A stretch of DNA of 37,299 nucleotides from Fibrobacteria bacterium (GTDB taxonomy: Bacteria > Fibrobacterota > Chitinivibrionia > Chitinivibrionales > FEN-1185): NCBI GenBank assembly GCA_037447435.1, contig JBBIGR010000037.1, forward strand, positions 15,561 to 52,859. The letters run 5' to 3'. Below the pieces are notes generated by a model. The model did not search any database and was not told the origin of the DNA. It worked only from the letters and a program-made list of their open reading frames with translations. The position numbers and the translations under genes were made by a program. Positions 1 to 37,299 of the stretch are shown here, piece after piece. Position 1 is the first letter of the stretch, and the number at the start of each line of letters is the position of its first letter.

Positions 1-2
1 CA

Positions 3-1505
3 ATGAACGCGGGACCTCTTTACCTTCGCAATTGCGAAGTAATCGGCCTGGGCGCGGTGCCGCACCTGGACATTGCCGGCTTTTTAGCCGAGTTGTCGCG
101 TCAGCTGAATTCACGGGGACAAATCGCCTCATATTTCGGTTTTTTCGACCGTACCGGTATCGTGCTCATGGCTGTTGTCGCCCGTCAAGCACAGGGGGAC
201 TTCGCGGTTTTTTCCTGTACACCGGGTGGCACCATGCCCTCCCTTGCAACCGAGTTTCCGCAGATACAACTGTTCGAACGCGAAATCGGCGAACAATTCG
301 GCATCGTTTTCGAAGGGCATCCCTGGTTTAAGCCGGTCCGTTGCCAGACGCCATTTACAAAAGATACGGCTCCCGTTTTTCCGCAGGGCATCGGCGATAT
401 AGACTATTTTCGCGTCGGCGGAGACGAAATCCATGAGGTGGCGGTAGGACCGGTGCATGCCGGCGTCATAGAACCGGGACATTTCCGATTTCAATGTCAC
501 GGCGAGAATGTTTTTCATCTTGAAATCTCTCTCGGGTATCAGCATCGCGGCGTAGAAAAGCTTCTGGAAAACGGACCGCATGCCCATTCCCGTTATGTCG
601 TCGAAAGCGCTGCCGGAGATACGTCGAGCGGTCATACGCTCACCTATTGCCATATGCTCGAAGCGTTGTCAAATTGCGACACGCCGCCTCGGGCACAGGC
701 AATTCGGGGCATTGCGCTCGAACTTGAACGTTGCGCAAACCATATCGGCGATATCGGTGCCCTAAGCGGCGACGTCGGCTATCTTCCGACCGCCTCCTAT
801 TGCGGCAGGATACGCGGCGACGCGCTGAACATGACCGCGGTCTTATGCGGCAACCGTTTCGGGCGCAGCCTGATGCGTGAAGGCGGCGTCATCAACGATC
901 TCGACGGTCCCGATATCGACGCATTAAAGAAACAACTTGCGTTACTTCGAAAAGACTTCGCCAATAGCGCCGATCTTTTATGGAACGAACCCTCGGTACT
1001 TGCCCGTTTCGAAAATACCGGCATGCTCACCAAAGACCAGTGCACAAGCCTCGGCCTGGTCGGCGTCGCCGCCCGCGCCTGCGGCATAGGTTGCGATACG
1101 CGACAGGATTTTCCCTCGGGAATTTATCAGTTTTCACATATTCCGGCCATCACTCATTCGCAAGGCGATGTTTTTGCCCGGGCATTCGTCCGCTACGGCG
1201 AAGTGCTGCAGTCCATTGACTTTATAGAAGAACAACTGAACAATCTGCCTGCAGGCGAGTTGCAATCGCCCGTCGGCCCTCGTGCGAAAAACAGCATCGC
1301 CGTCTCGGTTTGCGAAGGATGGCGCGGCGAAATCTGCCATGTGGGGATTACCGATGATAACGGTTCCTTTTCACGGTATAAGATCGTCGACCCGTCGTTC
1401 CATAATTGGAGCGGTCTTGCGCTTTCGCTTCGAAACCAGCAGATCTCCGATTTCCCGTTATGCAATAAGAGTTTCAACTTGTCCTATTGCGGTTTCGATT
1501 TATAA
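3..1505 (+). CDS. Ehr-type (energy-converting hydrogenase-related) large subunit, HyfG/HycE-like NuoC+NuoD fusion, lacking Ni-binding cysteines
   Basis: NuoC-like 'FEREIGEQFGIVFEGHP' and NuoD/HycE-like 'GPVHAGVIEPGHFRF...GYQHRGVEK', 'ELER', 'EGWRGE'. The usual RxCGxC reads ESAAGDTS, and the C-terminal DPCxxC reads SFNLSYCGFDL. Confidence 0.9.
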   Translation: MNAGPLYLRNCEVIGLGAVPHLDIAGFLAELSRQLNSRGQIASYFGFFDRTGIVLMAVVARQAQGDFAVFSCTPGGTMPSLATEFPQIQLFEREIGEQFGIVFEGHPWFKPVRCQTPFTKDTAPVFPQGIGDIDYFRVGGDEIHEVAVGPVHAGVIEPGHFRFQCHGENVFHLEISLGYQHRGVEKLLENGPHAHSRYVVESAAGDTSSGHTLTYCHMLEALSNCDTPPRAQAIRGIALELERCANHIGDIGALSGDVGYLPTASYCGRIRGDALNMTAVLCGNRFGRSLMREGGVINDLDGPDIDALKKQLALLRKDFANSADLLWNEPSVLARFENTGMLTKDQCTSLGLVGVAARACGIGCDTRQDFPSGIYQFSHIPAITHSQGDVFARAFVRYGEVLQSIDFIEEQLNNLPAGELQSPVGPRAKNSIAVSVCEGWRGEICHVGITDDNGSFSRYKIVDPSFHNWSGLALSLRNQQISDFPLCNKSFNLSYCGFDL

Positions 1506-1514
1506 GGATGGAAC

Positions 1515-2270
1515 ATGCTTAAGACATTACTTGCACGATGGCATCAGGGCCATAGAACAAATAAATACCCGGCGATCACGCCCGCGTTGCCAAAACGTTT
1601 CCGCGGCGTTCCCGCGATACAGGATTGCATATGCGAAGCGGACTGCAACACGTGTATCGATGCCTGCCCGACGAAGGCATTGTCAAAGAATAATGGAATC
1701 GCGCTCGATCTCGGCGCGTGCATATTCTGTGCGGAATGCGAAAAAGCCTGTTCCAATCACGCCGTCACGTTTACGAACAATCATGAACTTTCTTCCCGCA
1801 CCCGCAGCGGCCTTATCGTGACAAAAGACACCGTTTCAATTGCCTGTAAAGAGTTCGACAAACAAATGAAACGCGTTTTCGGCCGTTCGCTCAAATTACG
1901 GCAGGTAAGCGCCGGCGGATGCAATGCCTGTGAAGCGGATATCAATGTTCTTTCGACCGTGGCGTGGGACTTGGGGCGTTTCGGCATACAGGTAGTGGCT
2001 TCCCCTCGCCACGCCGACGGATTGATCATTACGGGACCGGTTACCCAAAATATGAAATTAGCTCTGCAAAAAACATACGACGCCCTCGCCAGACCAAAAC
2101 TTGTGATCGCCGTGGGCGCCTGCGCGATAAGTGGTGGGATTTATCGGCATTCTCCCGACCAAAATTGCGGCGCGGAAGGAATGTTCCCGATAGACCTCTA
2201 TATTCCCGGCTGTCCGCCTCATCCCCTGACCATTTTACACGGACTTCTCGCGCTTCTTGGAAAGTTATAG
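1515..2270 (+). CDS. Fused 2x[4Fe-4S] ferredoxin (HyfH/NuoI-like) and hydrogenase small subunit (HyfI/NuoB-like) of the Ehr complex
   Basis: N-terminal CEADCNTCIDACP and CIFCAECEKAC; NuoB motifs GGCNACE, SPRHAD, VGACA, IPGCPP. AAGGA RBS, 12 nt after the upstream stop. Confidence 0.9.
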   Translation: MLKTLLARWHQGHRTNKYPAITPALPKRFRGVPAIQDCICEADCNTCIDACPTKALSKNNGIALDLGACIFCAECEKACSNHAVTFTNNHELSSRTRSGLIVTKDTVSIACKEFDKQMKRVFGRSLKLRQVSAGGCNACEADINVLSTVAWDLGRFGIQVVASPRHADGLIITGPVTQNMKLALQKTYDALARPKLVIAVGACAISGGIYRHSPDQNCGAEGMFPIDLYIPGCPPHPLTILHGLLALLGKL

Positions 2271-2317
2271 GAAATTCCCATACAATCGCTTTGCCAACAA
2301 TAAACTTGTTATATAAA

Positions 2318-2351
2318 ATTAAAGGTTTCCGGCAAATCGGAAACCTTTAAT
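2318..2351. terminator. Likely bidirectional terminator between convergent genes
   Basis: Perfect 14-bp inverted repeat ATTAAAGGTTTCCG-gcaaat-CGGAAACCTTTAAT. Confidence 0.75.
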
Positions 2352-2382
2352 GTACGATGGCACTTTTATCTTATGAAGATTC

Positions 2383-3504
2383 TCATTGGATAACGGTTGT
2401 TCGGGACGTAATGATCTTGGATTCGTTTGCAAATTTGATGATATACGATCCGGTTGCAACCCGATCCAGCGGAATGCAATGCGATCCCGCGACGGCGGCT
2501 CCGTGCATCAACGTTTTCACCAGTACGCCGTTTACATTATATACGCTTAAATCCACGATCGACGACGTGTTTGCAACCGTATAGGAAACGGTCGTTTGCC
2601 GCCCGGCAGTATTGCTAACCAGGAAATCAATGACTTTGCCGTTCCGAATATCAGGTCTGTCAAGAACATACACCGATGTTACAGGCATATATTGTACCAG
2701 CGCCTGGAAGCATTGGGTATTCAATGCTCCGCTTTTCACCGCCCATTCCATAATCCCGCCGCAACCGTTCTGAATTGCAAATAACGCCTTGCCTTTGCAT
2801 TTTGTCGTATCGCTGTCGACCATGCCGCCGCCATTGCCGATTCCGATTCCGATACCGATCACCTTTTTCGGAACTCCTCTATTGGTAAAAGACGACAATT
2901 CGCCGGGCATACCGCTCAAATCGATATCGTAACACATGCTGTTCATCTGGTCGACGTACTGGTAAACCAATGCGCCGTGGCTTGCCAAATATCCCGCATT
3001 CGCAATTGTTAAAAGCGGGATCGGGCTTAATTTATTCAAAGAGTCCCGCAAGTCCTTATGCCAGGCGACAAACAGATTATCGTCAAAGTTTTCTTCCCAA
3101 TCCGTATCAACGCCGTCATATCCCAATCGCTTCATGTACGCAAGGATCTGGGAAATGAATTTCCCGCGATTCGCATTTGAACAGGCGTTTTTAAATCCGT
3201 CCGCAACGCCTGCTCCGCCGACGCAGATCACCACTTTTTTTCCAAGGCTGTGCGCTTTGGCAATCAGTGCTTGTGCAATATTATCATTAATTCCGTTTGC
3301 TGTGGTATTCAAAGAACCGTCGTTATTGGGTGTGCATGCGAAATACGAAATATGAGTAAAGGCATTCCAATTGATATTTGCCGGCGGCAATCCGTTTTGG
3401 TCCCAGCCGCAATAATACCCTAAAGACCATCCGACCCTCTGTTGCGCAAACGCGGAACCGCCTAAGGCTAAGGCAATTAACAGAAAAATTTTTAATTGAT
3501 TCAT
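2383..3504 (-). CDS. Secreted GH18 chitinase-family glycoside hydrolase with C-terminal T9SS-CTD/FlgD-like domain
   Basis: Signal peptide ending SAFA; 'FTHISYF', 'ICVGG', catalytic DGVDTDWE (DxDxE), 'MCYD', 'GGIMEW'; tail 'LSVYNVNGVLVKTL...GSYIIKF'; GAGGAG RBS. Confidence 0.9.
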   Translation of the reverse strand: MNQLKIFLLIALALGGSAFAQQRVGWSLGYYCGWDQNGLPPANINWNAFTHISYFACTPNNDGSLNTTANGINDNIAQALIAKAHSLGKKVVICVGGAGVADGFKNACSNANRGKFISQILAYMKRLGYDGVDTDWEENFDDNLFVAWHKDLRDSLNKLSPIPLLTIANAGYLASHGALVYQYVDQMNSMCYDIDLSGMPGELSSFTNRGVPKKVIGIGIGIGNGGGMVDSDTTKCKGKALFAIQNGCGGIMEWAVKSGALNTQCFQALVQYMPVTSVYVLDRPDIRNGKVIDFLVSNTAGRQTTVSYTVANTSSIVDLSVYNVNGVLVKTLMHGAAVAGSHCIPLDRVATGSYIIKFANESKIITSRTTVIQ

Positions 3505-3529
3505 AAAAACACTCCTCGAAAAAAAAATT

Positions 3530-3540
3530 GGGGGGGGGGG
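3530..3540. repeat. G11 (C11 on coding strand) homopolymer just upstream of the GH18 RBS
   Basis: AAAAAAAAATT-G11-AATTTTTT read directly. Confidence 0.85.
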
Positions 3541-3723
3541 AATTTTTTAAAAAAATTAACCGATTAAACAATCGTCGTATTTTCTCCATTTTTTATATTA
3601 TTTTTTGGATTTTCTTTAAAAATCCGATAGTTACATGTTTATAATATACCAATAATATTATAAAATACTTTTTTTTAATTTTATAATTGTAATAATTTGA
3701 AGCTCGGAAAAGCGTTGAAATGC

Positions 3724-3759
3724 CAAACCGCGGCATTTTATGTAAAATGCGGCGGTTTG
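3724..3759 (-). terminator. Hairpin downstream of the LVIVD-like gene, probable terminator
   Basis: CAAACCGC-g-GCATTTTA-tg-TAAAATGC-g-GCGGTTTG, 16 bp with one mismatch; weak U-tract. Confidence 0.55.
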
Positions 3760-3782
3760 CGATGCTTTATAAATTTCCGGAC

Positions 3783-4868
3783 CTATTCGATGGTTGAAAT
3801 CAGGATGGGGTTTAAAGGATCGCTCACGTTATAAATGGATACATTGGAAAATCCCATAACATACAGCCGATTTCCTTGCCATATGAAATCCTTGGCCGCC
3901 GGCTTGTCCCACGTTTTAATGGCTGTCACATTCCGGGGATCTTTAACCGTAAACAATGAGAATCCGATTTTACCTTGTGCAACATATAAAAACGTATCCG
4001 ATACTGCCAGACCGTAAGGCATGGAAATCATTGTCGACGAAATCGTGTCCGCATTTTCAGGATGAGCAATATTGACCATTAATAATTCGTCCCGCATCAC
4101 ACCCCATTGCCAATTATTTCTCAGCGTCACATAGGCCATGGTGTCCTGAACCACGACCGGATCATAAGCCCGAAAATGCTTAACCATTCCTATTTGAACC
4201 GGATTTGATCCGATGCTTCTGTCCAATATATACATACCCGACGTCGAACCCACAAACAGGTATTTTTCCGTTGGAAACAAAGTCTCGACAGACCAATCCA
4301 CGGAAATCTCGCTTAGCTTAACGGGCGAATCAGGTTTACTGATGCTCATCGTGACAATAGAGGAATTATTCAGATAATAAAGAAATGTGTCGATTACCGC
4401 AAACACGGAATACGAACCTCCTTCACTCACCGATCCGGACATAGGGTTGGCTACTGAGGACGGTGACGCGCATCCGAATCCCGAATGATCTTCCATGCTC
4501 ATGCCACCGAGAGGATAGAGCGGGCTGTCTTTTATTTTTGCCGCTATTTCGTAGGTGCTGTCCGAGGTGATTTTCAGAGCATAAATGCTTTGAAACGTAT
4601 TTGCATAAAGGATATTACCTTTCATTGCGATCCCCGTATTACCGCCGAGCGGAATTCGTTGTAAAAACCGCGGTGCAGCTTCGTTTTTTATCGAATAAAT
4701 ATGGATTCCTGTTGTCGTGTCCGATAGTATCATCAGCGAATCATACAGGTAAATATTGGTCGGTCCCACAAGCTTGGTATACCCGGCACCTTTGTCTAAT
4801 TTTAATCCCAAAGAAAAAAAAGCCAACACCACTATTGCAAATACGGACTTTTTTACCAGTGTCTTCAT
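3783..4868 (-). CDS. Secreted LVIVD-repeat beta-propeller-like protein
   Basis: Repeats such as 'GIHIYSIKNEAAP', 'ETLFPTEKYLFVGSTSGMYILD', 'DPVVVQDTMAYVTLR', 'SIYNVSDPLNP'. ATG 4868 has an AAGGAGA RBS and precedes a signal peptide, so the ORF-track start at 4931 is probably too long. Confidence 0.75.
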   Translation of the reverse strand: MKTLVKKSVFAIVVLAFFSLGLKLDKGAGYTKLVGPTNIYLYDSLMILSDTTTGIHIYSIKNEAAPRFLQRIPLGGNTGIAMKGNILYANTFQSIYALKITSDSTYEIAAKIKDSPLYPLGGMSMEDHSGFGCASPSSVANPMSGSVSEGGSYSVFAVIDTFLYYLNNSSIVTMSISKPDSPVKLSEISVDWSVETLFPTEKYLFVGSTSGMYILDRSIGSNPVQIGMVKHFRAYDPVVVQDTMAYVTLRNNWQWGVMRDELLMVNIAHPENADTISSTMISMPYGLAVSDTFLYVAQGKIGFSLFTVKDPRNVTAIKTWDKPAAKDFIWQGNRLYVMGFSNVSIYNVSDPLNPILISTIE

Positions 4869-5091
4869 AGCGTCTCCTTCAGGAAATCGGGCAAATGAAA
4901 GGGAATAGAATATGCTCCTCAAATAAGACACCTATTCCTTCCCGATTCGCTCATTTTTTTTGCCGAATGATTTTCCGGAATTTTTTTTCCGGATATAATA
5001 TATTGAGAATATAAATTTCAGTTGCGAATTTAATTGGAAAATCCAAAACCAAAGAGTCATGTTTTTGTCAGAGAGCTTACAAAAATCCTCA

Positions 5092-6948
5092 ATGATTACC
5101 GCTAATAAACTCATTCGAATCATTCCGTTGCTCGTTTTTGCCGCCGGTTCATTTCTGTTTTTCTCCCAGATCGACGTCAGGCTTGTCTACAATCAGCAAC
5201 AACCGGTTTTTTTTAAAGGATTCGAATATTTCCTCGGTTTTTTGCTTTATCCCGGCGGCATATGCGATTATCTTTCAAACTATCTCACACAATTCTTCTT
5301 TTACAAAACGCCGGGCGCAATTGTCGCGGCCCTGAGTATCGCAGTCACGACGATATCGGTACAAATTCTATTATCTTCAATTTTCAAAATGCGGCTCGGC
5401 AGAACCTTGGCCATTGTCATCGCGATGTTCCTTTTACTGCTTCACGGAAACTACAATTATCCTTTGTCTGTTTCGATTTCATTCGATAGTGCGATCATCG
5501 GCGCGATCATGTACGGTGTTATTCGAAGCGGCAACCGGCAAATCCGCTTATTCTCATTTTTGCTCCTGGCTTTAGCGACCTATTGGATTTGCGCCGGTCA
5601 TTTTTTTGTATTTGCGCTCACGTGCATCCTCATGGAAATCCTGCTGCGTAAAAGCTATTGGCTTGCTTTATTGCAATTATCGATTGCGGCGGCTATTCCG
5701 TATTCCGTCGCGACGTTTTTTATCATCTCGACCCTGCGGAATGCATATTCCCATTGTCTGCCGTTTTATTATTCCTTTACCCCCGCTTTCGCACCGTATG
5801 CATTATACGGATTCTTTTTCGCAATTATTCCGGCGCAAAAGTTCCTTGATTCCCTAGCAGCAATCGATCGTCCATCGAATGCGGGATACAGCGGAATGAA
5901 AACAAGTTCCGCCCCTATCATTCCGTTTATCGCGGAATGCTTTATCGCGGTCACGGCCGCCGGCCTTCCCTTACTCATCTCATTTTCCCCAATCAATAAA
6001 TCCTGTCTGGAAATGGATTATTATGCCGAAAGCGGGCAATGGACTGAGGTAAAAAATCAATTGAATGTCGTCATGCATCGGCCGAATCTGCAAAGAGAGA
6101 TCCCTTTATTTACAAACAGGCAAATGTACCCTTTTTACGTGAACCAGGCTTTGTATCGGAGCGGATCGTTGCTCGATTCGATGTTCTGTTTTTCGCAACC
6201 GCAACCGCCGGTGGGTATGGTTGTCCCAAACGACGTAGCGGAACATTGTCCCTATTATGCGAGCAATTTGTACTTTGAATTAGGGTTAATGAATGTCGCA
6301 AAGCGCTGGGCATACGAGGCGTATGCGACGACAAAGACGCCGCAGGTCCTGTACCGGCTTGCTCTCGCATGCTTATGCGTAAATGAACGCCAAGACGCAC
6401 GGATATGTCTTGCCATGCTTCAAAAGTGCGAATTGTTCCAAGATTCCGCCCGATACCTTTCACATCTGCTTGATTGCGATTCCTCTTTGAAAGGGGACGT
6501 GAATTTGCAAAAGATAATTTCAGACATGCCCGATTCCGATTATGTCGTGCACGGTTTCGGCTTGGATCCCAACGTCGACATCGCTTTGCTCTACAGGCAA
6601 AAACCCGGTAATGCAATGGCCTTGGAATATACGGTTGCGAATTTCCTGCAAACGTATCGTATAGATTCCTTGCCGGGCTATGTGCAGGGGTTTTCCCGGT
6701 TGCATTATGCCCGGCTGCCGCGACACGTCCAGGAGGCGCTTATATTTTTTGAAGCGGCGAATAAAAAAGAAATCGATTTGAGGGGGTATGTTTTCGACGA
6801 GCGGATACTGACCGGTTTTAAAGAGTTTATGGAAATCCTTGCAAACCATAATGCTTCTTTTGCCGCGGCCCGCGATGAATTGCGATACAAATTCGGCTCA
6901 ACCTATTGGTATTATTTGTACAATGCAAAACCGGGACAACAACAATGA
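5092..6948 (+). CDS. DUF6057-like multi-pass membrane protein with periplasmic helical/TPR-like C-terminal domain
   Basis: About 9 TM segments; 'YPGGICDYLSNYLTQFF', 'NAMALEY', 'LPRHVQEAL', 'FGSTYWYY' recall DUF6057. Alternative start at 5059. Confidence 0.7.
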   Translation: MITANKLIRIIPLLVFAAGSFLFFSQIDVRLVYNQQQPVFFKGFEYFLGFLLYPGGICDYLSNYLTQFFFYKTPGAIVAALSIAVTTISVQILLSSIFKMRLGRTLAIVIAMFLLLLHGNYNYPLSVSISFDSAIIGAIMYGVIRSGNRQIRLFSFLLLALATYWICAGHFFVFALTCILMEILLRKSYWLALLQLSIAAAIPYSVATFFIISTLRNAYSHCLPFYYSFTPAFAPYALYGFFFAIIPAQKFLDSLAAIDRPSNAGYSGMKTSSAPIIPFIAECFIAVTAAGLPLLISFSPINKSCLEMDYYAESGQWTEVKNQLNVVMHRPNLQREIPLFTNRQMYPFYVNQALYRSGSLLDSMFCFSQPQPPVGMVVPNDVAEHCPYYASNLYFELGLMNVAKRWAYEAYATTKTPQVLYRLALACLCVNERQDARICLAMLQKCELFQDSARYLSHLLDCDSSLKGDVNLQKIISDMPDSDYVVHGFGLDPNVDIALLYRQKPGNAMALEYTVANFLQTYRIDSLPGYVQGFSRLHYARLPRHVQEALIFFEAANKKEIDLRGYVFDERILTGFKEFMEILANHNASFAAARDELRYKFGSTYWYYLYNAKPGQQQ

Positions 6949-8492
6949 TTGCACCATTCCTGCATATCAAAGCGATTGCCTTTATCGTATTGACAATGCT
7001 TTTGAATGTACAATGCTCACACATGCGGTTCGATGCGGGCCCGGTGCGGCACATTCCGCGCAAGCCCGTGATTTCTCCCGATTATTCCGACATCACCATT
7101 CCGCCTAAAATCGCACCGCTCAATTTTCGCGCCGTTGAAAAAGCGAAATACTATTGCGCGCGAATGTACGCCCCGCACGGCGATACGCTTTATATCGATT
7201 CAAAAACCGGTGCATTCCGGATTCCGCCGCGTGCGTGGAAAAAGCTGCTGCTGGCGAATAGAGGCGATTCATTGTCGATTGTACTGTACGGTAAAGACAC
7301 TGTGGCGTCATGGTTCCAGTACGACGCAATCACCATGCACGTTTCGAAAGACACCATAGACAGATATTGCGCCTATCGATTGATCGATCCGTTATATAAA
7401 CTATGGGACAACATGGGAATATACCAGCGCGATTTGCAGTCGTTCGAGCAAACGACCGTGCTCGAGAATGCGACATTGGTCAATGTGTCCCCGGAAAAAA
7501 GCGACGAACCCGTATCAAAATCATGTGTCAATTGCCATTCGTTCTACAATAAAAACTCGAACAAAATGATAATCCATACAAGAGGCGGCTCCGGCACGGG
7601 CATGATCATCATCAACAACGATTCGATAATTAAGGTCGACACGAAAACGGCGTTCAACAAATCGCCCGGGGCCTATGCCGCATGGCATCCCGACGGTAAT
7701 TTGATCGCCCTGACCGTCATGAGCGTGCATCAATTTTTCCACGCGGTCCGCAGGACGCGCGACGTGATAGACACGCGGTCCGACCTTGTGCTGTACGACA
7801 TCGCGCGCAATACGATCTCAACCTGCAAAGCCATTGCCGATCCCGCGCAAATGGAAACATTTCCCGAATGGTCGCCCGACGGACGGTATCTTTACTTTTG
7901 CAGTACGCCGATGCCCGACAGTTCGTTTACCATATACAACGATACCGCGTATGCAACGATTCGGTACAGCCTCAAAAGGATCCGATTCGATCAAAAAACC
8001 CGCGAATGGGGAAAACTGGAAACCGTGTTGTCCGATACGGAAGCCAATCACAGCATTATTCTTCCGAAAATTTCACCCGATGGCCGCTTTCTCCTTTTTT
8101 GCGAAGCCCATTACGGTAATTTCCCGATTCACGCGCCGGAAAGCGATTTATATCTCATGGATCTTGCCACCTTTAAATATTCTAAACTGTGGATAAACAG
8201 CGATTTTACCGAAAGCTATCATTCTTGGTCTTCGAACGGGCGATGGATCGTCTTCAGCAGTAAACGCGATTCATCGACGTGCGCAAGACCGTATTTCTGC
8301 CACATCGATTCATTGGGGCGCGTTTCAAAGCCCTTTATTCTGCCGCAAAAAGACCCGGATTTTTACTCGTCGTTTTACAAAACATATAATATTCCGGAAC
8401 TCGTGGCAACGCCCATCAAAGACCATTGGCGAAAGCTGTATGAAGTTGCTCAAGGCAAGCGGGGTATACGCAAGGCGGTGTTTGAAAAATAG
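6945..8492 (+). CDS. TolB/PD40 beta-propeller lipoprotein with a single CxxCH motif
   Basis: ATGA overlap with upstream stop; possible lipobox NVQ-C; repeats AWHPDG, WSPDGRYLYF, ISPDGRFLLF, WSSNGRWIVFSS; motif SCVNCHSF. Confidence 0.8.
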   Translation: MIAPFLHIKAIAFIVLTMLLNVQCSHMRFDAGPVRHIPRKPVISPDYSDITIPPKIAPLNFRAVEKAKYYCARMYAPHGDTLYIDSKTGAFRIPPRAWKKLLLANRGDSLSIVLYGKDTVASWFQYDAITMHVSKDTIDRYCAYRLIDPLYKLWDNMGIYQRDLQSFEQTTVLENATLVNVSPEKSDEPVSKSCVNCHSFYNKNSNKMIIHTRGGSGTGMIIINNDSIIKVDTKTAFNKSPGAYAAWHPDGNLIALTVMSVHQFFHAVRRTRDVIDTRSDLVLYDIARNTISTCKAIADPAQMETFPEWSPDGRYLYFCSTPMPDSSFTIYNDTAYATIRYSLKRIRFDQKTREWGKLETVLSDTEANHSIILPKISPDGRFLLFCEAHYGNFPIHAPESDLYLMDLATFKYSKLWINSDFTESYHSWSSNGRWIVFSSKRDSSTCARPYFCHIDSLGRVSKPFILPQKDPDFYSSFYKTYNIPELVATPIKDHWRKLYEVAQGKRGIRKAVFEK

Positions 8493-8528
8493 CAAAGACG
8501 CGGATCGCCCTTTACTTCTGGCACATGG

Positions 8529-9950
8529 TCAGAACCTGTTTTTGTCGATATCTTTGATCAATTTACTCTTATCAATCCACGGAACCGCGGCAGCGGTGCG
8601 GGCCGTCTTGGCCAACGATTTCGTTCGGGCAATGTCCGATACGTTGCGCAACTGGGTTCGCAGCGTATCGAGTTCCGCGGGTATGTAATCCTCCAGAACC
8701 ATGACGCGGTTCCCGTTTTGCTCAAGGCATACACGCGACACGGTGTCCAAAATCACGACCCGGGCGTCTACCGATTGCGGCAGGGGTAAAGCCAGGCTTC
8801 TTTTTTTATTGACAAGTAAGGCATAGTTGGTCAGGAAATCGTTCGCATTCGTGCTGTCCGACCATTCCGTATTCCAAATGAGCCGAAGTCTTACGGAATT
8901 ATTTCCCGTATAGGCAATAATCCTGTCTGCGACTATGCCGTCGGCAATGTCCCTGTAATTGGAAAAATCCCATTCCCTGAACATCACGCAGGTCAAGACT
9001 TCGCCGAGCTCATCGTAATCGTATACCGTGTCGATCGAATTCAAACGATCGGCAAAGGAACTCATGTCAAGAAACCGCTCGCTGTATGCGGCGTATTTTT
9101 CAGGATGCAAGACTTCAAAGGTCTTTTGAGGCAACCAGGCGAATACCTTGCTGTCGATCTGGCTCCAATCGGCGGAGGTATTGTCGTATATGAACAATGG
9201 TCCATACGAATAGTACGCCCAATAGAGCGGTTGTTGGGCCAAAAGCGGTTTATTGAACCCGTGCAGCGAGTCCAGCATGGAATCGACACTCAGGGCGACC
9301 GCATTGAAATACCTGATAATACTCGTGAAAGAGGTCGGATAATGTCCCGCTTCAATCTTATACAAGAATTCAGTGCCGAGCATTTCCGCTTCACCCTCCA
9401 AAACGTAGCGCAACGCATTGCCTTCATCGGAGGAATTCACATTGTCCTGCAAATTGGTCAAATTATAATATTGGTCTTGCATTCCGTGAACAAGTTCGTG
9501 AAAAATGGTTACCGAATCATCCTGCGGAATGGCGGTCGCATTGTCGTCGATAATAACATTAATCAAATTCGAACCGTCTTCGTAAAATCCTCCGGTGCTG
9601 GTCGCCATCATAGTATCGTAGCCTGCATAAAAATCCTGGTTCGGTTTTAAAAGCCCTTCGCAACGCCATACGGCATTAGACCTGTTTTTATCGGCAATGC
9701 TTGTCGCATTGTTTTGATTGGCCATTGAAGCAAGGTACTGGCTTTTCGTCGTGACCGACACATCGATCGCACGTTTGATTTTTTTTCCCCGTACGAATTC
9801 GACTTCGTTCATCAGTGTTGCGGTGAGCGAAATATATTGTTGTTGTAATGGATTGACGGAAGACGATTGCGTTGGGGACAAACGGGAACATCCGACGGAA
9901 ATCATAGCGAGCCATAATAGGTTTACAATTATTTTAATTCGTATTTTCAT
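8529..9950 (-). CDS. Lipoprotein with gluzincin-like zinc metallopeptidase motif
   Basis: Lipobox SVG-C; 'GGFYE', HELVH (HExxH) followed by 'EGEAE', 'Y.YG..F'. Alternative start at 9986. Confidence 0.7.
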   Translation of the reverse strand: MKIRIKIIVNLLWLAMISVGCSRLSPTQSSSVNPLQQQYISLTATLMNEVEFVRGKKIKRAIDVSVTTKSQYLASMANQNNATSIADKNRSNAVWRCEGLLKPNQDFYAGYDTMMATSTGGFYEDGSNLINVIIDDNATAIPQDDSVTIFHELVHGMQDQYYNLTNLQDNVNSSDEGNALRYVLEGEAEMLGTEFLYKIEAGHYPTSFTSIIRYFNAVALSVDSMLDSLHGFNKPLLAQQPLYWAYYSYGPLFIYDNTSADWSQIDSKVFAWLPQKTFEVLHPEKYAAYSERFLDMSSFADRLNSIDTVYDYDELGEVLTCVMFREWDFSNYRDIADGIVADRIIAYTGNNSVRLRLIWNTEWSDSTNANDFLTNYALLVNKKRSLALPLPQSVDARVVILDTVSRVCLEQNGNRVMVLEDYIPAELDTLRTQLRNVSDIARTKSLAKTARTAAAVPWIDKSKLIKDIDKNRF

Positions 9951-10042
9951 ACAGTCCTTGATTCGATATTGTATTTCCAAATCCATCGTCTTTTATCATA
10001 TCATACCATGATTGACTTTCACCATACAATTAAAATAATTTT

Positions 10043-11143
10043 TCATGGTATCGGTTGAGTAAAATGCAGCGAATCGCCCCAGGAATTATAGCCGATTTCC
10101 CTGCCGATCGAGGCGATGCGCCGTTCCAAACAGTTTTTGCATTGCAAAGCCGATTCATCCAGGCATGGTTTCCCTTCATAGAGTAAATAATCGTTTCGCA
10201 CCGTTGTCGGCGTCGATTGCGGCATTAAAATATTGGCCCCGAATAAAAGCCCTTTTTCCCTGCCCACCGGATCCATTGCCTGCAATGCCGTCGTAGCGGC
10301 GATATTGACATTTTGCAAAACCAAGCGCGTCACCGCGATCATGTTCAAAGACAATTGCATTATTTCGTCGCGACGACCAGCGGTCTCATCTTTATATACG
10401 GCCATCGGGGTTGCTTCGTGAACGATATACGGCCCCATGCCGATCATGGCAACGTCCATGGCTTTAAAAAACAGAATATCATCGGCAAGTTCTTCAAGGG
10501 TTTGCGTCGGCAACCCGATCATCACGCCGGTCCCGACCTGAAATCCGATCTGTTTTAATAGTTTCAGGCATTCGATTCGCGATTGCAATTGTTGGGTTTT
10601 CGGATGGATGCATTCGAACAGGCACGGCGTGCTCGACTCAATCCGAAGCAAATAGCGATGAGCACCAGCCTCAAAAAAGCGTCTGTACGTTTTTTCGGAT
10701 TGTTCTCCTACGCAAAGCGTTATGCCGACGCCGTGGGGAGAATCCGGCGATTTTGTTTCCCGCTTTATCGATCGAACCGTATCTTCAACAAAGGAAATAA
10801 ACTCCTCATCCCGCCTCTCGCCAGACTGTAAAACAACGGAACCATACCCTTGGGCCGCGCAAAACAAAGCCGATTCAAGAATTTCATCTTTCGTCAACAA
10901 AAAACGGCGCACGCCGTGATTCGATTTTCGTATGCCGCAGTAATTGCAATCGCATACGCAGTGGTTCGAAAATTCGATAAGCCCTCTAAAATACACTTTT
11001 TTCCCGCAATGTTTAAGCAGCGTATTCTCGGCGGCCGATCGCAATTGTTCGATATCCCGCGGCTCCCGAAGTCGCAAGAGCGATACGATATCGCCGCGGG
11101 AATATTCTTTTTTGGCAAGTATGTCGTTTATTGCTTTTTTCAT
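10043..11143 (-). CDS. hydE: [FeFe]-hydrogenase H-cluster radical SAM maturase HydE
   Basis: RGLIEFSNHCVCDCNYC, GAHRYLLRIES, GTGVMIGLP, C-terminal YEGKPC. ATG 11143 lies 4 nt after the hydG stop. Confidence 0.93.
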   Translation of the reverse strand: MKKAINDILAKKEYSRGDIVSLLRLREPRDIEQLRSAAENTLLKHCGKKVYFRGLIEFSNHCVCDCNYCGIRKSNHGVRRFLLTKDEILESALFCAAQGYGSVVLQSGERRDEEFISFVEDTVRSIKRETKSPDSPHGVGITLCVGEQSEKTYRRFFEAGAHRYLLRIESSTPCLFECIHPKTQQLQSRIECLKLLKQIGFQVGTGVMIGLPTQTLEELADDILFFKAMDVAMIGMGPYIVHEATPMAVYKDETAGRRDEIMQLSLNMIAVTRLVLQNVNIAATTALQAMDPVGREKGLLFGANILMPQSTPTTVRNDYLLYEGKPCLDESALQCKNCLERRIASIGREIGYNSWGDSLHFTQPIP

Positions 11144-11147
11144 AGGT

Positions 11148-12626
11148 CTAAAAAAACAAATCCCGTTCCCCTGTTTTTGTCCGTGTATAGTTTTCCATGA
11201 ACGAGTCGAATACATGCGGCATCTTGATTTTAATTTCCGCAATCTCGTTTTCAATGATTTTTTCCCCGGCGCGTCGGGTTTGGTCGGTTGCAAAATCGTC
11301 AAGCCATTCCCGATAGGTTATGACCGCATTGAGCTTGCAAAACTTTCCCTCCTGACCGCTCCTCAGCAGGTCCATGATGCATTTACCGGTGCGACCGCAC
11401 CGGTATCCCGCGGTACAAAACGAAGTGATATTGCCCATTGCCGCAAGGTCGCGTATCAAATCGTCAAGTGTCCGCGTGTCGCCGAGAATGAATTGTTGCC
11501 GGTCCGGTTGTTGCGGTTTCAAGTCGCTATACGCGCCGAGCCCGACTTGCGAAGATGCGTCCATCTGCGTAATGCCGAGCGGAATCAAACTGTCGCGCAT
11601 CGCCGCGTTTTCCCGCGCTGTCAATATCATGCCGGCATACGGGATTGCAAGCCGCAGTACGACGATCGCACGCCTGAATTCAGCATCGCTGATTTTATGG
11701 GGAATTGCAATCGATAACGGCGTGGTCTCGGCGGGCTCGATCCGGGGAAACGAAATGGTATGCGGACCGATGCCGAACTGCTTTTCAAGCTCGATCGCAT
11801 GGTGCAACATGCCCATGACCTCGAATTTCCAATCGTAAAGACCGAACAGGGAGCCGATTCCGACATCGTCGATTCCGGCTTCGAGCGCGCGATGCATGCA
11901 ATACAACCGCCACGCATAATCTCCTTTCAAGGTGTTTTTGGGATGCATGGCGGCATAGGTCTTATGGTGATAGGTTTCCTGGAACACCTGAAACGTTCCA
12001 ATGCCAGTTTCGTGGAGAATGCGCAAATCCTCAACCGACATTGGAGCGGCATTGACATTGACGCGTCTGATCGACCCCTTTCCGTTTTTCGTTTTCATCG
12101 AAACCGAATATATCGTTTTAAGGGTTTCGGCAATGTATTGGGTGTCCGATGCAGGATGTTCGCCATAAACGGCAATAAGCCGTTTATGCCCGATTGTCCC
12201 TGCCAAAACCTCGGTTTCGCTTCGGACCTGGTCCTGGGTCAAAACACCGCGTTTCATTCCCGTATTTTCGCTGCGGAGTCCGCAATAGGCGCAATTATTG
12301 ACACATTGCGTACTCATGTACAGCGGCGCAAAGGTGACAATACGGTTGTCATACACTTTTTTCTTGATTTCAAGCGCGGCATTTTCCATTTCAGCAACAA
12401 GATCAGGATCGGTTACCCGCATCAAAACAGCGGTTTCTTGAGGCGACAATGTTTCAACGGCCAGCGATTTTTTCAAGATCTCCCGTATGTATACGGGGTC
12501 CGGGACCAATGCATTTTGAAGCATTTTTTCAATTACATCGTCATCGATGAAATCCCGCCCATGGGCCAGGTATTTGTCCCGCTGGTCACGAGGGATTCTG
12601 TTTTTAAGCCAGGTTTGTGTCGTCAT
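11148..12626 (-). CDS. hydG: [FeFe]-hydrogenase H-cluster radical SAM maturase HydG
   Basis: FAPLY..CVNNCAYC, FQETYH, GIDDVGIG, GPHTISFPR; auxiliary-cluster motif Cx5Cx19C. Confidence 0.96.
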   Translation of the reverse strand: MTTQTWLKNRIPRDQRDKYLAHGRDFIDDDVIEKMLQNALVPDPVYIREILKKSLAVETLSPQETAVLMRVTDPDLVAEMENAALEIKKKVYDNRIVTFAPLYMSTQCVNNCAYCGLRSENTGMKRGVLTQDQVRSETEVLAGTIGHKRLIAVYGEHPASDTQYIAETLKTIYSVSMKTKNGKGSIRRVNVNAAPMSVEDLRILHETGIGTFQVFQETYHHKTYAAMHPKNTLKGDYAWRLYCMHRALEAGIDDVGIGSLFGLYDWKFEVMGMLHHAIELEKQFGIGPHTISFPRIEPAETTPLSIAIPHKISDAEFRRAIVVLRLAIPYAGMILTARENAAMRDSLIPLGITQMDASSQVGLGAYSDLKPQQPDRQQFILGDTRTLDDLIRDLAAMGNITSFCTAGYRCGRTGKCIMDLLRSGQEGKFCKLNAVITYREWLDDFATDQTRRAGEKIIENEIAEIKIKMPHVFDSFMENYTRTKTGERDLFF

Positions 12627-13887
12627 TGTATACGTCCTTTTTATATTGTTGTCGGGAGCGGGTAAAAGCGTCCAGGGCCGCCGGAAACGGGGCCAACACC
12701 CGGTGCACGACGCCCTGGATAAACGATATGCATAATCCGTAATTGGTGATCGGCGTATTGGCCTGCTTGGCCGTCAAAAGCCTTGCTTGCGTTTCATTTC
12801 TTGTCAACATGCACGATCCGCAATGGACAATAAGCGAATAGTCCGAAAGGTTATCGGGAAAATCCCTGCCGCTGTATACATCTATGTGCAAATCGAGTCC
12901 CGTGTACTGGCGAAGCCAACGGGGGATTTTTACCCTGCCGATATCGTCGGCCAACGCATGATGGGAACAAGCTTCGGCAACGAGGATTTTGTCGCCCAGT
13001 TTCAGGGAATCGATAATTGCCAAACCCTGGGCCTGCAATTGCAAATCGCCTTTATTCCGCGAAAAAAGAATCGAAAACGTGGTACAGGGTATGTCCGCGG
13101 GAGTATCGGCCACCACTTTCAACACGACCTGTGAATCGCATACGACAAGATCTGGCTTTACGTTCAGTTTTGTAAGCAGGTCCGCATATTCCCGTTCCTT
13201 TACAACAACGACAGACGCGTCGTTGTCCAAGGTATCCCGGATGGTTTGTACTTGGGGCAGGATCAACCGTCCTTTGGGGGCTTGCAAATCAATCGGTACA
13301 ACCAGGACCACTACCCCGCCCGGCGGCACCAAATCGCCGACAATTGCCAATTCGCCGTCACCGGAATTTTTCAAACTTTGGGCAATAAGGTTCCTAAATT
13401 CCGTTTCACTCTTTTCACGCGAGTCCGCATCGGCGCACGAACACAGCATGACGTACGGCGATTTCTTTTTGCAAAGGTCCACAAATTCCGGCAATGGCGC
13501 GGCAATGTCCGTTTTATTAATGACAAGGACGCACGCGCACCCGCGTTTTGCAGCCTGTTCGATGAGCGAATCCTCAAAGCCGGTCCACCTTCCGCTCTCG
13601 ACCACAATGACAAAAATATCTGCCCGGGCATATGCCGACAGCGTTTTTTTCATGCGCGCCTCTGCCAAGGCCGACGCGTCGTCGATTCCTGCAGTGTCAA
13701 GAAGCACCACGGGGCCAACGGGTAAAAGCTCCATGGTTTTTTCCACAATATCCGTGGTGGTTCCTGCCAAAGGAGAAATGACGGACACATCCTGGCCGAC
13801 CAGATAATTGAGAAGGCTCGACTTCCCGACATTGGTGCGTCCGAAAAACCCTATCTGCTTCCGTAACGATTTCGGCGTTTTTTCCAT
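12604..13887 (-). CDS. hydF: [FeFe]-hydrogenase maturation GTPase HydF
   Basis: GRTNVGKSS, GTTTD, DTAG, NKTD, APKGRLILPQ, EACSHH, HCGSC. Start ATG 13887 lies 4 nt after the aspA stop. Confidence 0.96.
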   Translation of the reverse strand: MEKTPKSLRKQIGFFGRTNVGKSSLLNYLVGQDVSVISPLAGTTTDIVEKTMELLPVGPVVLLDTAGIDDASALAEARMKKTLSAYARADIFVIVVESGRWTGFEDSLIEQAAKRGCACVLVINKTDIAAPLPEFVDLCKKKSPYVMLCSCADADSREKSETEFRNLIAQSLKNSGDGELAIVGDLVPPGGVVVLVVPIDLQAPKGRLILPQVQTIRDTLDNDASVVVVKEREYADLLTKLNVKPDLVVCDSQVVLKVVADTPADIPCTTFSILFSRNKGDLQLQAQGLAIIDSLKLGDKILVAEACSHHALADDIGRVKIPRWLRQYTGLDLHIDVYSGRDFPDNLSDYSLIVHCGSCMLTRNETQARLLTAKQANTPITNYGLCISFIQGVVHRVLAPFPAALDAFTRSRQQYKKDVYNDDTNLA

Positions 13888-13891
13888 TATG

Positions 13892-15286
13892 TTACTTTCG
13901 TATCGGCAAAGGTTTACCGTGATGACCGAGCGACATGAGACTTTGCGGCGAAAGCACCGTGTCGACCAGTTTTTTTCCGAGATTGTTTTCCAAAAACGTC
14001 CTGAAAAGAGGTTCATTGCTTTTTTCAAATTCTTTCACCAGACATTCCGCCTTATCATACCCGATATGGGGCAAAAACGCGGTAATTATGGTGGCGCTTT
14101 GGTTAACATGCCGCAAACAGGCCTGTTCGTCCGCACTTATATTGGCCGCGTGAGCGGCCAATATAAGATTGGCATTGCATAAAAGGCCGATCGCTTCCAT
14201 GAGCGATTGGCCCAAAAGCGGCAAGAATTCGTTTATTTGCAAAGTTCCCATTGCCGAGGTTTCATTGACAATATTGAGCAATGCCTGCACCTTGACCGAA
14301 ACACCGATAACCGCTTCACAAACGACCGGATTGATTTTCCCCGGCATGATGGACGACCCGGCCTGCACGGAAGGCAAGCGGATGTCGCCGATCGAATGCA
14401 GCAGCCGAAGATCGTTGCAGATTTTCCGGAGGTTTGCGGCATGCGCGCCAAGAATGCCCGCAACCTCGGAAAAGGCATCGGCATTCGCGGTTTGGTCCAT
14501 CGGGTTCTCGGCCCTGCAAAGACCTTGCCCCGTAATGGCCCGTAATTTCTCGATTACCAAAAAGATATAGCTTTTGGGCGCAGTCAGTCCCGTCCCTATT
14601 GCGGTTCCGCCGATATTGACAATGCGCAATCTTTCTTCGCATTTGAAGGTACGCCACCGGTCCCGGCTTATCGCCTCGGCAAAACAGGAAAATTGGGCGC
14701 CGAGCGTCATGGGTACCGCATCGGCCAGTTCGGTACGGCCCATGGTCACAATCGAAGCAAATTCTTTTTCCTTTGTCTGCATCGCGTCCTGCACCGCCGT
14801 GATCGCACCGTTTAATTGCCGAATCCCGTTTATGGCGGCAATTTTTAGCGCCGTTGGATACACATCGTTCGTAGACTGATGTAAATTGACATGCTCGATG
14901 GGATGAAGTACGGAATAGTTACCCTTGGGATGTCCTAAAATCTCAAGCGCCCTGTTTGCGATCACTTCGTTGATGTTCATATTCGTCGATGTCCCTGCAC
15001 CACCCTGCATGGCGTCGACGGGAAACTGTCCGGATAATTTTCCCGCAGCGACGTCGTCGCAGGCCGATCCTATAGCGTTTGCAAACGATTCCCCGAAATA
15101 ACCGAGTTCCTTGTTTGTTTCGCAACAGGCTTTTTTCACCATTGCCAATGCCGTCAGAATCGACGGGTGAACCCCGGTCGTGGAAAAAGGAAAATTGGCA
15201 ACCGCGCGTTGGGTATGAATGCCCCAATAGGCCGGAAGGGGAATTTCCAAAGCACCGATCACATCGTGTTCGATCCGGGTTTCCAT
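13892..15286 (-). CDS. aspA: Aspartate ammonia-lyase (fumarase/aspartase superfamily), hyd-associated
   Basis: YWGIHTQRA, QGGAGTSTNMN.NEV, QSTND.YPT, signature GSSIMPGKINP. Confidence 0.85.
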   Translation of the reverse strand: METRIEHDVIGALEIPLPAYWGIHTQRAVANFPFSTTGVHPSILTALAMVKKACCETNKELGYFGESFANAIGSACDDVAAGKLSGQFPVDAMQGGAGTSTNMNINEVIANRALEILGHPKGNYSVLHPIEHVNLHQSTNDVYPTALKIAAINGIRQLNGAITAVQDAMQTKEKEFASIVTMGRTELADAVPMTLGAQFSCFAEAISRDRWRTFKCEERLRIVNIGGTAIGTGLTAPKSYIFLVIEKLRAITGQGLCRAENPMDQTANADAFSEVAGILGAHAANLRKICNDLRLLHSIGDIRLPSVQAGSSIMPGKINPVVCEAVIGVSVKVQALLNIVNETSAMGTLQINEFLPLLGQSLMEAIGLLCNANLILAAHAANISADEQACLRHVNQSATIITAFLPHIGYDKAECLVKEFEKSNEPLFRTFLENNLGKKLVDTVLSPQSLMSLGHHGKPLPIRK

Positions 15287-15293
15287 GGCGGTT

Positions 15294-15548
15294 TCAACTT
15301 TCTTTTTTACTGAGCATTGATTTTACGGAAACGCCTTCGACGGCACCGAGTTTTCCGGTCATGGAGCCGATTTGATCGGAGGTGGCATCGACGACGAGTA
15401 CGATGACCGATTGCAGATCCCTGACATGCGGAACGCCGGTCCGTACCACGATCATGTCGCCGAATTCCGACAAAATCTTATTGACTTCGTCAGCGTTTTT
15501 TTTCCTGTTTTCAACAATGATGCCGACAAATCCGACTCTTTTTTCCAT
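15294..15548 (-). CDS. TM1266-family iron-only hydrogenase system putative regulator (ACT/NikR-C-like)
   Basis: 'MEKRVGFVGIIVE...VNKILSEF...IVVRTGVP...TGKLG...GVSVKS'; GGAG RBS 6 nt before ATG; sits ahead of the maturation genes. Confidence 0.85.
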   Translation of the reverse strand: MEKRVGFVGIIVENRKKNADEVNKILSEFGDMIVVRTGVPHVRDLQSVIVLVVDATSDQIGSMTGKLGAVEGVSVKSMLSKKES

Positions 15549-15560
15549 ACGCAACTCCAC

Positions 15561-15610
15561 AAAAAAAAATCCCGTCTTTTATCGCGGATATCCTGCGGCA
15601 AAAGACGGGA
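15561..15610 (-). terminator. Intrinsic terminator between hydA and the maturation genes, probably conditional
   Basis: Minus strand TCCCGTCTTTT-N19-AAAAGACGGGA followed by T9. Confidence 0.85.
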
Positions 15611-15701
15611 CAGTAAGTGAACTTCCCTATATACTCTTATGCCCTTGGTCGCAGGGCTTTGGCCCCTTGCCGCAGGTACTCTGTGCTATCGAAATTAAAC
15701 G
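15561..15701 (-). promoter_or_regulatory. Candidate transcription attenuator / riboswitch-like leader
   Basis: Upstream CCTGCGGCAA(GGG) is complementary to (CTT)TTGCCGCAGG in the terminator loop and 5' arm, making the two structures mutually exclusive. Confidence 0.6.
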
Positions 15702-17447
15702 TTATCTCTTATATTCCGGTTTCGGCTTATACTCCGTGTGCAACAGCTTTTCGGCTGTTTCGCCAAGCGGTTCGCCGATGAAATCCTTATATACTTTTTT
15801 GACAAATGGATTTTCATGCGAATACCGGATGGTGTGGGCCTCATCGTCCTTATATAAGCCCAAACCGCGCTTGACGCGCAATTCATCGGTAACGCCGTAC
15901 GGCTGCCCGCCGCCACCGACGCATCCGCCCGGACAAGCCATGACTTCGATGAAATGATACGGCAGCTCTTCGCCTTTGGCCTTTGCCTGGCGTACTTTAT
16001 CGATGACGAATTCCACATTGCTGAGTCCGTGCGCCACCGCGACTTTGACCGTATGATTGCCCACCGGGATCGTCCCTTCCTTGACACCTGCTAGCCCTCG
16101 GACGTTTTCGAACTCGACGTTTTTCAATTTTCCGCCGGTCACGTAGTCGTACGCGGTTCGTAGCGCCGCTTCCATGACGCCGCCGGTCGCGCCGAAAATC
16201 GTTCCGGCCCCGGTATATTCGCCAAGAATGTGGTCGGATTCCTCATCGGGCAACGTTTCGAAATCGATTCCGGCCTGTTTTATCATCCGGGCCAATTCAC
16301 GAGTGGTGATAGACACGTCGACGTCCTGGTTTCCCGATGCGAACATGTCTTCCGATCGTTTGATTTCGATCTTTTTTGCCGTGCACGGCATCACAGCGGC
16401 AATGAATATATTTGCCGGATCGAGACGTCGCTTGCGCGCATAATACGTTTTGGTCAATACGCCCACAATTTGCTGCGGCGATTTACACGACGAAAAATGG
16501 CCGACCATGTCGGGATGGAATTTTTCCATAAAATCAACCCATGCCGGGCAGCAACTCGTGATAAGCGGCAGTTTTTCCTGTTTTTTTGTAAACCGGTGTA
16601 CGAATTCGTTTGCTTCCTCGACAATGGTCACATCGGCGCCGAAATTGGTGTCGAACACGGCCTTAAACCCCATACGGCGCAATGCCGCATATAATTTACC
16701 CGTGCAATTCTCGCCGATTGGAAACCCGAAGGCTTCCCCTATAGCAACGCGCACCGCGGGTGCGATCTGAATAACGCAGTATTTTTTAGCGTCCGCCAAT
16801 GCGCCCCACACCTTTGCGGTCTCGTCGTTTTCGAAAATCGCGCCGGTCGGGCAATGCGCGGAACATTGTCCGCAATTGACACACGGCGAATCGGCAAGCG
16901 AAATGTCGCCGGCGGGCGAGACTCTGGTGTCGATGCCGCGTTCCATCATGGACAGCGCCCAAACGTTCTGCATCTTCTGACACACTTGTATACAACGGCC
17001 GCAAGAAATGCATTTACGAGACTCTAAAACGATGGCGCCGGTCGACGAATCGGCGGGAATGGTCGGTAAATGTTGCGGGAACGATTCGCGTCTGATGCCG
17101 AAATCGGCGGCGAGCTTTTGCAATTCGCAATTCTGATTTCTGCCGCAGGTCAGGCATTCGTTGGGATGTTTCGACAAAATCAACTCAATGACCGATCGCC
17201 GCACTTCGACGATTTCCGGATCCTGCGTCGTGATATCCATGTTTTCTTCAATGGGCGTGCAACAGGCGCGCAGCATCTTGTTCGACCCCTTGAGCTTTAC
17301 AATACATATTCCGCATGCCGCAGTGGCGGGCAAATCCGGATGCTTGCACAGAGTCGGGATTTTTATTTGTACCTTTTGTGCAGCCTCAAGGATGCTTGTT
17401 CCTTCGGGAACCGAAACGATGATACCATTTATCTTTGCATTTACCAT
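15702..17447 (-). CDS. hydA: Multimeric (group A3) [FeFe]-hydrogenase catalytic subunit HydA/HndD
   Basis: H-cluster motifs ITSCCPAW, VMPCTAKK.E, EVMACPGGCVGGGGQP; N-terminal 2Fe-2S, His-ligated (HPNECLTC) and 2x[4Fe-4S] domains. Confidence 0.97.
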   Translation of the reverse strand: MVNAKINGIIVSVPEGTSILEAAQKVQIKIPTLCKHPDLPATAACGICIVKLKGSNKMLRACCTPIEENMDITTQDPEIVEVRRSVIELILSKHPNECLTCGRNQNCELQKLAADFGIRRESFPQHLPTIPADSSTGAIVLESRKCISCGRCIQVCQKMQNVWALSMMERGIDTRVSPAGDISLADSPCVNCGQCSAHCPTGAIFENDETAKVWGALADAKKYCVIQIAPAVRVAIGEAFGFPIGENCTGKLYAALRRMGFKAVFDTNFGADVTIVEEANEFVHRFTKKQEKLPLITSCCPAWVDFMEKFHPDMVGHFSSCKSPQQIVGVLTKTYYARKRRLDPANIFIAAVMPCTAKKIEIKRSEDMFASGNQDVDVSITTRELARMIKQAGIDFETLPDEESDHILGEYTGAGTIFGATGGVMEAALRTAYDYVTGGKLKNVEFENVRGLAGVKEGTIPVGNHTVKVAVAHGLSNVEFVIDKVRQAKAKGEELPYHFIEVMACPGGCVGGGGQPYGVTDELRVKRGLGLYKDDEAHTIRYSHENPFVKKVYKDFIGEPLGETAEKLLHTEYKPKPEYKR

Positions 17448-17450
17448 TTT

Positions 17451-19193
17451 TTATCTCCTCGTGACTGCGTCGAATTTGCATACTTCAAAACAATTACCGC
17501 ATTTGATGCATTTTGCCTGGTCTATCGTATAACCGGTTTCGCGATCGCCCGAAATGCAATTGACCGGGCAATTCTTTACGCACAATTTGCATCGTTTGCA
17601 CACGGAGGCAACGATTTCGAAATTCAATAATTTCGCGCATTTACCTGCGCGGCATTTCTTGTCTACAATGTGTTGACGGTACTCTTCCTCAAAGTATTTG
17701 AGCGTGGAAACAATGGGATTGGGGGCCGACTGCCCGAGCGCGCACAGAGAAGCCTTTTGCATTGCCTGCGCAATTCGCTTCAACGTTTCGATATCTGCCG
17801 GTTCACCTTTTCCCTCGGAGATTTTTTCCAATACCTTGAGCATTTGAAAGCCTCCGATGCGGCACGGCGCACATTTTCCGCACGATTCGTCGACGCAAAA
17901 TCCGAGATAAAATTTTGCGATATCGACAAGGCAATCGTCTTGATCCATGACAATCATTCCGCCGGAACCCATGATGGAACCGAGTTCCTGCAAATGTTCA
18001 TACGATACCGGCGTGTCAAGGAATTTTTCAGGGATAACGCCTCCCGAAGGTCCGCCCGTTTGAACCGCGAGTATTTTCTTGCCGTCCGCAACGCCGCCGC
18101 CGATTTCTTCGATGATGGTCCGTAGCGAGGTTCCCATGGGAATTTCGATCAAACCGGAATTGCGGATTTTCCCGGTAAGCGCAAAGACCTTGGTCCCTTT
18201 GGATTTATCGGTCCCGATCTGGGAAAAATCCTTTCCGCCCTTTAGCAGAATATAGGAGACGTTGGCCAAGGTTTCCACATTGTTAATTATGGTCGGTTTG
18301 CCCCACAGGCCGACATCCGACGGATACGGCGGGCGCGGACGAGGCGTGCCGCGTTTACCCTCAATAGAGGCAATGAGCGCGGTTTCTTCGCCGCACACGA
18401 ATGCCCCGGCACCGAGCCGGACCTCAAGGTCGAAACAAAATTTTGTCCCTAAAATACCATTGCCGAGCAATCCTTTTTCATACGCCTGATCCAGGGCTTT
18501 TTGAATGCGCTTAATTGCCAAAGGATATTCTGCTCTAATGTAAAGGAACCCTTTCGTCGCGCCGATGCAATAACCGGCGATCATCATTCCTTCCAAAACG
18601 CAATGCGGGTCACCTTCCAAAACGCTTCGGTCCATGTAGGCGCCCGGATCACCTTCGTCCCCGTTGCATATGACGTATTTCTGGGCATTGAACGAATTGC
18701 GGGCCATGGTCCATTTGAGCCAGGTCGGATACCCGGCGCCGCCGCGACCGCGTAAACCGCTGGTTTTGATTTCTTCGATTGTTTTTTCCGGCGTCAAATC
18801 GAACAGGGCCCGTTTGATGCCCTGATATCCGCGAATTGCGATATACTCGTCTATGCTTTCCGGATTGACCACGCCGCAATTCCGCATGACTATTCTCACC
18901 TGTTCATTGCCTCCCCGATGCAATTTGGCATCCAGGGTTTTGCCTTGACGGATAGTCTCCGAAATTATCGCGTCCATGTCGGTCTCGGTGACGTCGACAT
19001 AAACGATGCCTTGGGGCAACAATTTCGCCACAACGCCTTTATTGTATATGCCGAGGTCGGCGGCACGTACGATCTGGACCGAATCGGCGAGTCCGGCACT
19101 TTTCACTTTTTCTGCAAAGATGTCATGCGCGTCGCGCGTCCGTCCGAGACCTTCCGCATTTGTATCTTTTATCAACACTACGGTAGTCGTCAT
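17451..19193 (-). CDS. hydB: NuoF-like FMN/NADH-binding subunit HydB/HndC
   Basis: GLRGRGGAGYPT, NGDEGDPGAYMDR, FVCGEETAL, ESCGKCAPCR..SLCALG, HIVDKKCRAGKC, C-terminal 2x[4Fe-4S]. Confidence 0.95.
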   Translation of the reverse strand: MTTTVVLIKDTNAEGLGRTRDAHDIFAEKVKSAGLADSVQIVRAADLGIYNKGVVAKLLPQGIVYVDVTETDMDAIISETIRQGKTLDAKLHRGGNEQVRIVMRNCGVVNPESIDEYIAIRGYQGIKRALFDLTPEKTIEEIKTSGLRGRGGAGYPTWLKWTMARNSFNAQKYVICNGDEGDPGAYMDRSVLEGDPHCVLEGMMIAGYCIGATKGFLYIRAEYPLAIKRIQKALDQAYEKGLLGNGILGTKFCFDLEVRLGAGAFVCGEETALIASIEGKRGTPRPRPPYPSDVGLWGKPTIINNVETLANVSYILLKGGKDFSQIGTDKSKGTKVFALTGKIRNSGLIEIPMGTSLRTIIEEIGGGVADGKKILAVQTGGPSGGVIPEKFLDTPVSYEHLQELGSIMGSGGMIVMDQDDCLVDIAKFYLGFCVDESCGKCAPCRIGGFQMLKVLEKISEGKGEPADIETLKRIAQAMQKASLCALGQSAPNPIVSTLKYFEEEYRQHIVDKKCRAGKCAKLLNFEIVASVCKRCKLCVKNCPVNCISGDRETGYTIDQAKCIKCGNCFEVCKFDAVTRR

Positions 19194-19196
19194 GGT

Positions 19197-19547
19197 TTAT
19201 CTCCTCACCGGCATATCGACAATAAAGTCCTGAACGAGTCTTTTGTCTCTGACATGTTCTTCCAAAATTCTCAAAGCAATGTCGGGTGTCACGCGACCGT
19301 ATACGACGCTGGGCAGCCCCTCTGCAGAAACTTCGACAAGCGGTTCGGCATGGCAGGAGCCGCTGCATCCGCACGGTTTGACTGCGATATCGATTTTTCG
19401 CTTCTCCGCTTCGGTTTTAAAAACTTTAAAAACCTCGTCGGCACCGGCTGCGACGCCGCAGGAACTCATTCCCACCTTTATATACGGGCGATTGGCGCTC
19501 TGCTTTGCGCTTGCGGCATCCAGGTCCTCTTTAGTAAGTTTGGTCAT
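19197..19547 (-). CDS. hydD: Thioredoxin-like [2Fe-2S] ferredoxin subunit HydD/HndB
   Basis: VGMSSCGVAAGA, CGCSGSCHAEPLVEV, YGRVTP; GAGGA RBS before ATG 19547. Confidence 0.85.
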   Translation of the reverse strand: MTKLTKEDLDAASAKQSANRPYIKVGMSSCGVAAGADEVFKVFKTEAEKRKIDIAVKPCGCSGSCHAEPLVEVSAEGLPSVVYGRVTPDIALRILEEHVRDKRLVQDFIVDMPVRR

Positions 19548-19549
19548 GA

Positions 19550-20026
19550 TCAATCCTCATTTTTATATTTGGAAATGATTTCCACTATTTGGCTTTTTTT
19601 GACTTTACTGTATATTTTATCGTTTATCATTATGACCGGAGCCAATCCGCAACAACCCAGGCATCGCACCGCGTCCAATCGGAAAAGGCCGTCAGGCGTG
19701 GTCTGACCTTCCTCAATATTAAGCAGGTCTTTTAATGCGTCTAATATTTCAGGCGCACCTTTTAGGTAACAAGCGGTTCCCATGCACACGGCAATGTTAT
19801 ATTTGCCGGGCCGTTCGAGTTTGAAATAATTGTAAAACGTAATGACTTCATAAATACACGCCAACGGCACATCCAATGCTTTGGAAAGGCTCAGCGCAAC
19901 CTCTCTGGGTATATAGCCGAAATGTCCCTGTATTTCATGCAGGATCATTATCAAATTTCCATCGCGACCCTTCCATTTTTCTGCAATTGCAGTCACCTGG
20001 TCTTGGACAGTTGTGGTTGAATTCAT
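19550..20026 (-). CDS. hydC: NuoE-like [2Fe-2S] subunit HydC/HndA
   Basis: LIMILHEIQ..FGY, VITFY, VCMGTAC, RCLGCCGLAP. Confidence 0.95.
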   Translation of the reverse strand: MNSTTTVQDQVTAIAEKWKGRDGNLIMILHEIQGHFGYIPREVALSLSKALDVPLACIYEVITFYNYFKLERPGKYNIAVCMGTACYLKGAPEILDALKDLLNIEEGQTTPDGLFRLDAVRCLGCCGLAPVIMINDKIYSKVKKSQIVEIISKYKNED

Positions 20027-20113
20027 ATTCTATATTCCTGGTTAAAATTATTTCTTTAAGTTATAGTATCGGCTTTTTTAAAAATCGACAAAGGTTTTTA
20101 ACATTTCAAATAA

Positions 20114-20131
20114 TTGTGTGTTATTTCACAA
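20114..20131. promoter_or_regulatory. Rex operator 1, downstream of the hyd promoter
   Basis: TTGTGTG-TTAT-TTCACAA versus consensus TTGTGAA-N4-TTCACAA. Confidence 0.8.
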
Positions 20132-20165
20132 TAACTCGCACATAAACCTAACATAATTCCCTCTA

Positions 20166-20194
20166 AATATATGTGTTTTTCCAAAAATAGTCAA
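20166..20194 (-). promoter_or_regulatory. Sigma-70-type promoter of the hyd operon
   Basis: Minus strand TTGACT-N17-TATATT. Confidence 0.7.
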
Positions 20195-20200
20195 TATTTT

Positions 20201-20218
20201 TTGTGAATTAAATAACAT
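20201..20218. promoter_or_regulatory. Rex operator 2, just upstream of the hyd -35
   Basis: TTGTGAA-TTAA-ATAACAT. Confidence 0.7.
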
Positions 20219-20308
20219 TAATTATTTTATTTTATCCAATATTCGCCGAGAAATCGTATTGGTTTCGGCAAATTTCCTATAAAAAAGCCAAAACGAAACA
20301 AAATTGTT

Positions 20309-20326
20309 TTGTGAAATTAGGAACAT
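20309..20326. promoter_or_regulatory. Weaker Rex operator 3, just upstream of the rex -35
   Basis: TTGTGAA-ATTA-GGAACAT. Confidence 0.5.
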
Positions 20327-20331
20327 TATAT

Positions 20332-20360
20332 TTGACAAAGTCGTGGATTACGTTTATATT
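20332..20360 (+). promoter_or_regulatory. Sigma-70-type promoter of rex
   Basis: TTGACA-N17-TATATT. Confidence 0.75.
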
Positions 20361-20385
20361 ACTATATTGAATAAGGTTTCTATTA

Positions 20386-20403
20386 TTGTGAGAAAGATAA
20401 CAA
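20386..20403. promoter_or_regulatory. Rex operator 4, overlapping the rex translation initiation region
   Basis: TTGTGAG-AAAG-ATAACAA ending 1 nt before the rex ATG. Confidence 0.7.
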
Positions 20404-20404
20404 C

Positions 20405-21037
20405 ATGATTAGCAATAAAAATTGCATAATCCGTTTATCAAAGTACAAAAACGCATTGGTCAGGTTTAAAACCCTGGGCTTTATAAAAATATTCTCAGAA
20501 TATCTTGCCGATGCCGTCGGAGTGACCTCTGCTCAGGTTCGCAAGGATTTTTCCCTTTTCGGTATATCGGGGAATAAACGCGGCGGGTATCAAATCGATG
20601 CATTAATTACAAAACTGAACAGCATTCTTGGGAAAAACGAGATTCAAAACGTGGTTCTCGTCGGTGCCGGACAATTGGGGTCTGCCTTGGTCAGATATAA
20701 CAGTTTTGAAAAAGAAGGCATTAAAATAAGCGCGGCATTTGATATCGACCCTGCCAAAATAACCGCAGGAGCGAAAAATTCGGTTCCGGTGTTGCCGCTC
20801 GACGAGGCGATTAAATTCATTCAAAAAAACAATATCAAAATTGCCATCCTCACGGTTCCGGATGTTGCCGCACAGCAAACCTTCGACATTCTCATGGCCG
20901 CGGGCATAAAAGGCGTGCTTAATTTTGCGCCCATCGAATTGAAAGCGCCGTCCGACTGTATTGTCAATAATGTCAATCTGGCGGTCGAGCTCGAAAACCT
21001 TATATACTTTGTAAACGCTTCGTTAAAAACGGATTAG
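20405..21037 (+). CDS. rex: Redox-sensing transcriptional repressor Rex
   Basis: RLSKY, S..LA...GVTSAQVRKDFS.FG..G.RG.GY, VGAGQLG.AL, FDIDP, GVLNFAP. Confidence 0.96.
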   Translation: MISNKNCIIRLSKYKNALVRFKTLGFIKIFSEYLADAVGVTSAQVRKDFSLFGISGNKRGGYQIDALITKLNSILGKNEIQNVVLVGAGQLGSALVRYNSFEKEGIKISAAFDIDPAKITAGAKNSVPVLPLDEAIKFIQKNNIKIAILTVPDVAAQQTFDILMAAGIKGVLNFAPIELKAPSDCIVNNVNLAVELENLIYFVNASLKTD

Positions 21038-21085
21038 TACCGGTTTCCGAATTATATAATGAACCGTATCTCATGGGGTTAGCGT

Positions 21086-22465
21086 TTAAAATCCGACATC
21101 GACATTGATGCGCAACGCCGCCGATTGACCCGACAGGGTATATTCCGTGTTTTTATCCCCGAAATAGCCGATGAGCGTCGCGCCCAGCGAAACATTGTTC
21201 AGCATCGCATACGACAAGGAAAACGTCGCGGTTGCGCATTTTTGTTCGATATTCATGATAGCGTTGACATTGCAGCCGAGATCGCTGACGAAAAACCTGC
21301 TGATGCCGAAGAAAAACGCGGCATAATACCGCGAATGATAGTTTTGATCGTACATATTCCCTGCAACCAATACTTCGGTCTTGGTTGCGCGCGGCTTTAG
21401 CTCATCCGGCATGTCGGCATATTTACCGGCGCGAACAATATAATGCGTCGTATCGCTGAAAATATTGCCCTCGTATCCGGCGCCGTTGTAAAACGCCTCA
21501 AGGGTAAACGAACACGCGTCCGGAAATCCTAAAAATCCGAACGATTTTCCTATACCCACGCAAAGGCGCGGAAGCGGAGTATTATCTGCGGCTTCGACAT
21601 ACAGCGAAGCGTCGCGTTGCTTCAAATGAGGGACAACGTCGCCCCCCGATGTCACGCTCAACTCTCCCGACACATCCAGACCGGCAACCCTCGACGAAAC
21701 ATCATAGCCGAAAATAACGGGTCTGTTCCGTTTGCCCCAAATCGAAAGCGCCATTTCCGTGCCGCCAAAAAGGTATTCAAATTTCGCGCAACCGGAAATA
21801 CTGTCGATTCTGTTTACGGAATTCATATTGACAAAAGAATACACATTGGCCGTTGTCCCAAAGGGGATATGCAATTTTGCCCCATAGGTGCCCTCGCGCG
21901 AACCGATTTTTTCAACAAAGCTCTTTTTTTCCACATTGATGAAGTCGGTGGGGTTCCAAAAAAAGCATCGTCCCCATTGCAAAACCTGTTTACCGACGCG
22001 AAAATAAGCGCTGCGGTTTACGTTGAAATCCATGAATAATTCACGCAAATAAATCGCATACGGTCCCGTGAGACCCAGCGATTTATACATCGATGTCGAA
22101 AGCGTATCGAATCCCGGCATGTAATCCGTCTCAAGATTGCCGAACACTTTCGTATCGTTTTGCAACCGGGAATCAAGCGTCACGGAGCCGACAAGCATAG
22201 ACAACATCGACGTATTTGCCAATGTGCGGTTGTCCAAATAGTCCCTGTTGGCCCCAACGAGTTCCGCTGCGTTCAGGGTTCCGCCGATTGCGGTACCTGT
22301 CTTGTCCTTCGTTTTCGATTCCTCAATCGGCTTATTCGCCACGACGCTCACCGTGTCGCTGAATAATGCCTTTTCATCGATATCGCTGCTTTGTGCAACG
22401 AGGGAACCGGCACAGCAGGCCATAAAAAAGACCGATACGTTCGTGAACAATTCAACTGTATTCAA
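21086..22465 (-). CDS. Putative outer-membrane beta-barrel protein
   Basis: Signal peptide; 'LRELFMD..FRVGKQVLQWGR..FWNPTD' porin-like motif; C-terminal alternating strand ending in Phe (LRINVDVGF). TTG start with GAGG RBS. Confidence 0.7.
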   Translation of the reverse strand: MNTVELFTNVSVFFMACCAGSLVAQSSDIDEKALFSDTVSVVANKPIEESKTKDKTGTAIGGTLNAAELVGANRDYLDNRTLANTSMLSMLVGSVTLDSRLQNDTKVFGNLETDYMPGFDTLSTSMYKSLGLTGPYAIYLRELFMDFNVNRSAYFRVGKQVLQWGRCFFWNPTDFINVEKKSFVEKIGSREGTYGAKLHIPFGTTANVYSFVNMNSVNRIDSISGCAKFEYLFGGTEMALSIWGKRNRPVIFGYDVSSRVAGLDVSGELSVTSGGDVVPHLKQRDASLYVEAADNTPLPRLCVGIGKSFGFLGFPDACSFTLEAFYNGAGYEGNIFSDTTHYIVRAGKYADMPDELKPRATKTEVLVAGNMYDQNYHSRYYAAFFFGISRFFVSDLGCNVNAIMNIEQKCATATFSLSYAMLNNVSLGATLIGYFGDKNTEYTLSGQSAALRINVDVGF

Positions 22466-22474
22466 AGACGCACC

Positions 22475-23236
22475 TCATTTGCTCAGATTTTCAAGATATG
22501 CTTTTGTAAACAACTTTCCGTCAAGTTTTTCCGTCGAAATGCCCGATACCTCGACAATGGTTTTATTCCCTTTTTCAAATTCATCGACAAACATCATTCG
22601 CGTCGAAACAAATCGGCCGTCGATGGTTGTATATTTCATGTAATAGGCGGTTTGCATGAGCGCTCCGGACAAGGAAAACGATTGTTCTTTCAGAACGAGT
22701 TTATTGTCCATTCGCACCCAATATATCTTTTTGGGATACGCAACGTCGGTCACCTTTGCCTTGACCTCGAACTTGTACACCCCGATATCGCCGAGTTTTT
22801 CTTCAGTCAAGATATCTTTACCCTCTTTATCCACGGCCGGGCCGTACAGTTCGGTTAATTTACGTTTTTCAAAATCTTCGGCTTGCGCGTCGGAACCGCC
22901 GATATTTTCGTCGCGGTTGATATGCTGGAACGTCCGCGTATTGCGCCGATACATCCAGAAGTTTTCCCCCATCCGCAAATACCCGTTTCCCTTTTCCGAT
23001 TCCGGCGCGGTCATGACGATTAAGAACGCATCATCCGCGTCTCGGCGGTACCACATCATCTCGGTGGTTTTTGCGCCTTGACCGTTTTTCTGCTGTGTCA
23101 AACTTACGATCGCGCGGGCGTCAGATTTCATTTCCGTGTTCTTGCTCACTTCCGCCAACAGTTCCGAAACGTGCACCTGTTCAGCACGCGCCCCCGTCAT
23201 GAGCAACGCTCCGATCAACAATAGTACCTTTTTCAC
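22475..23236 (-). CDS. LolA-like outer-membrane lipoprotein-sorting periplasmic protein
   Basis: Signal peptide; 'APESEKGNGYL..ENFWMY..GGSD..EDF..YPKKIYWV'; GTG start with AGGAG RBS. Confidence 0.8.
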   Translation of the reverse strand: MKKVLLLIGALLMTGARAEQVHVSELLAEVSKNTEMKSDARAIVSLTQQKNGQGAKTTEMMWYRRDADDAFLIVMTAPESEKGNGYLRMGENFWMYRRNTRTFQHINRDENIGGSDAQAEDFEKRKLTELYGPAVDKEGKDILTEEKLGDIGVYKFEVKAKVTDVAYPKKIYWVRMDNKLVLKEQSFSLSGALMQTAYYMKYTTIDGRFVSTRMMFVDEFEKGNKTIVEVSGISTEKLDGKLFTKAYLENLSK

Positions 23237-23274
23237 GATTTTCTCCTGGGTTGATTGTCAGTAATTTACAAAAA

Positions 23275-25041
23275 TCATTCAAAATGGCGCAATGCATCCG
23301 AAACCGGCCTTCGGGCCGCTTTTTTAGCGGGGAAAAAGGCCGTGACGACGGCGATGGCGACAATGAGGACATTATACGACACAGTTGCAATCACGGTCGG
23401 CGCAAAAAACAAATGTCCCTGCACCAGCAACATCCCCATAGGATTGTCCTTCGCATCAATTGTCAATAAAGACAATCCCCACATAACGCAAAAAGCAAGT
23501 ACGGTTCCGGCTATGGAGGCAAACGAAGCTAAAAATCCGGTTTCCAGCATAAACATCATGCGCACATCGTTTTTTTGCATGCCGATGGCCCGCACGGTGC
23601 CGATTTCCCTGGTACGCTCCTTAATGGTCATTCGCAGGGTATTGATGACGCCGATAAGAATGATAAAAAAGAGAATGAGCCCGGCGGCAAGCGTGATAAG
23701 ATTCAACGCGAATTCAACGTTAAGAATAGCCGATGCGGTCTCATACATGGACTGAACGCTTACCATGATGCCCTTGTATTTCGCGCGCCCCATTTCTTTT
23801 TGGATTTTCGAATATTCCGTCGTGGTGGCGCAGCGTTTCATGAGCATGTACTCCGGCGCAAGCGAGGCCCACAGCACGCTTGTAGAGTCGGGTAACCCGT
23901 TGCGCACGGAAGCGTCCGGCACGGACGGCAGGGGCGAATAGTATGATTTGTAAAAACCGCGTTCATTGACGAGTACCGACATGGGCGGTAACGGAGCAGC
24001 GCTGTCCGCCACCCCATTGACCCGAAGCAATGCCGTCCCGGTCGACGAATCGTATTTCGCTTTCCACGTTACCGTAATCGTGTCCCCCGCTTTGCACGAA
24101 AGCTTGGAGCCAAGGGAATGCGAAACAATCACTCCCTCGTAGGAAAAGGCTTTTGCACTGTCCCCCTGAACAAGTTTTACGGCTTTTTTAACGCCAAGCA
24201 TCGATACGGAATCGGTGCGCATCCCGAGTTCCAGAATATCCGTTGTTTTTCCTTTACATTCACACTTTCCCGCTATGACCGCCAATCCGGGTTTCAGCCC
24301 GGCATGGATTTGGTCGGCAACCTTTTTGGCAAACTGCTGCGGCTTCTTCATATTGATTTGCAATCCGGGCACGTCATGCGTTCCATATCCGGCCAACGCC
24401 CTGACGTCTCCGACTTCAAGAAAAATAGGGGCCGACATGAATACGTTGGCGGGTTTGAAAATTCCCACGACCGTGAGCTGGGCGCTCGACGCCTGATTAC
24501 CGACGCCGGTAAACCGCACTTTCAACGCATCCCCCATTTTCACCTTGAGATATTTCGCCTTCTGTTCCGCCAGAACGACGGGGTACCCGTTGCTTTTGTC
24601 TTTAAGGTTCTCAAAAGACCCCTGCAACATTTTGAAATTCGCGGAAAATTCTTTTTTTTCCTGATCGGTCAATTTACCTTTCATATCGACGCCGACCAGT
24701 ATCACATTGTCGGCTACGCCGTTGCCTATTGCCCTGCCGAATACGCCGATCGCCTGTTCAACGCGGGAATCGGGAGGTGCGACTTTATTGATGACGTCCA
24801 TGAGCCGTTTGTCGTCGGGAAACACCTGGTTCATCAGGTTTCCGTTGCGCATATAGGAAATTGCAACGTGTCCGTTCGTATATTTGACTATCTGCTCGAA
24901 AAGCACCTTCGATATCCCATGCGAAAACGCATTTGCAAGAATCAAAACCAATGCTCCGAAAGCAATGGCAATGCCGAGCAAAATATTCCTGCGTTGCTGC
25001 CTGATAAGGTTCCTAAAACTGATGTTGATGATTTGCTTCAT
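23275..25041 (-). CDS. ABC transporter permease, FtsX/LolE/MacB family, with enlarged periplasmic region
   Basis: N-terminal 'FRNLIRQQRRNILL' plus TM; C-terminal 'ERTREIGTVRAIGM' and 'FFPAKKAARRPVSDALR'. Confidence 0.88.
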   Translation of the reverse strand: MKQIINISFRNLIRQQRRNILLGIAIAFGALVLILANAFSHGISKVLFEQIVKYTNGHVAISYMRNGNLMNQVFPDDKRLMDVINKVAPPDSRVEQAIGVFGRAIGNGVADNVILVGVDMKGKLTDQEKKEFSANFKMLQGSFENLKDKSNGYPVVLAEQKAKYLKVKMGDALKVRFTGVGNQASSAQLTVVGIFKPANVFMSAPIFLEVGDVRALAGYGTHDVPGLQINMKKPQQFAKKVADQIHAGLKPGLAVIAGKCECKGKTTDILELGMRTDSVSMLGVKKAVKLVQGDSAKAFSYEGVIVSHSLGSKLSCKAGDTITVTWKAKYDSSTGTALLRVNGVADSAAPLPPMSVLVNERGFYKSYYSPLPSVPDASVRNGLPDSTSVLWASLAPEYMLMKRCATTTEYSKIQKEMGRAKYKGIMVSVQSMYETASAILNVEFALNLITLAAGLILFFIILIGVINTLRMTIKERTREIGTVRAIGMQKNDVRMMFMLETGFLASFASIAGTVLAFCVMWGLSLLTIDAKDNPMGMLLVQGHLFFAPTVIATVSYNVLIVAIAVVTAFFPAKKAARRPVSDALRHFE

Positions 25042-25053
25042 GGATTATGGCTC

Positions 25054-26586
25054 CTATTCCCTTGAAATAGCGTCAAGCGGCGTAATGCTGCTTGCAACCT
25101 TTATCGGATAAATGACCGCAATGACGGTGACAATGACGAGTTGCACGACGGCAAGAAGGATATCGAGAACCGAAAGAAACGGTTTGAACGTGTCGCCGCC
25201 GAACAGCAATTGCACCATATCGTTGTCCGTCGGGATGTTAAACGCCGCAAGAATATTTACAATCAATATTCCCACAAGTATTCCGGCGCCGCCGAAAACG
25301 GCGGACAGCACTGCAGTTTCCCCTAGGAACATGGAACGTATGAATCCTTTTCGAGCGCCTATCGCACGCATCATGCCGATTTCGCTTGTGCGCTCGATTG
25401 CGGCCATGGAAAGTGTATTGACAATAATGATTATGGCGACGAAAAACAAAAACATGACAAACACAAATAAGGAAGTTTTGATCAAAACGGCCATCGATCC
25501 GATCATACCCGTTGATTTTTTCCAGGAAATAGCCCTGACTCCGAGCTTTTTATCGGTAAGGTCCTTATTGAGCGTAGCGACCGTTTTTTCCAGGTTCGAA
25601 CCTTCCTTAAACCGGAGGAGTATTATATTGAATGCGCCCGCATTTAAATCAACCGAAGATTGTACCGTGTCCTTTTTGACAAACAGGCTTCCCTCGCTGA
25701 GGATTTTGGATTTGGTAACCGGTGCAACCGTCGCTTCTTTGGAAAACATATTATCAAGAGATTCCTCTTCCGAAGAAAGCAGATCGGCCAGTTCTTTTTT
25801 GACGACTGTCTTTTTCTCCTCGGCGCCGAAATACCCCAAACATTGCCGGTACGACTCGATGTCGAGTATCGGGAAATTCCCCCAAATTGTATTGAGGGAA
25901 CGGTATTTAACGATTGCCTTGACAGGCACACGGACGTCGGTAGTGGAATTATCCGTATTCATTCCCATATACACGATGCTATGCTTGTACGTCATATCCG
26001 ACATCCGGTCCAATATTTCCTTGCCGAGCGTCGAGGTATCGGGCGTAACGCCGTCGGGTGTAAAGAGAATGCTGTAATATTCCCCGGATTGTTTGCGCCA
26101 CCCCGTCGGGACAAGTACGAACGGCTTCGTATTGTCCGTCGGCAATGCTCCCTCGATTAATTTGAGATTGTTTCCGAAGAAATTGAAATATTCCTTAAAA
26201 TCGACGCCGAGCACGAAAACCCCGTCCATGGTACCGCCTTCTTCATTGAGAGCGACGGCGAAGTTTTTACCGATCGGCAGGCGGTTCTTTACATAAGGTA
26301 TTGCTTTGAGCGCGGAATCGATTTGCTCGAAGTTGTTGATCGGCGCGACCGATTTGCCCATGAATTCCAAAAACACATTGTCCGATTCCTGTTTATCGGA
26401 AACAAGCAACGCGTCTCCCGTAAATCCGTCGACGATGTTTTTCTGCATGCCCCGGTCCATACCGGAAATCACGCCGTTTCCAACGGTCATAAGCAAGGCA
26501 CCTAAAAAGAGTATCACGCCGATGACCATGCTTTTTCCCTTGTGGCGCATGATGTTGCGCCATGCGATCTTTATGATAAGATTCAT
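25054..26586 (-). CDS. ABC transporter permease, FtsX/LolE/MacB family
   Basis: 'AWRNIMRHKGKS', 'ERTSEIGMMRAIGA', 'YPIKVASSITPLDAI'. Confidence 0.88.
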   Translation of the reverse strand: MNLIIKIAWRNIMRHKGKSMVIGVILFLGALLMTVGNGVISGMDRGMQKNIVDGFTGDALLVSDKQESDNVFLEFMGKSVAPINNFEQIDSALKAIPYVKNRLPIGKNFAVALNEEGGTMDGVFVLGVDFKEYFNFFGNNLKLIEGALPTDNTKPFVLVPTGWRKQSGEYYSILFTPDGVTPDTSTLGKEILDRMSDMTYKHSIVYMGMNTDNSTTDVRVPVKAIVKYRSLNTIWGNFPILDIESYRQCLGYFGAEEKKTVVKKELADLLSSEEESLDNMFSKEATVAPVTKSKILSEGSLFVKKDTVQSSVDLNAGAFNIILLRFKEGSNLEKTVATLNKDLTDKKLGVRAISWKKSTGMIGSMAVLIKTSLFVFVMFLFFVAIIIIVNTLSMAAIERTSEIGMMRAIGARKGFIRSMFLGETAVLSAVFGGAGILVGILIVNILAAFNIPTDNDMVQLLFGGDTFKPFLSVLDILLAVVQLVIVTVIAVIYPIKVASSITPLDAISRE

Positions 26587-26590
26587 GGTA

Positions 26591-27283
26591 TTATTCCTTG
26601 CTTAAAAGGCCGTCTTTGATTTTTATGACATGGCTTGCGTATTTGAGCACATTTGCATCATGCGTCGAAAAAATGAAAGTCGTATGATCGCGTCTGTTCA
26701 TTTCTCTCATTGCGTCAAGAATCGATGCGCCGGTGACGGAGTCTAAATTGGCTGTGGGCTCATCGGCAAGCACGATGTCGGGGTTTGTCACCAGCGCGCG
26801 CGCAATGGCGACACGCTGACGCTGTCCTCCCGATAATTCGGCCGGTTTATGCCTGATATAGTCCTTAAGTCCGACCGCTTCGAGCAATTGTTCGGCCTTT
26901 TTTTTAACATCGCCGCGGGAATGTTTTTTCATGAGTAAAAGAGGAAATTCAACGTTTTCCAACGCGTTAAGCACCGGAATCAGGTTGAATGTCTGGAAAA
27001 TAAACCCTATTTTATGAAGCCTGATGTCGGTTATTTGACGGTCGTTTAGCGAGGTTATTTCCCTCTCGCCGACTTTGACGCTTCCTTCGGTGGCAAAATC
27101 GATGCACCCGATTACATTCAACAGGGTCGTTTTACCGCTGCCCGACGGACCGATGATGCTTAAAAAATCACCTTTCTCAATCGACAAGTCGATTCCCCGT
27201 AATGCATGGACCGTGGTTTTACCCAGGGCATAATCCTTCTTTAGGCCTTTGATCTCTATTATATTCACAGGTACCTCCATCAT
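26591..27283 (-). CDS. ABC transporter ATP-binding protein, LolD/MacB-like
   Basis: GPSGSGKTT, IGFIFQ.FNL, LSGGQRQRVAIARAL, LADEPTANLD, STHD. Confidence 0.95.
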   Translation of the reverse strand: MMEVPVNIIEIKGLKKDYALGKTTVHALRGIDLSIEKGDFLSIIGPSGSGKTTLLNVIGCIDFATEGSVKVGEREITSLNDRQITDIRLHKIGFIFQTFNLIPVLNALENVEFPLLLMKKHSRGDVKKKAEQLLEAVGLKDYIRHKPAELSGGQRQRVAIARALVTNPDIVLADEPTANLDSVTGASILDAMREMNRRDHTTFIFSTHDANVLKYASHVIKIKDGLLSKE

Positions 27284-27474
27284 TTATAAGTCAAACTCAT
27301 AAAATAGTTCCATGCCGGCATGACGATGTTATTCTCATACGCCATCTGCAAAAGGTCTTTCAGCACCGGGCAATAGGTGCACGGCATTTCGCTTTCGTAT
27401 TTTTCACATTTCCACATTGTACACAAGTCTTCATTTTTCTTCCGTAGATCCTGGCCGATAGTTTCCCGCTTCAT
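27280..27474 (-). CDS. Small (64 aa) Cys-rich hypothetical protein
   Basis: Strong GGAGGAG RBS; stop overlaps the ABC ATG (ATGA); motif Cx4Cx8Cx2C. Confidence 0.65.
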   Translation of the reverse strand: MKRETIGQDLRKKNEDLCTMWKCEKYESEMPCTYCPVLKDLLQMAYENNIVMPAWNYFMSLTYK

Positions 27475-27491
27475 AATCAACTCCTCCGGGC

Positions 27492-27881
27492 TTACTCTTT
27501 ATTATGAGGAAGCAATTGCGAAACATGCGAGACGAATTCATATATGTCGAACGGTTTATCCAAACATTCCCTGACGCCCTTTGCCTTGAGGTCGGCAAAT
27601 AATTCTTTGGTACCAAACGCCGTCATGATCAATGTCGGAGGGAGGACATTATTCGCCACAAGCACATCGACGAGTTCCTTGCCGGTCATATCGGGTAATT
27701 GAATGTCCGAAATAAGAAGATCGTACGGTTTGCCGATGCAATGCGCGTTGATGACGAATTCCAAAGCCTGCTTTGCGCTGCGCGTTGCCAATACCCCATA
27801 ATTATGACGCTTTAGTGTAAAAGTCAAGGAATGAACCAACGGAGCATCATCCTCGACCAATAAAATCCTTTTATCGTTCAT
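27492..27881 (-). CDS. Stand-alone response-regulator receiver (CheY-like)
   Basis: ILLVEDD, DLLISDIQLPDMTG, MTA, KPF. The ORF-track extension to 27953 runs through the sigma-54 promoter. Confidence 0.88.
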   Translation of the reverse strand: MNDKRILLVEDDAPLVHSLTFTLKRHNYGVLATRSAKQALEFVINAHCIGKPYDLLISDIQLPDMTGKELVDVLVANNVLPPTLIMTAFGTKELFADLKAKGVRECLDKPFDIYEFVSHVSQLLPHNKE

Positions 27882-27936
27882 GAAGAAACCTTTATAATGA
27901 ATAATGCTGCGGCAACCAACCAAGGTATGCTTTATA

Positions 27937-27952
27937 TGCATCTGGCGTGCCA
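27937..27952 (-). promoter_or_regulatory. Sigma-54 (-24/-12) promoter
   Basis: Minus strand TGGCACGccagaTGCA gives GG-N10-GC spacing; adjacent to a GAFTGA activator gene. Confidence 0.8.
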
Positions 27953-28150
27953 AAAGCCGGATATGAATGTAACTTTAAATTTTATAACCGGTTACGACGA
28001 TATAATGTTCGCTCCATCTCGATAAATAGCTGTGAAGAAATTCAACAAAAAGATTATTTGGGAAATCTCAAATACGGAGTACGGCTTTGTAAAAAGGTAA
28101 AAAAAAATCTCGCAACCGTTGCAAATCCGGGAAAATGGCGCAATTGCCGG

Positions 28151-29566
28151 TTATTCCGACGGTTTATTGATCCGTTTGTTTAAGGCGGACCTTGTCAGTC
28201 CAAGCAGACCGGCCGCAATGGATTGGTTATTGGAAGAACGGTTGAGCGCTTCTTCGACAAGGGCATTTTCCGCCTCTTTTATTGTTGGAATTTTATCCAA
28301 TTTCATCAGACATGTTTTATACCCTTCGTTCCCGTTCTGTAAATCCTGACGCAACCCCGAAGAGCCGATTTTTTCCTTTATCGAATCCAAGGACATCACG
28401 CCGCCGGCATGCCTGCTCACTGCATCGTATATGATGCTTTTAAGTTCCCGCACGTTGCCGGGGAACGCGTATGTTGACAAGAGCACATTCAATTCGGGAG
28501 GAGACGTGGGAATCTTTTTGCCCAGTTCCTTCGCCGCGGCTTCCATGAAATAATCGGTCAACACTCCGATATCGTCTTTTCTTTGGCGTAACGGCGGGAT
28601 CTGCACGTGATGGGTTTGCAACCGGTAAAACAAATCGCTCCGGAACCCTTTTGCGTTCATCAGCGCGGCCAAATCTCGGTTTGTCGCGACAATGACTTTC
28701 GCATCGGTTAAAACCGGCATGTCCGACCCGAGCGGGTAATAGGTATGTTCCTCAAGGAGCCTGAGCAGTTTAACCTGCGATTCCAAAGATAAATCTCCGA
28801 TTTCGTCAAGAAATATCGTTCCGCCTTTTGCCTTGGCCAGCAACCCCGTTCGCGGCCTGTCGGCACCGGTAAACGCACCTTTTTCATGACCGAACAAAGT
28901 ATCCGAGAACAGCGTATCGTCGAGGCCGGCTACATTTACCTGGACGAATTCCCCTTTTTTATTGCTTGATATATGCAATGAGCGCGCAATCATTTCTTTA
29001 CCCGCGCCGGTTTCACCGCTGATGAGCACGGGCATACTCGTACCCGCGATCGCCTCAATGTATCCGAAAAGCGATTGCATGGACCTGTTCCGTGTCACGA
29101 TATGCGCAAAAGCCTCGGGGGTTTTCAGTTCGGCCGACAACAAAAAATGCTTAAGCCGCCTGTTTTCCGATCTGATGTCGCCGAATTCAATCGCATTTTT
29201 TACCGAGGTGACCAAACGTGTTTTATCGATGGGCTTGACAAGATAATCTATGGCCCCTGCTTTGATGCAATCAACCGCGGTTTCGACCTCGTTTACAGCG
29301 GTGAGCATGATAACGGGTAGTTCGGGCCACGCTTTGGATAAATCGGCAAGCACTTCACGCCCGGTTTTATGGGGCATAAGCAGATCGCAAATAACGACGC
29401 ATGCAGCATGCTCTTCAAGCAACGCAGCTACCCGGCGACTATCGTCGCACGTCACGATGTTGTTGATGCCGCTCGACCGCAATGAAAATGAAGCGCTTTG
29501 GAGAAAATGCTGTTCGTCATCGACAAGCATTACGGGAAATTGGGGATACAAGGCGGATGTAGTCAT
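28151..29566 (-). CDS. NtrC-family sigma-54-dependent response regulator (REC-AAA+-Fis HTH)
   Basis: [45 protein letters not shown]-terminal HTH. Alternative start at 29581. Confidence 0.93.
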
Positions 29567-29597
29567 AGTAATAGGCGCCATTTCCAGAAAAAAATTA

Positions 29598-32288
29598 TTA
29601 ATCAGCCGGTAACGAAATGGTTGCGATTGTTCCTTTTCCAAAATCCGATTCGATGAACAAATCACCGCCATGTTCTTTCACGATATTATACGAAATCGAA
29701 AGACCGAGTCCCGTACCGCCGCTGTCCCGCTTCGTGGTAAAAAACGGATTCATGATTTGCACGAGGTTTTCCGGCGATATGCCGGCTCCTTCGTCCGAAA
29801 CCTTGACAATGACCCTATTTTTTTCCGAAGAATACATTGTGGTTATCGTTATGGCCTGAGTCGTATTTGTCAGAGCCTGACAGGCGTTTTGGACCAGATT
29901 GATGACGACTTGCTCGATTTTCTGGAATGCACCTTTAAACTTCGGCAATCCGGCACCTGCTTCAAAGGTGAACTTTTTCGTCGATTTCTTGATCATATTG
30001 TTTACAATGACGATTGCGGCCTCGACAACGGCATTAATGTCAACGCTTTGATCTAATGTAAATGGTTCCTGACGCGAAAAGTCCTTAAGGTTTTGGACGA
30101 TGTTCCTGATACGTTTTGCGCCGTCTGAAATGCCGTTGATGAGCGAACCGACTTCGTCTTTGATCTCCGAATAGCGGAGGCCCGCGACCAAAAAATCGCC
30201 TTGCTGCGATTCGAGCGCGTCCAAACGGGGCCGTATGTCCTTCCAAATATCGGCGATATTATCGCTGTTTAGAATAATGAAATTATTGGGATTATTGATT
30301 TCATGCGCTACTCCTGAAACCAAAACACCCAGTGTCGCCATTTTGTCGGCCTGAATCAATTTCTGCTGTTGCTGCCGTGCCAGTTCTTCAGCTTTCTGAC
30401 GTTCGACGATTTCGGTTTGCAATTGATCGATGGTTTGGGACAGTTCCCGCGTTCGTTCTTTCACGAGATCTTCCAAACGGAGCCTGTGCTTCTCCAGCTC
30501 CTGTTCAACACGCCTGCGCTGCGTAATGTCTATCCCGGTCGAGACGATATGTTCCACGGTTCCATTCACATCGGTCAATGCGGTATTATACCACGAAATC
30601 AGTATGGGGATCCCGTTTTTGGCTACCCAGTGGTTCTCATGCTGGTTCGGATAATGGCCCGATTCGATACGGGAAAAAACTTCCCGCACGCCCTCGATTT
30701 CCCCGGGCGGAATAAAAATGTCCCAGAATTGTTTGTCGATTACTTCACTGGAATCATATCCGGTTACGATCTCGCAGGTTTTATTGAAACGGACGATGGT
30801 CCCTGCTTTATCGACAACCAAAACCAATGCTCCCGCAGTTTCGAAAATTGCCGAATTGAAATCGCGTTCGCTTTTGAGTTCCGCGGCAACAGCCTTAAGA
30901 TTGGTTATATCGTTTCCCACGCAAAGCAATTCCGCGATTTTTCCTGTTTTGTCAAAAATCGGTTTATTCGTCCAGGACACCCAAACCCGTTGACCGTTTT
31001 TCCGGATATTCTCATTCTCGTTTTGTTTGTAACGGTCGGGATTATCGCACAGGTCTTTCACATACGCCGCAAGGTCCGCACCCGAAGCGTCGGTATGCGG
31101 CACAATGGTTCCGACGGCATTTTTTCCAATTATCTCCTGCTTTGTAAATTTGAAAAAATCCTCTGCGAATTTATTGAAAAACGAGATATTGCCGCTCGTA
31201 TCCATCCGTAAAATGATGCTGTTCGCATTTTCCACCATCTCAAGGAATTTTTGTTCCGCCGACATCCGTTCCTGCGCCTCGTTTTCCAAGCGTTTTACCG
31301 TATGTACAAGTTCATGGGTTCTCTGGGACACCTGTCGTGCAAGAGAACGGTTCCAAACGAGTATGACGATAATGACAAGGGATGTTCCCAAAAAAAGCGA
31401 TATGAATATGATCCAAAACGTCTTGTTCGATACGAGCGGCCGTCGTTCCAAATGGACCCAATGTTGAAAAATCGTCTTCTTTTCACTTTCTGGAATACCG
31501 GCAAAAGCCTTGTCCAGAATACCGACCAATTCCGGCCAATCGTTGCGTACTGCAAACGACAAATTCGAACTATATTCTGTTTCGCCTGCGAACCGTAAAT
31601 TGGTAATGCCCTCTTCTTCGATGCAATGCGTCGCGGTTGCGAGGTTTTCGATCATGGCGTCGCACATACCGAAAGAAACCTTGCGCAACCCGGTCTGCAC
31701 GTCAGGAACAGTATCAAGCTTTATAGTCGGATAATCGCGAGACAAATATTCCTGCCAAACATAGCCCGACACGATGGCAACCTTCATCCCTGCCAGTTTT
31801 TTCGGGCTTATGTTGTCCCTGACCTCTTTACGGGTAATAATAACTCCCGGCATCATGCTGTGCGGGTTCGAAAAATTAAGGTATACTTTCCTTTTCGGCG
31901 TTTCGCCCGCAGCGGAGAGCATGTCGATATCATGCGTTTTTATTTTTTGCAATACATCCGACCAGTTATCGCAATGGACAACGGTAAATTTGATGCAGAG
32001 TCTTTTTTCCACTAATCCGATATAATCGGCGGCTATACCGACAAAACGCCTGTTTTCATCAAACCATTCGATGGGAGGAAAATTCGGGTCAGGGCCGATT
32101 TTAATTATGGGATGCTCCGCAAGCCACCGGTGCTCCGACTCTGTCAATTCACAGGTCTGGCTTTTTTTCAAATTCATGGCACAGACGGCGGTTGCGGTTA
32201 TGAATACAATGGCAATTATCGAAATCAGGCATTTATGAGGGATGTGCATAGGACTTGAAAATACAATCGGCAATTTTCCTTTTCCCAT
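29598..32288 (-). CDS. Sensor histidine kinase: periplasmic solute-binding (SBP family 3) domain, TM, two PAS domains, HisKA, HATPase
   Basis: 'PNFPPIEWFD..GIAADY', TM segment, two PAS domains, 'GVAHEINNP', 'NLVQNA', 'DEGAGI', 'PFFTTK..GTGLGL'. Alternative start at 32249. Confidence 0.93.
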   Translation of the reverse strand: MGKGKLPIVFSSPMHIPHKCLISIIAIVFITATAVCAMNLKKSQTCELTESEHRWLAEHPIIKIGPDPNFPPIEWFDENRRFVGIAADYIGLVEKRLCIKFTVVHCDNWSDVLQKIKTHDIDMLSAAGETPKRKVYLNFSNPHSMMPGVIITRKEVRDNISPKKLAGMKVAIVSGYVWQEYLSRDYPTIKLDTVPDVQTGLRKVSFGMCDAMIENLATATHCIEEEGITNLRFAGETEYSSNLSFAVRNDWPELVGILDKAFAGIPESEKKTIFQHWVHLERRPLVSNKTFWIIFISLFLGTSLVIIVILVWNRSLARQVSQRTHELVHTVKRLENEAQERMSAEQKFLEMVENANSIILRMDTSGNISFFNKFAEDFFKFTKQEIIGKNAVGTIVPHTDASGADLAAYVKDLCDNPDRYKQNENENIRKNGQRVWVSWTNKPIFDKTGKIAELLCVGNDITNLKAVAAELKSERDFNSAIFETAGALVLVVDKAGTIVRFNKTCEIVTGYDSSEVIDKQFWDIFIPPGEIEGVREVFSRIESGHYPNQHENHWVAKNGIPILISWYNTALTDVNGTVEHIVSTGIDITQRRRVEQELEKHRLRLEDLVKERTRELSQTIDQLQTEIVERQKAEELARQQQQKLIQADKMATLGVLVSGVAHEINNPNNFIILNSDNIADIWKDIRPRLDALESQQGDFLVAGLRYSEIKDEVGSLINGISDGAKRIRNIVQNLKDFSRQEPFTLDQSVDINAVVEAAIVIVNNMIKKSTKKFTFEAGAGLPKFKGAFQKIEQVVINLVQNACQALTNTTQAITITTMYSSEKNRVIVKVSDEGAGISPENLVQIMNPFFTTKRDSGGTGLGLSISYNIVKEHGGDLFIESDFGKGTIATISLPAD

Positions 32289-32335
32289 TGATTTATTACC
32301 AACGCCTTTTCACGGCTTTGTCTGTTGCAATAGCG

Positions 32336-32830
32336 TTAAAACTTTATTTTGGGAAGCGGAACAATCCGCGATACCCTTTGTGCATAATCGATATATTCGT
32401 TTCCAAAAATTCTCAGTAAATCCGCCTCTTCTTTTTTAATAAGAATAGCGATATTGATGCATAAAAATACGGCTGCGGCACAATAAACCCACGTTGCCGT
32501 TGCAAACGAAATGGCGGGCAGAATAAAAAATGCAAAACTGGAATATATCGGATTTCGGCAAACGCCGTATGCCCCATTTTTAACCAATTTTCCGTTTGGA
32601 AAATAAATGAGAAGCTGGCCCAATGCGGTTGCCCAAAACCCGACCCCTATGACCAGCAGCAGTAAGGCGATGGGCGTTAAAATATACCGAGGGAAAGGCA
32701 CAGCGGCAAGGGAAGGAAAGTAAATCTGCATGAGTATTCCCGCTAAAACAAATGGCATTGTCGACAACATTATTTTAGGTCCCTGCCCCGTAATTTTCAT
32801 TCCGTTCGATGATTTAAAAATTGGATTCAT
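32336..32830 (-). CDS. Isoprenylcysteine carboxyl methyltransferase/PEMT-family membrane protein
   Basis: 'LVKNGAYGVCRNPIY', 'EEADLLRIFGNEYIDY..RV.R'. Confidence 0.85.
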   Translation of the reverse strand: MNPIFKSSNGMKITGQGPKIMLSTMPFVLAGILMQIYFPSLAAVPFPRYILTPIALLLLVIGVGFWATALGQLLIYFPNGKLVKNGAYGVCRNPIYSSFAFFILPAISFATATWVYCAAAVFLCINIAILIKKEEADLLRIFGNEYIDYAQRVSRIVPLPKIKF

Positions 32831-33096
32831 GATTTTACCTTTTATGAGGATTTAATAATTGAAATAAAGATTTTATATAAATGATAAATAATAAAAGCAT
32901 TTTTTATGCCATCATGGAATAAACGATTCAATGTTTTTAAATTCAATTTGTTACAATTCCTTTTTCACACATTTCCGATTAAAGCTCTGTGCATTTTTTC
33001 ACATTTTTCGTAACAAAGTTCCAAATCTCACAAGGTTTTAATCGAATTATCCTCGAATAATTGTTTACCGAAACATTCGGAGTTTGATGTTTTTCT

Positions 33097-33124
33097 TTGC
33101 TTTTTATAAAAAATCGCGTATACT
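33097..33124 (+). promoter_or_regulatory. Possible sigma-70 promoter for the TIGR02147 operon
   Basis: TTGCTT-N16-TATACT. Confidence 0.4.
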
Positions 33125-33200
33125 TAGATAGGGCGCTTTGTTTACCGGTTTAAAAATGTAATGGGTTGGTTACCCGAGGGATAAACTATATTTTTGACCT

Positions 33201-34028
33201 ATGAAGAATATTTTCGAATACAATAATTACCGGACATTCCTTAAGGACTACTACGAGGAACGAAAAGAACGGGAAGGTTATACATACCGTGACTTTTCGC
33301 AGGAAACCGGCATGAATTCTTCTTCATGGCTTATGCATTTAATTCGCGGGACTAAAAATCTTTCCCTCGACACGACCGCTCGCATTGCAAATTCTCTCCG
33401 TTTCAATAAACATGAAATCGAATATTTCGAGTTCTTGGTCCAGTTTACTCAGGCGGAAAGCAACCAATCAAAAAATCTTTTCTTCAACAAAATGCTCGAT
33501 GTCAAGAAAAAGCTCAAAATAATCCGCATTGGTGAAGAACAATACGAATATTATACGAAATGGTATTACCCCGTTGTCCGGTCTTTAGTCTCAAAAGTGA
33601 AATGGGACGATAATTTCTCCGTACTTGCGAAAGCGCTGTTACCTGCGATCACACCGGGTGAAGCGAAAAAGGCTGTTGCGCTTTTGGTAAAATTAAACTT
33701 TATTGAAAAAAAGTCAGACGGCGCATGGGTACAGAAATCGGAAGTCATCACCACGGGCGACGAAGTAATGTCGCTCAACATTGTCAATTATCACAAGCAG
33801 GTGACAAAATTAGCGGAAGACGCTTTCGATCGGACCGGCCCAAAGCGTCGCGACATTTCCTCCCTGACTATGGGAATCAATAAGGCAGATTTTCAGCAAA
33901 TCAAATCCAAAATACAGCTGTTCCGCAAGGAAATAATGGAAATTGCCCGGGCTTCCGAAAACGCCGACAGAGTTTACCAGCTCAATTTTCAGTTCTTTCC
34001 GGTAAGTCAATCTGAGGATGAAGAATGA
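33201..34028 (+). CDS. TIGR02147-family protein (N-terminal HTH plus DUF4423-like domain)
   Basis: 'IFEY.NYR.FLKDYY...YRDF...G..S...G.KNLS', 'YY.KWY.PVVR', 'RDISSLT', 'VYQLNFQFFP'. Confidence 0.85.
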   Translation: MKNIFEYNNYRTFLKDYYEERKEREGYTYRDFSQETGMNSSSWLMHLIRGTKNLSLDTTARIANSLRFNKHEIEYFEFLVQFTQAESNQSKNLFFNKMLDVKKKLKIIRIGEEQYEYYTKWYYPVVRSLVSKVKWDDNFSVLAKALLPAITPGEAKKAVALLVKLNFIEKKSDGAWVQKSEVITTGDEVMSLNIVNYHKQVTKLAEDAFDRTGPKRRDISSLTMGINKADFQQIKSKIQLFRKEIMEIARASENADRVYQLNFQFFPVSQSEDEE

Positions 34029-35692
34029 TCCCGAAGCATAAAACCTTTATTCTCCTGCTGTCGGCAATGTCATGCGTACTACTAATCCGCTGCACGAAAG
34101 CTCCGCTGGCAGGCGATGTAACCGAAACCGGAAACGCAACAGTTGCCGGTCTCATACTGGATACCAAACAATATCCCGCCCGCAACACGGTCGTCCGCCT
34201 TATCCCTGAAAATTATGATCCGGTTAAAGATGCGGCGCTTCCCGAAACTTTGTCCGACACAACCGACCAATATGGCCGTTTCAGCATATCGACGAAACGT
34301 TCCGGAAAATTCAACATCATTGCATCCTGCGACAAAGACACGACTGGCGCATTTGTAAAATGCGTTGAACTGAGACCCGACGATACGACCCAGTCCCCCA
34401 CCGGTTTTTTGACGCATTGCGGGGCGATTTCGGTACAAAATCCGTTAAATGCCGATTCAACTTCCGGGTACATTTATATCCAAGGTTCGCCGTTTTTTAA
34501 CCGGCTGGATCATAACCCCGTTGTACCTGTCATCGTTTCCAATATTCCGGCGTGTACCACCACCTCCGTTTACTATTCCGAACAATCGGAAGCGGGCACT
34601 ACGGTTCTTATGGCCAAATGCGTAGTCACAAAGGCGCATGATACCGTGGAGATCACCAGGCTTAACAGAGGCGAAAATTTACTTATAGGTATAGACGATC
34701 AGACAAAAAGTTACGACGTCCTCAAGCGGAATAAATCTTTGTTCAGTTTCCAAGTCGGGTATTCCAATAATAACGCCGGGCTTGGAGGAAATTATTCAAG
34801 AATCCATATGCCGTTTATTTTAACGAAAATCAGCCAAAGCGATTCGCTTGGACTTCGCCCTGCTTTCGCATTGCAGGGGTTCAGCGAAACATCTTTTGAT
34901 TCCATAAAAAATCAATTCACAGACAACTATTTTATGGCAAATTATTATCGGAGCTACATCGAAGCGATGACTGCTCTAAAGGGCAAAAACGCCGTAATAA
35001 TTCTCGAACCGTATACGCTGGCGTTCTACGCGCAACGTGCAAATTTATACCCCGCAACATGTTTACCCGGTATGGAACCGGTTATGGTCAACAATTGCGG
35101 CATTGTGGAAAATCAGAATTTTGCAAATACATTTGTCGGTTTCATCCAGGCATTAGTTCATCATACCCATTCTATCGCACCCGATGCTACTATAGGTTTT
35201 TATCTGGTCAACTGGGCCCTTTATACGAGTAACTCGGCCCAGGAGCTTGTGTATTGGCCAAAGGCAGATCAAACGGCAAATGTCGATGCGTGGAAGGGGT
35301 TTCTGGATCAACTTTCTGTAATGAACGATATCGACTTCCTCAGTTTTGGAAAAGCCAAAACCGATGCCGGCCTCACCGGGCAATCATCATCATATTGGAC
35401 TTCAGTGCAATTAACCAGTTATCTTTCCTATTGTAACATGCTTCATCAAAAGTTCAATAAGCCTCTGGTGGGATGGTTATTGCCTATCGGGCATATGGGT
35501 TTGCCAAACACTCAATTCAGGTATGAAGACACCTTTGTCGAGTATTTTTTTGCAAACAGGCAATCATTTTCCGATGCCGGTTTTACCGCAATGTTGTTTG
35601 GAAAAAACAATCCTTCAGGCACCGACTTATCCGATTCCGCTGGAATTGGCGATGACGGTTGGTTCATCAATAAGTTGAAAAATCAAAATTAA
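34025..35692 (+). CDS. Lipoprotein with carboxypeptidase-regulatory-like beta-sandwich and C-terminal glycoside-hydrolase-like domain
   Basis: ATGA overlap with upstream gene; lipobox-like LIR-C; 'AG..TETGN', 'DTTDQYGRF'. The C-terminal barrel-like region ('IILEP', 'W.LPIGH', 'LFG', 'DDGWF') is a low-confidence assignment. Confidence 0.65.
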   Translation: MIPKHKTFILLLSAMSCVLLIRCTKAPLAGDVTETGNATVAGLILDTKQYPARNTVVRLIPENYDPVKDAALPETLSDTTDQYGRFSISTKRSGKFNIIASCDKDTTGAFVKCVELRPDDTTQSPTGFLTHCGAISVQNPLNADSTSGYIYIQGSPFFNRLDHNPVVPVIVSNIPACTTTSVYYSEQSEAGTTVLMAKCVVTKAHDTVEITRLNRGENLLIGIDDQTKSYDVLKRNKSLFSFQVGYSNNNAGLGGNYSRIHMPFILTKISQSDSLGLRPAFALQGFSETSFDSIKNQFTDNYFMANYYRSYIEAMTALKGKNAVIILEPYTLAFYAQRANLYPATCLPGMEPVMVNNCGIVENQNFANTFVGFIQALVHHTHSIAPDATIGFYLVNWALYTSNSAQELVYWPKADQTANVDAWKGFLDQLSVMNDIDFLSFGKAKTDAGLTGQSSSYWTSVQLTSYLSYCNMLHQKFNKPLVGWLLPIGHMGLPNTQFRYEDTFVEYFFANRQSFSDAGFTAMLFGKNNPSGTDLSDSAGIGDDGWFINKLKNQN

Positions 35693-35795
35693 ATAAGCGC
35701 ATGTTTTGTTTACGCTAAAAACAATTAAAATAAAATTAAAATCTAAAAAGTAAAAATTTCTTTGGTTTTTTCATTTTATTTGCTTATATTTATAT

Positions 35796-36023
35796 CATGC
35801 TTGTTTACCAGAATTTTAAAACAAGCATGCATAAATCGGTTACTATGTAAATGCAGGCGTTTGGTCGATTAAAGTTTTAGGGCAGCATTCCTTGTATTTG
35901 GGGGGGGACGACTGTTAAAAGCTTTTCGACAAACGCCTGTTTTCATTTTCCCATGGCTTCTTGACTTCATTGGATTGTTAAAATAAAAAGAAACGCCGGA
36001 CGTTGTCCGGCGTTTCTTTTTTT
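35796..36023 (+). ncRNA. Candidate stand-alone structured small RNA (~225 nt)
   Basis: Upstream TTGGTT-N17-TATATT (35762-35790); 5' hairpin; long imperfect rod; terminator with U-tract; no ORF longer than 17 codons on the + strand. Confidence 0.45.
35985..36023. terminator. Bidirectional intrinsic terminator
   Basis: AAAAAGAAACGCCGGAC-gtt-GTCCGGCGTTTCTTTTT(TT), a perfect 17-bp stem. Confidence 0.9.
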
Positions 36024-36038
36024 AACGTGTTCGAAAAC

Positions 36039-37226
36039 TCAGCGGACTATAGCAAACTGCGAACTCATTTGCGTTGAGCCGGCAATCAGACGAATTACAT
36101 AATTTCCCGCATGAACGAGGTTGTTGGATACGTCTTTTTCATCCCAGGAGAAATGAGATACTATTCCCAATGCCTTATCGGTTAATTTACGAACAATATT
36201 TCCTTTGACATCATAAATTTCGAATGAAATATTTTGACCGATATGGCTAGCAGGTAATGCGTATTGAACAAAGGTGCTTGCATGCCCGTTCAAATGGGTA
36301 GCCGAAATATGTGAAGAGACGGGTGTTCCCTTTCCGCTATTTGGCATATTGACTTCGGTTGTAACGTTTATAAGCTTCCGAATGTCCATGCTTGCTTCAC
36401 TAATTACGCCGATGCTTTGCGAATTTGTCAAATAACCGGGCATATTATTTGTCGCATATCCTCCGCCGCTGTTCATCCGCATTATTTTAATTCCCTGCAT
36501 TTCGGCACTTATCGGATCGGTCGAAAGAATTAAAGTGTTTGCAGAAGTAATGGTTGCCGTCGAATCCATTTTCTTTGCATATGCGGAATAATTAGTGGGG
36601 CCTTGCGAGGGGCCTTGTCCTTCGAGATTTGCATAGATGGCACTGCAAACGCAGAGCACGGTTTTATTATACACAGCACCGGACGTATTGATGGATTCTA
36701 TGCCGCCGCCATGCAATGCGTTCGGTTCATACGTACCAAAATGATTTTTAAAGCCAAGAGTAAGACCAAAGCTGCTGTGGCCCCGAGGGGTGAACACGTT
36801 AATGAGGAAATTTGCATTTCCCAAAGTCTTTGCATATTGTCTTCCGCCGGCTCCATCACTGAAAGTTTGCAAGGAATCCCTTACAATTTGCGCATCGGGA
36901 AAATTGGTGGCATTAAAACCGAAGGCGGAAAAATTATTCCCTCCGGCAGAGTCATAAATGGTAATCGATCCGGAAAACTTTGTGCCGTTAAAATCCATCA
37001 GTTTAAGTCCGTCTATTATTGCCCGAACATGTCGCCAATCAGGCCCGCATGGTGCGGAGGCATAACCTAAAGGAACTTTTATTGCTATCTTGGAAGTAGC
37101 GGTAAGCGAGCTCGGAAAGATCGCCTTCCATGCGGCGGCAAGTTCGGTTTGGTCGGTCAATTTTAATATGGAATCGTTTACCATATTTTTTATTTTGGTT
37201 GCCTGGTCGGCGGCAGCACCGGTCAA
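36039..37226 (-). CDS. DUF362-like protein with C-terminal FlgD/T9SS-CTD-like domain; 5' end uncertain or truncated
   Basis: 'KIAIK', 'VRAIIDGL', 'ITIYD', 'LTLGFKNHFG', 'STDPISAE'; tail 'FEIYDVKGNIVRKL..FSWD..GNYVIRL'. Only a TTG start, with an in-frame TAA 13 codons upstream. Confidence 0.7.
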   Translation of the reverse strand: MTGAAADQATKIKNMVNDSILKLTDQTELAAAWKAIFPSSLTATSKIAIKVPLGYASAPCGPDWRHVRAIIDGLKLMDFNGTKFSGSITIYDSAGGNNFSAFGFNATNFPDAQIVRDSLQTFSDGAGGRQYAKTLGNANFLINVFTPRGHSSFGLTLGFKNHFGTYEPNALHGGGIESINTSGAVYNKTVLCVCSAIYANLEGQGPSQGPTNYSAYAKKMDSTATITSANTLILSTDPISAEMQGIKIMRMNSGGGYATNNMPGYLTNSQSIGVISEASMDIRKLINVTTEVNMPNSGKGTPVSSHISATHLNGHASTFVQYALPASHIGQNISFEIYDVKGNIVRKLTDKALGIVSHFSWDEKDVSNNLVHAGNYVIRLIAGSTQMSSQFAIVR

Positions 37227-37299
37227 GGCATCCTTATTAAAATTGATGCCGCATCGCGTGATTTAATGGGTAACCCCAATATATTGTGTTTTAGTATTT

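Follow-up and report, generated by a model that had tools for sequence, protein, structure and literature searches.

A conserved leader hairpin upstream of [FeFe]-hydrogenase maturation genes as a probable attenuator, proposed to be controlled by the TM1266 protein family

Cofactor riboswitches of the OFF type, such as the cobalamin riboswitch, control regulons in which biosynthesis of the cofactor is combined with its import through TonB/ABC systems, and a pseudo-symmetric RNA is compatible with a small ligand, as in the c-di-AMP riboswitch. The T-box leader exceeds 200 nt and has a long stem I with a specifier loop as well as the T-box bulge, and the standard kink-turn places a 3-nt bulge 5' of tandem G-A/A-G pairs between two stems. 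Concerning RNAs that are read by proteins, the available portion of PMC4347634 describes PyrR as a ligand-activated protein that stabilises an anti-antiterminator and turns expression OFF, TRAP as a ligand-activated oligomer that reads repeated RNA units, and the ANTAR target as two tandem stem-loops that cause antitermination upon binding; likewise, the available portion of PMC1865079 describes L20 as autoregulating its own operon via attenuation. For [FeFe]-hydrogenases, little has been described, apart from Rex, of how the level of maturases is adjusted to demand. The Rex regulon of C. thermocellum includes hydG and a TM1266 homologue, and an RNA element is not mentioned in the available part of that study (PMC8457756). 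TM1266 has been labelled a 'putative regulator' since its structure was deposited; it is found in databases as a putative iron-only hydrogenase regulator, or as a CopG-family regulator in some sources, and no function is assigned to it in the papers that we found.

We analyzed a window of 37,299 nucleotides from a Fibrobacteria bacterium, whose minus strand carries, in order, NuoE-like, ferredoxin-like and NuoF-like genes, hydA, a 153-nt gap, and the genes for TM1266, aspA, hydF, hydG and hydE. The NuoE-like, 2Fe-2S ferredoxin-like and NuoF-like subunit genes (17451..20026) form the head of an operon shared with hydA (15702..17447), a group A6 NADH-dependent [FeFe] hydrogenase (NF040763, 798 bits over 765). 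Beyond the gap, the TM1266-family protein of 84 aa (15294..15548; TIGR03959 96.2 bits over the cut-off of 60.8, PF21699 94.3 over 27) is followed by aspA, encoding aspartate ammonia-lyase and lying 3' of the terminator (13892..15286; NF008909, 541 bits over 510), hydF (12604..14028, longest open frame, family match from residue 50; TIGR03918, 503 bits over 325.55), hydG (11148..12626; TIGR03955, 441 bits over 312.15) and hydE (10043..11302, longest open frame, family match from residue 58; TIGR03956, 332 bits over 254.6). The Rex redox-sensing repressor is encoded divergently from this operon on the plus strand (20405..21037; NF003996, 238 bits over 138). The divergent promoter region contains three matches (20114-20131, 20201-20218 and 20386-20403) to a palindrome pattern that we take to be Rex-type; three of the seven matches in the window thus cluster at 20114-20403, with 2.6 expected over the whole window. 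The named records closest to the TM1266 gene are from Fibrobacterota. AspA is presented as the ammonium source for the H-cluster bridge in the available part of PMC11736057. Elsewhere on the plus strand, we observed NuoD-like and NuoI/NuoB-like genes at 3-2270, 8 kb from the FeFe cluster, which probably close a group 4 NiFe-hydrogenase-related operon, and a TIGR02147-family (Fibrobacter paralogous) gene at 33201-35692 that overlaps a 555-aa frame without NCBIfam match.

A first, sequence-only reading had described the leader between hydA and TM1266 (15701-15561, minus strand) as an uncatalogued terminator/antiterminator switch placed before the maturation genes and downstream of the Rex-linked operon, and this description holds. 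The intrinsic terminator (15561..15611) consists of an 11-13-bp basal stem, including the 11-bp stem originally reported (15610-15600/15580-15570), an upper stem and a U9 tract (15569-15561), with a folding energy of -25.6 kcal/mol (z -6.4) that was matched by 0/200 shuffles. The U tract lies 12 nt from the TM1266 ATG at 15548, and a GGAG ribosome-binding site (15555..15558) is located 6 nt 5' of this ATG, at which homologues begin with a matching Met. A promoter scan listed no minus-strand promoter-like site between 18277 and 12322, in agreement with the earlier remark that none is evident from the terminator to the ribosome-binding site. Because of this absence and of the 12-nt spacing, TM1266-aspA-hydFGE probably depend on read-through. 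On the plus strand, a 9-of-12 promoter-like match (15607-15635) runs antisense across the hairpin, in the chance range (28 found, 18 expected).

The predicted antiterminator was equally present. Its 5' strand (15667..15676) forms 10 Watson-Crick pairs with 15601-15592, a length reached by 0/300 shuffles of the 5' 60 nt (best 9), and the anticipated extension of this pairing is predicted to reach 15 bp. Its 3' strand (15592..15611) overlaps the 5' arm and the upper stem of the terminator and showed a pairing probability of at least 0.99 in the full-length ensemble. The same 5' bases also belong to the 5' side of a conserved 35-nt hairpin (15642..15676), located 25 nt after the hydA stop codon, which we regard as the anti-antiterminator and the predicted binding site; this copy scored 39.8 bits (E 2e-6) with our model R1, of whose training set it is part. 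The hairpin comprises a lower module (15676-15672 with 15646-15642), a central 2-bp helix (15671-15670 with 15648-15647), an upper module (15668-15665 with 15654-15651) and a variable cap stem-loop (15664-15655). It was this element that led us to revise the sensor initially proposed, namely two small competing hairpins. Both of them can form where they had been placed, but the first is merely the top of the 35-nt hairpin, which contains the 'antiterminator' strand, and the second is a by-product of internal symmetry, at least 3 such pairs being possible in 161/184 copies. Both AGAGUA repeats are there as well, but they appear incidental, since they adjoin the motif in 1/184 copies per side, the window copy being among the 184.

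In the predicted folding order, the hairpin is the best structure until the 5' side of the terminator has been transcribed, and the antiterminator is the best thereafter. Over the whole leader, the antiterminator fold (-46.6 kcal/mol) was more stable than the fold with the terminator forced (-42.5 kcal/mol), which restores the hairpin. Since the hairpin initially folds and then yields to the antiterminator, the predicted default is read-through, suggesting a leader that would be ON unless the hairpin is held folded, which would turn it OFF.

TM1266 loci were gathered from relatives, GTDB and metagenomes (210, of which 177 remained after removal of duplicates). A strict pattern was present in 92/177 upstream regions, against 0.08 in resampled sequence, and a profile built from these 92 detected the motif in 137/177 regions at E up to 1 (121 below 0.01) and never on the opposite strand. 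A gene-blind scan with the pattern over 52 of the 64 parts of GTDB returned at least 121 loci, 41 of them with 300-nt flanks. Hydrogenase loci accounted for 91/121 matches, at TM1266 (65), hydG (18), hydA (1) or just behind a hydrogenase gene (7). The 30 others had no hydrogenase gene in the flanking DNA; 27 of these, located in stop-free frames of more than 100 codons, were taken as chance. According to their record titles, the gene-blind loci come from Fibrobacterota, Omnitrophota, Verrucomicrobiota, Planctomycetota, Spirochaetota, Desulfobacterota, Atribacterota, Bacillota, Bacteroidota, Elusimicrobia, Caldiserica and TA06. Among genera with cultured members, the motif occurs in records of Moorella (L328), Pseudodesulfovibrio (L255), Maridesulfovibrio (L309) and Solidesulfovibrio (L316).

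When a three-helix model was applied to 114 aligned copies, 91.4% of the cells were paired and we counted 93 double changes, compared to 33.5 after shuffling (0/500). The covariation is found mostly in the cap stem, whose first variable pair was paired in 179/186 copies with five pair types (four poorly parsed rows dropped), and the cap loop varies from 4 to 27 nt between conserved arms. The core is nearly invariant and shows little covariation, with 3 double changes per central pair. In the RNAalifold register, the basal helix is made of C-G and U-G pairs followed by unpaired purine-rich positions, and the hairpin appears as two inverted copies of a module, CUG(A/C) opposite (A/G)AGG, around a 2-4-bp helix. 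Among 250 unique copies, the lower module is conserved as C (100%), U (100%), G (99%) and C (76%) or A (24%), the upper one as C (98%), U (96%), G (91%) and A (90%), and the partner strands as A (78%), A (97%), G (98%), G (100%) and as A (57%) or G (35%), A (98%), G (99%), G (100%), percentages that are upper bounds given a parser and search patterns that reward the consensus. In Bacillota copies, the central helix is swapped for other pairs and both modules are retained.

The antiterminator pairing also recurs in homologous leaders well above shuffled controls. A terminator follows 160/184 homologous copies, at a median of 58 nt downstream, and 24/184 have none. In the folds preceding the terminator, bases of the motif paired with at least 5 bases of the terminator 5' arm or loop in 121/160 copies, compared to 49-65 in five shuffles, and the 5' strand of the motif itself made this pairing in 77/160 (28-40 when shuffled). 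An antiterminator was not predicted in 39/160 copies, and the expression platform, as judged from these folds, is conserved in most copies, not in all.

Several leaders depart from this arrangement. Tandem copies 200-240 nt apart (L416, L417, L418, L420, L424, L427, L428, L429, L430, L433, L434 and L435) sit between the genes for the hydrogenase small subunit and TM1266 in 12/37 motif-positive Desulfovibrionia. In several of them no U-tract terminator is present, and these copies may control translation. The profile missed the Pontiella-type leaders (L061, L074, L075, L082, L156, L160), in which a divergent motif, reduced to its outer module, lies about 80 nt before TM1266 and the terminator is replaced by a hairpin that covers the ribosome-binding site. 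By eye, the Bacillota leaders L490, L497, L501 and L502 show several short hairpins of one module each, arranged in series. At L521, a complete motif variant just before hydG overlaps the ribosome-binding site, which suggests translational control. One genome, G165, has two copies 2.1 kb apart (L408, L411), before a group A6 hydA and before TM1266-hydG. In the genome of the window itself, a second model match (C45, E 0.04) was dismissed, being antisense within a permease-like reading frame.

We compared the distribution of the motif with that of TM1266 and of the maturase HydG, bearing in mind that related genomes are not independent in these counts. In a sample of 151 Fibrobacterota genomes, TM1266 exceeded the cut-off in 37 and HydG in 60. 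Model R1 matched 40/150 genomes at E up to 0.05, of which 34 were TM1266-positive with the motif at hydrogenase genes. The six remaining matches were weak (E 0.004-0.03) and fell in TM1266-less genomes with no HydG over the cut-off; no hydrogenase gene was nearby in the four that were inspected. With filters off, G034 was added, giving 35/37 TM1266-positive genomes with the motif; in the other two, 101 and 264 nt separate TM1266 from the end of its contig. By contrast, the motif was found in 0/25 HydG-positive, TM1266-negative genomes, whether the search covered the whole genome or, with filters off, the 0.8-6 kb preceding hydG. In Fibrobacterota without TM1266, weak matches in the vicinity of hydG (12.9-16.2 bits) were discarded, since those on the hydG strand are located in coding sequence or resemble it and the best one is on the opposite strand. 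Three Fibrobacterota families (f4, f5 and f9) each include genomes of both kinds. The hydG operons without TM1266 may have been acquired by transfer from lineages that never had the motif.

Among 121 Desulfovibrionia, R1 matched 35 of the 54 genomes with TM1266 and, weakly, two others that lack HydG (37 in total), compared to 0/26 HydG-positive genomes without TM1266 (search with filters on). Three more TM1266-positive genomes were added with filters off, and 16/54 remain without detected motif; TM1266 is not always accompanied by the motif. In Bacillota, TM1266 was found in 47 and HydG in 52 of 101 genomes, and clear matches lay upstream of TM1266 at 5/30 loci, with about five more weak but well-placed ones. 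Upstream of hydG, sense-strand matches were observed in 7/11 TM1266-positive Bacillota (13.8-28.8 bits), and the best among nine TM1266-negative ones, five of which were rechecked for TM1266 absence with Pfam, was a 29-nt single-module match of 14.0 bits (L537), a score that overlaps with that of a true-looking copy (L528, 13.8 bits). As most of the copies used to train R1 are close to TM1266, divergent ones in genomes without TM1266 could escape it.

In five Fibrobacterota genomes (G015, G026, G034, G037, G150), in 5/5 genomes of another set and in the 7/11 Bacillota above, TM1266 is unlinked and without a motif of its own, and the motif precedes hydG. The link between the two is therefore not a matter of mere adjacency, and across the genomes compared the motif appears to track TM1266 and not the maturases. 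TM1266 genes in unrelated operons and without leader were seen at L478, L483, L485, L486, L488 and L489, at L334, L335 and L337, and at L017-L019; by eye, the hosts are operons in which TM1266 lies behind cell-division-cluster, sugar-kinase-like or lipid-A-synthase-like genes, with the motif at hydG or hydE elsewhere. At L503:12194-13393 (G162), a trehalose-6-phosphate-phosphatase-like gene follows TM1266; HydE and HydF are encoded elsewhere in that genome and HydG was not found.

The structure model of TM1266 (pLDDT 94) adopts a NikR-metal-binding-domain/ACT-like fold. The fold matches obtained (VIA-align) were 2NZC (Z 15.3), the NikR metal-binding domain (Z 11.7, rmsd 1.7-2.2, 80-83 residues aligned), ACT domains (Z up to 10.8) and ribosomal protein S6 (Z 9.6), a likeness which alone is no proof of function. 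A four-copy assembly was predicted with a score of 0.83, compared to 0.16 for the best control, with at least 94% of the contacts shared between runs and pLDDT of at least 82; the mark used is reached by 20/30 solved homo-pairs and 1/23 single chains, and the prediction is possibly a memory of PDB 2NZC, which has four chains. Across 297 sequences, seven positions are 85-100% K/R, and no conserved Cys/His site was detected, no column exceeding 42% Cys+His. Fusions to a DNA-binding domain were not observed among longer relatives (2 matches in 8000 candidates, a limited basis). As modelled, such a basic-surfaced oligomer would fit a two-fold RNA site, and the basic residues could instead serve an anionic cofactor.

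Overall, the element is very probably a regulated cis-acting RNA of a widespread attenuator family. The comparative data make it moderately probable that attenuation is PyrR-like and exerted by oligomeric TM1266, predicted to bind the leader and likely to sense an H-cluster precursor. With nothing bound, the hairpin would give way to the antiterminator and transcription would read through. Once enough of the [2Fe] subcluster precursor is present, which TM1266 might sense, the oligomer would bind the two inverted modules and keep the 35-nt hairpin folded; the held hairpin would block the antiterminator and allow formation of the terminator, which would turn TM1266-aspA-hydF-hydG-hydE off. Acting under the Rex-controlled upstream promoter, such a switch would set the supply of maturases apart from that of hydrogenase subunits. 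The sequence-only reading had left the input as a ligand or a protein. The motif is not found in HydG-positive, TM1266-negative genomes and persists without HydE, HydF and HydG, and for this reason the comparative data favour an RNA-binding protein, TM1266, more than a leader that itself senses Fe, SAM, Tyr or Cys.

The nature of the signal is suggested by the operons that the motif heads. In G223, G190, G224 and G184, the genomes in which maturase absence was checked (G223 being a single contig), the motif persists and HydE, HydF and HydG were not found, which disfavours a maturase as the binder. At L511:2110-6847 (G223), L512 (G190), L504 (G224), L505 (G184), L463 and L467, a string of hydrogenase genes, motif and TM1266 continues with importer genes, a TonB-dependent receptor with ABC or ExbB-type components. 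These strings are candidates for uptake of an H-cluster precursor. Second motif copies head another operon at L506:4449-11061 (G215), L508:2935-8989 (G237), L509:14770-18250 (G269) and L510:2833-6392 (G248), with a NiFe-large-subunit-like gene, a hydE-type radical SAM gene (268.8 bits over 254.6) and a NifH-like gene, accompanied by two NifD/K-like genes in G215 and G237 and by DsrE or HypD nearby. HydG was not found in these four genomes, and the operon is a candidate HydG-replacing pathway. As one OFF element heads operons that would make, replace and import the same thing, the signal is proposed to be an H-cluster precursor, and the gene content of this regulon suggests end-product control. 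The NikR fold of TM1266 and the presence of NiFe-like genes had pointed to nickel sensing, which we dismissed since TM1266 lacks a His/Cys site and the NiFe-like gene is grouped with hydE. At L426 (G195), L516 (G234), L441 (G221), L442 (G193), L520 (G217), L240, L287 and L316, the motif trails hydrogenase genes with no maturase behind, and the next genes are opposite-strand, or encode a porin or an SbmA/BacA-like transporter. These copies, for which a 3' role or a rearrangement relic is possible, are not explained by attenuation alone.

A riboswitch, the strongest of the alternatives, would account for several of the same observations. The hairpin would then be an aptamer for Fe(CO)(CN)/[2Fe] precursor or a related metabolite, acting as an OFF switch, and TM1266 a co-selected carrier or chaperone. 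The internal-loop bases are near-invariant across many phyla, as in metabolite aptamers, the platform is of the classic OFF type, the regulon spans synthesis, alternative synthesis and TonB/ABC import, and the tandem copies of the Desulfovibrionia would also suit this explanation. We nevertheless consider it rather unlikely, given that the 25 + 26 HydG-positive, TM1266-less genomes make the same cofactor without the motif, and that the motif remains at hydG where TM1266 is unlinked. Furthermore, hairpins reduced to one module, as noticed by eye in leaders of Bacillota, suit a protein site better than a pocket, and the copies behind hydrogenase genes have nothing evident to control. These trailing copies (G195, G234, G221, G193, G217, L240, L287, L316) and the frequent position just behind hydA are what a fixed element would predict, that is, a partial terminator or an RNA-stability or processing signal that keeps a constant hydrogenase:maturase ratio with no regulated input. 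Such an element is improbable in view of its co-occurrence with TM1266, of a predicted default of read-through, of non-canonical loop bases conserved far past the needs of a terminator, and of the many copies that lie, by eye, behind their own promoter-like sequence and not behind hydA.

Binding of the hairpin by another protein, such as HydE, HydF, HydG, apo-HydA or a general binder, e.g., of the L7Ae kink-turn type, has in our view a comparably small chance of being correct. The module, with what we take to be tandem sheared purine pairs, resembles the non-canonical stem of a kink-turn, and a hydrogenase gene adjoins most copies. HydE, HydF and HydG fit poorly with a motif that occurs in the four genomes without detectable maturases and is absent from HydG-positive, TM1266-less ones; HydA could still be a binder. 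As for a kink-turn binder, the standard 3-nt bulge is missing, the 5' spacer being 3-4 nt and the 3' spacer 3-4 nt including the central helix. Least probable of all is a DNA operator for a NikR-like repressor with an incidental hairpin. This would agree with the NikR metal-binding domain as nearest characterised fold and with the CopG-family name given by some sources, but the motif is strictly sense-strand (0/137 reversed), shows G-U pairs and compensatory changes, and tolerates cap loops of 4 to 27 nt between its arms, and TM1266 has neither a DNA-binding domain nor a conserved Cys/His column. PyrR-like attenuation by TM1266 is the reading that we retain.

With regard to novelty, Rfam 15 gave 0 matches at gathering level for the window and 10 homologous loci, and matches at relaxed thresholds were at chance level. 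Described classes were likewise discarded: the whole leader has 141 nt and its conserved part 35 nt, with no Rfam match, unlike a T-box; a single irregular hairpin with an unconserved cap loop, predicted OFF when folded, differs from an ANTAR target; a leader-peptide attenuator disagrees with the lack of AUG/GUG in 15701-15561 and with homologue lengths that differ by single bases; and sheared-pair-like columns are present, yet with a spacing of 0-1 nt on the bulge strand, unlike a standard kink-turn. No description of the RNA was found in the literature covered, with the supplement of PMC11109978 (50 genomes) and most subscription papers outside this scope. A term look-up in the available main texts of PMC11109978, PMC8632094 and PMC7266159 and supplements of PMC8632094 and PMC6429828 returned no hydrogenase motif. 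The attenuator family is widespread among anaerobes of many phyla and apparently undescribed so far. We tentatively suggest, at somewhat below even chances, that the element is the first dedicated sensor of H-cluster supply, with an Fe-CO-CN precursor read by TM1266, which would be a stand-alone NikR-domain/ACT protein that has become an RNA-binding attenuator, or by the RNA itself, and that it marks a regulon with an uncharacterised HydG-replacing operon and an importer of the ready-made precursor.

These results provide a concrete candidate RNA target and mechanism for TM1266. The available text of PMC11216029 raises the question of how maturase-less organisms make active hydrogenase, and the motif offers a gene-finding handle for operons that apparently replace HydG or import the cofactor. 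For biohydrogen production, disruption of the hairpin is predicted to de-repress maturation.

Compared to known systems, the window TM1266 belongs to the same family and has the same fold as PDB 2NZC/TIGR03959/PF21699 and the NikR metal-binding domain, but it differs from NikR as a single domain of 84 aa with no ribbon-helix-helix, no conserved His/Cys nickel site and a proposed RNA target. With the cofactor OFF riboswitches (cobalamin, Moco/Tuco, TPP, SAM), the leader shares a conserved aptamer-like core before a terminator, that is, a conserved structured element joined to an expression platform; it differs by a motif of 35 nt only, the lack of an Rfam match and a presence tied to one protein family. 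As in protein-mediated attenuators, anti-antiterminator, antiterminator and terminator are mutually exclusive in the predicted folds, and a dedicated small regulator co-occurs with the motif (35/37 vs 0/25; 35/54 vs 0/26). Protein-dependent premature termination would be shared with TRAP and L20 of B. subtilis, but these differ from a leader without a run of NAG triplets, with a structured double-module site and with a hydrogenase cofactor regulon. PyrR attenuation in the B. subtilis pyr operon (RF00515) shares a small irregular hairpin upstream of the antiterminator/terminator pair, a regulator gene that is often the first after the leader, and several copies in some operons. It differs in sequence, as the window scores 19.6 against a gathering threshold of 54 (E 1.7, aligned mainly to the terminator), and in context, as the motif lies at hydrogenase genes (91/121) and the 36 frames scanned downstream of it include no pyr gene. 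It also differs in its parts: the leader motif described here has two inverted modules, and the candidate protein is a putative binder of NikR-domain/ACT-like fold.
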